Shown: piece by piece, positions 1 through 64,000 of the stretch
How positions within the stretch are numbered: the stretch's first letter is position 1
How the letters are laid out: every line of letters starts with the position of its first letter
Sequence record: PV467748.1
Direction: 5' to 3' (one strand)
DNA from: a phage
DNA: 64,000 nt
The notes under the pieces: generated by a model
What the model saw: only the letters and a program-made list of their open reading frames with translations
The model's database searches: none
Told to the model about the DNA's origin: nothing
Translations under genes and position numbers: made by a program

Positions 1-2210
1 TAAGCCGCTTCCACGGCTTTCATGAATTTAACGATTTGAGCTACAGAAGCCTCGGTAATGGATGTTCCACGACGATACATGTAGTCCGAAACTAAATGGT
101 AATCAGATTCAAACTGTAGAGTCATTTTATCATTGTTACTTGAAGCATTATTGGTTAACGTATTGAACGTCGTGTTACAGATTTTCTTGATAACAGAAAG
201 TTTGTCATCAGTGATATACCCATGGAAATTCATATAACGGAATATATCATAGAAATTGCTCAGACGAGTATATGCTTCAGATACCGGCTTGTCACTGAAA
301 TACTTAGTCATGAAACCAAGCTCAGGGAACTTAGCGATGATTTCAAGATAATATCTTGCACGGGTATTGCTACCAATGTAGCCATCAATATCTACCGCAT
401 CCAATGCTTCGGCATAAGCTTCTAATGTAGCTTCCATCAAGCATTCGCATTGGCCTAACTTTTTAATCTTTTTGGCAATCTGAGGGCGGATGACATGGAA
501 TTCAGTAGCACCAATCAAATTAGCCATACGACACATGGTAGTGGTGTTGATGTCAAAGATACCATAAGCTTCGTCCATTCCCATGATATCAGAACGATTG
601 CCAAACAGAACATAACCTGTAATTTCTTCTGCTTCAGCGGCAGTTAAGTACAGGGTTTCATTAGCCCAACGCCCGTTTTTAATGAACCAACGATAAGCAC
701 TTGGTGATTTAGGACGCGGTTCTGACGAACGAACAGTAACCGGAATCCATGGCTTAACAATTTTATTCAGTTCAGAGACTTTATAAAAATGAATTGTGTC
801 GCCTTTAAAAAGTTCTTTAACCTTTTCAAGTTGCTGCATTTGCAACATTGAATTTGGGTCGACGAAAATAAGGTCTGTTCCGTATTTAGGAATATTGTGC
901 TCTTTAACAATTTTCTTGGCTGAAGCGCTGTTGTCCATTGCCAGGGCCCAAAGTCCTCGAACCAGAGGTACACGGCCCTTTTCATCATCATAAACAACAT
1001 GGATTTCTTTCTTATTAATGCCTAATAAATTACTAAGTCCTGCTACCGAAGAAGTATTACCGCTCGGCTTAATTCGTTTCAAACGCGGGTCTGAAATGAT
1101 TTCGTAAACCACACCTAAATTAATAAGGTCGTTTTGAAGGGTATAACGCTGGTATAATTTCTCATATGTCAATTTTTCTGTAGTAAACAGGCTAGTTCCA
1201 CCTTTTTTGGTAAGATAGTCACGAGCACTGTAACCAAGGTTAGAAAGGTCACGATAAACATGGCGTGGATTATCAGATTCAACCCATTCCTTCGTATCAT
1301 TTTTAAAGACCACTGCATCTAGTGCTTCAATACGGGTTGCAATATTTTCCATCGTACGTTTATCAAGAGACAACACTTCACGAGACGGAGCAATATCCAG
1401 TGAACCCATAGGGAACTTAATATAAACTACATCATGGCGAGTACGCATCCATGTGCCTTTATTATAAGCAGAATCCAATGGATAAACAATACCACCATAA
1501 ACTGCATAAAGCCCTGAACGTTCGAAGCTGCCATAATTTGTAGTGGTTACAGGATGATAATCGTCAAATTCAGGGAAATAATCAACTTCAACGCCATCAA
1601 CATCACCGAGTCCAATGAAAGGCCGCATGATATAACGAACTTCAGTTTCGAACTTACGGAAGTCTTCTTCGTCCACAGGAACTGTGATTTCGATGCCTGT
1701 TTTATCACCTGGCTGCATAGGTTCTACGAAAGTAGGTTTAATCTGTGGCCCATCACCATCCATATATGCTACATAACCACGAACTTCACCATTATGCCAT
1801 GAAGTGATATTAAACGTTTCGGTATAACTGAACGGAGATTTTGAACCAAGGCCAAAGCCACCGATGAAATCGTTAGAAGCGGTTTTGGATGATGCGAAAT
1901 AAGAGTTATACAACCCGGTTTCGTTTTCATCACCACGAATCTGGAAATCACTCATACCCGGACCGAAGTCACGGCACACAAAGCGAGGGTCCAGTTTACC
2001 AGGAACCTGTACTTTCCAACGTTCTTTATTACCATTCAGAATATGAGCGTCAATCATGTTAGTAATTAGTTCACGTACTACAGCACGTACTTTATTACTA
2101 TAAAGGTCTGATGACAAAATTTTAAAGACCTTAGGCGATGCCTGGATAGTAAAGCCTGTGGACTTAGCACCATTACCAATGATTTGTTCTTTTTCGGTTT
2201 CAATAATCAT
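1..2210 (-). CDS. rIIA: rIIA protein, N-terminal part (gene runs off the left edge of the window)
   Basis: ATG at 2210; translation MIIETEKEQIIGNGAKSTGFTIQASPKVFKILSSDLY... matches remembered T4 rIIA N-terminus; frame open to position 1; synteny with rIIA.1 and gene 39. Confidence 0.85.
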   Translation of the reverse strand, partial: MIIETEKEQIIGNGAKSTGFTIQASPKVFKILSSDLYSNKVRAVVRELITNMIDAHILNGNKERWKVQVPGKLDPRFVCRDFGPGMSDFQIRGDENETGLYNSYFASSKTASNDFIGGFGLGSKSPFSYTETFNITSWHNGEVRGYVAYMDGDGPQIKPTFVEPMQPGDKTGIEITVPVDEEDFRKFETEVRYIMRPFIGLGDVDGVEVDYFPEFDDYHPVTTTNYGSFERSGLYAVYGGIVYPLDSAYNKGTWMRTRHDVVYIKFPMGSLDIAPSREVLSLDKRTMENIATRIEALDAVVFKNDTKEWVESDNPRHVYRDLSNLGYSARDYLTKKGGTSLFTTEKLTYEKLYQRYTLQNDLINLGVVYEIISDPRLKRIKPSGNTSSVAGLSNLLGINKKEIHVVYDDEKGRVPLVRGLWALAMDNSASAKKIVKEHNIPKYGTDLIFVDPNSMLQMQQLEKVKELFKGDTIHFYKVSELNKIVKPWIPVTVRSSEPRPKSPSAYRWFIKNGRWANETLYLTAAEAEEITGYVLFGNRSDIMGMDEAYGIFDINTTTMCRMANLIGATEFHVIRPQIAKKIKKLGQCECLMEATLEAYAEALDAVDIDGYIGSNTRARYYLEIIAKFPELGFMTKYFSDKPVSEAYTRLSNFYDIFRYMNFHGYITDDKLSVIKKICNTTFNTLTNNASSNNDKMTLQFESDYHLVSDYMYRRGTSITEASVAQIVKFMKAVEAA

Positions 2211-2217
2211 ATTTTTC

Positions 2218-2421
2218 TCAATTCAGGTTACGTTTAAAAAGGTCTGCCACTTCAAGGAGCTCGTCCTTAGTAGCGATGTCGTTAAGTATTTTATATCTGA
2301 TTTCTTTAAAGCGTTCTTTAAAATCCTCAGCCGCATTGATATCAAAAAATCTCTGGATTAACCGGAATTCTTTATGGACGGCTTTATCAAACAAATCAAT
2401 ATTCACTTTAAAGTTTGTCAT
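2218..2421 (-). CDS. small protein in rIIA.1 position (67 aa)
   Basis: ORF immediately upstream of rIIA as in T4; no motif recognised. Confidence 0.5.
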   Translation of the reverse strand: MTNFKVNIDLFDKAVHKEFRLIQRFFDINAAEDFKERFKEIRYKILNDIATKDELLEVADLFKRNLN

Positions 2422-2731
2422 TTTTAACTACCTCATGTTGAGCATATTCTCTGGTAGAACCTAGTTCAGCCAGAATTCTTCTCATAGAACCCATTGTACT
2501 TTTGTGCTCTCTGTGGCGATACATTATCTCTAAAACCTTTTCCTGGACAACAGGAGAGAGCGCCTGGTTATCTTTAATCTTTAAGGCAATAGATTTTACA
2601 GCCTTAAGGTATTCAAGTCCCTTACCGCTTGTAGTCACTACTCCTTCGTCCTTACAGTTACGAATGGCTGTTTCCATAAAGGATAAAGCCAGGTTGTCAG
2701 TGTTCACTATACTGTTATCTTGCATAATCAT
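2408..2731 (-). CDS. hypothetical protein (107 aa)
   Basis: ORF between gene 39 and rIIA.1; not gene 60 (topoisomerase subunit is contiguous here). Confidence 0.45.
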   Translation of the reverse strand: MIMQDNSIVNTDNLALSFMETAIRNCKDEGVVTTSGKGLEYLKAVKSIALKIKDNQALSPVVQEKVLEIMYRHREHKSTMGSMRRILAELGSTREYAQHEVVKNDKL

Positions 2732-2779
2732 ATTCTCACCTCTTAGAGAATCGTATCATACTTTTAATCAGTTGTAAAC

Positions 2780-2805
2780 CCCGAAAAGGGCCCGAAGGCC
2801 CTTAT
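2780..2805 (-). terminator. hairpin with UUCG tetraloop on the minus-strand RNA
   Basis: aagggcc-cgaa-ggccctt inverted repeat on plus strand; reads GGGCC-UUCG-GGCCC on the transcript. Confidence 0.5.
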
Positions 2806-3023
2806 TAGTTACTTGAATCGACCTTATAGACCTGTCCGCGGGTTTGGTAAACTTCGCCGTCCCATGTTTCAACTGTGATAGTAACGTACTCTGCAAAAAG
2901 AGGACGTGTATCTGTCCAGAGATAACCATATTCACCTGTGACGAGCGTAACCCAGTACTTTCTCATAAAGTCTCCTTTTGTATGGCACCAATTAGTACCA
3001 TACGTATTTATTACGACATCCAA
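2805..3023 (-). CDS. hypothetical protein (72 aa)
   Basis: ORF only. Confidence 0.35.
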   Translation of the reverse strand: MDVVINTYGTNWCHTKGDFMRKYWVTLVTGEYGYLWTDTRPLFAEYVTITVETWDGEVYQTRGQVYKVDSSN

Positions 3024-4828
3024 GCCTTACGGAGTTGAGGGTCATTACCAAGGAGCATTTCGAACTGTTCTTTCCAATCTTCAGGTAATTGGACAACATC
3101 AAATTTAGGGTCTTGAATCATTCGTCGGTATTCGGCTTTCTCAAGAGAACCGAGACCTTTAATATAACGAATAGAATGTTTTGGTAGAGAGTCCTTAGCT
3201 TTGGTATAACTAGGTACATCATAGAACCATTCCTGTTCTTTACCAACCTGAGCAATGATTACAGGAGTCTTACAGAAACGAATTCGTCCCTGTTCAAACA
3301 ATTCCGGCCACTGACTAAAGAAAGCTAATAACGAAGGATAAATCGAACCAGTACCATCCACATCGGCGTCAGTCATGATAGCAATATTACGATAGTTGGT
3401 TTTATCTGCAGGCTCACCAATAACCAGTCCAGTGATTGCACAGATATCAAACAATTCTTTGTTCTTCATGATATCGGCAGCGGTCATACCCCAGGTATTC
3501 ATAACCTTTCCGCGTAACGGATAACCGCCTTGGAGGTCTTTATTACGAACTTCAATGAAAGGACCCATTGCAGAATCACCTTCCGTAAGGAATAAAGTCG
3601 TATCAGCATCTTTGCCATACATATTGGCTTTAATATGCTTATGGACCTTGGCTTTCAAAGCTTTCTTAGCAGCTTTTGTTTCGGCGGCTTTTTCAGCAGC
3701 GAGTTTACGTGCTAAAGCTGCTTCGACAATAGGCATAATCAACCCATCGACCTTAAGAATAGCCGTTGCAATTTTCTTAGCATCGATTTGGATATGGTTA
3801 CGAATCTCACCAAACGGAGAGGTTAATCGCTCTTTAGTCTGTGAATCAAAACGCATATTGCTCATATCACGAATGAACATGACCATCGTAAGGCATTCTT
3901 TAACACGAGCCTTAGTTACTTCTATTCCTTTATATTTCTTTTTAATACCAGGCAGAAGGTGCTCACAGATATCATCGAACACACATTCAACGTGGTGGCC
4001 ACCATTCTTAGTATGGATATTGTTTACATACGTCAGTTGACGGAACCCGTCCGGAGAAGGAGTAAATGCCATCGAAACATTATCAGTTTCTTGGATTACA
4101 AAGTCTTCACCAAATTGTTTAGCATACTTTTTAAAGTTGCCATCTACTTTTTTACCATTAAAAGTAAATTGAATATCAGGATAAATTACGGCCAGTGTTT
4201 GAAGACGGTCTAATGTAATATCCAGATAAATTTGGGACAGGCTATTTTCTTCGAAATGGTTAAAGTCTGGGGTGAATATAACCGAAGTACCCTTACCTTT
4301 AGATTTCTTAGTAGACCAACCTTTGTTTTCCATTCCATTGGAACAGTTAACAGTAATCTCATTCTCGCCATCAGAGGTGATGCCTGTGAACAAAACAGAG
4401 AAGATATTAGTTAAACTACTACCAACACCGTTCATACCACCTGTCTTACGCTCAGCGTCATCTCCAAAGTTACCACCGGCCTTTGGAATAGTCCATGCAG
4501 CTACAGGACCTGGAATCTGTTCACCGTTTTGGTCAGTAACCATTGCTTGAGGAATACCACGGCCATTATCAGAAACTGAAACCTGATTATTCTTAATTTG
4601 AACATCAATTTTATTTGCGAATTTAAAATTGGTACGAATAGCTTCATCGACAGAGTTATCAATGATTTCGTCAATTAATTTAACCAGTCCAGGAACATAG
4701 TTCACCTGGGTAAAATTACCAAACAGGAATCGACCGTGAGCTTCATTAGCACTTGAGCCAATATACATCCCACTACGTTTTTTGATATGTTCAATGTCGG
4801 ACAGTACTTTAATTTCATTCTTAATCAT
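3011..4828 (-). CDS. 39: DNA topoisomerase II large subunit (GyrB-like ATPase), contiguous 605-aa form
   Basis: MIKNEIKVLSDIEHIKKRSGMYIGS... GHKL ATPase and TOPRIM-like motifs; size matches the fused gp39+gp60 form of T2-type phages. Confidence 0.9.
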   Translation of the reverse strand: MIKNEIKVLSDIEHIKKRSGMYIGSSANEAHGRFLFGNFTQVNYVPGLVKLIDEIIDNSVDEAIRTNFKFANKIDVQIKNNQVSVSDNGRGIPQAMVTDQNGEQIPGPVAAWTIPKAGGNFGDDAERKTGGMNGVGSSLTNIFSVLFTGITSDGENEITVNCSNGMENKGWSTKKSKGKGTSVIFTPDFNHFEENSLSQIYLDITLDRLQTLAVIYPDIQFTFNGKKVDGNFKKYAKQFGEDFVIQETDNVSMAFTPSPDGFRQLTYVNNIHTKNGGHHVECVFDDICEHLLPGIKKKYKGIEVTKARVKECLTMVMFIRDMSNMRFDSQTKERLTSPFGEIRNHIQIDAKKIATAILKVDGLIMPIVEAALARKLAAEKAAETKAAKKALKAKVHKHIKANMYGKDADTTLFLTEGDSAMGPFIEVRNKDLQGGYPLRGKVMNTWGMTAADIMKNKELFDICAITGLVIGEPADKTNYRNIAIMTDADVDGTGSIYPSLLAFFSQWPELFEQGRIRFCKTPVIIAQVGKEQEWFYDVPSYTKAKDSLPKHSIRYIKGLGSLEKAEYRRMIQDPKFDVVQLPEDWKEQFEMLLGNDPQLRKAWMS

Positions 4829-4839
4829 GTTATTTCCTC

Positions 4840-4882
4840 ATGTAGTAGGAGAATATTATCCCATTTCACTTAAAGCATAAAA
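4840..4882 (-). promoter_or_regulatory. candidate MotA-dependent middle promoter upstream of gene 39
   Basis: minus-strand TTATGCTTTA (MotA-box-like) followed ~12 nt later by TAATAT; lies directly after the terminator hairpin. Confidence 0.35.
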
Positions 4883-4897
4883 GGGCCGAAGCCCTTA
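4875..4897 (-). terminator. UUCG-tetraloop hairpin
   Basis: aagggc-cgaa-gccctt; downstream of the lipoprotein gene. Confidence 0.5.
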
Positions 4898-5155
4898 ATC
4901 AAATCGAATGGTCGACTTTTTAAAGAATAATCCAGAACAAACCGTTCCTTCAACCCTTTTACCTGTCGGACCTACAGCAATAAAGCCTGTACGTTGGAAA
5001 TCATCTTCAGAACAACCGAATAGGTTATATCCTGTGATTTGGATTTGTTCGTAGCCATTTGCATCTAATACACGGGTAGCATTATCGGCATCAGTACAAC
5101 CAACCAACGAAACTGCTAGTACAAGAGCTGCAATAGAACGATTAACATATTTCAT
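4895..5155 (-). CDS. predicted lipoprotein (86 aa)
   Basis: N-terminal signal peptide with lipobox LVGC. Confidence 0.5.
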   Translation of the reverse strand: MKYVNRSIAALVLAVSLVGCTDADNATRVLDANGYEQIQITGYNLFGCSEDDFQRTGFIAVGPTGKRVEGTVCSGLFFKKSTIRFD

Positions 5156-5161
5156 AATTTC

Positions 5162-5338
5162 TCACTTAGTTAGTAGGTCGTAAAACCCGCCGTTAACATG
5201 TTTAGGAGCCGAGACTAACCGAACAGCCAGCCGATGGCAATCAGGGCAAACATCATTATCTCTTTCAGAGATTTTCTTGATTTTTTCGTATTCTTTTGCA
5301 CAGTCTTCGGATTGGCATTTGTAATCATAAAGTGGCAT
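5162..5338 (-). CDS. small zinc-ribbon protein (58 aa), not in the ORF track
   Basis: MPLYDYKCQSEDCAKEYEKIKKISERDNDVCPDCHRL...; two CxxC pairs; SD AAGGAA before ATG at 5338. Confidence 0.4.
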   Translation of the reverse strand: MPLYDYKCQSEDCAKEYEKIKKISERDNDVCPDCHRLAVRLVSAPKHVNGGFYDLLTK

Positions 5339-5339
5339 A

Positions 5340-5726
5340 TTATTCCTTAAAGTGGGCTTTCAACATCTGGTAAACGGTCCAGGCTTCAGAATTATTGGAG
5401 ATAGTGATTTTGGTCAAAGGGAATTCGCTTGGCTCAGATGGAGCTGCGTCTTCAGACTGGTCTTCGTCTTCACTGTCAACTTCAACCATTTCTGTAAAGA
5501 ATTTACGCTCACTAGCGTATATAACCATATCTTTATTATCGCCGTAAACCAGGTCGAAGTTGATTACGCATCCGTTTGAAATTTTAACCGGGGAAAAACC
5601 TTCACCTTCAATAATAACATCGGCTACAATATTATTGATATCTCTACGACGGAATTCAGCTTCTGCCGCATCATCTTTAAAATAGTACCATTTACCTTTT
5701 TCAAATTCGAGTTCTTGATTAAGCAT
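5340..5726 (-). CDS. hypothetical acidic protein (128 aa; start refined to MLNQELEFEK)
   Basis: ATG at 5726 with SD; start overlaps the stop of the upstream ORF (ATGCTTAA). Confidence 0.45.
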   Translation of the reverse strand: MLNQELEFEKGKWYYFKDDAAEAEFRRRDINNIVADVIIEGEGFSPVKISNGCVINFDLVYGDNKDMVIYASERKFFTEMVEVDSEDEDQSEDAAPSEPSEFPLTKITISNNSEAWTVYQMLKAHFKE

Positions 5727-5937
5727 TGTAAGTTTCCTTCCAGAAGTCGGTGCCTTCAGCAGTGATTTCACGGAACACTGCATAGATAGGGTTTTTATCA
5801 CCTTGATTTTCGTATACATAAACCGACGATAAATGAGAAAACGCATCAGAATGTTCCTTTTGAACCACGATTAAATCAGGGTTGAACAGAACATCTTCAA
5901 ATTCTTCACGAGTCGAGTTCACCGTAACTTTAGCCAT
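5719..5937 (-). CDS. hypothetical protein (72 aa)
   Basis: ORF preceded by an early-promoter-like element at 5941-6000. Confidence 0.45.
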   Translation of the reverse strand: MAKVTVNSTREEFEDVLFNPDLIVVQKEHSDAFSHLSSVYVYENQGDKNPIYAVFREITAEGTDFWKETYNA

Positions 5938-6011
5938 TTTATTTTCCTCTCATTTGTTGATAGGGTAATCTTATCACTACCCTATCTTGTTGTACACTAC
6001 TTTTTTAAATT

Positions 6012-6578
6012 TTATGCAAAATGAATATCAGCATACTCAACGATAAAGCTTTCAGGGACTACTTTAAAGGTTCCAAGGAACACAATATTATACAGTTTAA
6101 CCCCTTCTTCAACCCATTGGTCTGTGATATAACCGGACATGCTAGTAGTTTCATAAGTCGGGCCATACTCGCAATTGTATTCAAACGGTTTAGGTGAAAC
6201 AAAAAAGACACCTTTGCCTAATTTCCATTTAAAATCAACACCAACATGAGATTGGTCAATAGTTTCAACGTCTTGAGCTACTACGCCACGGATATCATTG
6301 CTTTCACATACATACCCATCATGGGATTCAACTTCTTCAACTACAGGAGCGATGTATCCGGTAAATTCAGTAGATTCCAAGAATTTAGCACGCACATAAG
6401 CGAATTGGGTTTCAGTTTGACCATTTTTAGGAATGATACGCACTTTTACTTCAGAATTTTCTACACTGACACCTTCTTTAAGTTGGATGCTAACAACTTC
6501 AACTAAACAGCCTGCGGCTTTTGAACGAGACTTTTTGGATACACGAACAATACCGCCGATATCGGAAATAGTAATCAT
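6012..6578 (-). CDS. hypothetical protein (188 aa), paralog of 6652..7200
   Basis: shares C-terminal TDQWVEEGVKLYNIV... motif with the neighbouring ORF. Confidence 0.5.
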   Translation of the reverse strand: MITISDIGGIVRVSKKSRSKAAGCLVEVVSIQLKEGVSVENSEVKVRIIPKNGQTETQFAYVRAKFLESTEFTGYIAPVVEEVESHDGYVCESNDIRGVVAQDVETIDQSHVGVDFKWKLGKGVFFVSPKPFEYNCEYGPTYETTSMSGYITDQWVEEGVKLYNIVFLGTFKVVPESFIVEYADIHFA

Positions 6579-6651
6579 AATTTTTCTCTCTTGGTTAAAG
6601 GTTTATTCTCCATGAGAGCCATTATAACATGGCCCTCGATAAAGTAAACTA

Positions 6652-7200
6652 TTAATTCAATACATTAACCACTGCACTACGAGGTACTACACTAAAATCA
6701 CCAGCATGTACAACGTTCAGAAGCTCAACACCGTCTTCAACCCACTGGTCTGTTACCCATCCACAGATAGGATTATCAAAAGGACGACGGATAGACACAG
6801 CACGAGTTAGAAGGTCGGTAGGGTCTTGTTCTTCAACTTCTTGGAACAGGATGAACTCATCTTCATAAACCAGGGTTTTCTCAATTTTGTTATTGTCTAA
6901 ACGACGGCCGTGGAGAATATAGGCTTTAGAGAACCACTCACTTTTGGCAAATTCTTCAACAATAAATTCGCCTTTACCAAAAACATCAGTCAGGGTTTTA
7001 TGGCCGGAAATCAAGGCCTTAGTTTTAATTTCAGGTTCAACCGGTTTGTAGGTTTTGCCGATTTCGATAGTCTGAGTAGTCATAGTGGTTTCCTTAATTT
7101 CCAGTGGTTTAACAGGGCATACATAAGTGCTTAAAACATCAAAATCAATCAGTTTAGCTGCAGGATTTGGTGTATATTCAGGGTTATAATTAAATTTCAT
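6652..7200 (-). CDS. hypothetical protein (182 aa), paralog of 6012..6578
   Basis: C-terminal TDQWVEDGVELLNVV... motif. Confidence 0.5.
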   Translation of the reverse strand: MKFNYNPEYTPNPAAKLIDFDVLSTYVCPVKPLEIKETTMTTQTIEIGKTYKPVEPEIKTKALISGHKTLTDVFGKGEFIVEEFAKSEWFSKAYILHGRRLDNNKIEKTLVYEDEFILFQEVEEQDPTDLLTRAVSIRRPFDNPICGWVTDQWVEDGVELLNVVHAGDFSVVPRSAVVNVLN

Positions 7201-7706
7201 AATTTTCTCATTTCAATAAAATCTACGAGTTCGGCATAGGATTTGCGGAACATTAATTGACGGCTACCAATGACAACCTCATCTTCAGGGATTTCGTAAA
7301 CAGCAAGATAGAATCCTTTAGAAGATAATTCTTCACGCTCTTCACGAGTGAACCAGCGCATCATATCATACTCGCTGGCAAAAGCAAAATGGTAGAGATT
7401 AACAAACCAACCTGGAATATAATCATCACAGCCTTCATAATCAGGCTGGTTCCACTTAGTTCTAATGCTTTTATTAGAATTTTCCACCAACAACTTGTCT
7501 TGACCGGGTAGCGGAATATTTTTATTATTGGTATGGTGGTGCCTAAAATTGGGTCTGTCGAAACCTACTTCCAATAACCAGCCTTCACTCCATTCGTCAA
7601 ATGAGCCTCTATATGGTGTTAATTGGCGGCACTGTTGGTGAGTGATTGCTATGACATCGCTGTTATCTAAGATACTGAACGATGACTCAACTCGATAAAT
7701 TTTCAT
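7197..7706 (-). CDS. hypothetical protein (169 aa)
   Basis: ORF with upstream early-promoter element (7718-7766). Confidence 0.45.
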   Translation of the reverse strand: MKIYRVESSFSILDNSDVIAITHQQCRQLTPYRGSFDEWSEGWLLEVGFDRPNFRHHHTNNKNIPLPGQDKLLVENSNKSIRTKWNQPDYEGCDDYIPGWFVNLYHFAFASEYDMMRWFTREEREELSSKGFYLAVYEIPEDEVVIGSRQLMFRKSYAELVDFIEMRKL

Positions 7707-7766
7707 TTTGTTCTCCTCATGTTGATAGGGTAGATAATATCATGTCATGAGGAGAAGTAAACACTT

Positions 7767-8441
7767 TTATCGATTTTTTACACTTAACGGGTCCGGATTC
7801 TCAGGGACATCTTCCAGGCCCAAGGCATAACGTTGAGCATATTTCAGCATCAAGATGTCCTTGGCACAGTCATGGATAGAGTCATGAGCAACAAAGCCAT
7901 TCAATGTTCCGTTAGGCAGAGGACACATGCTCAATCCGCGAGTCAGTGAATAGGCTTCGATAGCCGTACGGATATCACGTTGGTTCCAGAATTTAACCGG
8001 TTCTAATTTACTGGTATCAATTTCATTCTCAGGAACACCTTCAGAACGATAAGCATCGCGAATAAGGTCGACTAAGATAGGAAAGTCAAATGACATTCCA
8101 CGACACCACATCTGTGATTTCCACTGGTCCACTTCGTTTTTACGGCAGTATTCCAGGAAATTACCGAGACCGATAGAAGTGCTCACATCAATTTCAGATG
8201 GCGCCAGGTTTTTACGTGCTTCAGGCCCTTGCTCCTTCCACCACTGCAACGTGCTTTTAGAAAACAGTCGTTTATCACGTTGAGAAGCGAGGTCAAATTT
8301 AATACGAAGGCCGCGTTGAGTAAGCTCTTCAAACGATTCTACTACCTCTGGATTAGGGTCATAAGCAATTACGGCGAGGTCAATAACCGCTGCATTTTGG
8401 GTAGTGGCAAAGGTTTCAAAGTCAATAATTATATCTTTCAT
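7767..8441 (-). CDS. dexA: exonuclease A (DEDD-type 3'-5' exonuclease)
   Basis: IIIDFET (Exo I) and HDSIHDC (Exo III) motifs; 224 aa; position upstream of dda as in T4. Confidence 0.75.
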   Translation of the reverse strand: MKDIIIDFETFATTQNAAVIDLAVIAYDPNPEVVESFEELTQRGLRIKFDLASQRDKRLFSKSTLQWWKEQGPEARKNLAPSEIDVSTSIGLGNFLEYCRKNEVDQWKSQMWCRGMSFDFPILVDLIRDAYRSEGVPENEIDTSKLEPVKFWNQRDIRTAIEAYSLTRGLSMCPLPNGTLNGFVAHDSIHDCAKDILMLKYAQRYALGLEDVPENPDPLSVKNR

Positions 8442-8677
8442 TTAACGTACCTCATAAGGTCTCGGATTTGGCCGACCGTATAGTCTTCAATATAAACCGA
8501 AGAGATATTGTCGTCCATCAGTTTTTGCACCGCAATAAAATCACTTTCAATCTCTTTAAGAGAGTTCAGGACAGTATGGGCCTTTTGCCTAATGCCGATA
8601 TTATTTTGGTTGACTTTAATAATATATTCCGTCTCGAATTTCAACTTATAAAACTGGTCTTTAGTTACTTTAATCAT
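8438..8677 (-). CDS. hypothetical protein (dexA.1 position)
   Basis: ATG at 8677 with SD GAGGAAAAT. Confidence 0.4.
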   Translation of the reverse strand: MIKVTKDQFYKLKFETEYIIKVNQNNIGIRQKAHTVLNSLKEIESDFIAVQKLMDDNISSVYIEDYTVGQIRDLMRYVK

Positions 8678-8684
8678 ATTTTCC

Positions 8685-10016
8685 TCAAACATAATAGGCA
8701 TCAGTACGAGCACGGGTAATACTAACATAAGCCAGCTGTGAAGCTAAATTGGCATCTGCCATGTGCATGCACGGAGTATAGATGAAACTGTTTTGGACAG
8801 TAAGGCCCTGTGATTTATGAACGGTGCTCACCGGAAGAGCTCGAACCTTAGTGAACATTCTCTTAGCTTTCCAGAAATCAGCCCACTTAGGCTTCTTACC
8901 ACTACCACGCATGGCTTTGTACTCTGTAGCCACCTTAGCCAAGAAATAATGGAACTTCTCAACTGAAGCCTCATCGATAACCTTTAAATGCTCTACGTAG
9001 TACTCATCGTCTTCATCAACAGATTCAACCTGGAGGTCCCAGTAATTAATCATTTGACGAGTGCCTACATCCTTAGCAGACAAAAACAATGAGGTATGGT
9101 TCACATCCAGAATACGAACCATTTGCCCGTTGTTAAAAATGGTTTCAGAGAATTTCTTACCATCGTATTCAAGTTCCTTCATAAAAGGCTCTTGCATCAC
9201 TAGGATTTCACCCTTGATATAAGGTGCATCAGTTTCATAAAGCTTTTTACGAATAATGCTATTCAGCTTTTCAACCGATTTATTTGTATAAGCAAACATC
9301 CTATTTTCAAATAAGGCATCCGCGTCTTTTACGATGGAAAAATAATTCATCATAAAATCTTTTAAAGCCGTTTGAGATTTAAAACCATGGACCCCGTGAC
9401 CTTCAAATATACAATCTCTGAACCATCCACCGTTACGGATTTCAGTAGCAACCTCAATGATAGGAGCATTACTACGCATCACTTCAGTCAAATGTAATTG
9501 TTTGATTTTTGGATGTGTAAAGAATGGAGACAACTGAGGGCTACCATCACTTCCAGGTTCCACTGGCTGTAGCTGAGCTCTGTCGCCAATCCCTAATACA
9601 GTACACCATGGTGGCACGGAGGATTCAATAATCTTAAACAGCTTACCGTCAATCATCGAGCCTTCGTCAACAACTAGAACATTACATTTGCTCAAGTCAG
9701 GAGCTTCGCGTTGTTCAAAGATGTCCTGGTCTTCGTACGTAGTAGGGTTAATTTTTAGAATTCTATGAATTGTTGATGCTTCTTGACCTGCGAGTTTCGA
9801 CAATACCTTTTTGGCCGCATGAGTAGGCGCAGTCAAAATAACTCCGAGTTCACCATTCTTGACTAGATGGTCAAGAATAAATTTGGTAAGGGTTGTTTTA
9901 CCTGTACCAGCAGGACCGTTCAATGTAATCCATTCACCCTTACGTCGTTTAATAGCTTCAATGATTTCTTTAAAGGCAGTCCGTTGCCCAATATTCAAGT
10001 CTTCAAATGTAATCAT
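8685..10016 (-). CDS. dda: Dda DNA helicase (SF1)
   Basis: NGPAGTGKTT Walker A, VVDEGSM Walker B; near-collinear with remembered T4 Dda. Confidence 0.9.
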   Translation of the reverse strand: MITFEDLNIGQRTAFKEIIEAIKRRKGEWITLNGPAGTGKTTLTKFILDHLVKNGELGVILTAPTHAAKKVLSKLAGQEASTIHRILKINPTTYEDQDIFEQREAPDLSKCNVLVVDEGSMIDGKLFKIIESSVPPWCTVLGIGDRAQLQPVEPGSDGSPQLSPFFTHPKIKQLHLTEVMRSNAPIIEVATEIRNGGWFRDCIFEGHGVHGFKSQTALKDFMMNYFSIVKDADALFENRMFAYTNKSVEKLNSIIRKKLYETDAPYIKGEILVMQEPFMKELEYDGKKFSETIFNNGQMVRILDVNHTSLFLSAKDVGTRQMINYWDLQVESVDEDDEYYVEHLKVIDEASVEKFHYFLAKVATEYKAMRGSGKKPKWADFWKAKRMFTKVRALPVSTVHKSQGLTVQNSFIYTPCMHMADANLASQLAYVSITRARTDAYYV

Positions 10017-10312
10017 GCCAATTTTACTCGCTTAACATATAAAGTGTCTAAAACTAATTTCAATTCTCGGGCCCGTTCTTTGGTAGGAAAAACAGTTTTT
10101 GTTTCCCACTTATCAAACCACCATTTTCTTGGCGTGCACACTGTTTCAAGGCGTCCAAGCCGAAGATATCTTTTTGTTGAGATTTCATAAGCCTCTAAAG
10201 CAGTGTCGGCTCCAATCTTTGACGAATACAAAGTCACTTCACCGGCATCTTCTAATGGAATTTCATACCCGTCTTTGTCCTTGTGAACTAATACATATGC
10301 ATAGTACATCAC
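10013..10312 (-). CDS. hypothetical protein (dda.1 position)
   Basis: ORF only. Confidence 0.45.
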   Translation of the reverse strand: MMYYAYVLVHKDKDGYEIPLEDAGEVTLYSSKIGADTALEAYEISTKRYLRLGRLETVCTPRKWWFDKWETKTVFPTKERARELKLVLDTLYVKRVKLA

Positions 10313-10313
10313 G

Positions 10314-11048
10314 TTAACCTCTAATCAGTGAAAAAATTGAAGCATTCAGCGGGAGACCTTTTTTCAACTTCAATTTGTCAATAAAAGAAAGGTGTTCTAA
10401 ACGCTCCAGACCTTGGATAATTTTATCATACATATCGTAACGCGTTTCTGCTTCAGACAATTTAAACTTGACGCGCCAATCGGGTCCACCAATTAAAGAT
10501 TTAAGGCCTTTTTCCATAGTACCGATTGAAGCGTTAGAACCATGGATACGAGCCTTAACCGCGATGACAGAAGGGGTCTTATCAGTAGCTCCTGATTTAA
10601 TAAGGTCCTTAAGACGTTTTTCACGCTTTTTAAGGCCTCTTTGAGTATCTTTAATATTTTTAACTATTTTACGAATTTTATAATAGTTATCGGGGGTTAC
10701 TTTAAAACTATTAGGCATTTTAGAACTACCTGAAATACGGACCGCTAAACGGGTTTGTGCGCGTTTCAATTCGTCTAGAGACAAATCGGCACGTAAGCTG
10801 TTGTACTTAACTTTAACCGGGATTACATTACCTTCAATATAACCGATATCATTATTAAAACGTTCAAATGAAATCTTATCACTAACTGAATTCTCATCAA
10901 AGCTCTCGCCTGAATAAGCACACACTTTTTGTTCGAGAAGTCTACGAACATACTTACTAGACAGATTGAAGTCCTTACCACGTTTTTTGGCGGAAGCTTT
11001 AGTGTGTTCGCGACGTTTATAAACCTTTAATTCAAATTCAGGGGTCAT
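10314..11048 (-). CDS. srd: Srd-like protein (244 aa)
   Basis: size and position between dda.1 and modA as in T4; sequence not verified from memory. Confidence 0.45.
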   Translation of the reverse strand: MTPEFELKVYKRREHTKASAKKRGKDFNLSSKYVRRLLEQKVCAYSGESFDENSVSDKISFERFNNDIGYIEGNVIPVKVKYNSLRADLSLDELKRAQTRLAVRISGSSKMPNSFKVTPDNYYKIRKIVKNIKDTQRGLKKREKRLKDLIKSGATDKTPSVIAVKARIHGSNASIGTMEKGLKSLIGGPDWRVKFKLSEAETRYDMYDKIIQGLERLEHLSFIDKLKLKKGLPLNASIFSLIRG

Positions 11049-11082
11049 GATATTTTTCTCATCTTACGGACGATTAGTTGAT

Positions 11083-11125
11083 ATGTCTATAGTATCACGG
11101 TACTCGATAAAGTAAACACTTTTTT
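11083..11125 (-). promoter_or_regulatory. T4-type early promoter upstream of srd
   Basis: minus-strand GTTTAC-N17-TACTAT (plus: gtctatagtatcacggtactcgataaagtaaacac). Confidence 0.55.
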
Positions 11126-11186
11126 GCTTTAAATTTTCGACGGTATAATGAATCAAGGACTTTGCCTTTCAATTAAACCGGGTGGT

Positions 11187-11801
11187 TCAGTAAGAAAGAA
11201 CGGAAAGATTCCAAATGGTGTAATTATTCCATTTAGGATTTCTCTCAATAGAGTCTACGCGCAGCGTAGTTCCCGCAGGGAACATCATCTCATCTTCATC
11301 ATTGATTAATTGTAAGTTTGCTACACGGGTAGATTCAGGAAATGCACCTGGGAACTCTTCAGGGGGTGCAGCACATAACATTTTAAAGATTTCTTCCTGA
11401 TAATTGTATACAAATGGTGCATCATTAATACAAAAGATATTAAATGTTCCATAGAAGTTATAAGATGCAAAATTCCTTGCCACGTTGAAGTCTTTAGAGA
11501 AGCTCATTACTCGGTCGAATTCAATTACGGCACCTACACACATTGTGGACTCTAGATACTTCATAGTCTTTTTAGATATGCCGCGATAGAGCTTATCAGG
11601 CACTACAGAAGTCAGGTTCTTACGAATAATTTTGTTCAGAGTTTCTTGGATGCAATCCGGTTTATTTTCCATACACTGCCAGAGGGTACTCTGTTCTAAA
11701 TCAGAATACACCTCATCAATTTCTATCTGAGTATTCTCACGGAAATCATCGCATTTAGCGTTGTTGATAAATTCTGCTAATTTATGGCTTGGATATAACA
11801 T
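11187..11801 (-). CDS. modA: ADP-ribosyltransferase ModA-like
   Basis: paralog of the next gene; conserved YRGI...SFS...Q/E core; synteny. Confidence 0.5.
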   Translation of the reverse strand: MLYPSHKLAEFINNAKCDDFRENTQIEIDEVYSDLEQSTLWQCMENKPDCIQETLNKIIRKNLTSVVPDKLYRGISKKTMKYLESTMCVGAVIEFDRVMSFSKDFNVARNFASYNFYGTFNIFCINDAPFVYNYQEEIFKMLCAAPPEEFPGAFPESTRVANLQLINDEDEMMFPAGTTLRVDSIERNPKWNNYTIWNLSVLSY

Positions 11802-11855
11802 ATTATTCTCCTCAGTCGATAGAAAGATAGTACCACAAGCTTCCTTGCCTGTAAA

Positions 11856-12425
11856 CTAAAAATCCAACATTTTTAAATGAATTGTTTTATACTCGATTTC
11901 ATACGGGTCTCTTTTGACGGTTTCGATTGCAACAATCTCAAACCGCGATTGGCTGGAGACCATGAACTCACATTCAGTTTCAACCATATCATAGAGGTCA
12001 ATACGGGTTTCATCAATTTCAAGTTCATCTACATTCCCTGCAAGAACAAGGTCGATAGCATGATTGTAGTAGTCGAAAATGAACGGTGCATTCCTGAGAC
12101 TTAAAATGGTTTTGGTTCCATATTCCCATGCCCCTGCGAACTGACGAGCCTGAGAGTATTGTGTACTAAAAGAAGTAACGCGACCAGGAGACCATTGACA
12201 ACCTACTGAAAGGAGCTCTAATTGCTCAAGTTCTCTGGTGGTAATCCCGCGATAAAGCTCTACAGGAACGGCCGAAGTAACATGCTTACGAACCAGTTTA
12301 TCGAGGTCGTAATGAAAGTTAGGGTCCTTTTTAGCATCCAGACATTTCTCTAACAAGGCTTGTTCAGATTTTGAAAATTTGGAATTGATTCGGTCTTGAT
12401 AAAGACATTTTCGTTCGATATTCAT
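11856..12425 (-). CDS. modB: ADP-ribosyltransferase ModB-like
   Basis: paralog of modA (YRGITTRE...SFSTQYSQARQF); promoter with TATAAT at 12438-12478. Confidence 0.5.
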   Translation of the reverse strand: MNIERKCLYQDRINSKFSKSEQALLEKCLDAKKDPNFHYDLDKLVRKHVTSAVPVELYRGITTRELEQLELLSVGCQWSPGRVTSFSTQYSQARQFAGAWEYGTKTILSLRNAPFIFDYYNHAIDLVLAGNVDELEIDETRIDLYDMVETECEFMVSSQSRFEIVAIETVKRDPYEIEYKTIHLKMLDF

Positions 12426-12480
12426 ATGACCTCCAGTGATTTAGAGGTCATTATAACATGAAGGGAGGAGGTGTAAAACT

Positions 12481-12669
12481 TTATTTTACCCAAGGAGCCC
12501 AAGGTGGAGGGTCTAAGTAATAAGAAGCTAGGTCACTAAGGACCTCTTTAGGCAACTTAAAACCATGCTTCTGTATAATCATATCAAGCTCATTGACGAG
12601 GTCAACAGGCGGCTCCTGAGTTGTTTCAGGCTCAGGGTCTGGGATGACGAACATATCAAATAAGTCCAT
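12481..12669 (-). CDS. hypothetical protein (62 aa)
   Basis: ORF only. Confidence 0.35.
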   Translation of the reverse strand: MDLFDMFVIPDPEPETTQEPPVDLVNELDMIIQKHGFKLPKEVLSDLASYYLDPPPWAPWVK

Positions 12670-13160
12670 TAGTAACCACCAATAGGGCCGTACTCGTACA
12701 TACGAGCTCGCACCTTAGCATCACGAATAGCGTCTTCAGTCATGGTAAAGCGCAATCCAATATCAAAGTGCTTCCAAATCTGACGTTCAACTTCAGTAAG
12801 GTCTTCGATAGTAGAAATCAAATACGTACGGCCTTTAAGACGTTCATTGGACATTCTATCAGTATCTTTATAGAAAATATCCATGGTTCCTTCGGCATAC
12901 GGGTCTGCCGGATAACGATAACCCTTGATATGCAATGCTTCAGCCAGGCTAAAAGGACAATCTTCAGCAACATCAACATTTTTGTTATGGTAAGCCTTCA
13001 TCATAATATTTTCAGGCAGCTTAATATCTTTTAATCGTGTTTCTAACTGGGTTATAGAATTCATACCATTGTCAACAAAGATAAGACACACTGTAGCATC
13101 ATAAGGACGCGTTTGTCCGGCAGAATCACGAACAAAGAATTCTAGTTCATAAACTTTCAT
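12669..13160 (-). CDS. hypothetical protein (163 aa; mrh position)
   Basis: ORF only. Confidence 0.45.
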
Positions 13161-13314
13161 TATGTTTTCCTCTTCTTAGTTTACCTACTAAAGGGCCATC
13201 CGGAATATTATTTTCTCGAATGTATTTCTCGTTTTCTTCCATCATTTTACTACCAATTTTAAGAAGCAAATCCAATGCCTCTTTAGCTTGTTTTTCGGCC
13301 TCTTCAGTAGTCAT
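13147..13314 (-). CDS. small protein (55 aa), not in the ORF track
   Basis: ATGA start/stop overlap with upstream ORF; [17 protein letters not shown]... Confidence 0.3.
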
Positions 13315-13511
13315 GATTTATCCCCATAGATGTCACGCATAATTCTAAGAGCTTCGCGTTCTAATTTCTTTTCGCGTTCTTCACGGATACCTTTAAGAAT
13401 CCATTCTTCGGAGTCGCGTTTCATTTCTGCATTGGCTTGGTCTAACCACCCGTCATCAAGATAATCGCCAGGACGGTCTAGCCAATCTTTAAGCCATGAT
13501 AAAGGTTTCAT
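13311..13511 (-). CDS. hypothetical protein (66 aa)
   Basis: ORF only. Confidence 0.35.
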
Positions 13512-13846
13512 TAATCACACGAGCCGGACGATGAGTCACAGCTTCCTGAGTCATAAGACGAATAAGAAGAATCACCAGTCCAAGAACTGACAGCCGCCGC
13601 AACCATAATAGGAGTGGTATCAATATGGCTTGTGCGACGAGCTTCTAGATGTTCTTTTAACTTTTTAGAATTCAATGGAAGAGCGCCAGGCCCCACATTA
13701 CCTGCTTTTTCAGGTTGACGGATAACTTCTTCCATCATACCATCGCCTACATAAACATATTCCCTTAACTTAACGTCTGATGGACTAATAGGAACCGGAC
13801 CTTCGCCTGGGGTAATTTTGAATAAATTCTTAAGCCACTGAATCAT
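13511..13846 (-). CDS. hypothetical protein (111 aa)
   Basis: ORF only. Confidence 0.4.
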   Translation of the reverse strand: MIQWLKNLFKITPGEGPVPISPSDVKLREYVYVGDGMMEEVIRQPEKAGNVGPGALPLNSKKLKEHLEARRTSHIDTTPIMVAAAVSSWTGDSSYSSYDSGSCDSSSGSCD

Positions 13847-14076
13847 AGGAAACCTCTCACAAATTTTACATCGCCATTGTCTAAGCGGATTTCTGCATTA
13901 AATTCTACAGAATTATCTTCATACATCATAAAAGAATGCGTAATAACATCGTCATGATACCCTAACCCGTATTTAAGCGAAACTTCTTGAGCAATCAAAG
14001 CACCTACTGCATTATTAGGTTTAATCCAACGATTTAACATAGTGTTCTCCTCTATAAGATAAGACCATCTTAACAC
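13843..14076 (-). CDS. hypothetical protein (77 aa)
   Basis: ORF only. Confidence 0.4.
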   Translation of the reverse strand: MLRWSYLIEENTMLNRWIKPNNAVGALIAQEVSLKYGLGYHDDVITHSFMMYEDNSVEFNAEIRLDNGDVKFVRGFL

Positions 14077-14095
14077 GGCCTTCCTAGAAAGTAAA

Positions 14096-14130
14096 CCCTT
14101 AAAACCAAAAAAGGAACCCGAAGGTTCCTT
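14096..14130 (-). terminator. intrinsic terminator downstream of soc
   Basis: aaggaacc-cgaa-ggttcctt hairpin followed on the transcript by UUUUUGGUUUU. Confidence 0.65.
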
Positions 14131-14134
14131 ATAA

Positions 14135-14368
14135 TTAAACTACTGGGGTTGGCGTGAACATTGCTGCGTTCTTAGTTCGCCAATCGGCTGCATCAGTCAC
14201 TACAGTAGTATAGGCTGCAACGGCCGAAGGGAAAGTCTGATAATGAGAGTCTGCAATACGGTGCTCGTTTGAATAAATCTCAAACGGGACCGAAACCTCA
14301 GTACCTTTAACTTCTTTACCTTCACCAGCTGGATGTGTAAAGGTTTTGATATTAACGAAACCACCCAT
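14135..14368 (-). CDS. soc: small outer capsid protein Soc
   Basis: GFVNIKTF...HYQTFPS..AAY matches remembered T4 Soc; 77 aa. Confidence 0.8.
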   Translation of the reverse strand: MGGFVNIKTFTHPAGEGKEVKGTEVSVPFEIYSNEHRIADSHYQTFPSAVAAYTTVVTDAADWRTKNAAMFTPTPVV

Positions 14369-14397
14369 AATTAACTCCTTTGTTGTTTAATTACAGG

Positions 14398-14410
14398 TGT
14401 ATTTATAACT
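14398..14410 (-). promoter_or_regulatory. late promoter (TATAAATA) for soc
   Basis: plus tatttata at 14400-14407, ~32 nt upstream of the soc ATG; soc is a late gene in T4. Confidence 0.55.
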
Positions 14411-14413
14411 TAA

Positions 14414-14929
14414 TTAATAGCCATTATCCTGACGCTCAAAGTTAGCTTTATTTTTCAGATAATAAAGTTTGAACAATTCTTCAGCGGACATATTAAGGCC
14501 GATAGCCATGTTTAATACAAAATGGATTATATCCACAAGTTCAAATTTAATTTCAAGCTGGTCTTCAGGAGACATTTCTGAAATAGGTTTAGCTTGTGCT
14601 TCTTGATAACGAGCTTTCCATTTTTTCCAGACGGCAGATGCATCTTTTTCACCTTTAGACATTTCACCAAGTGAAGTTAAAAGTTCACGGAATTCATCAT
14701 CAATACAGTCTTTCTGCTCACGCATCCAGGCAACAACATCGCCTGCAGTGGCCAGTTTATCCGGGTGGTAACAATAATCGCGGTCATTAGCCAGACGAAC
14801 CTGCAATGATTTCTGCATATCAAGCATAACTTGCAGTGGGTCGGTGCCTTTGATAATTGCGTTATCATAAGCCAGAGCAGCTTTATCAACACCTGCAATA
14901 AGTTGTGAGCATTCGTTAAAGTGTGCCAT
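14414..14929 (-). CDS. 56: dCTP pyrophosphatase (dCTPase/dUTPase, MazG-like)
   Basis: position after soc and before primase; ATG at 14929 with SD AAGGAAAAA; track start is an upstream TTG. Confidence 0.65.
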   Translation of the reverse strand: MAHFNECSQLIAGVDKAALAYDNAIIKGTDPLQVMLDMQKSLQVRLANDRDYCYHPDKLATAGDVVAWMREQKDCIDDEFRELLTSLGEMSKGEKDASAVWKKWKARYQEAQAKPISEMSPEDQLEIKFELVDIIHFVLNMAIGLNMSAEELFKLYYLKNKANFERQDNGY

Positions 14930-15019
14930 TATATTTTTCCTTTTCAATTCATTAGTAAGTTAGATAATTATAAACTGTTAGATTAAAGCGAATAAATATT
15001 AATTTAACAGGAGGATAAC

Positions 15020-15220
15020 ATGGGTAGTATTTTTTACCAAATCTGGAAATTGGCCGAAAAGAAAGACAAGAAAATGATGATAGGTTTTCTTGCGCTAGAC
15101 GTATTCCTTTGGAATCTTTTAGTAGTCCCTGTAGCCGCTAGCCAAGGGATAATTTTACCAGCGGTTACAATGGAACACGTATTAAGCATAATTGGATTCT
15201 TTAGCGGAGTTCCTGCCTAA
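15020..15220 (+). CDS. small hydrophobic protein (66 aa) on the opposite strand
   Basis: strong SD ACAGGAGGATAACATG; one predicted TM segment; convergent with gene 61. Confidence 0.35.
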   Translation: MGSIFYQIWKLAEKKDKKMMIGFLALDVFLWNLLVVPVAASQGIILPAVTMEHVLSIIGFFSGVPA

Positions 15221-16245
15221 ATTTTAGAATATTTTGAAAGTCTCATTTTTGCCATTAAACCTTGGGCTATATTAGCTTTCATATATGCCAGTACATCATT
15301 TATATCAGCTTTATCTTTCATAATCATATCATTTATATCTTTAGAAGGCCATGGAGCCTTGTCCCAGAATAGAACCCTTTCGCCAGCATCAACTAATCGT
15401 TGCATACGCTTAATTGTGTCAGGATGGCGGGGTTCATTGTCCATCACCCAGGCACGAGTTTCTTTACATGGAACCATAGCCAAGTCCAACGACCCGCCAG
15501 TAATTGCTATTGCATTCGGAACAAACAAAGAGTCAATAGGGCCTTCCATTACCCACACCAATTGACGTTCGTCAACTGTATCCATTCCATATATTTTTGT
15601 AGCTTGGTCATGAGCTTTTATTGTAATATATTTTTGTGGAGCGTCTTTACGTAAGGCTCGACCCTGAAAACTTTCAATTTGTTTATTCTTATTGAAAATA
15701 GGAATAACCAAACGAGGCTCAGGCCTTTCTTTAGAATAGGTCCCTGGATTGACAGAGTTCACCAATGCAGGCCATTCTTTAGTAAACCATAAGCGATTCC
15801 ATTTGTTTTCAGGAATGCAACGCATTGTCACATATTTGATAATAGGATGGTCCTTCGGCATTCTATCTAATCGTTCACAGAAATTAAGCTTTTCGATGAC
15901 AGGCATCTTAGCTTTAATTTTTTCAGATATCTCCACCTTAGGTGCAGCTTGTCTCCCGAACGATTGCTCTTTATGTTTCTCAAGAATATATTCTCGATAT
16001 AAATCCGGCTCATATTCGTATAGATACTTCTTAATTCCTGCTGAATAGTCGCAGTTAAAACAGTGCAGCATTACAGAGCCATCATTAGCCGGATAGGCCC
16101 AAAAACGAGCTTTGTTCTCATCTTTTTGGGAGTCGCCACATACACGACAACGACAGTTTAATTTAAAATCACTACCAGTTACTTGTCTGAATTTAGGTTG
16201 GTAATTCAAGGCACGTACAGCAAATTCTCTATCGACATATGACAT
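15217..16245 (-). CDS. 61: DNA primase
   Basis: 342 aa; zinc-ribbon CRCRVCGD...CFNC and TOPRIM-like core. Confidence 0.85.
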   Translation of the reverse strand: MSYVDREFAVRALNYQPKFRQVTGSDFKLNCRCRVCGDSQKDENKARFWAYPANDGSVMLHCFNCDYSAGIKKYLYEYEPDLYREYILEKHKEQSFGRQAAPKVEISEKIKAKMPVIEKLNFCERLDRMPKDHPIIKYVTMRCIPENKWNRLWFTKEWPALVNSVNPGTYSKERPEPRLVIPIFNKNKQIESFQGRALRKDAPQKYITIKAHDQATKIYGMDTVDERQLVWVMEGPIDSLFVPNAIAITGGSLDLAMVPCKETRAWVMDNEPRHPDTIKRMQRLVDAGERVLFWDKAPWPSKDINDMIMKDKADINDVLAYMKANIAQGLMAKMRLSKYSKI

Positions 16246-16283
16246 TATTTTTCCTTGGGCCCTAAATTAATAGAGCCATTATA

Positions 16284-16445
16284 TCATTCGTTTTCGGATT
16301 TTTCTTTACGCTTTTTAGATGGGATTTGTTCAGGCCCTTTATTGACGACCGCACCTGAGGTAGTTCCGGAGGCAATAGCAGTAGGATTACCACCTGCATC
16401 GCCTGCGACCATATCTTCGTTCATAACTTCTTTAAAAGATTTCAT
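16284..16445 (-). CDS. small protein (53 aa; 61.1 position), not in the ORF track
   Basis: MKSFKEVMNEDMVAGDAGGNPTAIASGTTSGAVVNKGPEQIPSKKRKEKSENE; SD AGGAG 4 nt before ATG. Confidence 0.35.
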   Translation of the reverse strand: MKSFKEVMNEDMVAGDAGGNPTAIASGTTSGAVVNKGPEQIPSKKRKEKSENE

Positions 16446-16461
16446 AGGCTCCTGGCCTTAT

Positions 16462-16653
16462 TTATATTACGAAAATAGCTTTATCACCATTTGCATCAGT
16501 GACTTCATAGGTATCTTCGTGGTAAAGTGGAATAATCCAAGTCACACCATCATCAGCAATAATATGGATAGCTTCTTGGTCTTTTGATATGATTTCATAT
16601 TCTTCGAATAACTCGAATACAGAAATCTTAGAGCCCGTACACATTGCACTCAT
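16462..16653 (-). CDS. hypothetical protein (~63 aa)
   Basis: ATG at 16653; track start is an upstream TTG. Confidence 0.35.
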   Translation of the reverse strand: MSAMCTGSKISVFELFEEYEIISKDQEAIHIIADDGVTWIIPLYHEDTYEVTDANGDKAIFVI

Positions 16654-16849
16654 ATTGTTCCCTTCTTTCAATCAGTTGGCGATGGGCCTTTTTAAGTTTA
16701 CGAAGCTGGCGCTTAGTCGGCCGTGCAACATAAGCTTGAGTAGTTACTCGTCCAAAAACACCGTACTTAGGTGAAGGAGAATCGATAAAGACTTCCCACT
16801 GGCAGGAGTAACCATATACCGCTTTAGAGAATTGAGTTAAAACAAACAT
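16628..16849 (-). CDS. small basic protein with RPTKRQLRKLKK motif (family member 1)
   Basis: shares xPTKxQxR motif with 17637..17876, 41607..41792 and 48462..48686. Confidence 0.45.
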   Translation of the reverse strand: MFVLTQFSKAVYGYSCQWEVFIDSPSPKYGVFGRVTTQAYVARPTKRQLRKLKKAHRQLIERREQYECNVYGL

Positions 16850-16850
16850 A

Positions 16851-17291
16851 TTAACCTCGATTCATAAAGGCATTAAAAATCTGGTCGTCGATTGAATAAA
16901 CCGGAGCTTCCAGAATTTTCAACAGACTGTTTTTGATATACTTGCTAGGGATATCCATATTAACGAGGTCGTTCAATTCGTTGTCCGGGTGGATATCTTT
17001 AAATTCAAACCCATCAAACTCAACCTTGTCAGGAATACCATCGGCGAAAAAATAAACCAATTGGTGCATTGTATTGCATGAAAATAATTTAGACCTCACC
17101 GCAATAAGTTCTTGCCAATGGTTTAATTCTCTGTTAAGAAGTTTATGAGCCATTGTAATTCGATCATCGCTATCAACAAGAAAATAACCTAGGTATTGGT
17201 GGTCGTCGCTCCAAAACATCCTGTATGCTTGTGCATTTGGATTTTTACAACGAAGCTTTTTGATAACTAAATTCCTGTTAATCTTATTCAC
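16851..17291 (-). CDS. hypothetical protein (146 aa)
   Basis: ORF only. Confidence 0.45.
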   Translation of the reverse strand: MNKINRNLVIKKLRCKNPNAQAYRMFWSDDHQYLGYFLVDSDDRITMAHKLLNRELNHWQELIAVRSKLFSCNTMHQLVYFFADGIPDKVEFDGFEFKDIHPDNELNDLVNMDIPSKYIKNSLLKILEAPVYSIDDQIFNAFMNRG

Positions 17292-17577
17292 CTGTCACCT
17301 CTTTAACGATATTTTTGTTATCGAAATTAGCATCACAGTACAGAACATAGTTATACTGCATAACACCACTAGAAGCCAATTGGTCAGATACTTCTTTAAC
17401 CATATCAGGACGGTCGCGTTTAGTGATGTTCATGATATCAGCATAAATCTGATGCTCAACCGCTTCTTGATCGGCAGTCATAGACCATTCACAAAGGTCT
17501 TTATCCAATCCGGCAGTTACCGGAGCCGTGCCACATGATGCTACTGTAAGGATTGCTGCGATTAATAACTTTTTCAT
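17284..17577 (-). CDS. sp: Spackle periplasmic superinfection-exclusion protein
   Basis: 97 aa; signal peptide; DKDLCEWSMTADQ...VMQYNYVLYCD matches remembered T4 Sp. Confidence 0.85.
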   Translation of the reverse strand: MKKLLIAAILTVASCGTAPVTAGLDKDLCEWSMTADQEAVEHQIYADIMNITKRDRPDMVKEVSDQLASSGVMQYNYVLYCDANFDNKNIVKEVTGE

Positions 17578-17597
17578 TTTTAACTCCTCATTAGTGG

Positions 17598-17640
17598 ATA
17601 GGTCTATAGTATCACTACCATAGACTGATGTAAACTTTAT
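17598..17640 (-). promoter_or_regulatory. T4-type early promoter upstream of sp
   Basis: minus GTTTACATCAGTCTATGGTAGTGATACTATAGACC; SD GAGGAG before the sp ATG. Confidence 0.6.
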
Positions 17641-17876
17641 TTTAACGAATCTTCCAAATAAATTTTACGGAATTTACGTTTGGTCTGACGAATCTGACGC
17701 TTAGTAGGCTTCACAGGAAATTCGAAGAACTCTACATATTCCTGTTCGTAATCATTATGACCTACCGAAAGAACTAGTTCCCAGTTGTTTACATTTCGTT
17801 GGATAAACATCTTATGCTTACCAAAAGATTTATTCCAAAAAGAACTAGGAGTTGGCTTCATTAATACAATATTCAT
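17637..17876 (-). CDS. small basic protein with KPTKRQIRQTKRK motif (family member 2)
   Basis: motif shared with three other small ORFs. Confidence 0.45.
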   Translation of the reverse strand: MNIVLMKPTPSSFWNKSFGKHKMFIQRNVNNWELVLSVGHNDYEQEYVEFFEFPVKPTKRQIRQTKRKFRKIYLEDSLK

Positions 17877-18017
17877 TTATTCCTCGTCTTCATGTTTATG
17901 AGCAATTTCTTCGAATTCATGGTCACAATCTAAACAGGTTGCGTTGTCCCAAGCATCAAATACTGCCTGGTCTTCACATACCGAACAACCACATACTACA
18001 CATTCAACCTCTTCCAT
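17877..18017 (-). CDS. small Cys-rich protein (46 aa), not in the ORF track
   Basis: MEEVECVVCGCSVCEDQAVFDAWDNATCLDCDHEFEE...; TAAATG junctions on both sides; SD GAGGA. Confidence 0.35.
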   Translation of the reverse strand: MEEVECVVCGCSVCEDQAVFDAWDNATCLDCDHEFEEIAHKHEDEE

Positions 18018-18221
18018 TTAGATTTCCTCAATGCGGGCATCATATTCAAAAACTTTATTATCATTAACAAAGGCTTTCACTAGTGCATTATTCACTTCTG
18101 CATACTGCACTGTAACCCATTCAATCATTTTTTGGTCACTAACATCCAGCGCAGTTTCTTTGGTAAACATATTACCATTTTCAAACCAACCAATAAACAC
18201 TACGTTCTCTAATTTATACAT
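18018..18221 (-). CDS. dmd: Dmd-like antitoxin (copy 1)
   Basis: VVFIGWFENGNMFTKE...VQYAEVNNALVKAFV matches remembered T4 Dmd. Confidence 0.75.
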   Translation of the reverse strand: MYKLENVVFIGWFENGNMFTKETALDVSDQKMIEWVTVQYAEVNNALVKAFVNDNKVFEYDARIEEI

Positions 18222-18416
18222 TTAGATTTCCTCAATACGGGCATCATGTTCATAAACTTCTACGTCGTCGACATACGCCTTAACCAAAATACTATTGACT
18301 TCAGCGAATTGGGTAGTCACCCACACGATATCGTTTTCACGCACTGAAGCTTCTTTGGTAGAGGTGTCGCCGTTATTAAAACAGCATACAAATTTTACCT
18401 TAACCAATTTAGTCAT
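18222..18416 (-). CDS. dmd: Dmd-like antitoxin (copy 2, diverged paralog)
   Basis: VKFVCCFNNGDTSTKE...TTQFAEVNSILVKAYV; both copies end ...DARIEEI. Confidence 0.7.
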   Translation of the reverse strand: MTKLVKVKFVCCFNNGDTSTKEASVRENDIVWVTTQFAEVNSILVKAYVDDVEVYEHDARIEEI

Positions 18417-18746
18417 TTAGATTTCCTCGCAGAAGGCCCATTCAGCATGATAAACCGTAGCACCTTTAGTATCATTTAAACAAACCACATCTACCGGAGC
18501 AATTACACGATAAAGACGGGGTTCTCCTCCCACTGAACGAGCTGCACGTCCAGCATAAATCTTAGCCAAACCGATATCTTCAGTAAAGAACACTCGATTC
18601 AGGTTTTTCTTACGACCGGTTTCAGACAAAACTCCTGTTTCCTCAGGAGGACAAAGCATATTACCGATATTAGCAACACTACAACTTCCATGGTAATACA
18701 CTTTATATTCTGCTTTACAGTCGATGGTTTTCATTTTGTTCTCCAA
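18417..18746 (-). CDS. hypothetical protein (109 aa) with YYHGS motif
   Basis: own promoter at 18752-18790; T4 has no gene between 41 and dmd as far as I recall. Confidence 0.45.
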   Translation of the reverse strand: MENKMKTIDCKAEYKVYYHGSCSVANIGNMLCPPEETGVLSETGRKKNLNRVFFTEDIGLAKIYAGRAARSVGGEPRLYRVIAPVDVVCLNDTKGATVYHAEWAFCEEI

Positions 18747-18751
18747 GTTGA

Positions 18752-18790
18752 TAGGTCTATAGTATCATGCCTACAGGAGATGTAAACCCT
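18752..18790 (-). promoter_or_regulatory. T4-type early promoter
   Basis: minus GTTTACATCTCCTGTAGGCATGATACTATAGACC. Confidence 0.6.
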
Positions 18791-18816
18791 TAAAACAAAA
18801 AGGAGCCGAAGCTCCT
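18788..18816 (-). terminator. intrinsic terminator downstream of gene 41
   Basis: aggagc-cgaa-gctcct hairpin followed by a U-rich tract. Confidence 0.55.
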
Positions 18817-20255
18817 TAAAATTTGATAGATGCTGCTAAATCGTCCAAATCACTTCTATTAACACGCGTCTGTCTATTGACCTCGGCTTGACGATTCATC
18901 TCACCTGTAGCCTCACGTACGGTGTTCACTGGGCCTGGGTTGGAATCGTCTTCAACTTCGTACCAACGTTGATTTCCTTTCTTAACACCAATCTTAAATT
19001 TGTTGTAGTAGCTCTTATCACCATAACGAGATTTAAGCTGCTTAACCATCTGCATACCCATCTGAGCAAATTCTTCTGTCTCGACCACACCTAACATGAA
19101 GTCTGCAGTGTGTGCAATACCAAAGGATTCAGCGATATCAGCCATATCGATTTCGGCTGCAACGTTCGCGCCACGAGTAGTCTGGGCCGCAGTCCACAGC
19201 AATAATTTCTTCTCTACTGCAAGGCCACGTAGTTCTTCGGCAACCATCTTAATCAATCCGTAACTGTTTTCAGAGAAAACTTTCGTACGAGACGATGCAC
19301 AGATGGCCAAGTAGTCAACGATAACGACCTGTGGGACAAAGTTTTGTTTGAGCTTGTATTCGTTTAATAATGCACGGAATGTATCGGCATTCGCACCGCC
19401 GGTAGGATACTGTTTAATCTTTAAACGACCTAAGGTAGCAGTTGAACGCCATTTATCCATCTTAGCTTTATATTCGGGCCACGAGACATGACCATCATCG
19501 ATATCATCCAGTGATACGTCCAGAAGGTTGGCATCAATACGCTTAGCACATACTTCCTCTGCCATCTCCATGGAGATATAAAGAACATCGTAACCGGATT
19601 GAAGGTAATCAGCAGCCAATGAACAAAGACCAAGAGACTTACCTACGTTTGTTCCTGCCAACAATACGTTTTCAGTACCAAACTCGGCACCGCCCTTGGT
19701 AATCTTATTCAGAATATTAAGTCGGAATGGAACTTTACGTGCTTTATCGGAATAACTTTTGAATCGTTCTTCATAGTCATCCATCCAGTCATGACCTAAT
19801 TCAGAATCGAAACAAATCGATAATGCATCACGCATGATATCTGGAATAGCACCAATACCTGGAAGTTTTCTATTTTGTTGCTCAACCGGAAGGTCGGCAT
19901 TAGTTTGGATTTCAATGATTTTTGAAGTTGCATTATACATCGCTGCTTTCTGAACGTATTTCTCCGTCTCTTTAACCAACCATTCTTGGTCTTCAGGTCC
20001 GGCATTCAGCGAACTTAAAAGCTCTTTAGCGCCTTGGTGTTCAACTTCTGAAAGCGTACTGTTATCTAATGCAATGCTCAATGCGTTCTTAGAAGGCACT
20101 GCATTATATTCATTGACGTGTTTTTTAATTTCTTTGAAAAGGGTCTTTGCAGGACCCTGGTCAAAATAAGAATCATTCATATAAGGCCAGACCTTAGTGA
20201 AATAATCACTATTGCCTAACAGTTGAGCCAAAATAGTTTCTACCACTTCCACCAC
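18816..20255 (-). CDS. 41: replicative DNA helicase (DnaB-like)
   Basis: 479 aa; collinear with remembered T4 gp41 (KVWPYM...GPAK, LLAGTNVGKSLGL). Confidence 0.9.
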   Translation of the reverse strand: MVEVVETILAQLLGNSDYFTKVWPYMNDSYFDQGPAKTLFKEIKKHVNEYNAVPSKNALSIALDNSTLSEVEHQGAKELLSSLNAGPEDQEWLVKETEKYVQKAAMYNATSKIIEIQTNADLPVEQQNRKLPGIGAIPDIMRDALSICFDSELGHDWMDDYEERFKSYSDKARKVPFRLNILNKITKGGAEFGTENVLLAGTNVGKSLGLCSLAADYLQSGYDVLYISMEMAEEVCAKRIDANLLDVSLDDIDDGHVSWPEYKAKMDKWRSTATLGRLKIKQYPTGGANADTFRALLNEYKLKQNFVPQVVIVDYLAICASSRTKVFSENSYGLIKMVAEELRGLAVEKKLLLWTAAQTTRGANVAAEIDMADIAESFGIAHTADFMLGVVETEEFAQMGMQMVKQLKSRYGDKSYYNKFKIGVKKGNQRWYEVEDDSNPGPVNTVREATGEMNRQAEVNRQTRVNRSDLDDLAASIKF

Positions 20256-20569
20256 CTCTTAGATTTAATTTTATCCAGTTCTTCTTGTATTTGCATTGTA
20301 ACACATTTTTCTACATGAAGCGCTAGCTCTTCTTTTCGGTCTTCGGAAGGTGTTCCGAAATCAACCGACACTTTTCCATCTTTCTCAATAACAATATTCA
20401 TCACATAAACGATGTGAGCAGTGCCATCAGGTAATGTAAGCATAATTTCCTGCTTAACAGAACCCATTGACTTACGGATTATATCTAATGATTTCTCATA
20501 ATAACGAGGGTCACTAGGACCCTCTTCGGTATCTTTAACAAAATTATCTAAATCAGATAAATCAGTCAT
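20240..20569 (-). CDS. 40: gp40-like protein (109 aa)
   Basis: position between 41 and uvsX as in T4; sequence not verified. Confidence 0.45.
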   Translation of the reverse strand: MTDLSDLDNFVKDTEEGPSDPRYYEKSLDIIRKSMGSVKQEIMLTLPDGTAHIVYVMNIVIEKDGKVSVDFGTPSEDRKEELALHVEKCVTMQIQEELDKIKSKRWWKW

Positions 20570-21743
20570 GGTCGCTCACAAAATTCATATTTTCTAAATC
20601 GTTTTCGATATCAGCTGCGCTTTGAGTGTCGCCACTCAATTTAACTGCAACGTTCTTAGAGACACGAGAGTTAATAAGGTCGTTCACCGCATCATCGACT
20701 TCTTTAATAGAATTAATTGCACCAAGCTTATACTTATTCTCGATTGCTTCACGGAACGGGGCATGTTTAAACAGTGGTCCCCAGAACTCGACACAATCGG
20801 TAGCTTTAGCACGCCATGATTTTTCTTCTTGAACCATTTCACCTGTGGTTTCGTCAAGGAATGCACGATTATACCAACCAGCTTTAGGTTTCACAACAAA
20901 GCCAATATCAGTAGCCATTTCAAGCAATCCACTGAATGGGTCGATACCACCTTCAAAGTTCACAGTAATTGGGAACGTTGATTTCTCTTTAACAGTACGA
21001 GATTTTTCGGCCTTCAGGGTGAAGTCATAACCAGTGAGCTCGGTGCCATCTTTAACCTGACGTTTAGAGATAAAGAATACGGTAGAAGCAGAGTACAGAA
21101 TACCGGTACCGCCACCCATAATCTCTTTAGGATACATTCCACCAATTTCCATAGCCGTATGGTTAATTGCTACACAAGGGATATCCTTGATGGTCAGATA
21201 AGGTGTTACGATACGGAACAGAGATTTCAGTGACTTAGCACGGGTCATATCACCTACAACTTTCTCGTTCAAAGCATCTTCGGTTTCTTTCTTAGAAGCG
21301 GTGTTACCGATGGAGTCGATAAAGATAATAACCTTTTCGCCACGAGTAATTTCTTCTAATTGGTTGGTCATATCAACTTTAAGCTGTTCGACTGACTGGA
21401 TTGGAGTATGGACTACTCGTTCCAAATCAACACCCATCGAACGGAAATAAGATTCTGAAGCACCAAACTCAGAGTCATAGAACAAACAAATTGCGTCTGG
21501 ATATTTCTTCATATATGCCGCAACCATGGTAAGTCCAAACAACGTTTTAAAGTGTTTAGATGGAGCAGCAAAGATTGTCAAACCTGATTGTAAGCCTGCA
21601 TTCAACGCACCGCCTAATGCAATATTCAGCATAGGGATACGAGTAGGAACTTCGTCACGACCATTAAACAATTTAGATTTGGTCAGGTCGGCAGTCATTT
21701 TAGAAGTAGAAGCTTTAATCAAACGGGATTTTAAATCAGACAT
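20562..21743 (-). CDS. uvsX: UvsX recombinase (RecA/Rad51-like)
   Basis: 393 aa; near-collinear with remembered T4 UvsX. Confidence 0.9.
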   Translation of the reverse strand: MSDLKSRLIKASTSKMTADLTKSKLFNGRDEVPTRIPMLNIALGGALNAGLQSGLTIFAAPSKHFKTLFGLTMVAAYMKKYPDAICLFYDSEFGASESYFRSMGVDLERVVHTPIQSVEQLKVDMTNQLEEITRGEKVIIFIDSIGNTASKKETEDALNEKVVGDMTRAKSLKSLFRIVTPYLTIKDIPCVAINHTAMEIGGMYPKEIMGGGTGILYSASTVFFISKRQVKDGTELTGYDFTLKAEKSRTVKEKSTFPITVNFEGGIDPFSGLLEMATDIGFVVKPKAGWYNRAFLDETTGEMVQEEKSWRAKATDCVEFWGPLFKHAPFREAIENKYKLGAINSIKEVDDAVNDLINSRVSKNVAVKLSGDTQSAADIENDLENMNFVSDHD

Positions 21744-21820
21744 TATATTTTTCCATAGGCATCATTATATTTTACTCACGTTTTAAGATAGGGTAATTAT
21801 ATCACTTCACATTTACAGCG

Positions 21821-22714
21821 TTAAAGGACCACGTCCTCATAACTTGGCATTTCGTGCTCAGAATGGATATGGGCACCGAAATAAATGAATTCAGCTAGAC
21901 CAGGATGGAATACTAAACCAGGATTCTCATGATAAATGATATGAGGTCTTGATTTCAGAATCTGATAATATTCAACCTTACTCGGTTTGAATTTAATAAT
22001 CTCTACATCAGGACGATAGTCTTCACGTTTAAATGAATCATTCGGATCGGTGATATAAAGACGAGCACCTTCAGCTGCAGCTTGGTCTACAACTCTTTCG
22101 AATTGATAGCACTTATCTGAAATACGGAATGGGTGGAAAATACCATCAATTTTAATAGGCGCTAGACCATCAGAGTAACGCTCAATTACTGCAGGATTAA
22201 TTACCTTTTGGTCTACAAAAATCTTATCAGAGGACGCACCTCGTGACACCAGGACGTCTTTCTGGCATTGGTTCAAGACCGTAGTATAAATCGAACGTTC
22301 AACTGAAGACACGTCGGTATCAATAAACTCATCGATGTAATAACGAGGAACTTCAGGGTCCATTGTAATGTTAAAGTTGAATTGTACAGTATGGGCACCA
22401 TCATAACCAGTGATATCGGTTACTAAGCCTGAGCAGTCATAGTATTCTATTAACGAATCAACAACGAACTCATTTTCGGACCAAAAATGTTTACGGGTTT
22501 CATAAGCATTTTCTTTATACCAAAGTGGTACGAAATTCAGTTCTGGGAATAATTCAATGCATTCTTTGATATCGCTCGAATTTCTAGGATAAGCCAGATA
22601 ATCACCTGGGCAAGCACGGTTTAAATGGAGTTGGAAATTACCGTCCTTAAGGACGGCATATTCACCTGTTTCGTAACTACGCATACTGAAAATAGGAACG
22701 ATAAACAAACTCAT
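21821..22714 (-). CDS. hypothetical protein (297 aa) in the beta-glucosyltransferase slot; candidate DNA glycosyl/modification transferase
   Basis: sits between uvsX and 42 where T4 has beta-gt, but does not resemble remembered T4 beta-gt. Confidence 0.3.
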   Translation of the reverse strand: MSLFIVPIFSMRSYETGEYAVLKDGNFQLHLNRACPGDYLAYPRNSSDIKECIELFPELNFVPLWYKENAYETRKHFWSENEFVVDSLIEYYDCSGLVTDITGYDGAHTVQFNFNITMDPEVPRYYIDEFIDTDVSSVERSIYTTVLNQCQKDVLVSRGASSDKIFVDQKVINPAVIERYSDGLAPIKIDGIFHPFRISDKCYQFERVVDQAAAEGARLYITDPNDSFKREDYRPDVEIIKFKPSKVEYYQILKSRPHIIYHENPGLVFHPGLAEFIYFGAHIHSEHEMPSYEDVVL

Positions 22715-23409
22715 TTCAGGAAACCTCGGACGTAGTCAAAATCACGTTCAAACACGTGTGCACTTACCATGGTGTGGGAATATGTACCTAAACCGACACC
22801 ACACTGTTCAGCAATAAAGGCCATCAGTTTACCCTGCAGATAGAAATCCAGCTGCATAACAATAGCACAGTTCTGTGAACGCATATGGGTATGTGCATAA
22901 AGACGTCCATCACGAATATAATATGTTACCGAATCGGTACATGGATATTCTAAGGATTCGTCAGAATCAAGGAGGGCTTGGTCTTGTTCTTGGAGAATCT
23001 GGAACACAACGCGTCTTGAGTTAGGTTTCTCTTTAAGCTCTTTAAGTAGGGCTGGGAGTTGGGCCACAATTCGGGGTCCATAGAAAGTGTTGAAGTTTGC
23101 AGGCAATACGTCACTTTTCGGCTTATCAATGAACTTAGCAACATTAGGATATTCCTTAAATGCTTCGGCGGCGTCAGTACCACCGGAAATCATAAACTTC
23201 CAGAAAGATTCGGCATAATCATAGTTGATACGATTAATACGAGGGTCGGTGAACTTGAATGTGCTTGCATCCAGTACTTCAACTGAAGCAGAACCAATTT
23301 CATAACAACGGCCGATACGAGAATCAACTGCAAACTGTGGAGCTTCCAGGATTTCTTCGTTCATTTGCTTAAACGCGTTTTCAAAACTAACAGCGGTAAT
23401 GTGTTTCAT
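22711..23409 (-). CDS. 42: dCMP hydroxymethylase (thymidylate-synthase fold)
   Basis: EYPCTDSVTYYIRDGRLYAHTHMRSQN aligns with remembered gp42 catalytic-Cys region; NSRRVVFQIL. Confidence 0.7.
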   Translation of the reverse strand: MKHITAVSFENAFKQMNEEILEAPQFAVDSRIGRCYEIGSASVEVLDASTFKFTDPRINRINYDYAESFWKFMISGGTDAAEAFKEYPNVAKFIDKPKSDVLPANFNTFYGPRIVAQLPALLKELKEKPNSRRVVFQILQEQDQALLDSDESLEYPCTDSVTYYIRDGRLYAHTHMRSQNCAIVMQLDFYLQGKLMAFIAEQCGVGLGTYSHTMVSAHVFERDFDYVRGFLK

Positions 23410-23948
23410 TTATTCACCTTATTTTCAATATATTCATTCAGACGTTTTAATTCTACCATATCGACGTTAAGCAAGTTATTATAACCGTCGTGATTTAAGA
23501 TTTTAAACACGTTTTCAAAACATGTTTCATATTGGCGGATAGTTAGGTTGAACTCATCTTTGGTTAATTTAATAAGGTCATCTTCAAAGTCTTTATCCAG
23601 TGGATTACGGGTTAAAATAACCTCAATAATATTGAATTCAGATTTAAACCTTTTCCAATCTTCCAGTTCTACATAAGGGTCCATTTCACCACGAAGGAAT
23701 CCCGAGTAAACAATATTACTTGGATAACCACGGTCAAGGATGTAAACGAAATTAGGGTCTAAAAACTTATACAACGTCTCGACTAAAGCCTTGTCATTAT
23801 CGGTCCCTAATGAAATGCATTTGCCATTAATCTTTTTAGGGAAATCAATAAGACGATATTTCTTATCAGAATCAGATAAAAGCGATTCAATTAAAGTAGA
23901 CTTCCCGGAATTATCCGGGCCGTCGATAACAATGATTTTTGGTTTCAC
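23406..23948 (-). CDS. P-loop nucleotide kinase, thymidylate-kinase-like
   Basis: Walker A IIVIDGPDNSGKSTLI; Tmk-like LDRGYPSNIVYSG motif; no counterpart at this position in T4. Confidence 0.6.
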   Translation of the reverse strand: MKPKIIVIDGPDNSGKSTLIESLLSDSDKKYRLIDFPKKINGKCISLGTDNDKALVETLYKFLDPNFVYILDRGYPSNIVYSGFLRGEMDPYVELEDWKRFKSEFNIIEVILTRNPLDKDFEDDLIKLTKDEFNLTIRQYETCFENVFKILNHDGYNNLLNVDMVELKRLNEYIENKVNK

Positions 23949-24319
23949 GGATGATATGCCTTATAGGTTTCAAGAGTTCCTTCACGAACCATTTCTTTAA
24001 AGTGGTCAGGACGGATTGCTCGGTCATCGATGATAAAAGTATAACTTGGTTTATGCGTAAGCAAATTATGATATTTCAAACCAATCTTTTCAAGGTTCTT
24101 AACCAATGCGGGAACTACTTCAACTAAGATTCGACCCGGGCCGCATGAAGTCATGCCACGAGCAGTGAACAACGTAATCTCGTGGCCTTCATCATAAAGC
24201 TTATTAATCATGGACACCATTTCGGTGTCAGGTTTAAAGTTTTCGTAATCACGATTAGAGTCCCAGACCGTGATTGTGTTATCGATATCAAAACACAGAT
24301 GCATTAAATTTTCTTCCAT
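23945..24319 (-). CDS. HAD-superfamily phosphatase (small, capless)
   Basis: motif I CFDIDNTIT (DxDxT), motif II LFTAR, motif IV IIDD. Confidence 0.6.
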   Translation of the reverse strand: MEENLMHLCFDIDNTITVWDSNRDYENFKPDTEMVSMINKLYDEGHEITLFTARGMTSCGPGRILVEVVPALVKNLEKIGLKYHNLLTHKPSYTFIIDDRAIRPDHFKEMVREGTLETYKAYHP

Positions 24320-26007
24320 TGTTTGTGGAGTTCAGTAGAACCTGTAGGTTTATATTTTACACCGGTTTCCTGGTCAAGCAAAACCCACTTATCAGGACAA
24401 CGAGTGATAATTTGAGCCGTGATAGGGCCACGAACTTCATCGACAAATTCACCTGTAATAAGCTTACGCTTACGAGGATGCCGCTTCAGCAGCACACTCA
24501 GTTGGTATAGACCGTTGTAATAAGCACCCAGAGCTTTCAGAGGATTATTCTTAAAGTAACCTGCCAGTGCCATCCAAATAACGGCAATCCAGAGCTTGTG
24601 CTTAAATGTACACATCGGAATATCATCTAAAGACATAACCTTTTCAATATCAACGAATACACGAGTTCCGTTACGAGTTAATCCGCCCCATAGAGGGTCA
24701 GAGTTAAATTTGTCATAGCCATCGATAGAATAAAGCACCTTAGCTTCGTCATAAATCGCAGGGCCTTTAGAACTATTACCAAAATAACCACGTGGGTCGA
24801 TGATTTTAATATCACCTTCGTCCGACAACATAATATTACTGTAGTGCGGGTCACCATGAATAAGTTGGTATGGTTCTTTATGTTCAGACAGAATTTCTAG
24901 TGCATGGCGAAGAAGTTTTTCAGGGTCGCCTACCTTAAAGTCGTTAACATGGGTAATACCCTGTGGGGCAAAGCCTTCAATCAATCCGGCAATAGAAGCA
25001 TTACGAATCAGGACCTTGTCCAATACTTCTTTCTTAACATCAGAATACCATTGCTCATCGGACGGATTATCGATAGTTCCACCGAATGAACGTAATGCAC
25101 TAATGACCTTATAAACCATGAGGACTTTAGTTTCTTTAGACATAAACCGATAGGCATCTGCCATGGTGCGACCAAAGATACGTTCCATTTTAATGAATTC
25201 GCCTGGAGCAAAGTCTACAATGCTCGGAACAAATTCAGAATCAATAGAATTATACCAATTGATTTCTTTAGATTGGATTTCTTTACCTAATTCGTTGGTA
25301 GGTACTTTAATAGCCAGATTCTCAGTGAACTCTAATTTATTAAATTCACGGTTAATTTCAGAATCTTCATGGGCCCTAGCCAGTTTCAATTTGTCACCGA
25401 CATCAACCACAAAGTCCAGCTTACGTTCAGTCAAATGGACCATCGAATCCAGGTTGTCTGCAAGGTCTTCGCCATAATTAGAACGGTCGAAACCTGTCCA
25501 ATTAGCCACCTGATACAAACCAACCACACCACCGCCAGTACCAATTTCACGCAAGTACGGTTCTTCAAATGTAAAACGACAGTCGGTCCCATAGGTATAA
25601 CAGTAGTCGTTATCCCACTCAACTTTATGACCTTCAGGAATAATATCACACCAGTTAAACAAGACATTATGCCCGATGATATCTTCGGCAATGCAATCGA
25701 TAGCATGAGCTGAACCATTGGCGACGTCTACGTTACGAATAGTGAATTTAGGCTTATCACTGGTAATCATGTTAATGGATTTAATGTAACCCTTAACGAG
25801 GTCATTAAATTTGCTGTGAATAACCAGAATAATTTCATCTGATTGGTTACTATACAAATCATACAAATGTTTTAGTACTGTATGCTGTTTGTAGTTAACC
25901 AATACCTTCGGGATTTCGTTAGTAATTGGATACAACCGTGAGCCAAGACCCGCTCCTAAAATAACAACCTTTTTCATTATCTGTTCCTCAAGTGAATGTA
26001 GGTACAT
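24304..26007 (-). CDS. bifunctional nucleotidyltransferase (N-term) / small-molecule kinase (C-term) fusion, 567 aa
   Basis: N-term VVILGAGLGSRLYPITNEIPKVLV (sugar- or choline-phosphate nucleotidyltransferase signature); C-term HGDPHYSNIML...IKIIDP (APH/choline-kinase-like catalytic loop). Confidence 0.65.
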   Translation of the reverse strand: MYLHSLEEQIMKKVVILGAGLGSRLYPITNEIPKVLVNYKQHTVLKHLYDLYSNQSDEIILVIHSKFNDLVKGYIKSINMITSDKPKFTIRNVDVANGSAHAIDCIAEDIIGHNVLFNWCDIIPEGHKVEWDNDYCYTYGTDCRFTFEEPYLREIGTGGGVVGLYQVANWTGFDRSNYGEDLADNLDSMVHLTERKLDFVVDVGDKLKLARAHEDSEINREFNKLEFTENLAIKVPTNELGKEIQSKEINWYNSIDSEFVPSIVDFAPGEFIKMERIFGRTMADAYRFMSKETKVLMVYKVISALRSFGGTIDNPSDEQWYSDVKKEVLDKVLIRNASIAGLIEGFAPQGITHVNDFKVGDPEKLLRHALEILSEHKEPYQLIHGDPHYSNIMLSDEGDIKIIDPRGYFGNSSKGPAIYDEAKVLYSIDGYDKFNSDPLWGGLTRNGTRVFVDIEKVMSLDDIPMCTFKHKLWIAVIWMALAGYFKNNPLKALGAYYNGLYQLSVLLKRHPRKRKLITGEFVDEVRGPITAQIITRCPDKWVLLDQETGVKYKPTGSTELHKQWKKI

Positions 26008-26037
26008 TATACACTATTTTTAATAAATTGGTATTGC

Positions 26038-26538
26038 TTAAATCTTATCTTTACCGATTTCAATACACTGTTCTATTGCCGCCGGTACTTTGGTCTTGAG
26101 CTTATCGATTTGTTTCTTATAATCACGAGCTTTACCGAAGCTCTCGGTTTCGAGCATTTCGTAATAACGAGCCTCGTGGATGGAAATCTGTAGATTGATA
26201 TGATTTACACACATCGCATACAGTTTCTGCTTTTTGTACAAATCATCTTGACGCTTCATTTCTGCCTGGTGTTTGGCTAGTACCGCTTCACGCTTAGACT
26301 CTTGTTCACGTTGGAATTCGATTTCCCTTTGAGCATATTTTGCACAGTTATTACCGCATTGATTATTAGCTCGGGTATACACAAGTCCGGAACCAGCACG
26401 GAATTTCATTTCACCGTCATATTGTTTCTGTTCAGCTGCGATACGAGCTTTACCAACTTCATCAGCCGAAACTGCATCGCCATATTGGACCGCGCAACCT
26501 GATAGGAGCATACTCATTGCGATAATTAACTTTTTCAT
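26038..26538 (-). CDS. predicted lipoprotein (166 aa)
   Basis: signal peptide with lipobox LSGC; helical, charged remainder. Confidence 0.5.
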   Translation of the reverse strand: MKKLIIAMSMLLSGCAVQYGDAVSADEVGKARIAAEQKQYDGEMKFRAGSGLVYTRANNQCGNNCAKYAQREIEFQREQESKREAVLAKHQAEMKRQDDLYKKQKLYAMCVNHINLQISIHEARYYEMLETESFGKARDYKKQIDKLKTKVPAAIEQCIEIGKDKI

Positions 26539-26545
26539 AATATCC

Positions 26546-26683
26546 TCAATTAAAACAGTTATACTTAATTTGTGCTATAAGAATAATCCATCCAATGATG
26601 AGTGTCGGAATCATTGGCGGAATTGCCACTGCCCAGTAAATGGTAAAGGCAGACATTATAAGAAATAAAATAATTATTTTCAT
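26546..26683 (-). CDS. small membrane peptide (45 aa), not in the ORF track
   Basis: MKIIILFLIMSAFTIYWAVAIPPMIPTLIIGWIIL...; ATGA overlap with the imm stop. Confidence 0.3.
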   Translation of the reverse strand: MKIIILFLIMSAFTIYWAVAIPPMIPTLIIGWIILIAQIKYNCFN

Positions 26684-26916
26684 TGCTTGACAATAATGAT
26701 TTGTGCATTTGATTTACGTTCAGCGACGATGGCCCAGATTAAAGCCACTACCCAACCAATCATCGTCCAACCCAACAGGAGGTTTAGGAAGAAAATTCCG
26801 ACATTACTACGAGTGCCTCGCAGAAGAGCCAGAATCCATGGTAAAAAGTAACCGATGAACATAATAACCAGAGAACCGAATCCTAAAACACCAGCACTAA
26901 CGATTAAAGCTTCCAT
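26680..26916 (-). CDS. imm: superinfection immunity protein Imm
   Basis: 78-aa two-TM protein with LNLLLGWTMIGWVVALIWA motif; position between 43 and 42. Confidence 0.65.
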   Translation of the reverse strand: MEALIVSAGVLGFGSLVIMFIGYFLPWILALLRGTRSNVGIFFLNLLLGWTMIGWVVALIWAIVAERKSNAQIIIVKQ

Positions 26917-26935
26917 TGTAATTTCCTCATGTAGT

Positions 26936-26978
26936 TGATAGGAAGGATATTACCACGTTCCTTGTGGTATGTAAACAC
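26936..26978 (-). promoter_or_regulatory. T4-type early promoter upstream of imm
   Basis: minus GTTTACATACCACAAGGAACGTGGTAATATCC. Confidence 0.5.
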
Positions 26979-29690
26979 TTAAAAGTCGAACATATCAAAT
27001 AATGTTGCTTTTTTCTCGTAGTCGATTTTAGCAGACTCAGTAAAACCGGTCAGAGGCTTGATAAAGGTCTTTTGGAACAGTACGTTGTAGTCCATCCAAC
27101 GGAGGACCTGGTCGCGAATCTGAACCGGGAGTTCAATACCTGACGGCCATGCCATACAAGCTTCACCGAACGGGTTGCCTTCTTTAAGCGGCAGTACATA
27201 TACCTTTTCACCATCAACGATACGAGGCATAGTCAAATCACCCGCAGAAGCACGCATGTAAGCTAAGCAACCTTTGATGTGGTATGGGCATTTAGAACCA
27301 GGGAATCCGCCTTCATTATATTTCTCGATGTTGTTAGCACTGGATACTGCTGCAATGCTTACATAATCGAGTTCGTTAAATTCCTTATTAAACTGTTTGA
27401 AATATTCTTGCAAAGATGCCTCGCCTTCCTGAAGCATACGACGGATACATTCCTTCAGAGCTTTCTGAACTGCTTTAGGTGTACTTGATTTCTGAGTTTC
27501 GAGACCCATGATTTTCAAGTGTGGTTCAGCATAACGAGTACCTTCCATGTCCCAAACGTTAAGTGCATAACGTTTCTTGCCTGTCCAGAATCCACCAAGG
27601 CCTTTAGAACCAAGTGGAGGACCTGCGATAGCTTCTCGGTCCATGAACATCAAGTGTTGTTTGTTGTTCATGTACTCGCACATCTCACGGAAGCCTGCAT
27701 CAATAGCCGGTTCCATACGTTCGCGTGCAAATTTATCTAAGAAGTCAACCCAGTGGTTAGTATCACGGAATTTATCTTCGCCTACTTTATTGATGATTGC
27801 ATCCGCCTTAACATAAATGGAGTCAGTATCACCATAGAGCACGAACTTCTGATTTTCAGTCTTACACACGCTATTCAGATATTCGTTAACCTTACGTTCA
27901 ATCCATTGGAGGGCCATTTGACCAAACAGTGTGATTGCAGTTGCGTTCCTGAGGTCATAATAACGGAACCATACGTTACCAAGTGCACCATAAAGGGAGT
28001 TGATAAGCAACTTACGGTTAATCTGAGCAGTGTTACCTGCAACTTCAGTGAGCTCGGCTTTCTTCAACATTTCTCTTAAAGAAGGCGCTGACAGTGCTTT
28101 AATCTGGGCTTTGATTTCGTCAGAGAAGTCAAAACGATAATCGATATCCAGTGGACTATCAACTGAGAGATTAGGATTTTCCAATGCTTCTTTAATTAAC
28201 TCGCCATTACGTTGAGCTGCAAGCATGTAACCTTTATGTTCTTTACGCTGTAAGAACACCTTCGTGATTTCTGTCGGAATCACACCTTCACGGTCTTTAT
28301 AATACATCATACCGTTAGGAGAGCAACTGTAGGTGTCGCTAGGACGCTGAGCAGTTCCGGCAATATATTCATGTATCGGCGCGTTGGCGAATGTCCCTGC
28401 GATGGTCTCTGGGCTTATATTCACTTGTCGAATGATACTCGGGTACAGAGATGTAAGGTCGAAACTCATTACATATTTGTAAGCGTTAGGAATCGGTTCC
28501 TTAACGAAAGCACCAGGATAAGGTTGGACCACGTGTGAACGAGCTTGTGGAATTACCTTGCCTTGTTCTTTAAGGCTATTAAAGATAATAGCGTCCCAAG
28601 TCTTAATTGGACTAAACACCGACTGAATCTGCATCTTGGCATAATAACCCATGTCCAAACTCAGAAGAATGAACTGACGCTTCATATCAATCTGCACTAC
28701 ACGATATACGTCGATAATGTTATAGGAAATATATCGTTGGTGGTTCGTCTCACGTAACTTAGAGATTGGACCATCATATTTCAACTTACCCACTTTCAAT
28801 TCATATTCAGAAACATAATCCAGAGAATAAGAAGGCTGGTTGGTGAAGCTGAATTTTTTATAGAGGTCGATATAATCCAGAACAGAGATACCGAACAATG
28901 TAATGATTTCACGAGCACCGTACATGTTCTCAATAACTTTAACACGAGTTTTACGATGTGGGCTTAATCGCTTAGCAGTGTTCTCACCGAACAGATTTTT
29001 CAGACGGTTATAAACGTACGGTACGTCAAACGACTCAACGTTCCATCCAGTCAAAATCACAGGAGTTTTCTGTTGCCAGAAATTCAAGTACTCAAGCATC
29101 ATTTCTTCTTCAGAATTAAACGGAAGATAAACGATTTTGTCAATGATTTCCTGTGGAACTTCGTCACCACCTTCGTCTTGGAGTTTCTCAGCGATTTTAA
29201 TCGACCACTCTTCAACAGTACCATAAGGCGAAACTAAAAGGTCGAATACATAGAATTTATCGTCAATCGAGTCGTAGTGGGTAATGGCATCGATAGGATG
29301 TTTAGCCTGAGCTGGTTCAGGGAATCCATCAGGAGATGTTACCTCGATGTCGAAGTTAGCAATACGAATCTTAGAAGAATCATATTTGATTTCTTTACGA
29401 TAGGTATCAGACAAATAGGCTAATTTATAGTCGTCCATACCCAGGGCTTCGAGACCCATATCATCCATACGTTTCATCCATTGGGATGCATCACGCATAG
29501 AATCGAATTCTTTCTTAACACAACCCTTACCATAGATATCAATGTATTTTACGGCTTGCTCTGGATTAGCATGCATAAACATTGTAGGCTTGTATGGAAC
29601 TTCACGACTACGTTCGTTACCATTTTTATCGATGTAACGTTCGAGAATATTATCACCGATTTGTTCGACTGTCAAATAGAATTCTTGCAT
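26979..29690 (-). CDS. 43: DNA polymerase (family B), start refined to MQEFYLTVEQIG
   Basis: 903 codons; FDIEVT exonuclease motif, YGDTDS polymerase motif; collinear with remembered RB69/T4 gp43. Confidence 0.95.
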   Translation of the reverse strand: MQEFYLTVEQIGDNILERYIDKNGNERSREVPYKPTMFMHANPEQAVKYIDIYGKGCVKKEFDSMRDASQWMKRMDDMGLEALGMDDYKLAYLSDTYRKEIKYDSSKIRIANFDIEVTSPDGFPEPAQAKHPIDAITHYDSIDDKFYVFDLLVSPYGTVEEWSIKIAEKLQDEGGDEVPQEIIDKIVYLPFNSEEEMMLEYLNFWQQKTPVILTGWNVESFDVPYVYNRLKNLFGENTAKRLSPHRKTRVKVIENMYGAREIITLFGISVLDYIDLYKKFSFTNQPSYSLDYVSEYELKVGKLKYDGPISKLRETNHQRYISYNIIDVYRVVQIDMKRQFILLSLDMGYYAKMQIQSVFSPIKTWDAIIFNSLKEQGKVIPQARSHVVQPYPGAFVKEPIPNAYKYVMSFDLTSLYPSIIRQVNISPETIAGTFANAPIHEYIAGTAQRPSDTYSCSPNGMMYYKDREGVIPTEITKVFLQRKEHKGYMLAAQRNGELIKEALENPNLSVDSPLDIDYRFDFSDEIKAQIKALSAPSLREMLKKAELTEVAGNTAQINRKLLINSLYGALGNVWFRYYDLRNATAITLFGQMALQWIERKVNEYLNSVCKTENQKFVLYGDTDSIYVKADAIINKVGEDKFRDTNHWVDFLDKFARERMEPAIDAGFREMCEYMNNKQHLMFMDREAIAGPPLGSKGLGGFWTGKKRYALNVWDMEGTRYAEPHLKIMGLETQKSSTPKAVQKALKECIRRMLQEGEASLQEYFKQFNKEFNELDYVSIAAVSSANNIEKYNEGGFPGSKCPYHIKGCLAYMRASAGDLTMPRIVDGEKVYVLPLKEGNPFGEACMAWPSGIELPVQIRDQVLRWMDYNVLFQKTFIKPLTGFTESAKIDYEKKATLFDMFDF

Positions 29691-29747
29691 TTCATTTCCT
29701 TTATAGACGAGTGATTGTCTTTTGTTTGTTGATGAATCATTATACTC

Positions 29748-29772
29748 CAAAAGGGACCGAAGTCCCTTTGCT
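29748..29772 (-). terminator. UUCG-tetraloop hairpin upstream of gene 43 (terminator and/or translational operator region)
   Basis: aagggac-cgaa-gtccctt; followed on the transcript by TATAAT. Confidence 0.45.
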
Positions 29773-29987
29773 TAAATTTCTATTGTCTGACGTTTAATAG
29801 TTGAATTACCATCTTCGTCTTTAGTTTTAATCATAGCCTGGAAGACTTGCTGGCCAGGATGTAGTAACTTTTGGAGGTCCTTTTGAAATTCTATTTGGAG
29901 CTCTTCGGAAAGGTCAAAAATCGTTTGAGTTGGAGAAAGTCCGTATACCTCTTTAAGACGTTCACACGTTTCAATTTCAAGAATCAT
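29772..29987 (-). CDS. hypothetical protein (71 aa)
   Basis: ATG at 29987 directly after the regA stop. Confidence 0.35.
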   Translation of the reverse strand: MILEIETCERLKEVYGLSPTQTIFDLSEELQIEFQKDLQKLLHPGQQVFQAMIKTKDEDGNSTIKRQTIEI

Positions 29988-29988
29988 A

Positions 29989-30351
29989 TTAATTACCAAT
30001 GGTATACTTAGACAGTAGTTCCCAGTCATTTTTCTGCTTAAAGGAAATGACACGGAAATTATTAGTGATTTCGAACAGCTCAGAGTCGTCTACTATATCA
30101 ATCAGTCCCCACTCCTTAAGAAGCTGGGCAATTGAATCACGACGTTGGTAGTCTTCACCATCGATATCAACTTGGCGGCCATCCATACGTAACATCTCTT
30201 TAAAGTGGACGATATAATATAGCCCTTGCTTTTGCAGAATGTGGCAGGATTGATATAGTTTCTTTTCTTTATTATTAGCGATACCCATACGAGTTAGGGT
30301 CTCTTTCACTTTCAAGAAGTCTTCAGGTTGTTTCAGAGTAATTTCAATCAT
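29989..30351 (-). CDS. regA: RegA translational repressor
   Basis: MIEITLKQPEDFLKVKETLTRMGIANNKEKKLYQSCHILQK... near-identical to remembered T4 RegA. Confidence 0.9.
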   Translation of the reverse strand: MIEITLKQPEDFLKVKETLTRMGIANNKEKKLYQSCHILQKQGLYYIVHFKEMLRMDGRQVDIDGEDYQRRDSIAQLLKEWGLIDIVDDSELFEITNNFRVISFKQKNDWELLSKYTIGN

Positions 30352-30357
30352 TTTAAT

Positions 30358-30930
30358 TTACCATTCCAATGCTTTCTTTTTCAAGTCTTTTTGTTCTTTA
30401 ACATTTTTGGTTACGGATTTCAGGAACTCGTCCGTAACCAACCCTTTCATCTTCTTAAGCATCGCCGGAAGATGGCCTTTAATTTTATAAGTCTCGAGAT
30501 AACGATAAGCGTCATCATTATTAATTGAATGGTATTTCATCAATAAACGAGTAATAAAAACTACACTAACTTCATCATCATGGGCCTTAGCCCATTTACC
30601 AAATCTCTTACCCTTAGGAACCGCGTGTAAAAGATAGTTAAAATGACTTTGGTCATCAAGTTTCAAACAGTTAACCATTGCAGCTTGCATAATGCAATCC
30701 ACATGTTGGCTCAAACTATTATCGAGCCAAAATTGATTGTAGTTTTCCGACTGAGCCAAGTTACGTTGGTTCTTACCATATGTGATATCGTTCATAATGG
30801 CGAACAATTCGTTTTCAGCCTTTTCTTTAAATGAATCGGCCAAGGCTTGAATTGCCGCGTCATTACGTGATTTCCAAGCAACTTCATGTTCGTTCAGTTC
30901 GACGTCATCATCAAAAAGACTTATAGCCAT
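30358..30930 (-). CDS. 62: clamp loader small subunit
   Basis: 190 aa; position between 44 and regA. Confidence 0.7.
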   Translation of the reverse strand: MAISLFDDDVELNEHEVAWKSRNDAAIQALADSFKEKAENELFAIMNDITYGKNQRNLAQSENYNQFWLDNSLSQHVDCIMQAAMVNCLKLDDQSHFNYLLHAVPKGKRFGKWAKAHDDEVSVVFITRLLMKYHSINNDDAYRYLETYKIKGHLPAMLKKMKGLVTDEFLKSVTKNVKEQKDLKKKALEW

Positions 30931-31880
30931 TGGAGCTCCAGAGCAAGTTGGATGAACAGATAAGTCATGTGAATTTCTGGGTTAGCCGCAATACCGTGGT
31001 ATTGGTTATTTTCACCGACAATTTCATACATTCTAACAATGCTTGGCCCAGGCAATTTACCATAGAGTTCGTTAGCCAGTGACATAATAAAGTTGGAATA
31101 GTCATTGACATGGCGTGGAGCTAATGCACGGAGTTCTTTAAAGTTTTTATCTTTAAGTGCAGCCACTACTTCATCGATAGGCGAATTGGTATTCATTACA
31201 ATACTCAAAATGCCTGAATCGATTTTACCGCCGGACGAGTAACGGTCCAGTTGGTTAACTGTTTTACGGAAGTCAGGAAAGTTTTGTTTAACTAAAGCAG
31301 CAATAACTTTAAGGTCTTCGACTTCGATATTTTCGTTTTTACAGATTGCTACAGCACGATGAATCATTTCTTTCATCATGTTCGTTTGGTCAGTCGGAGT
31401 GGCTTCACCAAATTTAATAACACGACAGCGGGATTGAAGCGGGCTGATAATACCATCAATATTGTTTGCTGTAATAATTACAGAACAGTTTGAGGAATAG
31501 GCTTCTAAGAACGAACGAAGGTGACGTTGAGCTTCAGCAACACCAGCGCGGTCGAATTCGTCGATAACAATTACCTTACGTTTACCTTCGATAGATTTGG
31601 AAGATGCAAAACGAGTAAGTTCATTACGAACGAAATCAATACGGCAGTCAGAACCGTTAACAAACAGCATGTCTGAATTTGTATCAGCACACAATGCTTT
31701 AGCTACGGTAGTTTTACCTGTACCTGGTGAAGAAGAGACTAGGATAATGTTAGGGATTAAGCCCTTATTAACAATGGCTTGGAGGGTTTCTTTATCATGC
31801 GCAGGCAGAATACACTCAGATAAAGTACCTGGACGATATTTCTGTTCGAACATGAATTCATTATTGTTTACTGTAAGCAT
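30921..31880 (-). CDS. 44: clamp loader large subunit (AAA+)
   Basis: 319 aa; Walker A SSPGTGKTT, Walker B VIVIDEFD. Confidence 0.9.
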   Translation of the reverse strand: MLTVNNNEFMFEQKYRPGTLSECILPAHDKETLQAIVNKGLIPNIILVSSSPGTGKTTVAKALCADTNSDMLFVNGSDCRIDFVRNELTRFASSKSIEGKRKVIVIDEFDRAGVAEAQRHLRSFLEAYSSNCSVIITANNIDGIISPLQSRCRVIKFGEATPTDQTNMMKEMIHRAVAICKNENIEVEDLKVIAALVKQNFPDFRKTVNQLDRYSSGGKIDSGILSIVMNTNSPIDEVVAALKDKNFKELRALAPRHVNDYSNFIMSLANELYGKLPGPSIVRMYEIVGENNQYHGIAANPEIHMTYLFIQLALELQWL

Positions 31881-31942
31881 ATTAATTTCCTCAGGTTTGT
31901 TTTTACATTATACTCCAAGGGAGGAATATTCCTCCCTATGCT

Positions 31943-32641
31943 TTAGAACGAGTGGCTTGAGCCTGCTTCCATAGCCAATACATAAGAAGCTTGTGAACCT
32001 TCAAACTTGGCTGCGAAACGAGCGTCCTGACCTTCACCACGAGCCCATAACAGTACATGGTAATCGGCAGGCATCATTTTCATATTAGTTTTGTTGATAA
32101 TGAATTTGAATTCAGGGCCATCATGGTCTGCAACCACTAAGGAATACAATGGACGTGCCAGGTCCTTATCATCAACTTGTTTGTAGCCATTGATTACAAT
32201 TTTACCATTGTCTACAGTAATAGCAAATGTATCAATACTCAGTCCAGAGGACACACGCATCAACTGTTGGTAATCTTCGGCTTTAAGGTCAAAAATAACT
32301 TCAGCCACCGGGAACGGAATAGCTTTGCTTGGGAATGCAATTGTACTTGGGTCGGCAATAGGCCACTTAATAGTTGAACGTTGGTCTTTAATAATTAGAG
32401 TGGTTTGGTCTTCACTTACCGAAACTTCAGCGCTATCAGATACCAATGACAGAATACTTAAGAAGCCGTTCAAATCATAGATTGCGGCTTCGATATCAAA
32501 GGTATCACTTACAGTAGCTTCACCATAACTTGCACCCGTTACTGAACGAGTTAGAATAGTGTTACCAGGCTTAAGCATGATACCTGGGTTAATACTGGAG
32601 AAGTTTTTCAGAATGGTCAGAGTTTCTTTAGAGAATTTCAT
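31943..32641 (-). CDS. 45: sliding clamp
   Basis: collinear with remembered T4 gp45 (ITVDNGKIVINGY, KFEGSQASYVLAMEA). Confidence 0.9.
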   Translation of the reverse strand: MKFSKETLTILKNFSSINPGIMLKPGNTILTRSVTGASYGEATVSDTFDIEAAIYDLNGFLSILSLVSDSAEVSVSEDQTTLIIKDQRSTIKWPIADPSTIAFPSKAIPFPVAEVIFDLKAEDYQQLMRVSSGLSIDTFAITVDNGKIVINGYKQVDDKDLARPLYSLVVADHDGPEFKFIINKTNMKMMPADYHVLLWARGEGQDARFAAKFEGSQASYVLAMEAGSSHSF

Positions 32642-32665
32642 AATGTTTCCTTATCAAGTCAAAAA

Positions 32666-33079
32666 TTAAGCAATAACGATCATTTGTTTACGAATGGATT
32701 CAGGCAGAGATTTAATATACTCTGGAATCTGGGAAGCAACAATAGCACCGGCTTCAAGCAGTTGTTCGTCAAAATCTACGCAATAATCATCTTCGAGACG
32801 TTCAGAACCATCACGGTCGATAACCAGTTTAGCACCTGCGGCCAATGAATCATTATAATGGCGACGCATAATTTCTACCCACTTATCAGATACGTCGTTA
32901 TCAATGATACCGTAGAGCATGAACTTAGTTTCTTGTGGAAGAGACTGCAATCGACGTGCAGAGTCGGTATCAATATTCAGTACCCATGATTTACGGATAC
33001 GGTTTTGATTGTGTGGGTTGGAGTCAGTACGAATGGTTTTAACTTGGATATCTTTAACAGTAATAGCGTTAGCAAACAT
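32666..33079 (-). CDS. rpbA: RNA polymerase-binding protein RpbA-like
   Basis: position between 45 and 46; ATG at 33079 with SD. Confidence 0.45.
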   Translation of the reverse strand: MFANAITVKDIQVKTIRTDSNPHNQNRIRKSWVLNIDTDSARRLQSLPQETKFMLYGIIDNDVSDKWVEIMRRHYNDSLAAGAKLVIDRDGSERLEDDYCVDFDEQLLEAGAIVASQIPEYIKSLPESIRKQMIVIA

Positions 33080-33134
33080 AATATTTTCTCTCATTTGGTT
33101 GGTAGATGTATTATAAATCAATATTTTAAAGCAC

Positions 33135-33332
33135 TTAACGTTTAATCAAGTATTCATAAACGAACCAGGCAGGGTTCCTGTTCGACATGATTCTATCATA
33201 CTCTGACTTAAAAGCATTTCGGAGATAATCTTCAGTAACAAGATGTTCGTCTCCAGAGAAGTTGTTAACTAAAACATACCGCTTTAGTTCAGGAACGGCC
33301 AACAAATGCTGGCCTGTTATAAAATCACTCAT
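33135..33332 (-). CDS. hypothetical protein (65 aa)
   Basis: ORF only. Confidence 0.4.
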   Translation of the reverse strand: MSDFITGQHLLAVPELKRYVLVNNFSGDEHLVTEDYLRNAFKSEYDRIMSNRNPAWFVYEYLIKR

Positions 33333-35011
33333 TCCATCACCGTGAATCGTCCAACTTTCTTCATTTGAAGATGTTGGCCATAAGCTTGTGGGTCATGGTC
33401 TCGGTGAGAGATAATGAACACGTTCGTATCTTCAAGGCTATTCAAGATGGTTGCAATGCTCTTAACACCCTCGGCGTCAGTAGCACTGTCAAAAACTTCA
33501 TCAAGAATTAATGTGCTGATATTAACACCGGATACCTTTGAAGCAATATCACGCCAGGTAAAAAGTAGTGCGATATCAATACGTGCTTTCTCACCCTGTG
33601 AAAATGAAGCATAACTAAAGTCTTCACGTCCACGTGATTTAATCGTCTCATTGAATTCTTCGTCTAGGGTAAAGACGTAGTCGGCTTCCATAATCTTCAA
33701 ATAAGAATTTATCTGCTTATTAAAGATAGGAATGTATTTCTTAATAATGGAACCTTTAATACCGGTATCCTTCAACATTTCTGTTAGAATTCCACGATGA
33801 TATTTTTCCATTACCAATGTGGATTTGGTAGAGACGATTTTATCAAGCTCTGCTTGAAGCGTGGCAATCTCTTCGGCATTACTTACAAACTCTGCAGCTG
33901 CTTGGTCTATTAATACTTTAACCTTTTTAGCCTTCTCAACAGCAGTAACAGCTTGTTGCTTATGAGTAGCTATCTGGGATTTAATAGCCAGCGCTTTATT
34001 ACGTTGCTCAGTTACTTGGTCTTTAATAAGTTTGAGCTCTTGGTATTGCTCATTAATCTTATCCAAAGATTTTTGAAGCTCAAAGTTTTTATCCTTAATT
34101 TTAGTAAGGATATTACCATGCTCTTCTAACCCTTGCATACACGTAGGACAGCTGCCACCAGTTTCGTATAATTTCACGACCTTAGTAAAGGTTGCCATAT
34201 CATTCTTGATTGCAAACCCTTTATTGCTCAGGTCACTCATGGAGTCGCTAGGGTCATCGTCGACAATGACATTGAGTAATTCATCAGTTAGTTTTTCTAT
34301 ATTGCCCTTCGCAGTCCTGGCTTCTTTAACGAGCTCATCATACATTAATTGTAGTCGTGCCGCGTTCTCGCCGGATAATTTACGCTGACGCTCTTCGTTG
34401 TCATTATAAATTTTAATCTGTTGGGTAATAGAATCCTGTTTAACGTCTATTACCTGGATTTGGCTATTAGTCTCACGAATCAGAGATTTGTTCAACTTAT
34501 CCATATCCGCTAATACAGAAACCTCTAAAAGGTCTTCCACCAGCTTTCGACGCGCTGGGGTTGACAAACCCATGAAGGGGGTATACCCTGCCGTGCCAAG
34601 AACGACAATCTGTTTGAAGCTTGCATAGGACATTCCGATAAGCTGTTCAAATTCTGCTTGGAAGTCTTTACTGCTGGCAGATTCATCAAGACGTTCACCG
34701 CCACAAGAGATTTCAAAAACGTTCGGTTTTTGCCCACGTTTGATGTAGTATTCTTTGTCGTCATATTCCATCCACAGTTCGACCAAAAGGTCTTTCTTGT
34801 TACTTGAGTTAATTAATTGCCCTTTCTTAACATCACGAAAAGGCTTACCGAACAGAGCAAATGTAACAGCTTCAAGGAACGTAGATTTCCCTGCACCATT
34901 TTTACCTGTGACTAAGGTCTTTTGGACCTTATCAAGTTGGATTGTAATAGGCTGCTGGCCTACTGACATGATATTTTTATACGTTACTTTCTTTAACTTA
35001 AAAGTCTTCAT
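33329..35011 (-). CDS. 46: recombination endonuclease subunit (Rad50/SbcC-like ATPase)
   Basis: 560 aa; Walker A TGKNGAGKST, central coiled coil, C-terminal signature region. Confidence 0.9.
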   Translation of the reverse strand: MKTFKLKKVTYKNIMSVGQQPITIQLDKVQKTLVTGKNGAGKSTFLEAVTFALFGKPFRDVKKGQLINSSNKKDLLVELWMEYDDKEYYIKRGQKPNVFEISCGGERLDESASSKDFQAEFEQLIGMSYASFKQIVVLGTAGYTPFMGLSTPARRKLVEDLLEVSVLADMDKLNKSLIRETNSQIQVIDVKQDSITQQIKIYNDNEERQRKLSGENAARLQLMYDELVKEARTAKGNIEKLTDELLNVIVDDDPSDSMSDLSNKGFAIKNDMATFTKVVKLYETGGSCPTCMQGLEEHGNILTKIKDKNFELQKSLDKINEQYQELKLIKDQVTEQRNKALAIKSQIATHKQQAVTAVEKAKKVKVLIDQAAAEFVSNAEEIATLQAELDKIVSTKSTLVMEKYHRGILTEMLKDTGIKGSIIKKYIPIFNKQINSYLKIMEADYVFTLDEEFNETIKSRGREDFSYASFSQGEKARIDIALLFTWRDIASKVSGVNISTLILDEVFDSATDAEGVKSIATILNSLEDTNVFIISHRDHDPQAYGQHLQMKKVGRFTVME

Positions 35012-35232
35012 GTATTGTTCTCACGAATTGTTTGTTCGGCATATTCTAGCATTTCTTCGGAAGAAGCAAACACGTCGTCAAGTTCCATGGCCCATGAAAC
35101 ACCTTCAGAATATTCAGAAGTGACATACATAGTTCCGGTATACCAAGAACCATCCACGTCCCATTCTACATTACCAAACCAGCCATCGCCAATATGAAAA
35201 TCATGTTTATACATTTTCATCATTATAAGCAT
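35008..35232 (-). CDS. hypothetical protein (74 aa)
   Basis: ORF only. Confidence 0.35.
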   Translation of the reverse strand: MLIMMKMYKHDFHIGDGWFGNVEWDVDGSWYTGTMYVTSEYSEGVSWAMELDDVFASSEEMLEYAEQTIRENNT

Positions 35233-35470
35233 CCTTGATGCATGATTCAGCCATATGAATTAATGTTTCTGGAGTATCATCTACCATTACATTAAAGCTA
35301 AATTCTACAGCCCAATCAGTGGCAACATAAACTTTAATAAGCTCGTTGGTATCACGAGTGCTCACGGCTTCAAACCAGAACTTAATAATACTCGTTTGTC
35401 CATCGTCATCAATAACTGTGCAGTCATGCTCCAGTTCAAGTCCTGATTTTTTGAATTCATCTAAAGTCAT
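35207..35470 (-). CDS. hypothetical protein (87 aa)
   Basis: ORF only. Confidence 0.4.
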   Translation of the reverse strand: MTLDEFKKSGLELEHDCTVIDDDGQTSIIKFWFEAVSTRDTNELIKVYVATDWAVEFSFNVMVDDTPETLIHMAESCIKDAYNDENV

Positions 35471-36489
35471 CGTGTAACCTCATTATAAAGTTGTGCAGCC
35501 ATAGTCTTAAGGGCTTTAACATCGTCTTCGGTGTGACCATCAGGAAGGGCATCGATATAATCATACATCATATCCAAGAGGGACTTAACTTCATCTTCCT
35601 CTTCAGAATCATCGATATCAACGCTGTTATCTACCTTAGACACAATACGTAAAGAGTGAACAACCTTTTCAAGTTCAGATTCGAACTTGGTAAGCCCGTC
35701 ATCAATTTTATCGACTATAACACGAACCGCAATATTTGTAAAATCTTTGTAATCGATAGTCGCATTCGGGTAATGAATCTTACGATGCCAACAGGTTTCA
35801 TTGATGATGAAATCCATTTTATGCGTTTCTGTATCGAAAATCCAGAAGCCACGAGGGTCGTTCTCATCACCGGCAGTTAGGGTCCATGGCGTACCAATAT
35901 ACTTAACGTTTGCCGCATCAGAAATGGTGTGGAAGTGGCCAGACCATACTTGCTTATACTTCTTAAGGAAATCAGGTTCTAAACCATGTGATTTCATTCC
36001 TTTATAGAAATAGAAACCATTTAATTCCCAGTGGCCAATACAGAAATCTGCTGTAGTATTTTTGATATGGTCCATGATATCGGTCGTGTTTTCTTCACAC
36101 ATCCATGGAATCAAATCAATTTCGGTGCCATCAAAGTTAACCGTAGTAGGTTTTTCAATAACCTTGATATGGTCGTATTTACCCAGAACTTCAGAAGCCG
36201 CGTTCGGCGTCAGGGTGTTTTTGTAGTGCATATCATGGTTGCCAACGATAGTATACATGGTAATGCCGTTGGCTTTAAGCAAATCAGAGATTTCGCGAGC
36301 GAATTCCATACACTTATGGGTAATTGCTTTACGAACGTCAAAGATATCACCGTATTGAATCCATACAGTAATGCCATTTGCTTTAGAATAATTAATAGCG
36401 TCTTGGATACCTTGACGTTGGATATTTTGTACCCACACATCATCGGCCTTCACTCCAAGGTGCCAGTCACCTGTGTTTAATATTTTCAT
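35467..36489 (-). CDS. 47: recombination endonuclease subunit (Mre11/SbcD-like phosphoesterase), start refined to MKILNTGDWHLG
   Basis: GDWHLG, GNHD, GHFH phosphoesterase motifs. Confidence 0.9.
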   Translation of the reverse strand: MKILNTGDWHLGVKADDVWVQNIQRQGIQDAINYSKANGITVWIQYGDIFDVRKAITHKCMEFAREISDLLKANGITMYTIVGNHDMHYKNTLTPNAASEVLGKYDHIKVIEKPTTVNFDGTEIDLIPWMCEENTTDIMDHIKNTTADFCIGHWELNGFYFYKGMKSHGLEPDFLKKYKQVWSGHFHTISDAANVKYIGTPWTLTAGDENDPRGFWIFDTETHKMDFIINETCWHRKIHYPNATIDYKDFTNIAVRVIVDKIDDGLTKFESELEKVVHSLRIVSKVDNSVDIDDSEEEDEVKSLLDMMYDYIDALPDGHTEDDVKALKTMAAQLYNEVTR

Positions 36490-36629
36490 AAGCCAAGCAC
36501 CGTTATTGCAATGCAAAATAAAATTATTGAAATGACCCCGTCAGGAGTGGAAAAGAATCCTATCCAACAAGCTCGTGTGAATGTGTAGAATGCCATGAAT
36601 AACACGACATATCCTAAAAGTAGTTCCAT
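36486..36629 (-). CDS. small hydrophobic peptide (47 aa), not in the ORF track
   Basis: SD GAGGAG before ATG at 36629; stop overlaps gene 47 start (ATGA). Confidence 0.35.
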   Translation of the reverse strand: MELLLGYVVLFMAFYTFTRACWIGFFSTPDGVISIILFCIAITVLGL

Positions 36630-36639
36630 ATGTTCTCCT

Positions 36640-36678
36640 CAGTTGGTTCATTTTATCATCCGAATATAAAGCAAAAAA
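36640..36678 (-). promoter_or_regulatory. candidate MotA-dependent middle promoter
   Basis: minus TTTGCTTTAT followed ~12 nt later by TAAAAT; directly after the terminator hairpin. Confidence 0.35.
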
Positions 36679-36696
36679 GGAGCCTAAGCTCCTTTA
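36672..36696 (-). terminator. hairpin aggagc-ctaa-gctcct
   Basis: inverted repeat with U-run on the transcript. Confidence 0.45.
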
Positions 36697-36915
36697 CCAA
36701 CTAATACACCATACAGAGGTTCATGAGAAGACCTGAACTTAATAGGCTTATATGTAATAGTACCTTCGTTTTCTGCTTTAATACGAGCGGCTTCAAATTT
36801 AAGAATCATCTCGTTTTTGTCAGATTTAATCTTATCAAAATCCATCGAATTCGTCATTCATACGACCTCTTAAACTTTTTCGTATTCGTCATTCATTAGC
36901 CTGCAGTCCATGTTA

Positions 36916-37116
36916 TCATCGCTGCCACCATTTCTTAAGTTGATGCGAATCTACCCAAACCTTGGCTACGGGCTCAATCCGAAAAATTCCATCGGAATAC
37001 TGGCCGACCATTTTGTATTCGGTTTCGGACTGCTTAATACAGATATTACCGTATGAGCGAAGTCTAAAGGCGGCTCCAATAAGAAGCCGTTTAAAGGGTT
37101 TATTTACTAGAGCCAT
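36916..37116 (-). CDS. hypothetical protein (66 aa)
   Basis: ORF only. Confidence 0.35.
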   Translation of the reverse strand: MALVNKPFKRLLIGAAFRLRSYGNICIKQSETEYKMVGQYSDGIFRIEPVAKVWVDSHQLKKWWQR

Positions 37117-37411
37117 TGACGATTTCCCAAATTTGTTTGCGGGTAGATTCCCACATCAATTGAACAAGTTCATCAGTAACAGGTTGACGGTAAATACCAC
37201 GTAATTTAATTAAAGCGTACTTATATGCTTCAAAGTTGTTTTCAAGTACAGCGCCTTGGGCATGGAGATTTAAACGACGGATTTCACGAGCATTCTTCTT
37301 AAGAATCTTAGCCGCTTGCGAATTAGCTTCTTTAATATTGTGCTCTTCTAAACGTTGCTGGGCTTCTTCAATTTGCTCATCAGTCAATTGAGAAATGTCA
37401 TGGCTTTGCAT
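37100..37411 (-). CDS. hypothetical protein (103 aa)
   Basis: ORF only. Confidence 0.4.
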   Translation of the reverse strand: MQSHDISQLTDEQIEEAQQRLEEHNIKEANSQAAKILKKNAREIRRLNLHAQGAVLENNFEAYKYALIKLRGIYRQPVTDELVQLMWESTRKQIWEIVNGSSK

Positions 37412-37412
37412 A

Positions 37413-37643
37413 TTAATCCTTTGGAGTCAATTCAATAGTGAAGTAGAAATTAGCGTTCTCAACATGATAACGATAATCTACGTTATTGTCAGGAGAAGTG
37501 AATTCAATATTCCTGACGTTAAGTGGGTCAATATCAATAGGAAGACCTTTAACATCCCGTAATATCAATTTAATAAAATAAGGGAGTGCTTCGAAGTCTT
37601 CCATTCCATCTAAAAGTGGAGTGATATTAATCTGATGTTCCAT
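37413..37643 (-). CDS. hypothetical protein (~76 aa), start uncertain
   Basis: overlaps the 3' end of gene 55; no clear SD. Confidence 0.3.
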
Positions 37644-38184
37644 ATAAAAAATCCAGTTCACCAACTTTAGGTTCGGCACTCTTATCAGACCCTGGTGCTT
37701 TAGTTAAAGAGGTTTCATACTGTGTCATTTTATCGTAGATATCTTGGATAAAGGTTTCATCTGCAATACCTACCATATCGTCATCATTACTGTCGTAGAC
37801 ATTATGGACGAAGTAGCTATATTTCTTTGCCATTTCTTTACGTTCTTTTTTGATACGCTGAACGAAGGCATTAAAACAAGCCATAGTGATATATGCATGT
37901 GGGTTGTCGTATTTTGTTTCGTCGAAGTTGTGAAGACCTTTAATAGAAGCTTCGATTCCATCAGAAATCATTTCTTGCTTCCAGGATTGGGTATATCCTG
38001 AGAAGTTGAAACGTTTACTTAGTCCTTCAGCAATGAGCATAATAGCCAAGCCTATAACGTCGTTCTGACGAACTATTTTATTTGGATCGGTATTTTCTCT
38101 GAGCTCTGTTTTCCATTGGGTAATAGCTTTCAGAAGCTCCTTATTATTTACATAATTATTTTTAGTCAGTTTAATTTCGGTCAT
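37627..38184 (-). CDS. 55: late-transcription sigma factor
   Basis: 185 aa; NYVNNKELL...[34 protein letters not shown] near-identical to remembered T4 gp55. Confidence 0.95.
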
Positions 38185-38250
38185 TGTTACCTCAGATAAC
38201 TCAAATCATAGGTCTATTATATCATGGTATTTGAAGACCCGTTTAAAGCA

Positions 38251-38514
38251 TCAACGGAGTAAGCAATAAGCCTGAAATACGGTTTCAAGGATTTGTATGA
38301 ACTCGGAATAAGAAATTGTATCAGTACATCCATGTTCAGACATATATCCACAAAATTCTTTAAAAAGACCTGGATATTCACGATGGTTGTATTTGGAAAT
38401 ATGAGACTTCCATACTAAAGAAGTCTCACCACAAACAAACTCAACATCCATACAGTTATCTATTAAGAAAAATCCGAGACCTTCATAAGCGAGGGTGGTG
38501 GATACGGGTTTCAT
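38251..38514 (-). CDS. hypothetical protein (87 aa)
   Basis: ORF only. Confidence 0.4.
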   Translation of the reverse strand: MKPVSTTLAYEGLGFFLIDNCMDVEFVCGETSLVWKSHISKYNHREYPGLFKEFCGYMSEHGCTDTISYSEFIQILETVFQAYCLLR

Positions 38515-38777
38515 TGTAGGAATCGAGCTCCTTCTAATGCATCATCAAGATTATCAAACTCATCGACGTAATCAATACCGCCAACTTCATCTTTAGCGTA
38601 TAGCCAGTACCGTTTAAATTCATATTCGATAATAAAGTGGGCACCTTCAATCTGGAGAACCCCATCACCATTAAATTGGACTGCATAACCTGTAAAGCGG
38701 ACATCATCCAGGAGTTCTTCTTTCATAGCAATCATTTCCAAGTTTTTATCGTAATTAGAGAGTTTTATTTTAATCAT
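38511..38777 (-). CDS. hypothetical protein (88 aa)
   Basis: ORF only. Confidence 0.4.
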   Translation of the reverse strand: MIKIKLSNYDKNLEMIAMKEELLDDVRFTGYAVQFNGDGVLQIEGAHFIIEYEFKRYWLYAKDEVGGIDYVDEFDNLDDALEGARFLQ

Positions 38778-39103
38778 TTCGCAGCCTTAACAATTTTCAG
38801 GTCAACGAATTTTTTCTTACGTTGGTTTTTCATGCGGCGGATAGTTTTATCCGTAATTTCACCTGGCTGCCAAGCTTTAGATTCAACACCAAAGGCGGCC
38901 ACATCAAACTCGTCGAGAATATATTGAACCAGGATTTCACGAATACCATTCTTACCAATTTTCTGGTCTTTAGAATGCATAATTGGTAACAGTTCAGCAA
39001 CCCATTGGTCGAGAATTTCAGGAGTCACAAAACCTGTATTCATCAGTTCGTTTACTTTATCGAAAGCGAAAGAGTTCAGTACGTTTTTGATTGCTTGTGA
39101 CAT
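38774..39103 (-). CDS. hypothetical protein (109 aa; start refined)
   Basis: ATG at 39103 with SD GAGGAAA; consensus promoter just upstream. Confidence 0.45.
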   Translation of the reverse strand: MSQAIKNVLNSFAFDKVNELMNTGFVTPEILDQWVAELLPIMHSKDQKIGKNGIREILVQYILDEFDVAAFGVESKAWQPGEITDKTIRRMKNQRKKKFVDLKIVKAAK

Positions 39104-39139
39104 AATAATTTCCTCAGTTTTAAATTTATAATCCGTAGG

Positions 39140-39175
39140 ACCATTATACTCTGGTCCCAAGAGTTTGTAAACTAT
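39140..39175 (-). promoter_or_regulatory. early promoter with consensus hexamers
   Basis: minus GTTTACAAACTCTTGGGACCAGAGTATAATGG (17-nt spacer). Confidence 0.6.
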
Positions 39176-39372
39176 TTTTGTGCTTTGGCGCCTTTCCAAC
39201 CTTCGTACATCATTGCTGCGGAAATTAACAAAGCACCTGAGCAACTTGAATATTTGTGATTCCAAAACCAGTTCAGAAAAACTTCGTCATCAATACCTTG
39301 GGCTATCATATTTTCAAAGAACTGACGACGAGATTCGGCGATTCGCTGTGATAATTTAGATTCAGGATTCAT
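39172..39372 (-). CDS. hypothetical protein (66 aa; start refined)
   Basis: ATG at 39372 with SD GAGGAAA. Confidence 0.35.
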   Translation of the reverse strand: MNPESKLSQRIAESRRQFFENMIAQGIDDEVFLNWFWNHKYSSCSGALLISAAMMYEGWKGAKAQK

Positions 39373-39379
39373 ATTTTCC

Positions 39380-39673
39380 TCAGCTATATCGATAACACTC
39401 GTTTGATTTACGTTTTGCAACTTGATGAGAAGTATTGTAATCAGGTTCATCGTCGTTGTAAACATCTTTTTTCAGCTTTCTCACTTCTTTACGAAGCTGG
39501 CGATTCATTTCATTCTTAACTTCAGAATCAACACCGCGCATACGTTTCCACTTGTCAGAACGGAAGATATTTTCTTCAACTCGTTCCTGACTTACGCCGT
39601 CAGGCGCTTTACGGCGTCCGGAATAATAAAAATCTTTTACAGACAATTCTTTACGACGAATAGTTTTACCCAT
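39380..39673 (-). CDS. hypothetical basic protein (97 aa)
   Basis: ORF only. Confidence 0.4.
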   Translation of the reverse strand: MGKTIRRKELSVKDFYYSGRRKAPDGVSQERVEENIFRSDKWKRMRGVDSEVKNEMNRQLRKEVRKLKKDVYNDDEPDYNTSHQVAKRKSNECYRYS

Positions 39674-39675
39674 AG

Positions 39676-39930
39676 TTACCTCAGCAGTTTGTATCCAATA
39701 AGATGTTTAATGTACTGGATATCTTTGATATCCAAATCCAACTTAAGGTCTTTCAGACGGTCGGCCAGGGTCAAAAAGGTTACATGCTTCCAATTCTTAA
39801 CAGGACAGCAATAAGTTTTAGGGCCGTTGGCGATTTCAATATTCTTATCAGTGACGGTGAGAAAAATCAGGCGCTCATCATCCAGATTAAGGGTGACGAC
39901 ATTTTTCATTGAATGTAATTTCAGGCTCAT
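39676..39930 (-). CDS. hypothetical protein (84 aa)
   Basis: ORF only. Confidence 0.4.
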   Translation of the reverse strand: MSLKLHSMKNVVTLNLDDERLIFLTVTDKNIEIANGPKTYCCPVKNWKHVTFLTLADRLKDLKLDLDIKDIQYIKHLIGYKLLR

Positions 39931-40109
39931 AATTTGATTTCCTTAGCTATTGAACAAAACACGCTACGGTCACATACCATCATTGGAATATTTCTATGGT
40001 CCAGTACACGATACCATACGTCTGAATCGCTAGCAGCAATTACACGAACCGCACGCCCATTTACCAAATAATACTGGTCGGCTTTAATTTCTTTATCTTG
40101 GATAGTCAT
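39927..40109 (-). CDS. hypothetical protein (60 aa)
   Basis: early-promoter element at 40115-40165. Confidence 0.35.
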   Translation of the reverse strand: MTIQDKEIKADQYYLVNGRAVRVIAASDSDVWYRVLDHRNIPMMVCDRSVFCSIAKEIKL

Positions 40110-40168
40110 AATGTTCTCCTCATGTGTTGATAGGATAGACTATAACACGTGAGGAGAGGAAGTAAACA

Positions 40169-40486
40169 CTAATCTTCAATTAAATCTTGGTCATAACCAA
40201 GTTCAATCAAAAGTGACTTAAAGGCAGGAATATTTTCTATTTTCTTATTATCGACAAATATGACAGGATAGCGTATCGCTAAGCTCTTGAAGCCTGCACG
40301 TTTGGCCAATGATACTATAAGAGGCTTGTCATATACTGCGCCTGACAGCGTCTGGTTAATCACAGGATAGAAAGTATGTGGGATAGAAAGGGAATTTAGG
40401 AGCGATAGAACAGCAATGCACCCTGGACAGCGCATGACTGTCTCAGGGATACCGTAAATCTCAATTTTAGTTAACTTTTGGTCCAC
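40169..40486 (-). CDS. thioredoxin-fold redoxin (NrdH/glutaredoxin-like)
   Basis: CPGC active-site motif; 105 aa; T4 has nrdH in this region. Confidence 0.45.
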   Translation of the reverse strand: MDQKLTKIEIYGIPETVMRCPGCIAVLSLLNSLSIPHTFYPVINQTLSGAVYDKPLIVSLAKRAGFKSLAIRYPVIFVDNKKIENIPAFKSLLIELGYDQDLIED

Positions 40487-40763
40487 AGGAAATAACTCCT
40501 TGGTAGTCCCAGGTTTTTAGAACTTCGTCTTCATTAGTTCCGTACGGAACGTAAATCTGGATAAGGAACCCGGTATCATCAAAAGAGAAGTAGACAGTAG
40601 GTTTAATACCATGAATCTCTGACAGAGCATAGATGTCCTTGAGGTCTTCTTCCTTATCTTTAAAGAATTCTTGGTTCAGGTCACAGTCATGGAAGTACCA
40701 ATCATCACCAAACTTGTCCCATGCGGCCCAATTCAAAGCTACATATTCTTCAAAACGTTTCAT
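40467..40763 (-). CDS. hypothetical protein (98 aa)
   Basis: ORF only. Confidence 0.4.
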   Translation of the reverse strand: MKRFEEYVALNWAAWDKFGDDWYFHDCDLNQEFFKDKEEDLKDIYALSEIHGIKPTVYFSFDDTGFLIQIYVPYGTNEDEVLKTWDYQGVISCGPKVN

Positions 40764-40987
40764 TCTTTCACCTTCATCATTTTTACTATAACACTATGAA
40801 CAGCCTGGATTCGTTTGTTGAACTCAGACCCTTCAAGACCCTTTTCAGTACTCAGAGCACCAATAATCACGAACAGCAATCCAAACGGAATAGCCAGGAT
40901 TAAAAGGCACACGATAAACAGAACCAATGTAATATTGGCCAGGATATCAGAAACAGCATTACGAAATTTATTCATTAAAGAACCCAC
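40760..40987 (-). CDS. small membrane protein (75 aa)
   Basis: two hydrophobic segments. Confidence 0.4.
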   Translation of the reverse strand: MGSLMNKFRNAVSDILANITLVLFIVCLLILAIPFGLLFVIIGALSTEKGLEGSEFNKRIQAVHSVIVKMMKVKE

Positions 40988-41096
40988 ATATTAGTTACAA
41001 CAAATAACCATTGGGCAGGATACTCAACACCCATAATACGCACTGCATCGTTCAGAGATTCGGCTAAAGCATAAAATGTGTAGCCATAAAAATTAA

Positions 41097-41570
41097 TCAT
41101 TTAAGCGATTTCCTCAGTTGTTTTTTAAATGAACCGACCATTTGTTTCTTTGTGTCAGATTCATTATAAGTCATTCCATGTGAAAGCATTTCAGCAATCA
41201 TTTCTTCCTTACCTAATCTACTGAACTCTTTGGTTTTATCAGTTACAAAGGTAGGGTGAATAGGATTCTTGGAGCAATCATTCTCGAGGTACGCAACTAG
41301 ATTTTTAAGACACTCGAGGTAGTCGTTGCCACGACCTTTAAGACCAGAGCGTACAAATTGGTGTCTGCTGCGTCCTTCCCAGGCGTTACAAAGATTACAG
41401 AGCAACCCACGAACTCGTCCGGCTTGTGGCCCTTCTAAATCATGAGAGTGGTCTAAGTGGTTACTTTGAACATCCGTATTTAGATGTTGTTTACATACTA
41501 AACACAAGCCCTGTTGGTCTTTGTACATCTGTTCTTTTTGTTCTTTATAAAGCTTGCCAGTCAACAACAT
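41097..41570 (-). CDS. 49: endonuclease VII (Holliday junction resolvase)
   Basis: 157 aa; MLLTGKLYKE...HLDHSHDLEGPQAGRVRGLLCNLCNA near-identical to remembered T4 endo VII. Confidence 0.95.
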   Translation of the reverse strand: MLLTGKLYKEQKEQMYKDQQGLCLVCKQHLNTDVQSNHLDHSHDLEGPQAGRVRGLLCNLCNAWEGRSRHQFVRSGLKGRGNDYLECLKNLVAYLENDCSKNPIHPTFVTDKTKEFSRLGKEEMIAEMLSHGMTYNESDTKKQMVGSFKKQLRKSLK

Positions 41571-41606
41571 AATAAAACCCTTACCATTATTAGATAAGGG
41601 TATTTA

Positions 41607-41792
41607 TTATTTTTCGAATGTACTATAAAACGAGCGATGTAATCGTTTAAATTGACGCATCATCTTTTTGGTAGGTCGAGTGTATAACCCTACACAGGTG
41701 GCCATAAACTGGTCAGTAGGACTTCCTTTGATAAGAAGTTTCCAGAACTTTGCGCCATTTAATTTTTCAGTATAAATCAGTTCAGTTTTCAT
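41607..41792 (-). CDS. small basic protein with RPTKKMMRQFKR motif (family member 3)
   Basis: shared motif. Confidence 0.4.
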   Translation of the reverse strand: MKTELIYTEKLNGAKFWKLLIKGSPTDQFMATCVGLYTRPTKKMMRQFKRLHRSFYSTFEK

Positions 41793-41983
41793 CAGAACGG
41801 CCTATCAGCAAAGCGAAGTTGGGCTTCAAGCCAATGGATATAATCAGCTGCAGCTTTAATCAAGCCGGATTCTTCATCAGGTAACTTACGAGAATCTGAC
41901 AATTCATAAAGTGAATGTTCAATCAGACGGCCTTTATGACGGCCAATTTCAATTTTGGTACTCATAGCCATATTCCATATCAA
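41792..41983 (-). CDS. hypothetical protein (63 aa)
   Basis: ORF only. Confidence 0.35.
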   Translation of the reverse strand: MIWNMAMSTKIEIGRHKGRLIEHSLYELSDSRKLPDEESGLIKAAADYIHWLEAQLRFADRPF

Positions 41984-42191
41984 TTAAATCATTGTTTGAA
42001 GGTTCATTATACTCTATTTCGGAATTGTTGTAAACAGGTTCCTCTGGCTCGGTAGGTTCTATCGTATCCCACCGAGCGACATACCATGGCTTAACGGTCA
42101 CACCACCAACTTGACACTTCAAAATCAGGCTCGCCGTTTTCCCAATACCAAGGGCCAACTGGATGCCAATCGCCATGCTCATCTTCTTCAA
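41949..42191 (-). CDS. hypothetical acidic protein (start uncertain; overlaps upstream ORF by ~100 nt)
   Basis: track start is TTG; in-frame ATGs at 42182 and 42176. Confidence 0.3.
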   Translation of the reverse strand: MKKMSMAIGIQLALGIGKTASLILKCQVGGVTVKPWYVARWDTIEPTEPEEPVYNNSEIEYNEPSNNDLIDMEYGYEYQN

Positions 42192-42399
42192 ATTCTTCAG
42201 ATTCTAGCCCAACGTATTGCCATTGGACTTCATAAGCAGTGCCACCGATTACAACAGTATTCTCACCATACGGATTAGCCACAACAAAATCAATACCTTC
42301 TGCTTTAGCCAACCAAACCATGTATTCATAAAGTTTATATTCTAGGTCGTCTTCAGTACCATCACCTAGAAAAATGGTCTGTTCGTTTAATCCAATCAT
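42091..42399 (-). CDS. hypothetical acidic Trp-rich protein (102 aa)
   Basis: ATG at 42399 overlaps the stop of the upstream peptide (ATGA). Confidence 0.45.
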   Translation of the reverse strand: MIGLNEQTIFLGDGTEDDLEYKLYEYMVWLAKAEGIDFVVANPYGENTVVIGGTAYEVQWQYVGLESEEFEEDEHGDWHPVGPWYWENGEPDFEVSSWWCDR

Positions 42400-42557
42400 T
42401 TAAAGTTCCAGAATGAAGCACCAACCAGAAATAAAGGCCAACAAATCATAGACGTCAGCCACCAACAAAAGTCACCGGAATCATCTAATTTAGCTAGAGT
42501 CTTAGCATAACCAATACCGATGATAAGATACAAAACAACCAACGATAATTCAATCAT
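42396..42557 (-). CDS. small membrane peptide (53 aa), not in the ORF track
   Basis: MIELSLVVLYLIIGIGYAK...; ATGA overlaps at both ends. Confidence 0.3.
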   Translation of the reverse strand: MIELSLVVLYLIIGIGYAKTLAKLDDSGDFCWWLTSMICWPLFLVGASFWNFK

Positions 42558-42817
42558 TTGAAATATGCTCGCAGTTGGTCAAAGCCGCCAATAGAAGTTC
42601 CATCAGGAGCAAATACCTGAGGCATAGTCAAACCTACTTGAGATTCACGACCAAGAGCAGCCAGGAGTTCAGAAATCTTCTCGTCATCAAATACGCCTTT
42701 TTCCGGCATCACGTTAATGAATTCGTAAGGTTGCTTCTTAACATCAAGTAGACGTTTGGCATTATCACAGAAAACACAGCGGTGAATATTTGAATCATAA
42801 CCATAAACTTTAAACAT
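42554..42817 (-). CDS. nrdC: thioredoxin/glutaredoxin NrdC
   Basis: MFKVYGYDSNIHRCVFCDNAKRLL...MPQVFAPDGTSIGGFDQLRAYFK near-identical to remembered T4 NrdC. Confidence 0.9.
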   Translation of the reverse strand: MFKVYGYDSNIHRCVFCDNAKRLLDVKKQPYEFINVMPEKGVFDDEKISELLAALGRESQVGLTMPQVFAPDGTSIGGFDQLRAYFK

Positions 42818-42818
42818 T

Positions 42819-43070
42819 TTAAATTCCTAATACTTGTTTGAATGCTTCAGAACGGTCAAGTTCTGTTCCATATTTTTCGAGGTGTTCGTATTTTAAATCA
42901 TACACATCAGATAGTATATTATTATACGAACGAGTTAAAGCAGATTTCAATACTGAATAACTGTCCGGAAATTTACCGTGCTCTTTATAATAAGCTAGAG
43001 TAAGTTCACGAACCGCCTTATCGGCGGCCTCTACATATTCTTTACGCTTTGCCATTTTCGTCTCGCTCAA
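42819..43070 (-). CDS. hypothetical protein (83 aa)
   Basis: ORF only. Confidence 0.4.
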
Positions 43071-43263
43071 ATTTGTGCTTACAATGACGGCATTTATACT
43101 GAAGAGGGTTATGACGCCAATAAGTCAATTGGACCTGTTCAGTTCCACATTCAGGACAATTTGGAACATTCTTAGAAGCTCGTTCGCGACGTTCTACAAT
43201 TTTAATAATTTGATTCCAATCAGGAATACTTTGGTCGATATCATCGGCTAATTGGTATTTCAT
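43042..43263 (-). CDS. zinc-ribbon protein (73 aa)
   Basis: CPECG...CRHCKH. Confidence 0.4.
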
Positions 43264-44270
43264 TTCAACAGCTCCAGAGCTTGTTCAAGACGGTCTAAAC
43301 GATTGGTAGACTCTTCCCAAAGTTTCTTGGCAGCGGTATATTGGCCAGCCAGTTTTTTGTTAATAGCAAGGGCATCTTTATACGCTTTTTCTAAGGCAAC
43401 GATTTCCGGTAACTTGGATTTAGTAATTGGTGTAGGAGCCATGATAGGGCTGTTCAAGTCGTTAATCAAGTCTTCTAATGTAGCAGGCTCTTTATCAGTA
43501 TTCACAATTTCCTCACATTTTTCTTGGTAAATTTCGGCGTCAGTTTTTGGAACAGGGCATTTGATTTCGCGAACTGTTACCAAAACTTCATATCCTTTCC
43601 AGCCTAAGTGGTGTTTAACTTCTTGGGTCTCATATTTCTCTACGGTATCCATCAAAGCTAAGGCTTGTTCGATAGTATTCAAGGTATCGTAAGCAATATC
43701 TTGATACTTTACAACTTCCGCATCATCTTTAGGTTTCCTATTAGGTGACCAAATAACAGAAATAATAGCTTTTCCTTTATAACTATTTGTTTTAATCATG
43801 CAATTAGCCATCGGGTGAATAGTACGGCAATCACCGGAAACTATAGTTTTAGAGGCCGCTTTGAGAATTAATGCAGAGTTAGCCTTGAATTCGCTAACCC
43901 AACGTTGCGGAAATAAACTACTAGGGTCCATACCTTTAATTTTGATATAACTATTTATGGTATCACCAAACCATTTGTAGCTAACAACACGGTTGGAACC
44001 TGGGTGTTTCTCTTTGCCAAACTCTGAAAGGATGTCCTTATTGACCAGTCGCGAAAGCAGTCGAGAACCTTTAAATGTTTTAATGATATCATGAATGCAC
44101 AAACGGCCTGCAATCTTTTCGATTTCAGCTTTGAAACAGCGCGATAATGCATCATCAATTTGGTCGACCCATTTATTGATATTAGAAACTATTACCACAT
44201 ATGGGGTTAATGGAGGGGTATTGGCAGTGATATACGTAGTAAAGGCATTGATGTATTCGGTACGGGTCAT
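43260..44270 (-). CDS. hypothetical protein (336 aa; start refined) with C-terminal coiled coil
   Basis: ATG at 44270 with SD GGAG; promoter element at 44285-44335. Confidence 0.5.
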   Translation of the reverse strand: MTRTEYINAFTTYITANTPPLTPYVVIVSNINKWVDQIDDALSRCFKAEIEKIAGRLCIHDIIKTFKGSRLLSRLVNKDILSEFGKEKHPGSNRVVSYKWFGDTINSYIKIKGMDPSSLFPQRWVSEFKANSALILKAASKTIVSGDCRTIHPMANCMIKTNSYKGKAIISVIWSPNRKPKDDAEVVKYQDIAYDTLNTIEQALALMDTVEKYETQEVKHHLGWKGYEVLVTVREIKCPVPKTDAEIYQEKCEEIVNTDKEPATLEDLINDLNSPIMAPTPITKSKLPEIVALEKAYKDALAINKKLAGQYTAAKKLWEESTNRLDRLEQALELLK

Positions 44271-44329
44271 GATATTCTCCTCAGTAGTTGATAAAAGGAT
44301 TATACTCCATCCGTCCTTGGATGTAAACA

Positions 44330-45199
44330 TTATTTTAGAGCTAATAGTGCCGCGCGAAGCTTGTCACGTTGGGCTTCCATATTCTTGATGCTATTCAGAA
44401 CGTCTTGAATACTCTTTTTCTCATCTTCAATCTGACCATTTAAACGGTGGATTGATTCCTGAATGCTATCTGCATAATAGGTCTCAATAGGTTTCATCGT
44501 AGGGTTAGTAACAACCAAAGAATTATCAGGTTTAATTTTCCAATGATACGGTTCTGAATTGAATGGCCTCGGCACAGCAGTGGTTTTGAATTTGTCATAA
44601 GTAGCATACTGACCTACAGGCCCATATGACGCAGTGGAGATTCGACGTTCCATTTGTGGTTCCTTTTGTTGGGATTGATAAGGGGCATAAGACAAAAGAT
44701 ATTCACGAGTTAGTTTAACATTAAAATACACCGCATCAGGCCGTCCGGAACAATCAGCATATTCATCGGTTGTAACCTTATATGATTCTACGGCCTTAAT
44801 ACGAGTCATTGCTTCTCTGAATAAGGTTTCGAATGCTTCACGAAGGGCCTTATTGCCTTTTGAGGTAGGACGGAAACGAACTTGGATACCGTCAGCCAGA
44901 ATATTAATGACTAGGTTACGAGCCGTAAAATTAATATTCTTGATATTGACAGGAACCGTAGAAATACGTCCTGCAGTAGCCAAGAGGTCTTTAATATTAG
45001 CTCGTAATGTCGCGCCAAATAAATGAGCTGGGCTACGGCAATAATCGTTCAAAGAACTAATATAAGTTCCTTTACGGCCTACGCCGTAAGTGTAGTTACC
45101 ATTACGAATCTGGCCGAAGTCGGCCAGCCGATCGATAGCGATACGACGTGTGGTATCAAAATCATATCGGGAATATTCTTTACGCGTTTTAATGTTCAT
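44330..45199 (-). CDS. hypothetical protein (~289 aa) with C-terminal coiled coil
   Basis: start uncertain (45199 or 45223). Confidence 0.4.
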   Translation of the reverse strand: MNIKTRKEYSRYDFDTTRRIAIDRLADFGQIRNGNYTYGVGRKGTYISSLNDYCRSPAHLFGATLRANIKDLLATAGRISTVPVNIKNINFTARNLVINILADGIQVRFRPTSKGNKALREAFETLFREAMTRIKAVESYKVTTDEYADCSGRPDAVYFNVKLTREYLLSYAPYQSQQKEPQMERRISTASYGPVGQYATYDKFKTTAVPRPFNSEPYHWKIKPDNSLVVTNPTMKPIETYYADSIQESIHRLNGQIEDEKKSIQDVLNSIKNMEAQRDKLRAALLALK

Positions 45200-45200
45200 A

Positions 45201-45401
45201 TTAAAGTCCAAATAATTTTTCATAGAATTTAGCTAAAGGCCAAGTCACAATAGAAACTATTCCAAATAAAGCAAGCACTGGCCAAATAAAGGTAGCGAAT
45301 ACTGCTTCGCCACCTGAGCTAATTTCCATATGTTTGCGGCCAATCAGAACAGTAATGAATCCTAATGCAAGGTACAGAAGAATAAAACCTGCGATTTCCA
45401 T
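45201..45401 (-). CDS. small membrane protein (66 aa)
   Basis: two hydrophobic segments. Confidence 0.4.
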   Translation of the reverse strand: MEIAGFILLYLALGFITVLIGRKHMEISSGGEAVFATFIWPVLALFGIVSIVTWPLAKFYEKLFGL

Positions 45402-45403
45402 AA

Positions 45404-46376
45404 TTAATCCTTAAGAAGATTTAAGATATCGATATATTTCTGGCGTTCAGCCTTAGCTTTGGCATTCAGACCAGAGAGTCGGAAAATCTCATCATCTTGT
45501 TGTTGAATTGTAACATTCAAGCAAGTAAGCAAATTGCTAAAATACTCGATTTGAGCTTGATGCTTCTCATTGCTGCGCACCGGTACAGGTTCTGGTTTAG
45601 GAGCTTGTTCTGAATGCTCCTCAGCCTGGTCTTTAATTTTATAAAGTTTAATACGCTGACCCACTCCAGTTTCGGCATCACCAAAACTAAGAACACCGCG
45701 CTGTTCTAATACAGACAGGGCCAATCGGAGATGGAACTTCCAGTTGTCATATTGACAACCACTAAAAGTTGAAATGGTATACTCATTTTCATTTCCGGGG
45801 TGGTTAACAATATTAAAGATAATCCGATCACCTGAACCATTAGTCTTAAAGGTCATTTGTTTATCTTGACCTTTTGCAAGTCGAGCACCAAGAGCCAGTA
45901 GACGTCGTTGGTTGGCATGAAGGTCTTGAACAACTTCGTCAAATGACATCGTCATCACCTGAACCATTAGTCTTAAAGGTCATTTGTTTATCTTGACCTT
46001 TTGCAAGTCGAGCACCAAGAGCCAGTAGACGTCGTTGGTTGGCATGAAGGTCTTGAACAACTTCGTCAAATGACATCGTCGGGATTAAACGTCCGTAGAG
46101 GTCATAGCCTTTGTTATAATTTTTAAGAATAATTTTGGCATTAGCACGAGACAACATACCCGTTTTACGAAGAGTTTTCATGACTCGGTCTTCTAACGTA
46201 AACGAACCTTTAGTCTTGTCAAAGATTTTAGTGAAGTCATCTTTAACAGTACAAACGTTGAACTTGTCCCACATCATATATAGAACCTTTTCAACTACTT
46301 CTTTAGTACTCGGAATACGACCAAATTTAATAACTTTTTTAACTTCAGAACGAATTTGATTAATTGCCTGTGACAT
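45404..46376 (-). pseudogene. gene disrupted by a 127-bp tandem duplication (two overlapping ORFs; removing one copy restores a 281-codon frame)
   Basis: track ORFs 45404..45967 and 45939..46376 both contain MSFDEVVQDLHANQRRLLALGARLAKGQDKQMTFKTNGSGD; 973 nt minus 127 = 846 = 282 codons. Confidence 0.6.
45827..46080. repeat. perfect tandem direct repeat, 2 x 127 bp
   Basis: 45827-45953 is identical to 45954-46080 by direct reading. Confidence 0.85.
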
Positions 46377-46439
46377 AATAATTTCCTCAGTAAGTAATTA
46401 AGAACCTAGAACCATTATACCATCCTTGGTATAAAGCGT

Positions 46440-46964
46440 TTATGCGAGAACCGTCTTTAAACGCTCTTCAAATTTCTGAAGCAGAGCTTGGCGTTCAACT
46501 CGTTGTGATTTGTACTGCTCGATACGACCTGAAGTGAGGGCGTACTGTTCGTTTACTGATTCCCGCATGAATTCAGGAATCTCTTTACAAGCTTTGATTT
46601 CGTCAAACTTATCAATAACAGCTTGTTGTTCGGCAATCAGATTATCGAAATAAGCGATATCAGATTTAACGTTTGCCAGGTCGGATTCAGTAGGCATTAA
46701 ACGTTTGTTACGTTCAGCTTGATAAGCTTGATTGTTTTCACGACTCCAGTGAAGAGTACGTTTTTTGTTAGTGTTTTTATAGAGCTCTACAATACCAACT
46801 GAATCGATGACTGCAATCCAGTTCCAACGGCTTTTGTAAATCTCTCCTCCAGATACGGTAATCTCATTACCACAAGCAACGTCGTTAAAGAACTTGCTTT
46901 GTTTTTCAGATTTGAAATTACCATTGTTAAAATTAATCAGTGAAAAAATATCTTTAGCGTTCAT
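46440..46964 (-). CDS. hypothetical protein (174 aa)
   Basis: SD GGAGG; early promoter at 46975-47018. Confidence 0.45.
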   Translation of the reverse strand: MNAKDIFSLINFNNGNFKSEKQSKFFNDVACGNEITVSGGEIYKSRWNWIAVIDSVGIVELYKNTNKKRTLHWSRENNQAYQAERNKRLMPTESDLANVKSDIAYFDNLIAEQQAVIDKFDEIKACKEIPEFMRESVNEQYALTSGRIEQYKSQRVERQALLQKFEERLKTVLA

Positions 46965-46974
46965 GATAACCTCC

Positions 46975-47018
46975 AGTAGTTGATAGGTCTATAGTATCAT
47001 TTCTACTGGAGATGTAAA
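46975..47018 (-). promoter_or_regulatory. T4-type early promoter
   Basis: minus GTTTACATCTCCAGTAGAAATGATACTATAGACC. Confidence 0.6.
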
Positions 47019-47021
47019 CAA

Positions 47022-47363
47022 CTAATAGAAACTTTTTTCACCTGCTTGACCACTAAACCATGCGGATTGAGTGTTCTCTTTCCGTTGGTGTTTAATACGA
47101 ATAAGGTATTCGTTCCTGATGGCGCAGAGTTCATCTCTGAAGTCGACTGCCAACTTAACCTGCTTACGGTCTAGATTTATTAAGGCCTGGGTCTTCGCGG
47201 CCAAGGCCAGTCTCTTGTAGTCTCCTTCTTCACAATCGGTTTTGTAAACCTTCTCGGCGAATTGGTGTTTAAATTCATTATCATAGTCTTCAATAGACTG
47301 TTTCATGGCATTAGAGTATTTCAACTCTGCTTTTATAAGGTCATAACTAAATTGTTCGAACAT
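47022..47363 (-). CDS. hypothetical protein (113 aa)
   Basis: ORF only. Confidence 0.4.
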   Translation of the reverse strand: MFEQFSYDLIKAELKYSNAMKQSIEDYDNEFKHQFAEKVYKTDCEEGDYKRLALAAKTQALINLDRKQVKLAVDFRDELCAIRNEYLIRIKHQRKENTQSAWFSGQAGEKSFY

Positions 47364-47373
47364 AATTTCACCT

Positions 47374-48354
47374 TTATTTCAGAAGTGTAACTTCAGCGAT
47401 TTCGCTCCAGTCATTTTTATCGGTGGCAATGAAGTCCGCCAGATAAAGAGCCGTACGTAATGATACGTTACGAAGACGAGATACATTGGCCTTCATCCAT
47501 GCTAGAGCTTGATAAGTCTCAGCATCAGTCAGACCTCGGTTTTGCATCATATCAGTGGACAGGATAACGTCTTCAACACGAACCATAATCTCTTCATTCG
47601 AGTGAACTCCGAGGTCTAAGTAAACTGAACGAGATACTAAAGCCTGGAGGTGTGGAGCAAGTTTAGTGCCGCGTTCTAATTCACGGTCAATATCAACGTT
47701 GGTGATGAACACGATGGTGCCTTCATATTCGAATTCTTTATCGATATTTTTATCATCGAGGTAAGAACTTGAAGTGCTCCAGCACACCTTACGTTTTTCA
47801 CCGGTATCCAATGCCGCTTTTAACAGGTTCAGGATATCCATATCAGAGAATACATCGACATCATCGATAAGAAGAACACTATTAGGGCCGCGGTTATTCC
47901 AAAGCTGCTCGTAAAGACCGATTCCACTAATCTTTCCGTTGATTGATTTATATTCGATAGTTTCATTTTCGTGGGCATTCTGTAATGCTTTATCCAAAGA
48001 ATACGTTTTACCAATACCTGCGGCACCAGAGATGATAAGGGAACGAATTTTACCATCGATGATTCCGTTAGTCATCATGTTCATTACTTTAAAACGTTTG
48101 TTGATGCGGTGTTTCATTTCTTCAGCGGATTCAGTAACCACTACAGGAGCTTCAGCACCTTCCATTTCAACATCACATTTGAACACCCATATACCACGTT
48201 CAACACCATCAATCTGTACGAATACCTTGCCATCACCGAGGTGAGCTTCGGATTCATGAATTTTATTAGGGAACCAGGTTTTACCTGAACTCATGAACGT
48301 ACCAGAGATTTCATTACCGCGATAGATACCTTTGTTGATTTTGATAGTTAACAT
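47374..48354 (-). CDS. AAA+/P-loop ATPase (326 aa; start refined)
   Basis: Walker A ISGAAGIGKTYSL, Walker B VLLIDDVD. Confidence 0.55.
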   Translation of the reverse strand: MLTIKINKGIYRGNEISGTFMSSGKTWFPNKIHESEAHLGDGKVFVQIDGVERGIWVFKCDVEMEGAEAPVVVTESAEEMKHRINKRFKVMNMMTNGIIDGKIRSLIISGAAGIGKTYSLDKALQNAHENETIEYKSINGKISGIGLYEQLWNNRGPNSVLLIDDVDVFSDMDILNLLKAALDTGEKRKVCWSTSSSYLDDKNIDKEFEYEGTIVFITNVDIDRELERGTKLAPHLQALVSRSVYLDLGVHSNEEIMVRVEDVILSTDMMQNRGLTDAETYQALAWMKANVSRLRNVSLRTALYLADFIATDKNDWSEIAEVTLLK

Positions 48355-48444
48355 TATATTCTCCGTTTCACTCAGTAGATTTGATAGGTCCATAATAACA
48401 TGCTCTACGAGGTTGTAAACACTTTTTTGCACTAAACCCAAAAA

Positions 48445-48468
48445 AAGGACCCCGAAGGGTCCTAAATT
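48445..48468 (-). terminator. UUCG-tetraloop hairpin
   Basis: aggaccc-cgaa-gggtcct preceded by an A-run (U-run on the transcript). Confidence 0.5.
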
Positions 48469-48686
48469 GCGCTCCAATAATTATGGAAGCGGATATTATT
48501 GATAGCCCAGTTAATACAACGTCTTATCTGCTTAGTCGTAGGCTTGCATACGTACTTGAAATTGATTCTTCTACCGGTTTCTCTACAAACTACTTCAAGA
48601 TACCAACGACAGGTTTTATGAGGTCTTCCATATGACAGGAAAACCTTGATTTCTTCTTTAACGGTAATAAGAGTTGTGGTTGTCAA
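48462..48686 (-). CDS. small basic protein with KPTTKQIRR motif (family member 4)
   Basis: shared motif. Confidence 0.4.
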   Translation of the reverse strand: MTTTTLITVKEEIKVFLSYGRPHKTCRWYLEVVCRETGRRINFKYVCKPTTKQIRRCINWAINNIRFHNYWSAI

Positions 48687-49698
48687 GATACACCTCTTCG
48701 ACGAACTTGTCCCAGAACTTCATGTCTACCTTCTCAGGCATACCGTTCTTAGCAGCCTGGATGGCTAGGACTTCAACCAAATCAACAGTATCTTCAAGAA
48801 GTTCTTGAACTTCTTTAAATGGTAATTCACCGGCTTTAATCAGCTTAATGATAGAGGCTTCACGCAATGGGAACACCAGGTCGCCTGTTTGGTAGATTTC
48901 CAACAATTGATACCCTGCGCGATAAGCATGGCTCAGAGCTTTCCAGTCAATACCTTCGTTAGCTTCAGCTTTACGGGCCCGTTCACCATATTCCGCATCG
49001 AGCTTATTCAGAGATTGCTTGAGCTCGATTAAAGATAAAGTAGTTTGGTACTTACGTCCAAGAACAGTATAGAACGTTTGAGGGCCTGTTTTCTCATGGT
49101 TATGGAATACCCATTCACAGAATTCGTTTTCAGGGAGTCGATGTTTGATATCTTCTACCTTAGTGCGACGTTGCTTAGTAGAACCATCTTCTTGATAATC
49201 AACCCACTGTTCAGGAATCTGGTTGACTATTGCCAGTACACCACGCAGAGCAGCCAGACGAGAACCTTTAACACCATATTTAGAAGCTTGCTTACGGACA
49301 TACCCTAAATAGGCTTTCATGTTGGTTGTATAGAACCGAGAACGGTTGTCTTGGATAAATTTCCATACATCAGGTAAATCAGATTTAACCACCATTTCAG
49401 GCGGAGTGTGGAGCATATCCAGAGCAACGGTTTCGCCATCAGCAGCCAGTTTAAAGAAATATTTCAGGCTATAAAGCTCATGGTCAACATCATCTTTAGT
49501 GTTTTTGGAAGCAGTGTTATTCGTGTTCAGGTTGGTATGGTTCATAGCCGTACCTAACAGAATATCACGCGGATGCGGAACAAAGATTTCTTTAAAATCG
49601 ATATCAGATTCCGGAGTACTTGTTCCATAAAGGTGGCTACCGAAGTAGCCCTTCATAATTGTTCTCATTCTTTGTTCTCGAAGTGGATTACAGGACAC
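48658..49698 (-). CDS. pol-beta-superfamily nucleotidyltransferase domain protein (346 aa)
   Basis: YFGSHLYGTSTPESDIDF matches the GS-x10-DxD minimal nucleotidyltransferase signature. Confidence 0.5.
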   Translation of the reverse strand: MSCNPLREQRMRTIMKGYFGSHLYGTSTPESDIDFKEIFVPHPRDILLGTAMNHTNLNTNNTASKNTKDDVDHELYSLKYFFKLAADGETVALDMLHTPPEMVVKSDLPDVWKFIQDNRSRFYTTNMKAYLGYVRKQASKYGVKGSRLAALRGVLAIVNQIPEQWVDYQEDGSTKQRRTKVEDIKHRLPENEFCEWVFHNHEKTGPQTFYTVLGRKYQTTLSLIELKQSLNKLDAEYGERARKAEANEGIDWKALSHAYRAGYQLLEIYQTGDLVFPLREASIIKLIKAGELPFKEVQELLEDTVDLVEVLAIQAAKNGMPEKVDMKFWDKFVEEVYLDNHNSYYR

Positions 49699-50117
49699 AT
49701 CTTAGATTTACGAGCTTTAATGTATTGAATAACGATATTTTCTTTAGTTTCTCGGCCTTCACGCTCAGCTTGAATACGTTGCCATTCCTTTTCTTCTCTA
49801 CGGGCATCATACCATGCGTGTAAATTCATCGCACCAAATGCCAAACCGATGGATAGTGCAATAATAAGAGCTATTGTAATCAACCCTAAAGCAAACCCTA
49901 GACTCAACAGAACAGGAGTACTTAATACAAAGAAATGCTCTAATACCCCAGCGCCTGCAACAGTTAATCCAAAAAGCGTACTACCTGCAACAACAGCACA
50001 AGCAAAACAAGCCCAAACCATTTTCCAGAAATAAGCACACAAAGAGTGTGGTCGAGAATGACGGTCATAAAAACGGTCGTGTAATTTAACGTGCCAAGAG
50101 TTTGTGTTGATAATCAT
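49665..50117 (-). CDS. membrane protein (150 aa)
   Basis: several hydrophobic segments. Confidence 0.45.
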   Translation of the reverse strand: MIINTNSWHVKLHDRFYDRHSRPHSLCAYFWKMVWACFACAVVAGSTLFGLTVAGAGVLEHFFVLSTPVLLSLGFALGLITIALIIALSIGLAFGAMNLHAWYDARREEKEWQRIQAEREGRETKENIVIQYIKARKSKMCPVIHFENKE

Positions 50118-50127
50118 AATATTTTCC

Positions 50128-50688
50128 TTAAGAGTTCATAGTTGGGATAACAGAGTTCAGATAAGAGACTAAAGCCTTGAGCTCGTCTTTAGTAAATACC
50201 ACTTCACTTTCACCATCGTGTCTTTGGGTCAAGGATAGCAAATCACGACCCTGATATTGATACACGGTTAATTCAGTATCATAATCCAGTTCTTCTTCGT
50301 CGCCTTCAAAGGTTTCACTAGAGCGAATTACAGCATCTTGACCAGGCACTTTCCATTCGACTTCTGGCTTGCATTCTTCCTGGAACAGTTTGAAAATACA
50401 ATCAAAGAATTTATCAGAATCGCTGATGCTCAGACATTCAATACCATTTTCCAGATTAAACCCAGTTTCATTTTTATAGATATAGGCAAACACATCATCA
50501 TTGATATCGATAGGAGCACTATGTCGACCGTTAAGATAATCGTGTCTATCTAAAACCATTAAATCATAAAGCGGTTTAATATCAGCGATAGTCAGTACGA
50601 TTTTATCGTCTTCTTGTGAAAGCTCAATTGCGTTATTAACTACTTCAGCGGACAGTTCGCCAAACAATTCAGTTGTTTCAATAATCAT
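50128..50688 (-). CDS. hypothetical acidic protein (186 aa)
   Basis: ORF only. Confidence 0.45.
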   Translation of the reverse strand: MIIETTELFGELSAEVVNNAIELSQEDDKIVLTIADIKPLYDLMVLDRHDYLNGRHSAPIDINDDVFAYIYKNETGFNLENGIECLSISDSDKFFDCIFKLFQEECKPEVEWKVPGQDAVIRSSETFEGDEEELDYDTELTVYQYQGRDLLSLTQRHDGESEVVFTKDELKALVSYLNSVIPTMNS

Positions 50689-50698
50689 TTTCTATTCC

Positions 50699-50896
50699 TC
50701 AACGGTTATGTTTTAAAATACTATAAAGCTCTTCGACTTGGTCTGCATTCAGACAAATCATATCATTTTCTTGTTGGAGCGTAATTCCACCTTTTTCTTC
50801 CCAATCTTTAACAAAGACGTCATCGTCAGATTCTTCAACATCTGCTAAAAGGGCAATCACACCATCTTCAGAACAACCATTTGGATCGTATAACAT
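50699..50896 (-). CDS. hypothetical protein (65 aa)
   Basis: ORF only. Confidence 0.35.
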   Translation of the reverse strand: MLYDPNGCSEDGVIALLADVEESDDDVFVKDWEEKGGITLQQENDMICLNADQVEELYSILKHNR

Positions 50897-51016
50897 TTAC
50901 AATTTCCTCGCTAACCATGAAAAGAATAAACCGATTAAAATAGGGCCTATAATCATTGTTGACCAAGCCCAGGGTTCTAAGTAATAAATCATCTCATACT
51001 CCTGTGCCAATAGCCA

Positions 51017-51199
51017 TTATGCTTTCAACTCATTAAGATACTCAACCAATGCCGCTTTAGAGTTATCCAAATCTCGTTTACACTGCTCTATTGCGGAATA
51101 TGAATAGCCTTCACAATGTTCTACTGCACTATCATAAGAATCACGTTCAATAGCAGTAGCCAGTTTAAGGATTTGTTCAATCTGTTCAGTAGTTAACAT
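51017..51199 (-). CDS. hypothetical protein (60 aa)
   Basis: ORF only. Confidence 0.35.
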   Translation of the reverse strand: MLTTEQIEQILKLATAIERDSYDSAVEHCEGYSYSAIEQCKRDLDNSKAALVEYLNELKA

Positions 51200-51203
51200 A
51201 TTA

Positions 51204-51440
51204 TCACCAGTATTTGTTGATGGTAGAAATCAATTCTTGGGCTTGAGTAGTCTTCAGCTTACACCCACAACCCTTTAATGTATCTTTAAGGAGCCATGGT
51301 TCCTTGAGCTCGTCCTTTTCTAGGCGAATTCTGTATCCTCGATAATCGACAAAGATGCTTTGGTCGTCGAATATCTTAACCTCAAGAAGGCGGTTATTAA
51401 TTTCATATTCTAATGAAACCGTAGTACTTGTAAGTTTCAT
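51204..51440 (-). CDS. hypothetical protein (78 aa)
   Basis: early promoter at 51455-51498. Confidence 0.4.
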   Translation of the reverse strand: MKLTSTTVSLEYEINNRLLEVKIFDDQSIFVDYRGYRIRLEKDELKEPWLLKDTLKGCGCKLKTTQAQELISTINKYW

Positions 51441-51537
51441 TTTGTTCTCCTCATTAGTTGATAGGTCTATAGTATCACGTTCCTAGAGGATGTAAACACC
51501 TAAACGAAAAAAGGTCCCACCGAAGTGAGACCTTTGA

Positions 51538-51921
51538 TTATTCTAACGTTAACAAATATTTAGTCTGGTAAAAGACACCAGTGATATCGTCCAAAGTCGA
51601 CTGGATGGCCTTAGGAAGTGTATCATAGATTTTATCAGATGCTTTAAGAAGCTCGTCAAGAAAATCTACCGGGTCCTTAGGCAAGTCTGAAGCAGACGGT
51701 AATGATGCTTTATATTCTTTGCCACTGAATCCGAGATATTGCTCACTAAATTGGTCCAGTGGTCCTTGAACTTCTACATAATAGAAGTCATACGCTTTGT
51801 GTCTTGCATAGCTTTTGGTTTCTAAATGGGCTGACTTAAAATAGGCTAAAGAAACCAGTAGCCAACCAATATAAGAATCCACTTCAGACCCTCGACCGGG
51901 TACGAAATCATTGAACTTCAT
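51538..51921 (-). CDS. hypothetical protein (127 aa; rI.1 position)
   Basis: ORF only. Confidence 0.4.
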   Translation of the reverse strand: MKFNDFVPGRGSEVDSYIGWLLVSLAYFKSAHLETKSYARHKAYDFYYVEVQGPLDQFSEQYLGFSGKEYKASLPSASDLPKDPVDFLDELLKASDKIYDTLPKAIQSTLDDITGVFYQTKYLLTLE

Positions 51922-52201
51922 CTTCCACCTTCATTAGTTTTGCATAACGCTCTCCGATGGCACGACCTTCAATTGAGCATGTTTCTACAGTCTGACAACT
52001 TGAAATCTTCCAGGAAGCCGTAACATAGGCCCAATAGTCTTCGGAGGCCTTTACGCTAGGTCTACTCATTTGCGCATAAACAGGCATCGCACTACTAGCA
52101 AATGCATCCATCAATTTATCATGAGTATTATTTGCTAGTGAAACTGTAGGGCTTAAACATCCCGCCATAAGGATACAAGCCGCTGTACGGAAAATATCCA
52201 T
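51908..52201 (-). CDS. rI: lysis-inhibition regulator rI-like protein
   Basis: N-terminal signal anchor; C-terminal SSCQTVETCSIEGRAIGERYAKLMKV resembles remembered T4 RI; adjacent to tk. Confidence 0.55.
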   Translation of the reverse strand: MDIFRTAACILMAGCLSPTVSLANNTHDKLMDAFASSAMPVYAQMSRPSVKASEDYWAYVTASWKISSCQTVETCSIEGRAIGERYAKLMKVEDEVQ

Positions 52202-52287
52202 ACAAAAGTCCTTTGTTGTTTTATACTATTTGCCTTTCGGCCTTAACCGATAGCGATTACCAAAAGCTAAAGCTCTACGGTTAGTAT

Positions 52288-52300
52288 TATTATTTATAGC
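52288..52300 (-). promoter_or_regulatory. possible late promoter (TATAAATA) upstream of rI
   Basis: plus tatttata at 52291-52298; ~90 nt from the rI ATG, could be chance. Confidence 0.25.
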
Positions 52301-52572
52301 TTTTTAAGCTTACGACAATAAGAATAGAACACGTCGTTAAAATTATGCTCAGCCCAATTCCTCTGTATAGGCGAGGTAATGGAAAGCATATAATGGGCTT
52401 TAATTAAGTCCATCCCATTTTTATTAGGACATTCTTTATTATTAGCATTATACGTCGCCGCTACAACCTCTATCTCTCTTTTGTAAGCCACCTCATCCAT
52501 GATAGGCGAAAGAACAATATAAGAAATAGCCACAGCGAACGCTAGAATTAAAATCTTTGAATTTAGGTCCAT
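52294..52572 (-). CDS. membrane-anchored small protein (92 aa)
   Basis: N-terminal hydrophobic segment. Confidence 0.4.
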   Translation of the reverse strand: MDLNSKILILAFAVAISYIVLSPIMDEVAYKREIEVVAATYNANNKECPNKNGMDLIKAHYMLSITSPIQRNWAEHNFNDVFYSYCRKLKKL

Positions 52573-52579
52573 AGTACCC

Positions 52580-53152
52580 TCAACTCGTTATTTCTATCCA
52601 GTGCTTCCTGCACAATGACACGTAAGAATCGTTGCCACCTATAGAAACTTGGGCTCCGTCCTTAATTGCGACACCATCTTGGACCCTAGCAGTCATAGTA
52701 GCTTTACGGCCGCAATGGCACACACCTTTGTACTCAACGAGTTTATCTGCCGTAGCGAGTAATTCAGCAGAACCAGGAAACAGTTTACCCTGAAAATCAG
52801 TTCTTAGCCCATAGCACATAACTGGAACATTATAATTGTCTACTATCTTTGCCAGTTGTTTTATCTGTGCAGGTTCTAAGAACTGTGCTTCATCCACAAA
52901 CACACAGTGGATATCTTTTTGAGATTCAGCCCAACGATAGAACTCGTATAGGTCCATATCCGGAGTCACTGCATTAGCCTCTTGACTAATCCCTATACGA
53001 GACGAAATGGTATGGCTTGATTCTCTATTGTCTATCGCAGGCTTTAAAAGGAGCACGCCCATACCACGTTCTTTGTAGTTATGAGCTGCCGTTAGCAATG
53101 AAGCGGTCTTACCTGAGTTCATTGCCGCATAGTGAAACATCAAACTTGCCAT
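52580..53152 (-). CDS. tk: thymidine kinase
   Basis: MASLMFHYAAMNSGKTASLL...VFVDEAQF...CHCGRKA collinear with remembered T4 Tk. Confidence 0.95.
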   Translation of the reverse strand: MASLMFHYAAMNSGKTASLLTAAHNYKERGMGVLLLKPAIDNRESSHTISSRIGISQEANAVTPDMDLYEFYRWAESQKDIHCVFVDEAQFLEPAQIKQLAKIVDNYNVPVMCYGLRTDFQGKLFPGSAELLATADKLVEYKGVCHCGRKATMTARVQDGVAIKDGAQVSIGGNDSYVSLCRKHWIEITS

Positions 53153-53877
53153 TTAGATACAATTCCTCTATAAGAACAATCAGGATAACCTTTATTCAGG
53201 GCTATCTTTTTAAACATATATGCCGAGGGCTTATTAGATTCTTCCCATAGCATTTTCAATTCGTCATAATATTTCCAAGCCTCATTTCTAATAGGAGAAG
53301 GTTTTCCTTTCATTGCACCTTGTTTACCAAACATAGGATTCTTTTCACCCTTTTTAGAATCACTCATGTTTTTAATAGTAGCACATGAATGCTTAAAGCC
53401 TTTTAATTTTTTAGAGGCTTGCCCTATTTTAGCTTTATGTTCGTCTGTAAACCCTATTCTATTTGAATAGTGGTTCTGGCCTTTATTAGAAGTAGTGTGT
53501 TTAGAAGCTTCTATCCTCGCGTCGCTCCATTTAACTCCTTTTTTAGACCTAGACATTTTATATTTGGTCAATAAAGATAACTTGGACCCTTTCTTTTTAC
53601 CACGTCCGCCATCAGCAAAATTTAAGGAATGTTTTCCATATTTTAATTTAGCTTTTTCTACTAAAGGAACTTCAGCGTCGTAAGCTTCATCCTCAGTTTC
53701 AAAGAATTTTAATATACGGGTTTTATAAGGGTGTTTTTTGCAAATATTTTTAACAACAGTACCACTTCCAAAATACCCATCAGAAAGATTATCGGTAGAA
53801 TGTTTTCCTACGTAATAATAGTTGGCCTTGAGGGTTTTTATTACAGTTAAATAATTATAATGGAATTCCTTTACCAT
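53140..53877 (-). mobile_element. free-standing GIY-YIG-type homing endonuclease-like gene (Seg-like)
   Basis: N-terminal YYYVGKHST...YFGSGT; basic C-terminal half with repeated NUMOD-like KKG...NPMFGK elements; overlaps tk start. Confidence 0.45.
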
Positions 53878-53886
53878 ATTACCTTC

Positions 53887-54081
53887 TTAAAGACTATTCA
53901 CATAAGCAATTAATTCATTTTCTTTTTTAGAAAACTCATCTTCTTCATCACCATACGCATCCCAAGGAAGAGAGTTATCTAATTCACATTCTGTATTGAG
54001 TTCCATAAGCTCATGGATAAGCTCAAACAATTTATCTTTCTGTTCTTTACTCAGACTCATAACCATTGCACCTTTAAGCAA
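53887..54081 (-). CDS. hypothetical protein (64 aa)
   Basis: ORF only. Confidence 0.35.
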   Translation of the reverse strand: MLKGAMVMSLSKEQKDKLFELIHELMELNTECELDNSLPWDAYGDEEDEFSKKENELIAYVNSL

Positions 54082-54269
54082 TATTCTTCTACATGCTGTT
54101 TACGTTTATTTTTATCTATAAAAGTATATTCAACATATTCACCGATATACCATTTATCAGTATTGTGTTGACTTTTTATAGGGCATTTAGTTACTCGTGT
54201 TTCGGTCCAGTGCCGAATAATTTCCGCTTTGTTTTTAGGGTCAAATGGATGCGGGTAATGTGCTTTCAT
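54057..54269 (-). CDS. hypothetical protein (70 aa)
   Basis: ORF only. Confidence 0.35.
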   Translation of the reverse strand: MKAHYPHPFDPKNKAEIIRHWTETRVTKCPIKSQHNTDKWYIGEYVEYTFIDKNKRKQHVEEYCLKVQWL

Positions 54270-54720
54270 AATCCACCACTATTAAATCAATATCAGGAGT
54301 AAACATGTCGATTAATTTAGAAACCTTGTCCCAATCACCGCCAGCAATACCACAACCTATACGAGGAATATAAATTCTTGGTTTAAACAAAAGGTCATTT
54401 GCTTGTAGATTTAATTCTATCATACAGTTTACTAAAGCACCGTAATCAAGATTAGGGCCTGGTTCGTATTGGGTATATAAATTATAGCACATTGCAAATC
54501 CATTAGGCTTATGTTTAAAAACAATAGACATATCACCTAATTTATCTCGAGAGCCGTATTCGGTAGTAGTCTTATCAATTTCTAAAATTTTAGGATAAGC
54601 TCTTGCTAATTGACCTGCTACACCTGAACCCATAGTGTGAAAACAGTTGCACCCATGTGCAATAATATTACCTTGGAGAAACAGGGCGACGATATCGCCC
54701 TTAATATAATTAATAATCAT
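54241..54720 (-). CDS. macro-domain-like protein (ADP-ribose binding/processing)
   Basis: GDIVALFLQGNIIAHGCNC...MGSGVAGQLA resembles the GDI...N-A-AN...GGGV-GAI macro signature. Confidence 0.45.
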   Translation of the reverse strand: MIINYIKGDIVALFLQGNIIAHGCNCFHTMGSGVAGQLARAYPKILEIDKTTTEYGSRDKLGDMSIVFKHKPNGFAMCYNLYTQYEPGPNLDYGALVNCMIELNLQANDLLFKPRIYIPRIGCGIAGGDWDKVSKLIDMFTPDIDLIVVDYESTLPASI

Positions 54721-55073
54721 TTAGAGTTTAGTCCTCGGTTGTAAGAGTCAACGAGTCTGTCTACCATAGACGCGCACATTTCTTTGTACTTTTTATCAGA
54801 TGGAACACATTCAGTAACGTTTAGACGTTGCTCGTATCTTTTAGAAAGAGTTTTCTCTTTCATTCGGCGATGCTCGACGTCGTTCTGTCCATCTTTAAAA
54901 GCAGCTGTTATTTTTGAACTGAATTCAATAACACATTCAGTATTACTAGGATGACAATAATCTTTTGCTGTACGGGTAGCATACTCGACAATTGAATTAT
55001 TACTATCACCAACTTGTGACGCTAATACTCCCGGAGCAATCAACATAAGCGCTATAGTCATCTGTTTAATCAT
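54717..55073 (-). CDS. secreted protein (118 aa) with signal peptide
   Basis: MIKQMTIALMLIAPGVLASQ signal sequence. Confidence 0.45.
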   Translation of the reverse strand: MIKQMTIALMLIAPGVLASQVGDSNNSIVEYATRTAKDYCHPSNTECVIEFSSKITAAFKDGQNDVEHRRMKEKTLSKRYEQRLNVTECVPSDKKYKEMCASMVDRLVDSYNRGLNSK

Positions 55074-55613
55074 TTAATATACCGCCTCAAACATCTTTTT
55101 AGATTTTAGGTAATTGGCCTTTTCTAGAACTTCGGAAGCATATTTACTGCCTGCTTTGACGTCCCAGCCCGCATTATAAGAAGCAATCGCTTTTCTCAGG
55201 TCACCTTTGTGAACATCAATCCAATAAGACAGTTCAATGTAGGCCCAAGAGGCACTGTTCTGTCGTTTTTGGACCATACGAATTATTTCTTTATCAGACA
55301 TCTTCCAACCTACCTGTTGAACACGACTTCTTAACGTAGGCAAGTAATTTTGGAACATGCCATAAGCATGGTGCTTATCTTTATTTAAACCCTGATTAAT
55401 TCCGGCGGATGATTCCTGCCATAGTAATCCGGCCATGATATATCCTAATCCTTTTTGATTAGGGTTTTCTTTGAACTTTCCCGACTTTTGGTATTGTTCA
55501 CCGAAAGCATACGCATAATGTAAATTGTCGAGCTGCTCACTGTTGAAAGTAGGCTCTACGCTATAGGCAGACATACTAACTGTCAATAGTAAAGTGGCTA
55601 ATACTTTTTTCAT
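55074..55613 (-). CDS. secreted lytic transglycosylase (SLT domain)
   Basis: signal peptide; LWQESSAG (catalytic Glu-Ser), GMFQ, SYNAGW motifs. Confidence 0.6.
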   Translation of the reverse strand: MKKVLATLLLTVSMSAYSVEPTFNSEQLDNLHYAYAFGEQYQKSGKFKENPNQKGLGYIMAGLLWQESSAGINQGLNKDKHHAYGMFQNYLPTLRSRVQQVGWKMSDKEIIRMVQKRQNSASWAYIELSYWIDVHKGDLRKAIASYNAGWDVKAGSKYASEVLEKANYLKSKKMFEAVY

Positions 55614-55625
55614 GAGTCCTCATTA

Positions 55626-56084
55626 TTAAAGATAGATTACTTTCGTGCTGGTTTTACCTTCTAAACGTTTAGAGTTAACAAATGCCATACGACATTTTAA
55701 TGAATATCCTTTATCAGGATGTTTACGATCTACGGTCATACCCAACCATAAGGTTTTATCGGTAATCTCGAGACGCAGTGGGCGATACACTTTACCAGGG
55801 ACAATTTCAGATTCTATGTCAGGAAGAGGCTCCTGGATTAAAAATTCATGGATTTCTTTAACATGATTGTGGAGCTTCTTGAACAAAGAGAAAACGTATT
55901 TTTCGTCAATTTCACGTTGGATAGCACGGTCCAACAGGTGATTAGAGTACTTAATAAAGAAAGCTGGGACCCCGCTCTTGATGGCGGCTTTTTTGATGGA
56001 CGCGTTAAGTTCACGAAATTCGGTTTCGAACTGACGACGTAATTTGTTGCGGCGGATGAATACTTCTGAATTAATTTCTGACAT
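55626..56084 (-). CDS. regB: RegB endoribonuclease
   Basis: VFIRRNKLRR...KYSNHLLDRAIQREIDE collinear with remembered T4 RegB; 152 aa. Confidence 0.85.
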   Translation of the reverse strand: MSEINSEVFIRRNKLRRQFETEFRELNASIKKAAIKSGVPAFFIKYSNHLLDRAIQREIDEKYVFSLFKKLHNHVKEIHEFLIQEPLPDIESEIVPGKVYRPLRLEITDKTLWLGMTVDRKHPDKGYSLKCRMAFVNSKRLEGKTSTKVIYL

Positions 56085-56099
56085 TTTGTAATCTCCTGT

Positions 56100-56142
56100 A
56101 GTTGATAGGTCTATAGTACCACGTCTACAGGAGATGTAAACT
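56100..56142 (-). promoter_or_regulatory. T4-type early promoter upstream of regB
   Basis: minus GTTTACATCTCCTGTAGACGTGGTACTATAGACC. Confidence 0.6.
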
Positions 56143-56145
56143 GCT

Positions 56146-56397
56146 TTATTCTTGGAATGGGGTAAGTTTTCCGACAGCAGAACAAATTTCTACCAGCACC
56201 GGATAAAACTCTTTCACCTGTTCAAGGCGCTGGGCTGCGTACTGCAATTCACCTTCTTCAATACAAGCCGTTTGGTCGTCAAGCAAGTATTTGTGGTAGC
56301 CGGTACAGGCTTCACCGATGATGCGTTGGAATTCTTGCAAACTTTCGATTTTCATTAGTATTTCTCTTCCGGTTGGAAAACGGAACGACAGGCCCAC
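56146..56397 (-). CDS. hypothetical protein (83 aa)
   Basis: ORF only. Confidence 0.4.
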   Translation of the reverse strand: MGLSFRFPTGREILMKIESLQEFQRIIGEACTGYHKYLLDDQTACIEEGELQYAAQRLEQVKEFYPVLVEICSAVGKLTPFQE

Positions 56398-56633
56398 ATA
56401 CTAGCTTCTTTAAGACGGTCAATTGCATTACGAATCTGGGTAATGCGTTCATGAGCCTGGTCTAGTTCTTGTTCAGAAACCTCTTCGGCATCTAAGTTCA
56501 TATAATAGGTAACATGTTCTTCTTCTAATGCTTTAAAGATTAAGCCTAATCGAACTTCGGCATCTTTAATAGCATTCACTTTACTGATTTTGTCATCGGT
56601 ATGTGGCTTATAACCTTTGATATCTTCAATCAT
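56355..56633 (-). CDS. hypothetical protein (92 aa)
   Basis: ORF only. Confidence 0.4.
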   Translation of the reverse strand: MIEDIKGYKPHTDDKISKVNAIKDAEVRLGLIFKALEEEHVTYYMNLDAEEVSEQELDQAHERITQIRNAIDRLKEASMWACRSVFQPEEKY

Positions 56634-56848
56634 TTCACTTCCTCACCTGTTCCAATATCATATTCTACCAAACGAAGGCCGTCAGTCCAGCCTTGCACCG
56701 AGATATACGTAGTCGGGTAAATCACTTCTTTACCATTCCACTGACCGCCGTCCCAGACTTCCAGAAAGTCTTGTTCACCCGGCCCATTAAACCATTCAAC
56801 AAATCTCTTCAGAGCTTCATCAGAGCCTTCAATTGTCAATTTAGACAT
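56630..56848 (-). CDS. hypothetical protein (72 aa)
   Basis: ORF only. Confidence 0.4.
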   Translation of the reverse strand: MSKLTIEGSDEALKRFVEWFNGPGEQDFLEVWDGGQWNGKEVIYPTTYISVQGWTDGLRLVEYDIGTGEEVK

Positions 56849-57137
56849 ATTTTTTCCAGTCAGAAATCATATGAATCTCTTGGTCATACGTCAAGAGACT
56901 GCGAGTAATAATACCCTTACACGGCCCAGAGATGAACTCGAGAGTGAAGTAAGGAACCTGTTTCATTAATCGGATGCTTGGGGCATGACATCTAAAACGA
57001 GAGCCCTTAAAGGGCCCTGACATGAATACATATTCTAATGGATAGAAATAAGCATATTCGAAATTTGCAGTAAGGTCCTCTCTTCGAACCTTACGTGAGA
57101 AATAACAGAACTCAAAAAGTTCTTCATCAGTCATCAT
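56841..57137 (-). CDS. hypothetical protein (98 aa)
   Basis: ORF only. Confidence 0.4.
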   Translation of the reverse strand: MMTDEELFEFCYFSRKVRREDLTANFEYAYFYPLEYVFMSGPFKGSRFRCHAPSIRLMKQVPYFTLEFISGPCKGIITRSLLTYDQEIHMISDWKKYV

Positions 57138-57661
57138 TGCATTCCTATCACAAAGAACAGCGGCAGAGGTTTAGAACCCTGGCACATAAATTTGTTAATC
57201 ATTACCTGGTAAGCTTCATAGAACTTATCCATCGATGGAAGGCGCATTGGCTCTTCGATAATAATCAATAATCGAGTAACTGATAGACCACGATACTTAT
57301 GGAAGTTATCTTCGTCTAAAAATGATCGCACGGTATCATATACAATAAACCCAGGACCTTCTACTTGAAGATGTGGATGAGCCTTAGAAACCCTTTTTAT
57401 TACATTACAGATTTCGCGTGACCGGTGCGAAGAACTCGACATAACAATCACATCATTACCCTTGGAAACCCAATCAGCTGCGAACTGGGCAAGGGCACTT
57501 GTTTTACCTGTTTGGCGTCCACCGTCAAGTCGAAGAGTACCAAACTCTTGCATTCTTGAAGTAGGTTCGTACCAGGTGTATTGGTTTGAGTCTAAACGTT
57601 CAATGGCGCGTTCAGCGAAGGCGTGCATTAAGGTTAGATAAATGGGAGTTAAAAATTTCAT
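57134..57661 (-). CDS. P-loop NTPase (175 aa)
   Basis: Walker A GGRQTGKTSA, Walker B LLIIIEEP. Confidence 0.5.
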   Translation of the reverse strand: MKFLTPIYLTLMHAFAERAIERLDSNQYTWYEPTSRMQEFGTLRLDGGRQTGKTSALAQFAADWVSKGNDVIVMSSSSHRSREICNVIKRVSKAHPHLQVEGPGFIVYDTVRSFLDEDNFHKYRGLSVTRLLIIIEEPMRLPSMDKFYEAYQVMINKFMCQGSKPLPLFFVIGMQ

Positions 57662-57810
57662 AGTGGTCTCTTAGTTGTGGGGCCATTCCTTGGCACATAA
57701 TTCATCCCTTTCTGCATTTACCCATTACCGCACTTGGGCTCGACCTTATTACAGGTTGGCGGGAGTCCCTCACAGAATTGTGAGGTCCAGGTTGCTCCCA
57801 TTTTTAAAGA
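57662..57810 (-). other. GC-rich structured intergenic element (possible small RNA or regulatory structure)
   Basis: nested inverted repeats (cctcaca-gaat-tgtgagg flanked by gggag/ctccc and ccgc/gcgg); GC content well above neighbours; no promoter cassette. Confidence 0.25.
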
Positions 57811-58170
57811 TTAAAGATGGTCGAGTGCCGGGTTATGAGGCTTTTCTGCTTTAGCAGTATTTTTGTGCCAATCTGATTTAGAAACACGAATTGCATCCGC
57901 ACCGTAAGAGCTCTTAAGGAGGCCCTTTTTATTGTAAACACTTATAGAAGTAAGGGTGTCACCATTCCAAGTAGCATGGACGAAGTTGGATTTAGATTTA
58001 AGTTCTTTAGCCAGGCTCTGGTTGGTAGCCATGGAAGCAAAGTCTTTACCTGTAACTTTAAAAACTTCAGATGGGTTCAGCCCTTCTTTAGCCTTAGCCA
58101 ATTGTTCAGGAGACATAGCTTCGTTAATGCGCTGAGTAGATTCAGTAATAAATTGTTGGTAAGTTTTCAT
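57811..58170 (-). CDS. internal (capsid-targeted) protein
   Basis: N-terminal MKTYQQFITE matches the T4 internal-protein capsid-targeting sequence. Confidence 0.6.
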   Translation of the reverse strand: MKTYQQFITESTQRINEAMSPEQLAKAKEGLNPSEVFKVTGKDFASMATNQSLAKELKSKSNFVHATWNGDTLTSISVYNKKGLLKSSYGADAIRVSKSDWHKNTAKAEKPHNPALDHL

Positions 58171-58212
58171 ATTATTCCTTAAGTTGATAGAAGTATTCTA
58201 TCACGGATTTAA

Positions 58213-58629
58213 TTAAGCGTAAATAGCCTTGCCGTAATGTTTGTACCAGGTAGGACGCTGTGCAATTTTTTCGTCCAAACGAGCTTGTGAAATGGCGATA
58301 GAAGCTTCGTGAGGAACATAATCACCACGGAATTCCTGAGGAATGTCACTAATGTCCTGGACCGTAGTATCCTTGATATTAAAGCCACGTTTTAAACATT
58401 CAGCTATAAGCTCAATTTGACGCTTACGTAAAAATTCAAGCTTATCATAAAAGAATGTAACGTGGCCTGTACCAAGGATAAAAGTAGGACTGATTTTAAA
58501 ATCACGAACACGTTTACCGTTAGCAACATGCTTACGAACTGCACCGAAAACACGTGGTAATTCACGATATTCGGCCATTAAGTGTTGGTCAGCCAATTCA
58601 GATACTAAGGTAAGGTTGATACGAGTCAT
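58213..58629 (-). CDS. denV: endonuclease V (pyrimidine-dimer DNA glycosylase)
   Basis: 138 aa, near-identical to remembered T4 DenV ([31 protein letters not shown]...). Confidence 0.95.
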
Positions 58630-58680
58630 TTTTAATCTCCTGTAGTTGATAGGTCTATAGTATCATGCCTACAGGAGATG
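58630..58680 (-). promoter_or_regulatory. T4-type early promoter upstream of denV
   Basis: minus GTGTACATCTCCTGTAGGCATGATACTATAGACC with flanking dyad CTCCTGTAG/CTACAGGAG. Confidence 0.55.
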
Positions 58681-58711
58681 TACACTGCTTTTTATCTATA
58701 AGAGGGCTTTA

Positions 58712-59308
58712 TTAATTACCACGGGCTGCATTAGCAACGGCGTAAGCGTACTGAACATTAGCGTCTTTAAACGTACCTTTAGAGGTATCTATTTCTGCCT
58801 TAAAGCCACCTTTAGCCATAACATCAGCAAATTCTTTACGGAAAGCCATTGCATCAAGACCTTTCCATGTTGATTTGTGCTTGGCAAATTCAAGACCGGC
58901 GAAGTTGACAGCCTTAGCCAATTTATTATCAATAGTCCATTTACCTGCTTTAGGTACAACTACCGGGCCTTTCTGTTTAGAGAACAGTTTTAAATTCCAG
59001 CGACGAAGGTCGCCGTCAGCTTTAACAAAAGCTGCGTCCAAGTTACTAGCAACAACATCCTGAATATGGCCAAATTTAAGCCCATCAGCTTCAATATTTA
59101 GGTCGTTACGCCAGCGAAGTCCTTCCCAGGCGAAAGCTTTAAAGTCAGAAGCTTTTGTAGCTAAGTACCGTTCAATAGGAGCTGTTTTAGCATCAAAACC
59201 GTTTCCTGGGCGATCAACGCCGTTTCCTCGGTAAGTCCACTCATCTTTATTAATGCCTTGGACCTTTCCTACAGAAGCTTCGGCGATAAATTCTTTATAC
59301 GTTTTCAT
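58712..59308 (-). CDS. internal (capsid-targeted) protein, 198 aa
   Basis: N-terminal MKTYKEFIAE targeting sequence; early promoter and SD AAGGAA upstream. Confidence 0.6.
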   Translation of the reverse strand: MKTYKEFIAEASVGKVQGINKDEWTYRGNGVDRPGNGFDAKTAPIERYLATKASDFKAFAWEGLRWRNDLNIEADGLKFGHIQDVVASNLDAAFVKADGDLRRWNLKLFSKQKGPVVVPKAGKWTIDNKLAKAVNFAGLEFAKHKSTWKGLDAMAFRKEFADVMAKGGFKAEIDTSKGTFKDANVQYAYAVANAARGN

Positions 59309-59390
59309 ACGGGTTCCTTAAAGGTAAATATTTTAATTGGTCTGTTCAAGTAACTGTATATATACTATCACAATTCTAGGAGATGTAAAC

Positions 59391-59789
59391 TTATTTGTAA
59401 GTTTTCATCCAATTCTTGAACAAAGCCGCGACGTCTTTCTCTTTAACGTTCAGTTTAACGTCCAGCATTTTGCCACCAGCGGCACGTGTCTGACGAATCT
59501 TAGCCGTACCGGTTTCGCCGTTCCACTCAACATAATACTGTCCGGTGTTCATAGCGATACCATCGCCATAGTCTTCATTTTTAGAAGTGGTGAATGCCAG
59601 CTTCATAGTCTTAGATACACGAGCCTGCATGCCTGACTGTAGAGCGTTACGAACGCGAATAACCTGAGGAGTGGCCTGGGTCAGGTTCTCGTTCAGTTCT
59701 TCGGTGAACTCTTCGGATTCGAACATCGCCAAAAGTTCTTTAGATGCAGGAACTACATTCTCTGCGATAAATTCATTATAAGTTTTCAT
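59391..59789 (-). CDS. internal (capsid-targeted) protein, 132 aa
   Basis: N-terminal [10 protein letters not shown]; C-terminus ends ...NWMKTYK. Confidence 0.6.
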
Positions 59790-60270
59790 ATGCTTTCCAA
59801 GTACCTGTTTTAAATGTTGAAATCACGCGCTTAGCACGGTTAGGAGTTTGCTTGTACCAACGAGATTGAGCCAGGTTAACTGCCGCATCGTTCCAACGTT
59901 TCTGTTGGAGCATACGTAAAGAGTTAGTGAACCCTGCTACACCTGCTTCACCCATTTGGAAGACCATATTAATCAATGCGCAACGACGAACTTCGTCCAA
60001 CACATCATAAACCGGTTTCAATTTAGGATTACGCATTATAGCTCTACGAGCATTTTCCACTGAACGATTAAAGAGTTGTTCGGCTTCAGCCATAGTAATA
60101 CGACCATTACAAACTCGACCCATAAGCTTATCAAGTTCAGCGCGGGCAACATCTTTAGATGGGTTCTTGGTAACTAACTGGCCAATACCAATAGTCCAAT
60201 AACCTTCAGTGTCTTTATAAAGATTTAAATCAAGACCTTCGTCTTGACGTAACATATCAAAAATATCCAT
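59776..60270 (-). CDS. e: lysozyme (endolysin, T4 e type)
   Basis: 164 aa; [23 protein letters not shown]...[29 protein letters not shown] collinear with remembered T4 lysozyme. Confidence 0.95.
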
Positions 60271-60300
60271 AATACCTCCTGAGTATAGGAGGTATTTATA
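60271..60300 (-). promoter_or_regulatory. late promoter TATAAATA plus SD-sequestering hairpin for e
   Basis: plus tatttata at 60293-60300; inverted repeat cctcct-gagtat-aggagg at 60275-60292 pairs the SD with an upstream anti-SD. Confidence 0.6.
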
Positions 60301-60750
60301 TCAAAAGAGCGAATCTAAAACCTTAAACATCGACGGGCCCATGACATATTTCCATTGTGGACGTTTAATCAAGGCAAAGGCATCGAATTCAGGAATCGTA
60401 CGACCATCAGGGAACGTATGGTAAGCTGTACATTTGCAATTCTTGAACTGCTCGTGTTCCACAGGCACAGTATATAAGAACAGGTGTAGATTCTTATTGC
60501 TTGAATATTTGAACTCGCCTAGGTCTTTCAGGAATGCAGGATCGTATGCCGTGAATCCAATCTCTTCTTCGGTTTCACGCATTGCGGCTTGAATAGGCTC
60601 TTCGCCTGGTTCTACATGACCTTTAGGAATGTCCCATTTATGACGCATGTTCTCTGGATTACGAGAGCCTGTTACACGACCCATAACTAGTTCTTTATCA
60701 ACGGTCATGAACAAAATACCGGCAGATAGTTCTTTCACTTTCTTACTCAT
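60301..60750 (-). CDS. nudE: Nudix hydrolase
   Basis: Nudix box GHVEPGEEPIQAAMRETEEEIGF; position upstream of e; ATG at 60750. Confidence 0.8.
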   Translation of the reverse strand: MSKKVKELSAGILFMTVDKELVMGRVTGSRNPENMRHKWDIPKGHVEPGEEPIQAAMRETEEEIGFTAYDPAFLKDLGEFKYSSNKNLHLFLYTVPVEHEQFKNCKCTAYHTFPDGRTIPEFDAFALIKRPQWKYVMGPSMFKVLDSLF

Positions 60751-60979
60751 CGTCTCGTTTCCATGATTGGTTAAAAATATCTTGCATAATAATTTGAAGT
60801 CTATTTTCTGATGATGGACTTTCACTATCAGACACTTGAAGCATATAGTCACCAATAGGACAGAACATATTCATATCGCTTTCTAAATCTTCTTTGATTT
60901 TCTCTTCTGACGTTCCGGTATCATAGGAATACAGATAAGAATCACATGACTCAGATTTAATATAAATTGCAATACTCAT
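60743..60979 (-). CDS. hypothetical acidic protein (78 aa)
   Basis: ORF only. Confidence 0.4.
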   Translation of the reverse strand: MSIAIYIKSESCDSYLYSYDTGTSEEKIKEDLESDMNMFCPIGDYMLQVSDSESPSSENRLQIIMQDIFNQSWKRDDE

Positions 60980-61569
60980 TTACGGCATTCCTTAATAAAC
61001 TCATTTAAATTATGTTTGTTTTTACCTTCGTCGTAAAGACGTTGTTGACGACGTAAACGCCATGGCATTTCAATAGCCAAGCACCAAATACTTAAAGCAG
61101 CGCCAGCTGTGAAAAGATTCATTAATCCGGCGCCAATAATAGTTCGTTCTAGCGCATCATTCCAGTTAGCATCGATTAAAAATGAACTCAACACTAACAT
61201 TGGAAGTAAAGTAATAAAATACGCTACAACATATCGTCCGAACGTAAGCCATTCAGTATCGATGAGCTTAGCCTTTCCATCTTGGAGACAAATATACTTA
61301 TCGTCAGTGCGGGTGATTTTCTTTACCGGTTGCCAACCATTTACGATATAACCCATTCTGAACTCCTCAATTAAAAGCTGTTTCATTTCGGCAGTACAAC
61401 CTGACCAATCTATTGTACTGGCTGAAATTCCTTCATCACCGTCATCGATATTTCGCCAGGACTTTTTAATAATCATAGTCTCACCACTTGGGATAATAAT
61501 TCCGGCATTTTCCGACCGACGGATGAAGTTTGTATCAATACCCATACAACCAGGTTCATAAAGGGCCAT
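60976..61569 (-). CDS. membrane protein (197 aa)
   Basis: C-terminal hydrophobic segments. Confidence 0.45.
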   Translation of the reverse strand: MALYEPGCMGIDTNFIRRSENAGIIIPSGETMIIKKSWRNIDDGDEGISASTIDWSGCTAEMKQLLIEEFRMGYIVNGWQPVKKITRTDDKYICLQDGKAKLIDTEWLTFGRYVVAYFITLLPMLVLSSFLIDANWNDALERTIIGAGLMNLFTAGAALSIWCLAIEMPWRLRRQQRLYDEGKNKHNLNEFIKECRK

Positions 61570-62255
61570 TACCAGCCCTCCATAGGAAATTCCAGATATA
61601 CTTGAGCATTAACGCGGATTTCATTTGTAATCTTTTTAACACGGTCGGTATTACGAGACACACGACCAAACCAGCGCCACCCGTTACTTACTGCACGAGA
61701 ACCTGTATGCCATGTTTGCCAATCAAACTGGAGTAACGTGCGGTCAGGAGCATCCCACTTGGTTAATTCATTGGACTCAATTTTTTCCAGAACTTCTTTA
61801 TGCCACTGGCGATAGATAAGTTCGCCTTCAGGAATCTGACTGAACCAGGCAGTTCCGGTTGCAAAATGAGTAGGACACACATCAGCGTTAACAAGACCAA
61901 GAATATGTTCAGAATGGTATCGAGGATTATCATAATCAGGTTGGCCTGCGGTAATAAAGTGTTGACCCACCGGAATATCCGGGCGTGGTACATCATCATG
62001 GTGATAACCTGGGATAGCAGGATACCAACCAGGCATCAGCATATGAACCCGAGAATCAAATACGCATTCAACGGCTTTCCACTCATCAGGGAGATTAGTA
62101 ATAAAGCTACGAGTAATAGGACCACCATTTTGTGCAGCAAAATTCAAATCGCAGTTAAAGAACATAGGCTCGTTTTTAATATCATCATTAGAAATATGAC
62201 CTGCAAAACCACCTACTGCACGAGCTTTAGAATTAAAAGTTTTTGGACCGTTCAT
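61569..62255 (-). CDS. hypothetical protein (228 aa)
   Basis: ORF only; His/Asp-rich stretches. Confidence 0.45.
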   Translation of the reverse strand: MNGPKTFNSKARAVGGFAGHISNDDIKNEPMFFNCDLNFAAQNGGPITRSFITNLPDEWKAVECVFDSRVHMLMPGWYPAIPGYHHDDVPRPDIPVGQHFITAGQPDYDNPRYHSEHILGLVNADVCPTHFATGTAWFSQIPEGELIYRQWHKEVLEKIESNELTKWDAPDRTLLQFDWQTWHTGSRAVSNGWRWFGRVSRNTDRVKKITNEIRVNAQVYLEFPMEGW

Positions 62256-62269
62256 AATATTTTCCTCAC

Positions 62270-62482
62270 TTACTTTTTGTTGAAAAAGTACATTTTACCT
62301 TTAGGAGATAAGGATACACGAAGGGCGTTACCAATACCAACTGAACATTTAACCAGGTCAGCAGATTTCAATTCACCAAATGCTTGACGAAGGTCTCCAT
62401 CACGGGTGTTAACCATCAGGCATTTAGCACCAGCTGCACGAACTTCGTTTAACATGTTGATTGCTTGGTTAGAAAGTTTCAT
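62270..62482 (-). CDS. hypothetical protein (70 aa; start refined)
   Basis: SD GGAG before ATG at 62482; early promoter at 62505-62550. Confidence 0.4.
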   Translation of the reverse strand: MKLSNQAINMLNEVRAAGAKCLMVNTRDGDLRQAFGELKSADLVKCSVGIGNALRVSLSPKGKMYFFNKK

Positions 62483-62560
62483 TTTATTCTCCATTTCACT
62501 CTGTTGTTTTGATAGGTCTATAGTATCACACCTATAGACCTTGTACACTGTTTTGTGCAA

Positions 62561-63520
62561 TTATTTTTCGAAAGGACGAATTAAATGATGGTTATCTTGG
62601 AAACGCTTGATGTAGTCGTTTTCACCTAAAGTCTTATACATATTCACTACAGCTTGGTAGTTTTCCCAGGCGTACTCGCGGAACCAACCTGAAGTGATTG
62701 AGGTACACACTTTCTCAAGAGCCATATAAAAACTTAATGATGGTGAAATATTGAAATCATTAGGAACCTGTGAACGTTCTAGTGCCAGGACACAAGTTTC
62801 TTCATATACACCAGCCAGTTTAATAGCTTCAGGCAAAGCCTCGAACTTCTCACGAGAGGTCATGACTTCAGAACCTTCCTTCATATAAAAGGTATATGCA
62901 GGGCGTCCAGCCAATGCTACTGCTTCATGAATAGAGTCATGGTCCAGCGTATAAATGGTATCATTAAAGAACGATGATTTGTTTACGTCCAATTTAGGGT
63001 GAGAATAGCTCAACGTTTCTTTTTGACGTTGCAACATAATTTCCTGGAGTTCTTCGTTCAGGGTGATACCTTTATTACGAAGGTATTTGATGTGGGACAT
63101 AGTTTTCAAGAAGAACGGATTATTCTTCAGGAAACGATGAGAGGTTTTGATAGCCAGACAGATATCAGGGGTTGCCCAATAGAAACCAGTAAGACGGTCC
63201 TTTTTAATATGATTTTCAGCATATTTCAGGAGACGATAGCTTGAAGTGAAATCTTCGTCTTGAAGCTCACCGGTAATTTCTCGTACGTTAGTCAGGGCAC
63301 GAACGATATAAGCTTCAAAATAGGTTTCTTTACCGTTGTACATGCATTTAAAAGCCTGGACATCAGGGTTATCCACAGGAACATGAGCGCCGAACATACG
63401 TGCTTTAAAGTGATTCCATGAGCCTTGGTCGGCAATGAAATCCCAATCAGAATTTTCGATATGCTTACTTTCAATCAGACCTGCGTGGTGCAGTGCACGA
63501 GAACCAATAACTAGCATCAT
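62561..63520 (-). CDS. hypothetical protein (319 aa)
   Basis: SD GAGGAAA; loose GS...DWD nucleotidyltransferase-like pattern, not convincing. Confidence 0.45.
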   Translation of the reverse strand: MMLVIGSRALHHAGLIESKHIENSDWDFIADQGSWNHFKARMFGAHVPVDNPDVQAFKCMYNGKETYFEAYIVRALTNVREITGELQDEDFTSSYRLLKYAENHIKKDRLTGFYWATPDICLAIKTSHRFLKNNPFFLKTMSHIKYLRNKGITLNEELQEIMLQRQKETLSYSHPKLDVNKSSFFNDTIYTLDHDSIHEAVALAGRPAYTFYMKEGSEVMTSREKFEALPEAIKLAGVYEETCVLALERSQVPNDFNISPSLSFYMALEKVCTSITSGWFREYAWENYQAVVNMYKTLGENDYIKRFQDNHHLIRPFEK

Positions 63521-63547
63521 AATATTTTCCTCATTAATAAAGACGAG

Positions 63548-63700
63548 TTACTTCATATTTACCCAGTTCAGATTTTTTGCTTCAATACGCGTTGCGGCTA
63601 GATTAGCAGCCTCTAGTGAAGAAAATTGGACCACTTGGGAAGTATTCTGCCTTACGCCACCTTGTGGGTGAGTAACAAAAACAATAAGAACATTATACAT
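63548..63700 (-). CDS. small protein (50 aa), not in the ORF track
   Basis: SD GAGGAAA before ATG at 63700. Confidence 0.3.
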   Translation of the reverse strand: MYNVLIVFVTHPQGGVRQNTSQVVQFSSLEAANLAATRIEAKNLNWVNMK

Positions 63701-63721
63701 AATATTTTCCTCAGAGTAAAC

Positions 63722-63961
63722 TTAAATTTCAGCAACGTAATCGTTATGCAATTCCCACATATCATCAGAATTATTCTTAATGATAGGAATTATCTCATTA
63801 GAGATTTCTTCTGCATAAGGGTCATTGATACAGTGAGCATCTTCAAAACTAACACCGTAATCAGACTTCTTATAGGCAAAGCCATAAATCTTTTTAAACT
63901 TGACACGACTAATTCGTACCGGCTCATCAGACTTATCAGACAATGGAGAGTAATACCACAT
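63722..63961 (-). CDS. hypothetical protein (79 aa)
   Basis: ORF with SD. Confidence 0.4.
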   Translation of the reverse strand: MWYYSPLSDKSDEPVRISRVKFKKIYGFAYKKSDYGVSFEDAHCINDPYAEEISNEIIPIIKNNSDDMWELHNDYVAEI

Positions 63962-64000
63962 ATGTTCTCCTCGTTTGTGTAGGGTAATAGTAACATGATT

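Follow-up and report, generated by a model that had tools for sequence, protein, structure and literature searches.

The closest described systems are the cytosine-arabinosylation clusters of phages RB69, HY126, and DLP3 reported by Lee et al. (NAR 2026), where the Dhakaviruses are named among the syntenic genera (PMC13326640, Fig. 4). The RB69 modification was first reported as arabinosyl-hmC (PMC6024577). It was then revised by NMR and MS to arabinosyl-5-hydroxycytosine, with an ether linkage at C5 (PMC13326640; PMC13390438). The product is abbreviated here as ara-5hoC; the name arabosyl-5-hydroxycytosine is more exactly arabinosyl-5-hydroxycytosine. Ara-5hoC was demonstrated in the DNA of RB69, DLP3, HY126, Bas46/47, 92A1, and Thanatos (PMC13326640). 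The activities of the 5-hydroxy-dCMP (5hodCMP) synthase, AfhE, and AfhF were demonstrated for orthologs of the proteins discussed below, according to the account in PMC13326640, which cites He et al. 2026 for AfhF.

The window analyzed herein is a stretch of 64,000 nucleotides from a T4-like coliphage of the genus Dhakavirus (record PV467748.1). A set of five genes, all on the minus strand, is located between uvsX and the DNA polymerase gene (gene 43), and the span 21821-26007 matches the ORF boundaries exactly. A candidate cassette had been proposed for this interval in the initial annotation, and both the observation and its ORF coordinates were confirmed. Successive genes overlap by 4, 4, 4, and 16 nt, and the five genes are translationally coupled. 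The imm gene and a gene for a 166-aa lipoprotein lie between gp43 and the cassette. The cassette genes are indeed extra relative to T4, which carries segA and beta-gt between uvsX and gene 42, and imm and imm.1 between genes 42 and 43.

Each of the five proteins has its ortholog in RB69 (gp45, gp46:47, gp48, gp51, and gp52:53), with 38-79% identity and the same gp43-uvsX position. This orthology and synteny, the diagnostic residues of the thymidylate-synthase (TS) homolog, the domains and motifs of the sugar-branch enzymes, the translational coupling, the lack of an hmC system, and the inclusion of the Dhakaviruses by Lee et al. together make it highly probable that the cassette encodes a Dhakavirus form of the Straboviridae ara-5hoC DNA hypermodification pathway. 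The orthology, the diagnostic residues, the fold, and the gene content are established by the present analysis. The earlier proposal of a DNA-hypermodification cassette is thereby supported. Its link to RB69 arabinosylation was also the correct lead, but the hmC base that it attached to RB69 was not, as that base has been revised to 5-hydroxycytosine.

The TS homolog (22711-23409, minus strand, 232 aa) belongs to Pfam PF00303, the thymidylate synthase superfamily. It is 79% identical to RB69 gp48, 81% to the Serratia 92A1 protein, 71% to that of Thanatos, and 87% to that of Klebsiella Marfavirus, versus 24% to T4 gp42. The PDB matches follow the same pattern (9iqu/9iqc, E=5e-126, versus T4 1b49, E=3e-6). 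In the alignment to ThyA, Cys157 corresponds to C146, Glu154 to L143 (L143E), Asn180 to D169 (D169N), and Asp188 to N177 (N177D). Asn at the D169 position is the signature of 5-hydroxy-dCMP synthases, and all D169N homologs assayed by Lee et al. yielded 5hodC (PMC13326640), whereas T4 gp42 keeps Asp at this position. RB69 gp48 is a verified flavin/O2-dependent 5-hydroxy-dCMP synthase, with 5hodCMP formed in vivo and 18O2 incorporated (PMC13326640). No true gp42 ortholog was found elsewhere in KIT01, the closest complete genome. The 232-aa protein is thus predicted to act as a 5-hydroxy-dCMP synthase that uses flavin and O2, rather than as a dCMP hydroxymethylase. From its likeness to RB69 gp48 together with D169N, the base is predicted to be 5-hydroxycytosine carrying arabinose ether-linked at C5, not arabinosyl-hmC.

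It has also been considered that a gp42-type dCMP hydroxymethylase makes hmC and that arabinose or another non-glucose sugar is then placed on the hydroxymethyl group. Membership in PF00303, the dCMP-selecting Asp at N177 and the acidic residue at L143 (both as in T4 gp42), and the original RB69 report (PMC6024577) are consistent with such a route. However, the far higher identity to RB69 gp48, a 5hodCMP maker in vivo with 18O2 (PMC13326640), Asn180 in place of the Asp of T4 gp42, and the C5 ether now assigned to RB69 by NMR and MS (PMC13326640; PMC13390438) make it very unlikely. The initial annotation was therefore wrong that the phage keeps dCMP hydroxymethylase. Its premise of hmC DNA fails, since the TS homolog matches 5hodCMP synthases and the RB69 modification itself has been revised.

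The 297-aa protein (21821-22714, minus strand) occupies the T4 beta-gt slot, as the T4 comparison bears out. Structure prediction gave a confident model with a GT-B glycosyltransferase fold. Its identity is 67% to RB69 gp46:47, 68% to the Klebsiella Marfavirus protein, and 51% to Thanatos TH1_063. The protein is the ortholog of RB69 gp46:47 and DLP3 gp79, the putative first (base-proximal) DNA arabinosyltransferase. Homologs of alpha-gt and beta-gt were absent from the 64-kb window and from the whole KIT01 genome, and the alpha-gt slot, from gene 47 to a-gt.2, is a 167-bp gap. The dCTPase (14417-14929, minus strand) is a gp56 homolog, 73% identical to KIT01 gp56, with a Pfam dUTPase_2 score of 28.8 bits (cutoff 22.9). 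The earlier statements that the dCTPase is present, that alpha-gt is missing, and that the sugar is other than glucose are all in agreement with these results.

The nucleotidyltransferase/kinase fusion (24304-26007, minus strand) has a maximal ORF of 567 aa. Its true start is probably the ATG at 25977, giving 557 aa, because GAGG lies 8 nt upstream, homolog alignments open at residue 7-11, the PHROG alignment opens at residue 11, and the shorter form is annotated in KIT01. Pfam matches were found for NTP_transferase (residues 13-110, 34 bits, cutoff 21.2) and APH (residues 356-427, 26.2 bits, cutoff 23.2), with the motifs GAGLGSRL (18-25), HGDPHYSN (384-391), and IIDPRG (402-407). Full-length identity is 47% to Serratia 92A1, 44% to Thanatos TH1_060, 41-44% to RB69, and 80% to Klebsiella Marfavirus. 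On these domains and homologies, the protein is assigned as an N-terminal sugar-1-phosphate nucleotidyltransferase joined to a C-terminal APH-like sugar kinase, orthologous to RB69 gp53:52, DLP3 gp82, and HY126 AfhE.

The capless HAD phosphatase (23945-24319, minus strand, 124 aa) carries DxDxT at residues 11-15 and matches PDB entries 9iqw (E=1.1e-54) and 1xpj (E=1e-11). It matches the EcbF-BcbF capsule phosphatase family TIGR01689 at E=1.7e-14, under the curated cutoff. Identity is 64-67% to RB69 gp51 and the 92A1 ortholog (64% for RB69 gp51) and 88% to Klebsiella Marfavirus. As the ortholog of RB69 gp51 and HY126 AfhF, it is predicted to be an arabinofuranose-1,5-bisphosphate 5-phosphatase. 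The Tmk-like P-loop nucleotide kinase (23406-23948, minus strand, 180 aa, GTG start) has the P-loop GPDNSGKST (GxxxxGKST) at residues 10-18 and matches PHROG 761 'thymidylate kinase' at E=9e-40; a search against PDB sequences gave no match. It is found in all five lineages compared, with identities of 38% to RB69 gp45, 75% to the Marfavirus ortholog, and 44% to Thanatos, and is assigned by these comparisons as the ortholog of RB69 gp45 and DLP3 gp78. The view of kinase, phosphatase, and nucleotidyltransferase as makers of an NDP-sugar donor, taken in the initial annotation, is supported.

Database labels such as 'thymidylate kinase', 'phosphoheptose isomerase', 'thymidylate synthase', and 'bifunctional protein GlmU' would fit enzymes of ordinary nucleotide salvage or host takeover (auxiliary metabolism) with no part in DNA modification, for example a thymidylate kinase, a phosphatase of the heptose pathway, or a GlmU-like enzyme with host envelope precursors as substrates. 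The NCBIfam matches, all far under their curated cutoffs, count for this reading, but that none reaches a family cutoff also counts against it. The genes are also translationally coupled to those of the 5hodCMP synthase and glycosyltransferase, and the set co-occurs in at least five Straboviridae lineages, with arabinosylated DNA where tested (PMC13326640). Elsewhere, the closest genome encodes a true td thymidylate synthase as well as a gp1 dNMP kinase. Salvage or takeover is thus hardly credible as an explanation.

The ara-5hoC pathway would proceed in two branches. The dCTPase (gp56) would yield dCMP, and its supporting function would be to exclude unmodified dCTP from phage DNA and to supply dCMP. 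The TS homolog, with flavin and O2, would hydroxylate C5 of dCMP to form 5-hydroxy-dCMP. Kinases would bring this to the triphosphate; a T4-type gp1 dNMP kinase, encoded outside the window, would act here, and the Tmk-like kinase may join. The phage polymerase would then place 5hoC where C would be. In the sugar branch, the C-terminal kinase domain of the fusion enzyme would phosphorylate C1 of D-arabinose 5-phosphate, the HAD phosphatase would strip the 5-phosphate to give Araf-1-P, and the N-terminal nucleotidyltransferase domain would form UDP-arabinofuranose. The GT-B enzyme would transfer arabinose to the 5-hydroxyl as an ether-linked glycoside. The first sugar may be added at the DNA or at the nucleotide level.

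Several points count against this reading. Three RB69 components are missing from the cluster: the arabinose-5-phosphate isomerase and the RB69 gp3-like second glycosyltransferase, neither of which was found in the window or in KIT01, and the U32/chorismate-mutase pair of U32 peptidase-like gp50 and gp49, with no counterpart in the Dhakavirus cluster. Single purified glycosyltransferases were inactive on 5hoC DNA in Lee et al. (PMC13326640), and the Thanatos authors read their sugar as deoxypentose or xylose-related (PMC12838424). The searchable literature yielded no report of nucleoside chemistry on any Dhakavirus. With experimentally tied orthologs, the nucleotidyltransferase/kinase shares only 41-47% identity, so its sugar or nucleotide specificity could differ.

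Since the isomerase is missing and the activating enzyme is the most divergent of the set, the 5hoC base might be kept with another pentose or with a CDP- or GDP-linked donor, unlike RB69. The 41-47% identity of that enzyme to RB69, 92A1, and Thanatos contrasts with 64-81% for the TS homolog and HAD phosphatase. In addition, TH1_063 was reported in the Thanatos study to have UDP-xylose pyrophosphorylase activity, alongside a mass resembling that of a deoxypentose (PMC12838424), and Rhizobium phage RL38J1 5hoC bears hexoses (PMC13326640). Against this, the glycosyltransferase, which must recognise the donor, shares 67% identity with RB69 gp46:47, and the phosphatase 64-67% with those of RB69 and 92A1. 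A nucleotidyltransferase/kinase divergence of ~45-53% is also seen among the arabinosylating phages of Lee et al. (Thanatos versus RB69 53%, PMC12838424). The Klebsiella Marfavirus cluster and the Thanatos locus likewise have no isomerase. E. coli itself makes arabinose 5-phosphate for Kdo synthesis. A different sugar or donor is thus unlikely.

The Mosigvirus cluster (RB69 gp45-gp55; HY126 Afh proteins; Bas46/Bas47; NicPhage) shares the gp43-uvsX position with Dhakavirus, and both have the dCTPase and no alpha-gt or beta-gt. Mosigviruses additionally have isomerase gp55, gp50, gp49, and the second glycosyltransferase gp3 in the rIIA-gene 39 interval, and carry mono- and di-arabinosyl 5hoC. 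The Tmk-like gene is beside uvsX in Mosigvirus but between the HAD and TS genes in Dhakavirus, which, unlike Mosigvirus, has imm and the lipoprotein gene after gp43. Klebsiella Marfavirus (e.g. vB_Kpn_P545) has the closest sequences beyond Dhakavirus and the same order of nucleotidyltransferase/kinase, HAD, and Tmk. Between its Tmk-like and TS genes it keeps two further genes, a chorismate mutase ORF and one for a U32 peptidase-like protein; Dhakavirus lost or never had both. Acinetobacter phage DLP3/Lazarusvirus (gp76-gp83; ~43-50% identity to the window proteins) has the same base- and sugar-branch enzyme set and, like Dhakavirus, lacks the U32 protein. When the phage database was searched, the U32 protein matched 0 Acinetobacter phages, while the nucleotidyltransferase/kinase matched 57 Acinetobacter records. 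Unlike Dhakavirus, DLP3 has an isomerase, three glycosyltransferases, and tri-arabinosyl 5hoC (PMC13326640).

T4 glucosyl-hmC (gp42, gp56, gp1, alpha-gt, beta-gt) follows a parallel logic, in which a dCTPase and a TS-superfamily enzyme give a modified dCMP that takes the place of all C, and the sugar is then added from a UDP donor by a GT-B enzyme encoded in the same neighbourhood. The C5 chemistry differs (predicted flavin/O2 hydroxylation versus folate-dependent hydroxymethylation), as does the sugar (arabinofuranose versus glucose), and homology to alpha-gt or beta-gt is absent at the sequence level. E. coli provides UDP-glucose but not NDP-arabinose, so in Dhakavirus the sugar donor must come from phage enzymes.

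Systems of this kind have already been described: publications of 2025-2026 report the pathway and list Dhakaviruses among the genera. This Dhakavirus would make the same product in a minimal form. Because it has no isomerase gene and only one glycosyltransferase, the product would be mono-arabinosylated, and arabinose 5-phosphate would come from the host (E. coli KdsD/GutQ). In support, 368 phage records have the nucleotidyltransferase/kinase but only 276 the isomerase. The locus of Shewanella phage Thanatos (TH1_060-TH1_065), with one glycosyltransferase and no isomerase, supports both predictions. Thanatos differs in host and lineage, keeps a U32-like protein (79% to RB69 gp50), and was given a different sugar by its own authors (PMC12838424). 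Lee et al. describe it as mono-arabinosylated (PMC13326640), and among known systems it comes nearest in function to the predicted Dhakavirus product.

The cassette is located at 21821-26007 on the minus strand, in a window that begins at rIIA, the conventional genome start. When the region 21700-26100 was searched, 736 phage records matched. The top match was Escherichia phage KIT01, the closest complete Dhakavirus genome, with 96.1% identity. The next matches were Bp7, WG01, QL01, MX01, and IME08, all of them Dhakavirus (Straboviridae, Tevenvirinae). In the order of the minus strand, the gp43 DNA polymerase (26979-29750) is followed by imm (26680-26916), a 36-codon ORF resembling RB69 p054 (about 26549-26656), a 166-aa lipoprotein (26038-26538), the 567-aa nucleotidyltransferase/kinase (24304-26007), the 124-aa HAD protein (23945-24319), the 180-aa P-loop kinase (23406-23948), the 232-aa thymidylate synthase (TS) homolog (22711-23409), the 297-aa protein (21821-22714), and uvsX (20562-21743), all on the same strand. 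The cassette ORFs agree exactly with the coordinates and gene inventory of the initial annotation. Its claim of a cassette foreign to T4 also holds, since in T4 the interval from uvsX to 42 holds segA and beta-gt, and that from 42 to 43 holds imm and imm.1. The overlaps between successive cassette genes (16, 4, 4, and 4 nt) indicate translational coupling. Scans of 21600-27100 found 17 promoter sites and 2 terminators, compared with 18.3 and 4.1 expected from shuffled sequence. Neither count is in excess, so operon boundaries are claimed only as far as the overlapping stop and start codons.

The genes flanking the cassette were also inspected. The 36-codon ORF has 58% identity to RB69 ORF054c, annotated as "similar to T4 42-imm intercistronic region", and is conserved between the lipoprotein gene and imm. 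The predicted lipoprotein carries an N-terminal MKKLIIAMSMLLSGC lipobox and belongs to PHROG 1754 (function unknown), with a 98% counterpart in Bp7. It matched no Pfam or NCBIfam family, and the loci of RB69, 92A1, Thanatos, and Marfavirus contain no equivalent gene. Being adjacent to imm, it may act in superinfection exclusion or in the envelope. The gp43 ORF as listed opens at a TTG, with about 20 extra residues (29691-29750, minus strand) ahead of MQEFYLTV..., which resembles the usual T4-type gp43 N-terminus. The gp43 genes of Bp7 and KIT01 are annotated as 2712 nt, and translation probably begins at the internal ATG.

The dCTPase gene (gp56) named in the initial annotation is present at 14417-14929 on the minus strand. 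Together with gp1 dNMP kinase, td, denA, denB, and alc, found in KIT01 outside the range of the window, it fits a phage that keeps cytosine out of its DNA. The dCTPase is only 73% identical to KIT01 gp56, compared with 96% DNA identity to KIT01 and 96-99% protein identity to Bp7 for the cassette. This difference suggests mosaic exchange of gp56 among Dhakaviruses.

A cassette between gp43 and uvsX with the dCTPase elsewhere is the arrangement of the Straboviridae gene cluster for arabinosyl-5-hydroxycytosine (ara-5hoC), known from RB69 gp45-55, DLP3 gp76-83, and HY126 Afh. When RB69 proteins were used as tblastn queries, each cassette gene was found to be an ortholog from the RB69 gp45-gp53 region. 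The identities were 79% for the TS homolog (gp48), 70% and 64% for the 297-aa protein (p047 and p046), 64% for the HAD protein (gp51), 44% and 41% for the nucleotidyltransferase/kinase (gp53 and gp52), and 38% for the Tmk-like P-loop kinase (gp45). RB69 p047 and p046 are a single gene split through a sequencing error (PMC13326640). Orthologs of the TS homolog, glycosyltransferase, HAD protein, nucleotidyltransferase/kinase, and Tmk-like kinase were similarly found in Serratia phage 92A1 (81%, 44%, 67%, 47%, and 39%), Shewanella phage Thanatos-1 (71%, 51%, 57%, 44%, and 44%), and Klebsiella Marfavirus (87%, 68%, 88%, 80%, and 75%). The cassette very probably belongs to the ara-5hoC pathway. The system is no longer new, having been described in 2018 and then resolved in 2025-2026. 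Comparative genomics already names Dhakavirus, and Lee et al. (NAR 2026, PMC13326640) report both the kind of system and a syntenic cluster that reaches Dhakaviruses among other genera. No nucleoside chemistry or virion DNA data for a Dhakavirus were found in the literature searched.

The identity of the modified base is predicted from the TS homolog. It was aligned with E. coli ThyA, T4 gp42, and RB69 gp48. In this alignment, Cys157 corresponds to the catalytic C146, Glu154 lies at ThyA L143, Asp188 at ThyA N177, and Asn180 at ThyA D169, where T4 gp42 retains Asp. An Asp at the N177 position confers dCMP selectivity. The catalytic Cys, the Asp at N177, and the diagnostic Asn at D169 that characterize a 5-hydroxy-dCMP (5hodCMP) synthase are thus all present. 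All 5hodCMP-producing homologs carry D169N, and nine further D169N enzymes all gave 5hodC (PMC13326640). RB69 gp48 and DLP3 gp80 convert dCMP to 5-hydroxy-dCMP with flavin bound and with the oxygen taken from O2, and the DNA of RB69 and of the Acinetobacter phage DLP3 contains mono- to tri-arabinosylated 5-hydroxycytosine (PMC13326640). In a PDB sequence search, the TS homolog matched 9iqu and 9iqc/9ir2 at E=5e-126, and T4 dCMP hydroxymethylase (1b49) at E=3e-6. The 9iqu and 9iqc/9ir2 chains are nearly identical to RB69 gp48 and come from one deposition series with an entry titled "phage HY126 glycosyltransferase".

The initial annotation had assumed that the phage keeps dCMP hydroxymethylase, makes hydroxymethylcytosine (hmC) DNA, and may carry arabinosyl-hmC, which it gave as reported in RB69-like phages. 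These points were not borne out. The Asn at D169 and the identity of 79% to RB69 gp48 against 24% to T4 gp42 contradict arabinosyl-hmC, and the original assignment for RB69 is itself now called erroneous (PMC13326640, PMC13390438). T4 gp42 used as a query against the complete KIT01 genome detected no other gp42-like gene. A T4-type enzyme, meaning a gp42 ortholog with Asp at ThyA D169 and folate chemistry, was not found. These results leave the phage with no dCMP hydroxymethylase, and 5-hydroxycytosine rather than hmC is the base to be expected. The observation made in the initial annotation is confirmed, and its interpretation is supported in part.

The 297-aa gene fills the T4 beta-gt slot. 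It directly follows the gene of the TS homolog, with which it is translationally coupled. The protein matched nothing in Pfam, in NCBIfam, or, by sequence, in the PDB, and its family consists of 117 sequence clusters, every one unannotated. BshA, PimA, and WaaG are listed alongside this transferase. The modeled fold points to a GT-B enzyme in the position of the first arabinosyltransferase of the cluster, and we infer arabinosyltransferase activity. Single purified glycosyltransferases showed no detectable activity on 5hoC DNA, and the data of Lee et al. fit addition of the first arabinose either on the nucleotide or on DNA (PMC13326640).

The Tmk-like kinase of the ara-5hoC cluster is also present, with 38-75% identity to the RB69, 92A1, Thanatos, and Marfavirus orthologs and a match to PHROG 761 (E=9e-40). 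It is universally co-conserved with the cluster and redundant with the gp1 dNMP kinase for 5hodCMP. One less likely explanation for its presence is that the first arabinose is added at the mononucleotide stage, in which case arabinosyl-5hodCMP would require a kinase of its own and the glycosylated dNTP would then be polymerised. Such nucleotide-level arabinosylation is compatible with the data of Lee et al. (PMC13326640).

The profile searches proposed in the initial annotation gave no family match for the 297-aa protein, as described, and were informative for the 567-aa protein. Above Pfam cutoffs, this protein contains an NTP_transferase domain (residues 13-110) and an APH-type kinase domain (residues 356-427). 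GxGxRL and HGDxxxxN motifs and a downstream Asp were identified. It aligns over its full length with RB69 gp53:52 and with the 92A1, Thanatos (TH1_060), and DLP3-like proteins. These features predict an AfhE-type fusion of an N-terminal sugar-1-phosphate nucleotidyltransferase and a C-terminal APH-like kinase. The start codon is probably the second ATG (25977), which would give 557 aa and make the 567-aa ORF over-extended by 10 codons. This is indicated by a GAGG 8 nt upstream of the second ATG, a TATAAT hexamer (26006-26011) overlapping the first ATG, alignments of homologs and of the PHROG profile that begin at residue 7-11, and the shorter form annotated in KIT01.

The HAD protein corresponds to the small AfhF-type HAD phosphatase. 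It carries the DxDxT motif, has 64% identity to RB69 gp51, and matches PDB 9iqw (E=1.1e-54) and 1xpj (E=1e-11); 1xpj is also the fold match for gp51 and gp81 (PMC13326640). According to PMC13326640, citing He et al. (Nat Chem Biol 2026), HY126 AfhE converts arabinofuranose 5-phosphate to the 1,5-bisphosphate, AfhF strips the 5-phosphate, and the AfhE nucleotidyltransferase domain then yields UDP-arabinofuranose. The functions of AfhE, AfhF, and Aat are given here as relayed by PMC13326640 and PMC13216743. The activated-donor logic of the initial annotation, which combined a kinase, a phosphatase, and a nucleotidyltransferase, is thus correct; as reported for the HY126 orthologs, the kinase acts first, the phosphatase second, and the nucleotidyltransferase last.

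Several components of the reference cluster are missing. Searches by tblastn of the window and of the complete KIT01 genome gave no match to the arabinose-5-phosphate isomerase (RB69 gp55, DLP3 gp83), leaving the cluster without this gene. The isomerase is not universal in such clusters: neither the Marfavirus locus nor the Thanatos locus has it, and it is lacking in about 90 of the 368 phage records having the nucleotidyltransferase/kinase. For the U32 peptidase-like gp50, gp49, and the second glycosyltransferase RB69 gp3, homologs were likewise found neither in the window nor in KIT01. The gp3 slot, from rIIA.1 to gene 39, contains small ORFs only, and the extra GT4-type arabinosyltransferases of the poly-arabinosylating subtype (RB69 gp3, DLP3 gp76/gp77) were not found. 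T4 alpha-gt and beta-gt had no tblastn match at E<=0.01 in the window or KIT01, so neither glucosyltransferase of a T4-type system was detected. The lack of alpha-gt stated in the initial annotation agrees with this. The alpha-gt slot of the window (36517-36683) is a 167-bp gap only. In KIT01, the slot between gene 47 and a-gt.2 holds KIT01_059 (L006:35348-36118, L006 being the KIT01 record), a 256-aa hypothetical ORF. This indicates that the slot is variable within the genus. KIT01_059 was set aside as a second glycosyltransferase, being wholly missing from the window, with only a 37-residue chance-level match elsewhere.

In the phage database, 368 records carry the nucleotidyltransferase/kinase, 353 the first glycosyltransferase, 276 the isomerase, and 222 the U32 protein. 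These counts indicate that clusters lacking the isomerase or the U32 protein are frequent variants. With neither of the two, the Dhakavirus cluster is the smallest among the forms compared. E. coli KdsD and GutQ produce arabinose 5-phosphate for Kdo synthesis, and with no phage isomerase, this substrate is rather likely supplied by the host. The product is rather likely mono-arabinosylated by analogy, as no second glycosyltransferase was found and Thanatos, with one glycosyltransferase, is described as mono-arabinosylated (PMC13326640).

It is unlikely that the minimal cluster is more than that of RB69 with fewer genes, whether through another sugar or donor, arabinosylation at the nucleotide level, or base synthesis that depends on O2. 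With low probability, the Dhakavirus 5-hydroxycytosine may be loaded with another sugar, or by way of another donor nucleotide, than in RB69, because no isomerase is encoded and no component diverges more than the activating enzyme; against this, the glycosyltransferase and phosphatase are 64-67% identical to those of RB69.

The U32 module, missing from the window, is found in RB69 at p049/p050 (L001:8257-9662, L001 being RB69) and in Marfavirus P545 (L013:9687-11089, L013 being P545). The Peptidase_U32 protein of these related clusters scored 42-45 bits in Pfam against a cutoff of 22, with a weak UbiU match. In Marfavirus, the U32 gene is directly followed by a type II chorismate mutase ORF, which scored 39.5 bits for CM_2 (cutoff 27). 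Conservation of the U32 protein is 79-86% over RB69, Marfavirus, 92A1, and Thanatos. Among the records searched, Acinetobacter phages and Dhakaviruses lack it. The hosts of the Acinetobacter phages are obligate aerobes. The U32 proteins TrhP, RlhA, and UbiU/V are O2-independent, prephenate-dependent hydroxylases. The U32 protein and chorismate mutase could therefore form an anaerobic route to 5-hydroxycytosine, complementing the O2-dependent TS homolog. Without this module, Dhakaviruses may depend on O2 to make the modified base. RB69 gp50 is given only as a "sugar or heterocycle reductase" (PMC13326640), and no paper tying gp50 to prephenate was found in the literature searched.

The cassette names derived from RefSeq and PHROG are misleading in Dhakavirus records such as NC_019500 and NC_031928. 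The HAD phosphatase is named "phosphoheptose isomerase", and the 5hodCMP synthase is named "thymidylate synthase" or "dCMP hydroxymethylase". Both the glycosyltransferase and the nucleotidyltransferase/kinase go by "hypothetical protein". Such names would make the cassette a set of salvage or auxiliary-metabolism enzymes. This reading was rejected because every such family match is far below its curated cutoff. The labels "dCMP hydroxymethylase", "thymidylate synthase", "phosphoheptose isomerase", "thymidylate kinase", and "GlmU" are pervasive mis-annotations that should be corrected.

The residual interest lies in the minimal gene set, the Tmk-like kinase, and the missing U32/chorismate-mutase pair that related enterobacterial phages keep. 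The minimal set marks the isomerase, the U32/chorismate-mutase pair, and the extra glycosyltransferases as dispensable, which makes this a convenient phage for reconstituting the core pathway. Nanopore basecalling fails on ara-5hoC-type DNA, and the finding is relevant to sequencing such phages. Many Dhakaviruses are candidate therapy phages, and it is similarly relevant to selecting or engineering therapeutic coliphages. Phages with ara-5hoC resist type I-III restriction, Brig1-type glycosylase, and some CRISPR systems, and are targets for GmrSD/BrxU-type enzymes (PMC13326640, PMC13390438, PMC13216743). Since the cluster is present, it should account for the same profile of resistance and susceptibility in Dhakavirus DNA.

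Follow-up and report, generated by a model that had tools for sequence, protein, structure and literature searches.

A gene on the minus strand of a 64,000-nucleotide stretch of phage DNA (sequence record PV467748.1, hereafter the window) encodes a fusion of a nucleotidyltransferase domain and a kinase domain in a single chain. This protein is very probably the Dhakavirus ortholog of AfhE (RB69 gp52:53, DLP3 gp82), the bifunctional maker of the activated sugar used in arabinosylation of phage DNA. The window itself is from a Dhakavirus-type T4-like coliphage, with 95-96% nucleotide identity to KIT01, WG01, Bp7 and QL01. Work published between 2018 and 2026 already covers the family, the domain architecture, the role in the pathway and the occurrence in Dhakaviruses.

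The original prediction described a 567-aa ORF at 24304-26007 and did not state its strand. The frame is intact, and the ORF listing and translation place its 567 codons on the minus strand. The plus-strand translation of the same interval is riddled with stops throughout. At the window GC content of 39.4%, 567 consecutive sense codons would arise by chance with p ~5e-17. This is the maximal frame, however, and ATG 25977 (M11 of the ORF) is the likely start of the coding sequence, since it has a Shine-Dalgarno sequence upstream, the alignments with RB69 gp53 and with the HY126 homolog begin at M11, and the WG01 ortholog is annotated in RefSeq at 557 aa. No Shine-Dalgarno was found in the sequence read upstream of ATG 26007. 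The features of the start region are as follows:

24304..25977, minus strand: coding sequence of the bifunctional enzyme, likely 557 aa plus stop (the maximal ORF reaches ATG 26007, 567 aa)
25985..25989, minus strand: GAGGA Shine-Dalgarno, 7 nt upstream of ATG 25977, read from the sequence

The window gene differs from its WG01 ortholog at 76 nucleotides, 65 of them at third positions; 74 codons are changed, 69 of them synonymously. This pattern points to purifying selection, and indicates that the intact ORF is expressed. That the two domains are fused, with the nucleotidyltransferase at the N-terminus, stands as originally predicted: the ORF is continuous, with no frameshift between the domains. 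A reading as two separate genes was rejected, as the window ORF is unbroken, and the split seen in the RB69 GenBank entry is a sequencing error, ORF053c and ORF052c being one gene of 561 residues (Thomas et al. 2018, PMC6024577).

To describe the protein, an alignment of 107 homologs was used, with residue numbers following the 557-aa protein, and an AlphaFold2 model was built from it (mean pLDDT 95.1, pTM 0.91). Three regions are distinguished:

25363..25977, minus strand: N-terminal sugar-1-phosphate nucleotidyltransferase domain, aa 1-205, predicted to convert UTP and Araf-1-P to UDP-Araf
24478..25362, minus strand: APH/choline-kinase-fold kinase domain, aa 206-500, predicted to convert ATP and Araf-5-P to Araf-1,5-bisphosphate
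24307..24477, minus strand: C-terminal tail, 57 aa, from the alignment gap profile; pLDDT 84-93 with short strands

In the N-terminal domain, VVILGAGLGSRLYPITNEIPKVLV carries the G-x-G-x-R...PK signature (GAGLGSR...PK) at nt 25906-25956, and Pfam NTP_transferase (PF00483) is recognised over aa 13-110 with E=3e-8, its 34 bits lying above the gathering cut-off of 21.2. The best structural matches of this domain are nucleotidyltransferases, a result with which Foldseek concurs, and the heptose nucleotidyltransferase HddC appears among the structural matches. Signature, profile score and fold all place the domain with the sugar-1-phosphate nucleotidyltransferases (PF00483; the fold of RmlA, GalU, MurU and LicC). 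A sequence search of the PDB found no solved structure for the fusion family, and the N-terminal domain was matched there weakly, with LicC on top (E=1.6e-4). Residues G10, R14, K24, D111, D192, D195 and K198 are invariant or nearly so across the 107 homologs, and all are present here.

The HGDxxxxN loop of the kinase domain is HGDPHYSN (nt 24835-24858), and downstream of it the domain also carries the IDPRGYFG motif, within IIDPRGYFG at nt 24778-24804. Pfam APH (PF01636) is recognised over aa 356-427 with E=8e-6, and its score of 26.2 bits exceeds the gathering cut-off of 23.2. Structural matches of the modelled domain include the choline/ethanolamine-kinase family protein 3dxq (14.0), LicA 4r77 (13.6), APH(4)-Ia (13.5), fructosamine-3-kinase (13.1) and glucosamine kinase (12.7). 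Thus the loop, the downstream metal-binding Asp, the profile score and the fold all indicate membership in the APH/choline-kinase-like phosphotransferases (PF01636). K224, E238, H374-G-D376, N381 and D394 are present, and are likewise invariant or nearly so among the 107 homologs. Both domain assignments of the original prediction are therefore upheld: Pfam recovered both domains, Foldseek the N-terminal one, and structural matches, LicA and APH(4)-Ia among them, the C-terminal one. The 57-aa tail is confined to the T4-like phage clade in the 107-homolog alignment, and is missing in most distant homologs.

The fusion gene sits in the replication module, between the genes for DNA polymerase gp43 (26979-29750) and UvsX (20562-21743), and is the first of five minus-strand genes with start/stop overlaps. 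The other four are:

23945..24319, minus strand: HAD-family phosphatase, 124 aa, predicted to convert Araf-1,5-P2 to Araf-1-P; TIGR01689 and HAD-IIIA matches
23406..23948, minus strand: thymidylate-kinase-like P-loop protein, 180 aa; 38% identity to RB69 gp45 (E=3e-31); phrog_761
22711..23409, minus strand: thymidylate-synthase homolog, 232 aa, predicted 5-hydroxy-dCMP synthase; Pfam PF00303
21821..22714, minus strand: predicted first DNA arabinosyltransferase, 297 aa, homolog of RB69 gp46:47; phrog_3891

The HAD phosphatase gene starts before the fusion gene has ended; with ATG 24304 as its start instead, the overlap would be TAATG. The phosphatase has 64% identity (E=2e-65) to HY126 XAN60478.1, which is taken to be AfhF, and RB69 gp51 is also homologous. 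The thymidylate-kinase-like protein may be a nucleotide kinase for the modified dNMP. The thymidylate-synthase homolog is 79-80% identical to RB69 gp48 and to its HY126 counterpart. The predicted arabinosyltransferase has no Pfam match, and shows 67% full-length identity to HY126 XAN60474.1 (E=2e-149) and 70% identity to RB69 gp47. Pfam scans of the other large ORFs of the 64-kb window revealed no further glycosyltransferase. A scan of 21.5-27.2 kb for promoters and terminators found sites no more numerous than in shuffled sequence.

The members of the block are full-length homologs of proteins from the cluster for arabinosyl-5-hydroxycytosine DNA modification in RB69 and HY126. An AfhF-type HAD phosphatase, a 5hodCMP synthase and a DNA arabinosyltransferase are all found between gp43 and uvsX, the slot that AfhE of HY126 and RB69 gp52:53 also occupy; there too the HAD phosphatase is next to the fusion, with the 5hodCMP synthase and arabinosyltransferase nearby. 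A choline (LicA/LicC-like) or cell-surface glycan role is rejected, as the gene lies within a DNA-modification cluster of the replication module. The original prediction held that the substrate could not be inferred from sequence. This is correct for the protein taken alone, but synteny and homology together point to D-arabinofuranose, destined for DNA modification, as the probable sugar.

Homology to the known enzymes extends over the full length of the fusion. HY126 XAN60479.1 (562 aa, record PP658200.1) is 42% identical (E=8e-143), with aa 11-567 of the ORF aligned to its aa 1-562, and may be identified as AfhE of HY126 from its correspondence to RB69 gp52:53. The two halves as deposited for RB69 are also recovered, gp53 with 44% identity (E=2e-55) and gp52 with 41% identity (E=7e-77), and phrog_4098 is matched end to end (positions 1-559 of 559, E=3e-268). 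AfhE of HY126, RB69 gp52:53 (ORF53_52c) and Acinetobacter phage DLP3 gp82 have the same domains in the same order (562 aa, against 557 aa here). The ortholog in Thanatos, TH1_060, is 44% identical. In each of two metagenomic proteins, P0091 and P0073, one polypeptide combines HAD, SIS-isomerase, nucleotidyltransferase and kinase domains, which gives independent support for a functional link of the four activities.

Thomas et al. 2018 also noted that further phages, IME08 among them, have full-length homologs of the RB69 gene, and proposed that it takes part in UDP-arabinose synthesis (PMC6024577; also PMC8056088). Mono- and poly-arabinosylated 5-hydroxycytosine are present in RB69 and DLP3 DNA (Lee et al. 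2026, PMC13326640). The same study found experimentally that the thymidylate-synthase homolog RB69 gp48 makes 5hodCMP, reported that the arabinosyltransferases use UDP-Araf, and named Dhakaviruses among the phages bearing the syntenic cluster (PMC13326640). As He et al. 2026 is cited there, AfhE serves as both arabinose-5-P kinase and UDP-arabinose pyrophosphorylase; HY126 AfhE converts Araf5P to Araf1,5P in vitro, after which AfhF dephosphorylates the product, AfhF being a Mg-dependent HAD phosphatase that acts between both AfhE steps (PMC13326640).

The substrates, step order, nucleotide and DNA modification proposed for the window enzyme are those suggested by this published work on homologs. 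D-arabinose-5-phosphate would be supplied first, probably by the host isomerases KdsD/GutQ, since no phage isomerase is encoded in the window. The C-terminal APH-fold kinase domain would phosphorylate C1 to give arabinofuranose-1,5-bisphosphate, and the HAD phosphatase encoded directly downstream (23945-24319) would take off the 5-phosphate to give arabinofuranose-1-phosphate. The N-terminal nucleotidyltransferase would then use UTP to form UDP-arabinofuranose. Lastly, the glycosyltransferase at 21821-22714 would move arabinose onto 5-hydroxycytosine of replicated phage DNA, with the thymidylate-synthase homolog at 22711-23409 as the predicted source of 5-hydroxy-dCMP. In the original prediction the two domains acted in sequence, from X through X-phosphate to NDP-X. 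Their place in one pathway is retained, but they would not be strictly consecutive, as the HAD phosphatase acts between them in the homologous system according to the account of it in PMC13326640.

The same enzyme could reach the same end product by another order of steps, in which the HAD phosphatase converts Araf5P to free arabinose, the anomeric kinase makes arabinose-1-P, and the nucleotidyltransferase follows directly. AmgK/MurU and LicA/LicC, the folds of which are matched here, are known to work in this way. The labels in Table 1 of PMC13326640 also read so, with phosphatases that dephosphorylate 'Araf5p to Ara' and kinase domains that phosphorylate 'Ara to Araf1p', although the text of that paper, in reporting the HY126 in vitro work, has AfhE act on Araf5P to give Araf1,5P before AfhF. 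In addition, the kinase domain has the family-invariant basic residues K321, R325, R396 and K413, which could bind a substrate phosphate. This other order is thus given a small probability, and the order with the bisphosphate intermediate is preferred.

A role of the N-terminal GT-A-like domain as the transferase of sugar to DNA, with some other role for the kinase domain, has been considered for Thanatos TH1_060. TH1_060 is essential for phage propagation, and was retained as a glycosyltransferase candidate; no nucleotide-sugar was reported when it was given xylose-1-phosphate and each NTP, whereas TH1_063 made UDP-xylose, and its in vitro function was not identified (PMC12838424). Against such a role, TH1_060 transferred no xylose to DNA either (PMC12838424), and AfhE is reported as a pyrophosphorylase in the summary given in PMC13326640. 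In the window protein, the G-x-G-x-R...K signature is that of a nucleotidyltransferase, as are the best structural matches, and the cluster encodes a separate, conserved glycosyltransferase. A DNA-transferring N-terminal domain therefore seems hardly credible, and the activity preferred for this domain is nucleotidyl transfer.

The window differs from the HY126 and RB69 clusters in its missing partners. With tblastn, the phage arabinose-5-phosphate isomerase (RB69 gp55) has no match at E<1 in the 64-kb window, so that the adjacent isomerase typical, if not strictly defining, of RB69, HY126 and DLP3 is lacking here. A U32-like gp50 homolog and a second arabinosyltransferase of RB69 gp3 type were likewise not found in the 64-kb window. 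Phage records with the isomerase number 276 and those with the fusion 368, and no Dhakavirus occurs among 60 isomerase matches taken at even spread; this distribution suggests that Dhakaviruses are without a phage isomerase. In the cluster of the related Klebsiella Marfavirus, a gene of U32-like size and position is kept, and no isomerase is shown.

The fusion is also more divergent than its neighbours, with 42% identity to the Mosigvirus enzyme compared with 64-80% for the phosphatase, transferase and synthase. Fusions of Dhakavirus, Marfavirus and Providencia phages form a separate deep branch, with 42-49% identity to all other T4-like members, which are 50-80% identical among themselves. 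Twelve of 139 columns conserved among the other T4-like enzymes are changed in the window protein. The changes are mostly conservative, the exceptions being Y91H, E85V and N378H. Y91H and E85V are inside or beside active-site loops, and N378H/F379Y are within the HGDxxxxN loop.

The lack of an isomerase in the window, its distribution among phage records, the deep sub-branch and the changes at the active-site loops would all be compatible with a shift in specificity, whereby the Dhakavirus/Marfavirus-type enzyme, in phages that lost their own isomerase, activates another pentose, for example ribofuranose from abundant ribose-5-phosphate. A literature search found no enzyme or DNA chemistry, and so no chemical analysis of the DNA, for any Dhakavirus, which also leaves room for such a sugar. 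If this were the case, Dhakavirus DNA would bear a previously undescribed pentosyl-5-hydroxycytosine in place of the arabinosyl form. However, E. coli has a constitutive production of arabinose-5-phosphate, from which it synthesises Kdo, and a phage isomerase would thus be dispensable. The glycosyltransferase, which has to recognise the donor, shares 67-70% identity with the Mosigvirus arabinosyltransferase, and the fusion keeps 127 of the 139 conserved columns. Dhakaviruses are, moreover, placed with the arabinosylating phages in PMC13326640. A shift in sugar specificity is thus unlikely, its probability being very small. D-arabinofuranose remains the preferred sugar, and the simplest reading is that Dhakavirus-type phages use arabinose-5-phosphate that the host makes for Kdo synthesis (KdsD/GutQ). 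Since the window showed no second transferase of gp3 type, the prediction is for mono-arabinosylation and not di-arabinosylation, and these phages probably add one arabinose only.

The proposed pathway follows the same logic as the ADP-heptose pathway of Gram-negative bacteria (GmhA, HldE and GmhB), in which a SIS isomerase is followed by an anomeric kinase acting on a distally phosphorylated sugar, a HAD phosphatase and nucleotidyl transfer. HldE likewise fuses kinase and nucleotidyltransferase, but its kinase is ribokinase-like and N-terminal and its adenylyltransferase is cytidylyltransferase-like and C-terminal, so both the folds and the domain order differ. The sugar of that pathway is a heptose, and its product goes to LPS and not to DNA. 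The bifunctional salvage enzyme FKP of Bacteroides (L-fucokinase/GDP-fucose pyrophosphorylase) has an N-terminal pyrophosphorylase and a C-terminal anomeric sugar kinase, as in the fusion; its kinase is, however, of the GHMP fold and not APH/ChoK, its substrate is the free sugar, and it is ~950 aa long. LicA/LicC (phosphocholine) and AmgK/MurU (MurNAc recycling), the pairs to which the fusion was originally likened, are usually separate proteins with different substrates and roles, and share 10-16% sequence identity with the fusion in structural alignments. In these pairs the product of the kinase feeds the nucleotidyltransferase directly, without a phosphatase between.

In public Dhakavirus records, the fusion is annotated as 'hypothetical protein', 'phosphoheptose isomerase' is the name given to the HAD phosphatase, and the homolog of the 5hodCMP synthase is listed as 'thymidylate synthase'. 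The practical value of the present assignment lies in correcting these labels. Arabinosylated 5-hydroxycytosine shields the DNA of T4-like phages from restriction enzymes and alters recognition by CRISPR and type IV restriction systems, making the arabinosylation pathway relevant to the choice and engineering of therapeutic phages. Within this pathway, the fusion gene would, with high probability, be the supplier of the activated sugar.

The fusion of nucleotidyltransferase and APH-fold kinase (24304-25977, minus strand) shares only 42% identity with the corresponding Mosigvirus protein, whereas the adjoining phosphatase, synthase and transferase (21821-24319) reach 64-80% with their counterparts. 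The Dhakavirus, Marfavirus and Providencia-phage versions of the fusion form a separate deep branch. This divergence could be due to faster evolution of the fusion or to gene replacement. The protein ends in a tail with a confident predicted structure, which is kept in the T4-like phage members but is missing from most distant homologs:

24307-24477, minus strand: C-terminal tail of the fusion, 57 residues (PRKRKLITGEF...HKQWKKI)

Homologs of RB69 gp55, the phage arabinose-5-phosphate isomerase, and of RB69 gp50, a U32-like protein, were not found in the window (1-64000), notably at 26008-26978. The position of the isomerase gene in RB69 is occupied here by a different reading frame:

26038-26538: 166-aa ORF, phrog_1754

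The N-terminus of this ORF, MKKLIIAMSMLLSGC, looks like a lipoprotein signal. Arabinose-5-phosphate is probably supplied to the phage by the host enzymes KdsD/GutQ.

RB69 gp3, the second arabinosyltransferase, likewise has no homolog anywhere in the window, and its syntenic slot, the interval between rIIA and topoisomerase gp39 (1-3011), holds small ORFs only. The absence of gp3 from the window predicts mono-arabinosylation, barring another transferase outside it. Three accessory ORFs were noticed during the glycosyltransferase scan of the window, the last of which is probably a homing endonuclease:

47374-48477: 367-aa AAA/STAND-like NTPase ORF
48658-49698: 346-aa RlaP-like nucleotidyltransferase ORF
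53140-53877: 245-aa ORF with a NUMOD3 motif

Public labels for the genes at 21821-25977 are misleading (records of WG01, Bp7, QL01 and others). The HAD phosphatase is named 'phosphoheptose isomerase', the homolog of 5hodCMP synthase is named 'thymidylate synthase' or 'dCMP hydroxymethylase', and the fusion appears variously as 'hypothetical protein', 'GlmU' or 'UDP-glucose dehydrogenase'.

In two metagenomic proteins, P0091 (946 aa) and P0073 (922 aa), a single chain combines the domains of a HAD phosphatase, a SIS isomerase, a nucleotidyltransferase and an APH-like kinase. These proteins serve as a Rosetta stone that links the four steps of the pathway. They are encoded on short AT-rich contigs (locus L004:14-2854), beside a sulfotransferase gene. 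Distant homologs of the fusion, with the same two domains and 30-33% identity, are found at three further loci (L008:7001-8665, L009 and L010:7001-8659). The contigs there are phage-like and about 310 kb long, with topoisomerase II and Fapy-DNA-glycosylase genes nearby. In L008, a SIS-domain gene lies directly upstream of the fusion homolog. The range of the pathway may include jumbo phages.

Follow-up and report, generated by a model that had tools for sequence, protein, structure and literature searches.

A perfect 127-bp tandem duplication that splits nrdC.6 in a Dhakavirus genome record is very probably an assembly artefact

The stretch of DNA analysed here (64,000 nucleotides of phage sequence record PV467748.1, hereafter the window) contains a perfect 127-bp tandem duplication within a homologue of the T4-like gene nrdC.6, with the result that one gene reads as two. 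On the basis of circumstantial features we consider it highly probable that this duplication was introduced during assembly or finishing and is absent from the real phage genome; in the real phage nrdC.6 is very probably intact. The features concerned are as follows.

45827..45953 (no strand): first copy (copy 1) of the 127-bp unit, the same as copy 2 in every base; the match does not continue leftward
45954..46080 (no strand): copy 2 of the 127-bp unit, the extra 127 nt absent from QL01, JS98 and ABTNLS3 in alignment
45934..45973 (no strand): copy-to-copy junction, between 45953 and 45954, the sole sequence that a single-copy genome would lack
45404..46376 (minus strand): nrdC.6 homologue with the extra copy inserted, 846 nt and 281 aa once one copy is removed
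45939..46376 (minus strand): apparent 145-aa ORF, the N-terminal part of NrdC.6 followed by an out-of-frame 4-aa tail, DDVI
45404..45967 (minus strand): apparent 187-aa ORF, six out-of-frame residues (MVQVMT) followed by the C-terminal part of NrdC.6

Direct string comparison shows the two copies to be identical, and Tandem Repeats Finder (TRF) reports a period of 127, 2.0 copies, 100% matches, no indels and a score of 508. Identity extends 0 bp beyond the unit on the left and 0 bp on the right, which makes the unit exactly 127 bp, and the end points are devoid of microhomology (0 bp common to either boundary). The left flank reads AATCCG/ATCACC, the junction CATCGTC/ATCACC and the right flank CATCGTC/GGGATT, where the slash marks the boundary; the 40-mer across the junction at 45953/45954 is CTTCGTCAAATGACATCGTCATCACCTGAACCATTAGTCT. 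No other perfect long repeat, and no other perfect tandem repeat, occurs in the 64 kb of the window, and an identity of this length lies far beyond what chance could produce.

Since 127 is not divisible by three (127 mod 3 = 1), each copy gained or lost shifts the reading frame, and for this reason the gene looks frameshifted. The 145-aa and 187-aa ORFs overlap on the minus strand, and both encode the same 41-residue peptide, MSFDEVVQDLHANQRRLLALGARLAKGQDKQMTFKTNGSGD. When one copy is deleted in silico, a single ORF of 846 nt (281 aa plus stop) is obtained, equal in length to nrdC.6 of phage JS98 (846 nt). The original prediction had described a perfect 127-bp tandem duplication at 45827–45953 and 45954–46080, a frameshift that splits one ORF into two, a peptide common to both and a 281-codon gene regained by deletion of one copy; these structural claims agree with the TRF and string comparisons, with the two overlapping ORFs found, with the presence of the peptide in each and with the computed 846-nt frame.

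The restored protein matches the profile phrog_2257 from end to end (residues 1–281 on profile positions 1–303, E = 2.9e-125) and is 96–97% identical to the NrdC.6 proteins of Dhakavirus. By this full-length match it belongs to the NrdC.6 family (phrog_2257; PF26899 as precomputed), which is annotated in PHROGs as 'unknown function'. The placement of the gene is syntenic with JS98, between orf86 and nrdC.8: an orf86-like gene and a small 66-aa ORF lie to one side and nrdC.8 to the other. Searches of local Pfam, NCBIfam and PDB sequences gave no match for the restored protein, to thioredoxin or to anything else. The label 'thioredoxin' is nonetheless attached to NrdC.6 homologues, and to several neighbouring nrdC.x genes, in many GenBank and UniRef entries; it appears to have spread from the naming of the nrdC.x genes. 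The notion that T4 nrdC.6 and nrdC.7 are two halves of the gene studied here was considered and rejected: in Shigella phage Sf25 the NrdC.7-like gene is separate and lies upstream.

The DNA of the window comes from a JS98-like member of Dhakavirus, a genus of T4-like phages; its best matches among database records reach ~95% identity, and none is an exact match. A comparison with 92 CDSs of phage QL01 showed 87 to be present as intact single HSPs. The remaining five comprise two that are absent, two small ORFs that are matched in part, and NrdC.6, which is the sole split gene of the 92 and is recovered as two HSPs with overlapping query ranges (1–140 and 97–280). With 87 of 92 genes intact and only nrdC.6 split, we rejected the idea that the sequence is poor overall or that the genome is decaying.

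A 1301-bp query spanning the locus aligns with its best relatives over ~1171–1174 bp, that is, the length of the query minus 127, and alignment with QL01, JS98 and ABTNLS3 places a clean 127-nt insertion in the window. When the 100 nt centred on the junction between the copies were used as a query, none of 58 related phage records matched them in one piece: in 51 the two halves of the query map to opposite ends of one unit and together span ~125 bp, and in the other seven just one half matches. The comparison with related phages that had been proposed as a check on the original prediction thus recovers the single-copy form. The junction 40-mer has no exact match in IMG/VR, and the exact 145-aa and 187-aa proteins are absent from a collection of 15 billion proteins. 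Nor was an exact copy of the restored protein, of a 181-aa variant, or of the flanking NrdC.8-like and orf86-like proteins present in large protein and contig collections.

The lengths of NrdC.6 homologues were surveyed in 104 clusters from a collection of 5.8 billion proteins. In 101 of these the protein has 273–298 aa; the three outlying clusters (207, 378 and 194 aa) do not represent a split form with this duplication. The 194-aa form is a truncated NrdC.6 from Tequatrovirus (P0104; 14 member sequences, from Logan assemblies) that diverges after '…STDYVNMG', apparently by frameshift.

The length of the repeat is itself informative: it equals the maximum k-mer of the assembler SPAdes. An overlap of 127 bp has been described as the length of the artificial end overlap in SPAdes contigs (PMC5923482), and in the announcement of phage U136B 'terminal repeats of 127 bp' were removed and the genome was then re-opened to match a reference (PMC8104045). 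For phage AXL1 the SPAdes contig measured 64,089 bp and the true genome 63,962 bp, the 127-bp duplication at the ends having been disproved by PCR and Sanger sequencing (PMC9206674). The general case is set out in the account of CheckV: when a circular template is broken at random, a repeat of k-mer length remains at both ends (PMC8116208). The duplication in the window resembles these overlaps in being exactly 127 bp long, in the 100% identity of its copies, in its arbitrary position, in its lack of microhomology and in its occurrence in a circularly permuted phage whose record has been re-opened. There is one difference: SPAdes overlaps sit at the two ends of a record, whereas here the copies are adjacent and internal, as is expected if a contig is rotated without trimming.

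Evidence that the record was rotated is found at the first bases of the window.

1..2 (minus strand): start of the window, second and third plus-strand bases of the rIIA stop codon, from alignment to JS98, JS10 and KIT01

In alignments, window position 1 corresponds to position 16 in both JS98 and JS10, and to position 2 in KIT01; the rIIA CDS of JS98 ends at 15–17 (TTA) and the window opens TAAGCC. The first base of the window is thus the second of the rIIA stop codon, and the record has demonstrably been re-opened at the start that is conventional for T4. It was therefore rotated after assembly, which means that the old contig ends had to be joined somewhere. A minor corollary is that the record origin interrupts the rIIA stop codon, provided that window position 1 is also record position 1.

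These observations suggest a simple route to the duplication. T4-like phages are circularly permuted, and short-read assembly of such a phage would give a circular graph. SPAdes would break the circle at an arbitrary point and deliver a linear contig whose first k bases equal its last k, with k = 127. The depositor would then have cut the contig at the end of rIIA and joined the old ends head to tail with the overlap untrimmed. The original contig would have begun with copy 2 (45954..46080) as its first 127 bases and ended with copy 1 (45827..45953) as its last 127. Two steps in this account go beyond the record itself: we infer the use of SPAdes with k = 127 and the position of the old contig ends, 45953/45954. 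An arbitrary contig break also explains why the end points show no microhomology and why they fall in the middle of a conserved ORF.

A variant of the same error, which we count within our confidence in an artefact and which by itself seems unlikely, is that two graph-adjacent contigs, or the pieces of a reference-guided scaffold, were joined with the k overlap unmerged. Adjacent contigs of a de Bruijn graph also overlap by k, and by this route, as by rotation, the 127-bp overlap would become an internal perfect tandem duplication, here within nrdC.6. The Sf25 record, described below, shows that repeated untrimmed joins (three of 249 bp in a 6-kb stretch) can find their way into GenBank; against this variant, the 64-kb window holds one such repeat only. 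It differs from rotation in a detail of workflow, and the correction is identical.

The artefact is also found in its raw form within the genus. In Shigella phage PSD9 (MZ561532.1; a Dhakavirus record of 169,768 bp that is declared circular) the first 127 bp are repeated exactly as the last 127.

MZ561532.1, 1–127 and 169642–169768: 127-bp terminal repeat of PSD9

We conclude that the PSD9 record is probably 127 bp too long and carries an untrimmed overlap of SPAdes type. It shares with the window the genus and the exact length of the repeat, and closing the PSD9 circle makes the same kind of false tandem duplication; the difference is that the PSD9 repeat is still at the record ends, with little or none of it in annotated CDS, whereas that of the window is inside nrdC.6. 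PSD9 was one of six un-rotated Dhakavirus records checked. The other five lack a k-length overlap, which implies that most depositors trim, and this counts against an artefact.

A second record bears on the question through the 378-aa outlier noted above. The NrdC.6 homologue of Shigella phage Sf25 (MF327009.1; Tequatrovirus), Sf25_gp220, has 378 aa, compared to ~295 aa in its relatives, owing to an in-frame tandem duplication of its own. This tandem duplication and two others, all perfect and with a unit of 249 bp, lie within 6 kb at a spacing of ~1.2 kb, in NrdC.6-, NrdC.5- and NrdC.4-like genes.

MF327009.1, 3026–3524, 4220–4719 and 5460–5958 of the segment examined: 249-bp tandem duplications of Sf25

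The long form of NrdC.6 was found in Sf25 only, among 742 records, and we regard the Sf25 duplications as almost certainly an assembly artefact specific to that record. The case is like that of the window in that a perfect tandem duplication affects an NrdC.6 homologue in a single record. It differs in the unit (249 bp and in frame, as against 127 bp and frameshifting), in the number of duplications (three, as against one), in the position within the gene, and in that 249 bp corresponds to no k-mer value but is near a read length. That nrdC.6 might be a hot spot for duplication was also considered, and is ruled out: the three 249-bp duplications of Sf25 are in adjacent genes and unique among the 742 records.

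A genuine event must be weighed against this evidence. That the phage stock very recently acquired a tandem duplication, by illegitimate recombination or replication slippage, which knocked out a dispensable nrdC.6, is in our judgment improbable, although several facts accord with it. The deposited sequence itself carries the duplication; the copies would be identical since no time has elapsed; a genuine duplication may have any length, 127 bp included; and nrdC.6, which has no known function and lies in a variable, accessory region where the adjacent small genes differ between relatives, could be lost without the knock-out phage ceasing to be viable. T4 is known to form tandem duplications, and the natural examples (such as those of the rII region) are, like the present one, head-to-tail direct repeats in a T4-like genome. 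However, the classical T4 duplications are of kilobase scale, arise at short homologies and segregate fast, whereas the one in the window has 127 bp, no homology at its end points and a length that corresponds to an assembler parameter. Spontaneous deletions and duplications in T4 rII usually occur between short direct repeats; a short direct repeat was looked for at the end points and found at neither. T4-type recombination is efficient on homologies of ~50 bp or more, and such recombination should remove a tandem repeat of 127 bp often enough to be measured (a search of the literature on how stable natural tandem duplications of T4 are gave nothing directly useful). For a natural event, an exact match to the SPAdes maximum k-mer is estimated at roughly 1% or less. 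Neither the junction nor the split form was seen in the 58 related records, IMG/VR or the protein collections, and since the record has been rotated a route to an artefact is at hand.

It has also been proposed that the locus is a reversible switch, in which a change between one and two copies toggles NrdC.6 or yields separate N- and C-terminal products. We find this scarcely credible: that copy number alters the frame is a necessary property of a switch but not a specific one, and while homologous recombination offers a plausible mechanism for contraction from two copies to one, the flanks lack short repeats by which two copies could be remade from one, so that the change would be one-way; copy-number variation was looked for among the 58 related records and none was seen; 101 of 104 homologue clusters have the usual length and none has this split; known contingency loci consist of short units in many copies, not of one 127-bp unit; and the sole other duplicated homologue, that of Sf25, is an artefact. 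The fuller form of the proposal, a real duplication through which recombination switches NrdC.6 on and off, or splits its domains, in this lineage, would further have the match to the SPAdes k-mer be a coincidence, and its probability is negligible.

The original prediction had left three readings side by side: a very recent event, an assembly artefact and a reversible switch. They can now be ranked. An artefact is strongly favoured, a recent event is a minority view and the switch is unsupported. The observations that favour an artefact are the length of the repeat, which is that of the SPAdes k-mer, and its perfection, the lack of microhomology, the re-opening of the record at rIIA, the single-copy state of relatives and the 127-bp overlap in a sister record.

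As biology, the duplication matters little, nrdC.6 being most likely intact. For the record it matters more: the deposited sequence is probably 127 bp too long and shows two false ORFs, of 145 and 187 aa, where a single NrdC.6 of 281 aa belongs. The correction is to delete one 127-bp copy after a check of the reads and to annotate a single NrdC.6 of 281 aa. Left in place, an error of this type would mislead pseudogene counts, pangenome clustering and scans for frameshifts or programmed switches. Errors of this class were met in two more T4-like records, PSD9 and Sf25, and the case of Sf25 shows that false duplications in deposited T4-like genomes are not rare. In such scans, perfect tandem or terminal repeats of k-mer length (55, 77, 99 or 127) or of read length should be treated as artefacts until the reads say otherwise.

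Other features of the window were noted in passing. The window lacks counterparts of two QL01 genes (205 and 43 aa), in the regions corresponding to QL01_60 and QL01_70, and the nrdC.2-like gene at 43045–43245 is only 66% identical to that of QL01 over part of its length; such differences are the ordinary mosaicism of accessory regions in T4-like phages. A family of dispersed repeats of ~55–63 nt, located upstream of minus-strand genes, extends over positions 5934–62564 of the window. On the plus strand its members read …GTTGATAGGTCTATAGTATCA…GTAAACA…, and the following are examples.

18731–18793 (plus-strand motif): dispersed repeat
46963–47025 (plus-strand motif): dispersed repeat
51441–51503 (plus-strand motif): dispersed repeat
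56085–56147 (plus-strand motif): dispersed repeat
58629–58691 (plus-strand motif): dispersed repeat

Read on the minus strand, these repeats look like putative early promoters of T4 type, with TGTTTAC as the candidate −35 element and TATAGAC or TACTAT as the candidate −10 element; early-promoter-like repeats are to be expected in an early-gene region of this kind.

Follow-up and report, generated by a model that had tools for sequence, protein, structure and literature searches.

Phage counter-defence by RNA repair has its founding example in the Pnk/Rnl1 pathway of T4, and nucleases of the RloC type have been proposed to defeat this repair by removing a nucleotide. Nucleotidyltransferases (NTases) of the RlaP family are predicted to restore the nucleotides removed by RloC, and they mirror RNA ligases in jumbo phages, where CCA-adding enzymes rank next in frequency among NTases (Iyer et al. 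2021). The founding RlaP paper is that of Burroughs and Aravind (2016), the prediction of which is given here as cited by PMC12776372 and PMC7824862. The biochemically characterised RlaP enzymes are canonical members belonging to cluster 1a. These enzymes (PfRlaP and PaRlaP of Pseudomonas) add one to two NMP to the 3'-OH of RNA, favour Mn2+ and nicked-tRNA mimics, and are inactive on DNA and protein; in the nicked tRNA mimics the anticodon-side 3' end is preferred over the acceptor-side end, with little NTP specificity (PMC12776372). The same 2025 preprint placed NrdC.11 of T4 in RlaP cluster 5 (PMC12776372). The transferase discussed below is already assigned to a family, and a prediction of its function has been published. 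A literature search on nrdC.10 and nrdC.11 returned no functional data. The T4 block from nrdC.11 to mobD.3 can be deleted with the phage staying viable (PMC9825161), an observation that fits an accessory role while giving no positive support for one.

The locus under study belongs to a T4-like Dhakavirus and lies in a window of 64,000 nucleotides (sequence record PV467748.1), the whole stretch of DNA that was analysed; all features described here are on the minus strand. At the DNA level, identity of the region amounts to 96% with phage fDHCT2 and 93% with phages Bp7 and JS10, and the matching genes in these phages are named nrdC.10 and nrdC.11. The NrdC.11 orthologue (48658..49668) is a 336-aa NTase with a Pol-beta fold, belonging to the RlaP family (PF10127), and the NrdC.10 orthologue (47374..48354) is a 326-aa AAA+ ATPase. 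Since homologues of the two proteins number hundreds to thousands, both open reading frames are real and not the product of chance. Directly upstream of the NTase gene lies a gene for a predicted membrane protein of 150 aa (49665..50117; phrog_944 'membrane protein', E = 1.5e-56), which is context of the NTase and no part of the enzyme. The NTase start codon, ATG 49668, overlaps the stop codon of this gene (ATGA, 49665-49668), and the same 4-bp overlap is annotated in Bp7. Because of this overlap, translation of the NTase probably depends on that of the membrane-protein gene through coupling.

In an initial annotation, made from the sequence alone, the NTase was taken to be 346 aa long, starting at GTG 49698. 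This form was rejected in favour of the start at ATG 49668: the best 120 homologues are 328-343 aa long, mostly 336 aa, and the gene is annotated with 1011 nt in both Bp7 and T4. The Pol-beta-type signature recognised in that annotation is present as GSHLYGTSTPESDID, which in the numbering of the 336-aa form covers residues 10-24 (G-S-x10-D-I-D). The catalytic residues are G10-S11, D22-x-D24 and D62. Conservation of the catalytic aspartates, on which the initial annotation had staked its reading, was evaluated in 146 homologues with 34-53% identity to the query: G10, D22 and D24 are kept in all 146, S11 in 144 and D62 in 141, the other five having E at position 62. The catalytic residues are also invariant in a 133-sequence alignment of the NTase. 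Additionally, a conserved set is found in the C-terminal part, consisting of R230, D241, K243, H247, R250 and P267.

Comparison with Pfam places the NTase in RlaP (PF10127; 47.2 bits, E = 3e-12, above the gathering cut-off of 23). T4 NrdC.11 obtains 46.6 bits with the same model, and PF10127 is precomputed on all of the best 120 homologues. The match spans residues 8-144, equivalent to model positions 15-142 of 249 only, and hhalign of the NrdC.11 type against canonical RlaP paralogues covers no more than 88 columns (87% probability, E = 4e-6). The two types are bridged by a Deferribacter homologue, which is 29% identical to the query across residues 10-283 and aligns with model positions 2-246 of 249. 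When residues 131-225 are deleted in silico, K243/H247/R250 and P267 line up with K165/Y169/R172 and P188 of the canonical RlaP profile; this register is seen only after the deletion and comes with a small score gain (16.6 vs 13.7 bits). The AlphaFold2 model of the NTase (pLDDT 89.0) consists of an N-terminal NTase domain and a C-terminal helical domain whose last element is a long helix; the helices (residues 213-335) follow a beta-rich insertion (about residues 154-208). The helical C-terminal domain put forward initially is thus recovered in the model. As far as can be judged from a predicted structure, this two-domain plan would be the one described for the PfRlaP crystal structure. A PDB sequence search with the NTase gave no match, and no RlaP chain is found among its PDB sequence or fold matches. 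In sequence, the NTase is an RlaP member with intact catalytic residues, from a divergent branch of the family that carries an insertion.

The genomic context of cellular homologues was assessed at 80 loci with 35-52% identity to the query. A neighbour census based on an ORF caller is partial, the NTase ORF being missed in 12/80 high-GC cellular loci, and a tblastn census covers all 80. A canonical RlaP paralogue follows the NrdC.11-type gene in 27 of the 80 loci, and within 8 kb of the cellular NrdC.11-type genes tblastn detects RtcB at ten loci, Pnkp at seven and Hen1 at five. Immediate neighbours of the cellular homologues include Ro60/TROVE, DEAD helicases, a PNKP ligase domain and RtcB. 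On an Asticcacaulis plasmid, the operon order is Hen1-Pnkp-NrdC.11-like-RlaP. Given membership of RlaP, the action of canonical RlaP on the RNA 3'-OH (PMC12776372) and this cellular RNA-repair context, the earlier statement that the substrate of the NTase is unknown was too strong.

Among phage records, the NrdC.11 type is represented 1613 times, mostly in T4-like phages, and canonical RlaP 80 times, in jumbo phages and in no T4-like phage. The NrdC.11 counts track those of RnlA when aggregated per genus (first word of the organism name), a match of totals and not of individual records: NrdC.11/RnlA counts are 641/637 for Escherichia, 286/287 for Klebsiella, 83/83 for Shigella, 75/77 for Aeromonas, 69/69 for Acinetobacter and 56/56 for Enterobacter. 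Phage Bp7, which belongs to the same genus as the phage studied here, carries both rnlA and pseT. No RNA ligase or kinase gene lies near the phage NTase, and in Bp7 rnlA and pseT are about 80 kb away.

The explanation that we favour, and that we hold to be reasonably probable, is that the two genes are non-paired orthologues of nrdC.11 and nrdC.10, and that NrdC.11 serves the phage Pnk/Rnl1 pathway of tRNA repair by rebuilding RNA ends. NrdC.11 would add nucleotides to damaged RNA ends, in a step preceding sealing by the phage enzymes PseT (polynucleotide kinase-phosphatase) and RnlA (RNA ligase 1), and may in this way rebuild ends that lost a nucleotide to host anticodon nucleases of the RloC type. 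For the NrdC.11 subfamily we thus infer an activity on RNA 3' ends, a tRNA target and a role in counter-defence. Should NrdC.11 indeed rebuild the nucleotide removed by RloC, one more round of the arms race would be explained, and a function would be found for a gene that is present in most T4-like phages.

More tentatively, the NrdC.11 type could be a distinct RlaP paralogue that pairs with canonical RlaP in bacterial repair operons and acts as a third enzyme beside PseT and RnlA in T4-like phages. In the bacterial Pnkp/Hen1 and RtcB operons, the NrdC.11 type and canonical RlaP might then constitute a two-enzyme end-rebuilding step, while in phages NrdC.11 would restore the nucleotide that 'smart' anticodon nucleases of the RloC type excise to defeat phage repair. 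If this is true, NrdC.11 would be a counter-counter-defence enzyme in about 1600 sequenced phages.

The NTase might instead act on the acceptor end of tRNA, rebuilding or completing a CCA trimmed by host nucleases rather than mending breaks in the anticodon loop; its targets would be phage or host tRNAs. T4-like phages have tRNA genes and need their tRNA pools intact, and the chemistry would be the same as that of RlaP, one to two nucleotides being added onto a 3'-OH. The frequency of CCA-adding enzymes in jumbo phages mentioned above also speaks for such a role. We nevertheless consider it unlikely, as CCA-adding enzymes, whether of class I or class II, are matched by the NTase neither in sequence nor in fold and its distribution tracks that of RNA ligase 1, the sealer of internal breaks. 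Moreover, it is the anticodon-side end that canonical RlaP prefers in nicked tRNA mimics, with its limited discrimination between NTPs.

Equally hard to favour is the idea that the NTase makes a signalling or decoy oligonucleotide, in the manner of HalB or the CD-NTases, or nucleotidylates a protein or small molecule, in the manner of MntA or the aminoglycoside NTases. The NTase would then perhaps be an anti-defence enzyme, with RNA ends not its substrate. Kanamycin/aminoglycoside NTases and HalB of the Hailong system do resemble the NTase in fold and show no sequence-family match to it. The structural matches have 7-14% identity and Foldseek E-values of at least 0.015, a level expected of any Pol-beta NTase with a helical domain, with no competing RlaP structure among the PDB matches. 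Among the folds that had been proposed initially for comparison, kanamycin nucleotidyltransferase was indeed retrieved, as a distant fold relative; the others (CD-NTase/CBASS cyclases, AbiEii/MenT toxins and CCA-adding enzymes) are absent among the matches, with no family-level likeness to the NTase in sequence or fold. Neither PADLOC nor Pfam gives a match to CD-NTase, AbiEii or another defence family, and Pfam assignment to RlaP as well as the embedding of cellular homologues in RNA-repair operons point away from signalling. Since none of the four locus proteins has a meaningful match in NCBIfam or PADLOC, known defence-system families are ruled out at the sequence level.

We further examined the region between the NTase and ATPase genes, where, in line with the initial annotation, a terminator and an ORF for a small basic protein are located. 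The 74-aa ORF (48462..48686) has a pI of 10.0, four Cys and an apparent TTG start, matches Pfam DUF7279 (E = 6e-12) and phrog_8921 (E = 2e-35), and overlaps the 3' end of the NTase gene by 29 nt. Its occurrence among related phages does not depend on that of either flanking gene (tblastn, 51-80% identity), and T4 lacks it. An intrinsic terminator (48446..48463), consisting of AGGACCCTTCGGGGTCCT followed by seven T residues and thereby forming a 7-bp G+C-rich stem, a UUCG loop and a T7 tail, begins at the stop codon of the 74-aa ORF. Upstream of the ATPase gene lies a site resembling sigma-70 promoters of the T4 early type (48392..48419; GTTTACA-16-(TG)TATTAT), identified by consensus match only (10/12 positions). 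This site went without mention in the initial annotation.

A terminator and a promoter-like site lie between the two genes in T4 as well. From these elements, the NTase and ATPase genes are predicted to be separate transcription units, both here and in T4. The ATPase gene is located at most 10 kb downstream of the NTase gene in 38 of the 78 viral NTase loci, with spacers of 0.1-2.3 kb; conversely, an NTase is found near the ATPase in 39 of the 80 ATPase loci. Four Aeromonas-type genomes have both genes, the start positions of the 21-kb stretches that contain them differing by about 38-111 kb. In KVP40, the ATPase gene is found between nrdABC-vs.1 and gp52 (topoisomerase subunit), and in marine T4-like contigs it is found upstream of UvsW-type helicases; both gp52 and UvsW belong to DNA metabolism. 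ATPase record counts (Escherichia 558, Klebsiella 149, Vibrio 121) differ from the NTase counts.

The title of the initial annotation had implied a meaningful partnership of the ATPase with the NTase. That the two form a module, with for instance an ATP-driven remodeller delivering or regulating the substrate of the transferase, is very improbable and already largely refuted by distribution, for although the genes share their orientation, are neighbours here, in T4 and in those 38 viral loci, and wherever they are near each other have the ATPase downstream, they are parted by the terminator and promoter-like site, their spacer varies and holds unrelated inserts, three loci with a 90% identical NTase (L010, L012 and L040) have no ATPase within 10 kb, tens of kb separate the genes in Aeromonas-type and KVP40-type genomes, the ATPase of marine T4-like contigs has no NTase nearby, the genus counts are strongly different, and the ATPase is beside none of the cellular NTase homologues examined. 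Because the ATPase gene is independent of the NTase, their adjacency is ordinary synteny and no new system; it is the inherited T4 gene order, and the ATPase is not the partner of the NTase. Overall, what the initial annotation observed is confirmed with small corrections, and its interpretation is partly supported.

The ATPase adjoins the NTase with the length and motifs originally described. Its gene starts at ATG 48354, preceded by a GGAG Shine-Dalgarno sequence; a 367-aa form of the long ORF with a TTG start was rejected. Walker A (GAAGIGKT) occupies residues 110-117 and Walker B (VLLIDD, with D164-D165) residues 160-165, and all of 78 homologues keep N219 and S241-R242-S243. By conservation and position, N219 is a possible sensor 1 and R242 may be arginine-finger-like. 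The AlphaFold2 model (pLDDT 89.9) confirms the AAA+ fold, with a beta-domain (residues 1-65), a linker helix (77-99), the AAA+ core and a helical lid (253-326). As homologues from jumbo phages align only from about residues 75-83, the beta-domain appears specific to T4-like phages. Foldseek matches in the PDB include sigma-54 activators, RFC, RuvB, dynein and Hda, with a probability of 1.0 to many AAA+ structures; with E-values of about 1e-5, TM of about 0.4 and 11-16% identity these are generic AAA+ matches, by which no clade is assigned. The ATPase matches phrog_1250 (E = 8e-163, the alignment beginning at residue 42 in the long ORF) and, weakly, Pfam AAA_14/AAA_22; nothing is above threshold in Pfam, NCBIfam or PADLOC, and a PDB sequence search gave chance-level matches only. 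The annotation as clamp loader present in some records was not adopted, the PHROG similarity concerned being weak (phrog_168, E = 2e-5). By sequence and model, NrdC.10 is complete as an AAA+ ATPase but generic, and its gene is preceded by a promoter-like site of its own.

Of the known systems, generic AAA+ proteins (NtrC1/PspF, RFC clamp-loader subunits, RuvB, Hda and dynein) match NrdC.10 in the fold of core and lid. HalB of the Hailong anti-phage system (PDB 9dbh) and ANT(4') (1kny, 6nlt) share 10-14% identity with the NTase, a likeness at the level of the fold only; HalB was solved with oligodeoxyadenylate and dATP, the substrates of ANT(4') are aminoglycosides, and the genomic contexts of both differ from that of NrdC.11. 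Far closer in sequence are the T4 orthologues, NrdC.11 (NP_049709, T4p095; 336 aa, 82-83% aa identity to the NTase) and NrdC.10 (NP_049708, T4p094; 325-326 aa, 76% aa identity to the ATPase). T4 has the same gene order and strand, with a UUCG-loop terminator directly after nrdC.11 followed by an early-type promoter sequence upstream of nrdC.10 (GTTTACA-17-TACTAT). Unlike this phage, T4 has no DUF7279 ORF of 74 aa between nrdC.11 and nrdC.10, and upstream of the NTase gene it carries the homing endonuclease gene mobD, whereas this phage has the membrane-protein gene.

Canonical RlaP of the YcgL type (PF10127) differs from the NrdC.11 type in length (about 250-270 aa vs about 320-336 aa), the latter carrying an insertion of about 95 residues at approximately 131-225, composed of a helix, a beta-sheet and a long helix; Pfam and hhalign pair the two over the N-terminal 90-135 residues only. 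On the other hand, they have in common the G-S / D-x-D / D catalytic set and the combination of NTase and helical domains, and probably share, by sequence comparison, the motif K-x3-[H/Y]-A-x-R in the C-terminal part, along with a conserved Pro. Canonical RlaP and the NrdC.11 type are, moreover, both associated with the bacterial Pnkp/Hen1 and RtcB RNA-repair genes.

All genes of the region are encoded on the minus strand. The nucleotidyltransferase (NTase) ORF, with its stop at 48658, carries the G-S-x10-D-I-D signature (GSHLYGTSTPESDID) pointed out in the initial annotation. The length of 346 aa given there, however, is counted from the first in-frame GTG (49698), while the ATG at 49668 yields 336 aa. 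The latter is almost certainly the true start, because it shares an ATGA with the stop codon of the membrane-protein gene upstream, because the best 120 homologues measure 328-343 aa, mostly 336, and because 1011 nt are annotated for the Bp7 and T4 genes. The alignment of PHROG 1250 to the product of the ATPase gene (47374-48354, minus strand; 326 aa) begins exactly at the ATG-start residue. The interval between both genes holds, on the same strand, a strong UUCG-loop intrinsic terminator (48463-48446), followed by GTTTACA-16-TATTAT, which resembles a promoter (48419-48392), and by GGAG, the Shine-Dalgarno sequence that precedes the ATPase ATG. The small basic protein said to separate the two genes along with a terminator corresponds to a 74-aa ORF (48462-48686, minus strand; pI 10.0; Pfam DUF7279; phrog_8921). 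The features first described thus stand, and the NTase start needs correction.

The 74-aa ORF contains four Cys codons and has TTG as its sole in-frame start; its overlap with the NTase stop spans 29 nt. Many Tevenvirinae keep it at 51-80% identity, T4 and Bp7 lack it, and it comes and goes independently of both flanking genes. Downstream neighbours of the ATPase gene encode a DUF7203 protein (113 aa; 47022-47363) and an nrdC.8 orthologue (phrog_2274, 174 aa; 46440-46964). The DUF7203 gene is missing along with the ATPase gene in three close relatives (L010, L012 and L040) and was not detected in T4 by tblastn. Additionally, a perfect (100%) 127-nt tandem duplication occupies 45827-46080 (copies 45827-45953 and 45954-46080). 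As 127 nt is not divisible by three, the nrdC.6 orthologue, a single 840-nt ORF in Bp7, is broken into one ORF of 187 aa (45404-45967) and another of 145 aa (45939-46376), both of which contain the same 41-residue peptide. This is either a genuine frameshifting duplication or an assembly artefact.

A Pfam scan assigned the NTase to RlaP (PF10127, 'RNA repair pathway DNA polymerase beta family'; 47.2 bits versus a cut-off of 23), the match being limited to positions 15-142 of the 249-position model. When 1.84 billion cluster representatives were searched with a profile, E ≤ 1e-30 was reached by 2001 proteins and E ≤ 0.001 by 10,156. G10, S11, D22 and D24 do not vary across an alignment of 133 sequences reaching down to about 30% identity, at least 90% of which have D62. 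In an alignment of 146 sequences, comprising 145 among the best representatives (34-53% identity to the window protein) and the window NTase itself, G10, D22 and D24 occur in 146/146 and S11 in 144, while D62 is Asp in 141 and Glu in five; loss of the catalytic aspartates in homologues, proposed as a test of the assignment, is therefore not what was found. The C-terminal half holds another set of conserved residues, with Y131, R230, H247, R250 and P267 in all 146 sequences and D241 and K243 in 145. In the AlphaFold2 model (pLDDT 89.0), G10-S11 follow strand 1, D22/D24 open strand 2 and D62 opens a later strand, a predicted placement that is the usual Pol-beta layout. The catalytic domain is followed by a helical region, a beta-rich insertion (residues ∼154-208) and long C-terminal helices, in keeping with the helical C-terminal domain first proposed. 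These data establish the protein as an RlaP-family Pol-beta nucleotidyltransferase with intact catalytic residues.

A sequence search of the PDB gave no matches, PfRlaP, which would be the most relevant comparison, was not among the PDB structures found, and PADLOC and NCBIfam scans gave no relevant match. Foldseek returned no match below E 0.015, the best being 3c18, HalB of Hailong and kanamycin/ANT(4') nucleotidyltransferases. Of the folds initially suggested for comparison, the kanamycin nucleotidyltransferase fold is thus represented, albeit not below that E value, and CD-NTase, MenT/AbiEii and CCA-adding folds are not among the matches listed.

Two canonical Pseudomonas RlaP enzymes were characterised in a December 2025 preprint (PMC12776372). 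They extend an RNA 3'-OH by one or two NMP (or dNMP), are inactive on DNA and protein and work best with Mn2+. When given a nicked tRNA mimic, they favour the 5' half, at its 3' end; in the crystal structure, an NTase domain at the N terminus precedes a helical C-terminal domain (PMC12776372). RlaP was proposed to put back, before ligation, nucleotides taken by 'smart' ribotoxins such as RloC (PMC12776372), a prediction also made by Iyer et al. (2021), who reported that RlaP and the RNA ligases have parallel distributions among jumbo phages. Membership of T4 NrdC.11 in this family is already in the literature: it was explicitly placed in similarity-network cluster 5, the characterised enzymes belonging to cluster 1a (PMC12776372).

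The NrdC.11 type is nevertheless distinct from canonical RlaP. Scanning one genome per species, we found 80 cellular loci with full-length NrdC.11 relatives (35-52% identity), in 27 of which the next gene encodes a second, shorter NTase. This shorter protein is a canonical RlaP (269 aa, full-length Pfam match, E 5e-70). Profile-profile comparison of both types aligned the catalytic core alone (88 columns; 87% probability, E 4e-6). A Deferribacter protein with 29% identity to the query over residues 10-283 matches the Pfam RlaP model end to end. Moreover, after in-silico removal of residues 131-225, the alignment to the canonical profile extends to K243-x3-H247-A-x-R250 and P267, in register with K165-x3-Y169-A-x-R172 and P188 of canonical RlaP, with a small rise in score (16.6 versus 13.7 bits). 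The Deferribacter intermediate and the deletion alignment are suggestive of a remainder homologous to canonical RlaP and broken by an insertion of about 95 residues. The two types also differ among phages: canonical RlaP was found in 80 phage records, none T4-like and about 70 from jumbo phages (hosts Pseudomonas, Brevundimonas, Burkholderia and Caulobacter), versus 1613 records, mostly T4-like, for the NrdC.11 type.

The NrdC.11 subfamily is embedded in bacterial RNA-repair operons. The best plasmid homologue (Asticcacaulis; 38% identity, 285 aa) lies in an operon Hen1 - Pnkp - NrdC.11-like NTase - canonical RlaP, and the Deferribacter homologue is located 2.6 kb from RtcB. Across the 80 cellular loci, tblastn detected RtcB in 10, Pnkp in seven, Hen1 in five and an HD_4 protein in three. 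A Pfam scan of 129 operon-like neighbours revealed RlaP (14), the Ro60 vWA domain (3), TROVE (2), DEAD helicases (3), AAA_33 kinase-type domains (3), Metallophos (2), HD (2), Hen1-kind methyltransferases, a PNKP ligase domain (1) and RtcB (1). Newly added here is the NrdC.11 type as a separate, apparently insertion-bearing paralogue beside canonical RlaP in such operons.

Tandem NrdC.11-like and canonical RlaP genes occur at L171 2077-7790 (the Asticcacaulis plasmid), L181, L205, L221, L245 and other loci, some of the 27 within Hen1-Pnkp operons. Two different paralogues in tandem suggest a two-enzyme step of RNA end repair; no description of such tandems was met in the literature examined. 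The HD_4 (RelA/SpoT-type HD hydrolase) genes adjoin the NTase at L213, L224 and L229 (3/80), and in the Novosphingobium prophage-like region that supplied the query (L168 7378-8984) the HD_4 and NTase ORFs overlap, recalling the NTase and HD pairing of class II CCA-adding enzymes.

No ligase gene lies close to the NTase in the window phage; Bp7, of the same genus, carries rnlA and pseT. When aggregate records are counted by the first word of the organism name, NrdC.11 and RnlA are strikingly near-identical per genus: 641 versus 637 for Escherichia, 286 versus 287 for Klebsiella, 83 versus 83 for Shigella, 75 versus 77 for Aeromonas, 69 versus 69 for Acinetobacter, 56 versus 56 for Enterobacter, 48 versus 48 for 'Enterobacteria' and 39 versus 38 for Salmonella. 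PseT is distributed more broadly. This near-identical distribution, drawn from aggregate per-genus counts, is likewise newly added. NrdC.11 would thus rebuild RNA 3' ends, and in infected cells it may act on tRNAs cut, then trimmed, by host anticodon nucleases, its step falling after end-healing by PseT and before sealing by RnlA.

The ATPase is as initially described, a 326-aa Walker A/B protein: Walker A G110, G113 and G115-K116-T117 and Walker B D164-D165 are invariant in 78 sequences, as are N219, S241-R242-S243, R295 and R300. In the model (pLDDT 89.9), a beta-domain (1-65) and a linker helix precede the AAA+ core, which is followed by a helical lid. Foldseek matched many AAA+ proteins (E ∼1e-5, TM ∼0.4), including sigma-54 activators, RFC, RuvB, Hda, ORC/Cdc6, dynein and NSF, with no clear closest clade. 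Among 791 homologues at E ≤ 0.001, all named ones belong to T4-like or jumbo phages, bar a few records under bacterial names. Jumbo-phage homologues align from residue 75-83 onward only, and the N-terminal domain is therefore specific to T4-like phages.

The evidence speaks against the partnership of ATPase and NTase implied by their adjacency. The ATPase lies within 10 kb in 38 of 78 viral contigs retrieved by their NTase, each time downstream (spacers 0.1-2.3 kb); it is not nearby in the other 40, which include L010, L012 and L040, three phages with 90% NTase identity to the query. Conversely, the NTase is nearby in 39 of 80 contigs fetched through the ATPase. In four Aeromonas-type genomes present in both sets, the stretches around the two genes start ∼38-111 kb apart; on contig UViG_638275429 they span 36.6-57.5 kb (NTase) and 148.4-169.4 kb (ATPase). 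ATPase genus counts (Escherichia 558, Klebsiella 149, Vibrio 121) are unlike those of the NTase. Adjacency is therefore gene order inherited in part of the Tevenvirinae, in a plastic region with inserts coming and going, and this evidence against the ATPase as NTase partner is also newly added.

In other lineages the ATPase neighbours are DNA-metabolism genes, which hints at a role in DNA metabolism. In KVP40 (L170 6146-8482) the gene is flanked by nrdA-nrdB-nrdC-vs.1 and topoisomerase gene 52; in a KVP40-like phage, rIIA/rIIB and dda are near the NTase. On marine T4-like contigs, about 20 of the examined loci have a 480-515-aa ORF after the ATPase (31-32% identity), and this ORF is a UvsW-type helicase in 3/3 sampled. 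Contigs L139-L164 (∼10001-13000 each) have the ATPase directly upstream of this helicase and a conserved 166-aa ORF, with the NTase absent nearby. As an AAA+ ATPase, NrdC.10 is independent and probably active.

Many GenBank phage records name the NrdC.10 and NrdC.11 proteins 'thioredoxin', a label apparently spread from the gene-name prefix nrdC; others read 'clamp loader' for the ATPase or, in one record, 'HNH homing endonuclease' for the NTase. None of these names found support in this analysis.

The 3.2-kb region is 96% identical to that of Escherichia phage fDHCT2 and 92-94% identical to those of IME341, QL01, Bp7 and JS10, T4-like members of the genus Dhakavirus; the genes carry the names nrdC.11 (NTase) and nrdC.10 (ATPase) in Bp7 and JS10. 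Both are long-known T4 ORFs, with domain assignments dating from 2006 (PMC1524935). The T4 block nrdC.11-mobD.3 is dispensable on laboratory hosts (PMC9825161), as expected for an accessory counter-defence gene. The T4 orthologues share 82-83% (NTase) and 76% (ATPase) identity with the window proteins and have the same order, nrdC.11 and nrdC.10 being separated by 114 bp. Unlike the window, T4 lacks the small ORF in this interval, which holds a UUCG-loop terminator directly 3' of nrdC.11, then GTTTACA-17-TACTAT, then the GGAG-ATG of nrdC.10. Given a terminator followed by a promoter-like site in both phages, nrdC.10 would head its own transcription unit in the window phage as in T4.
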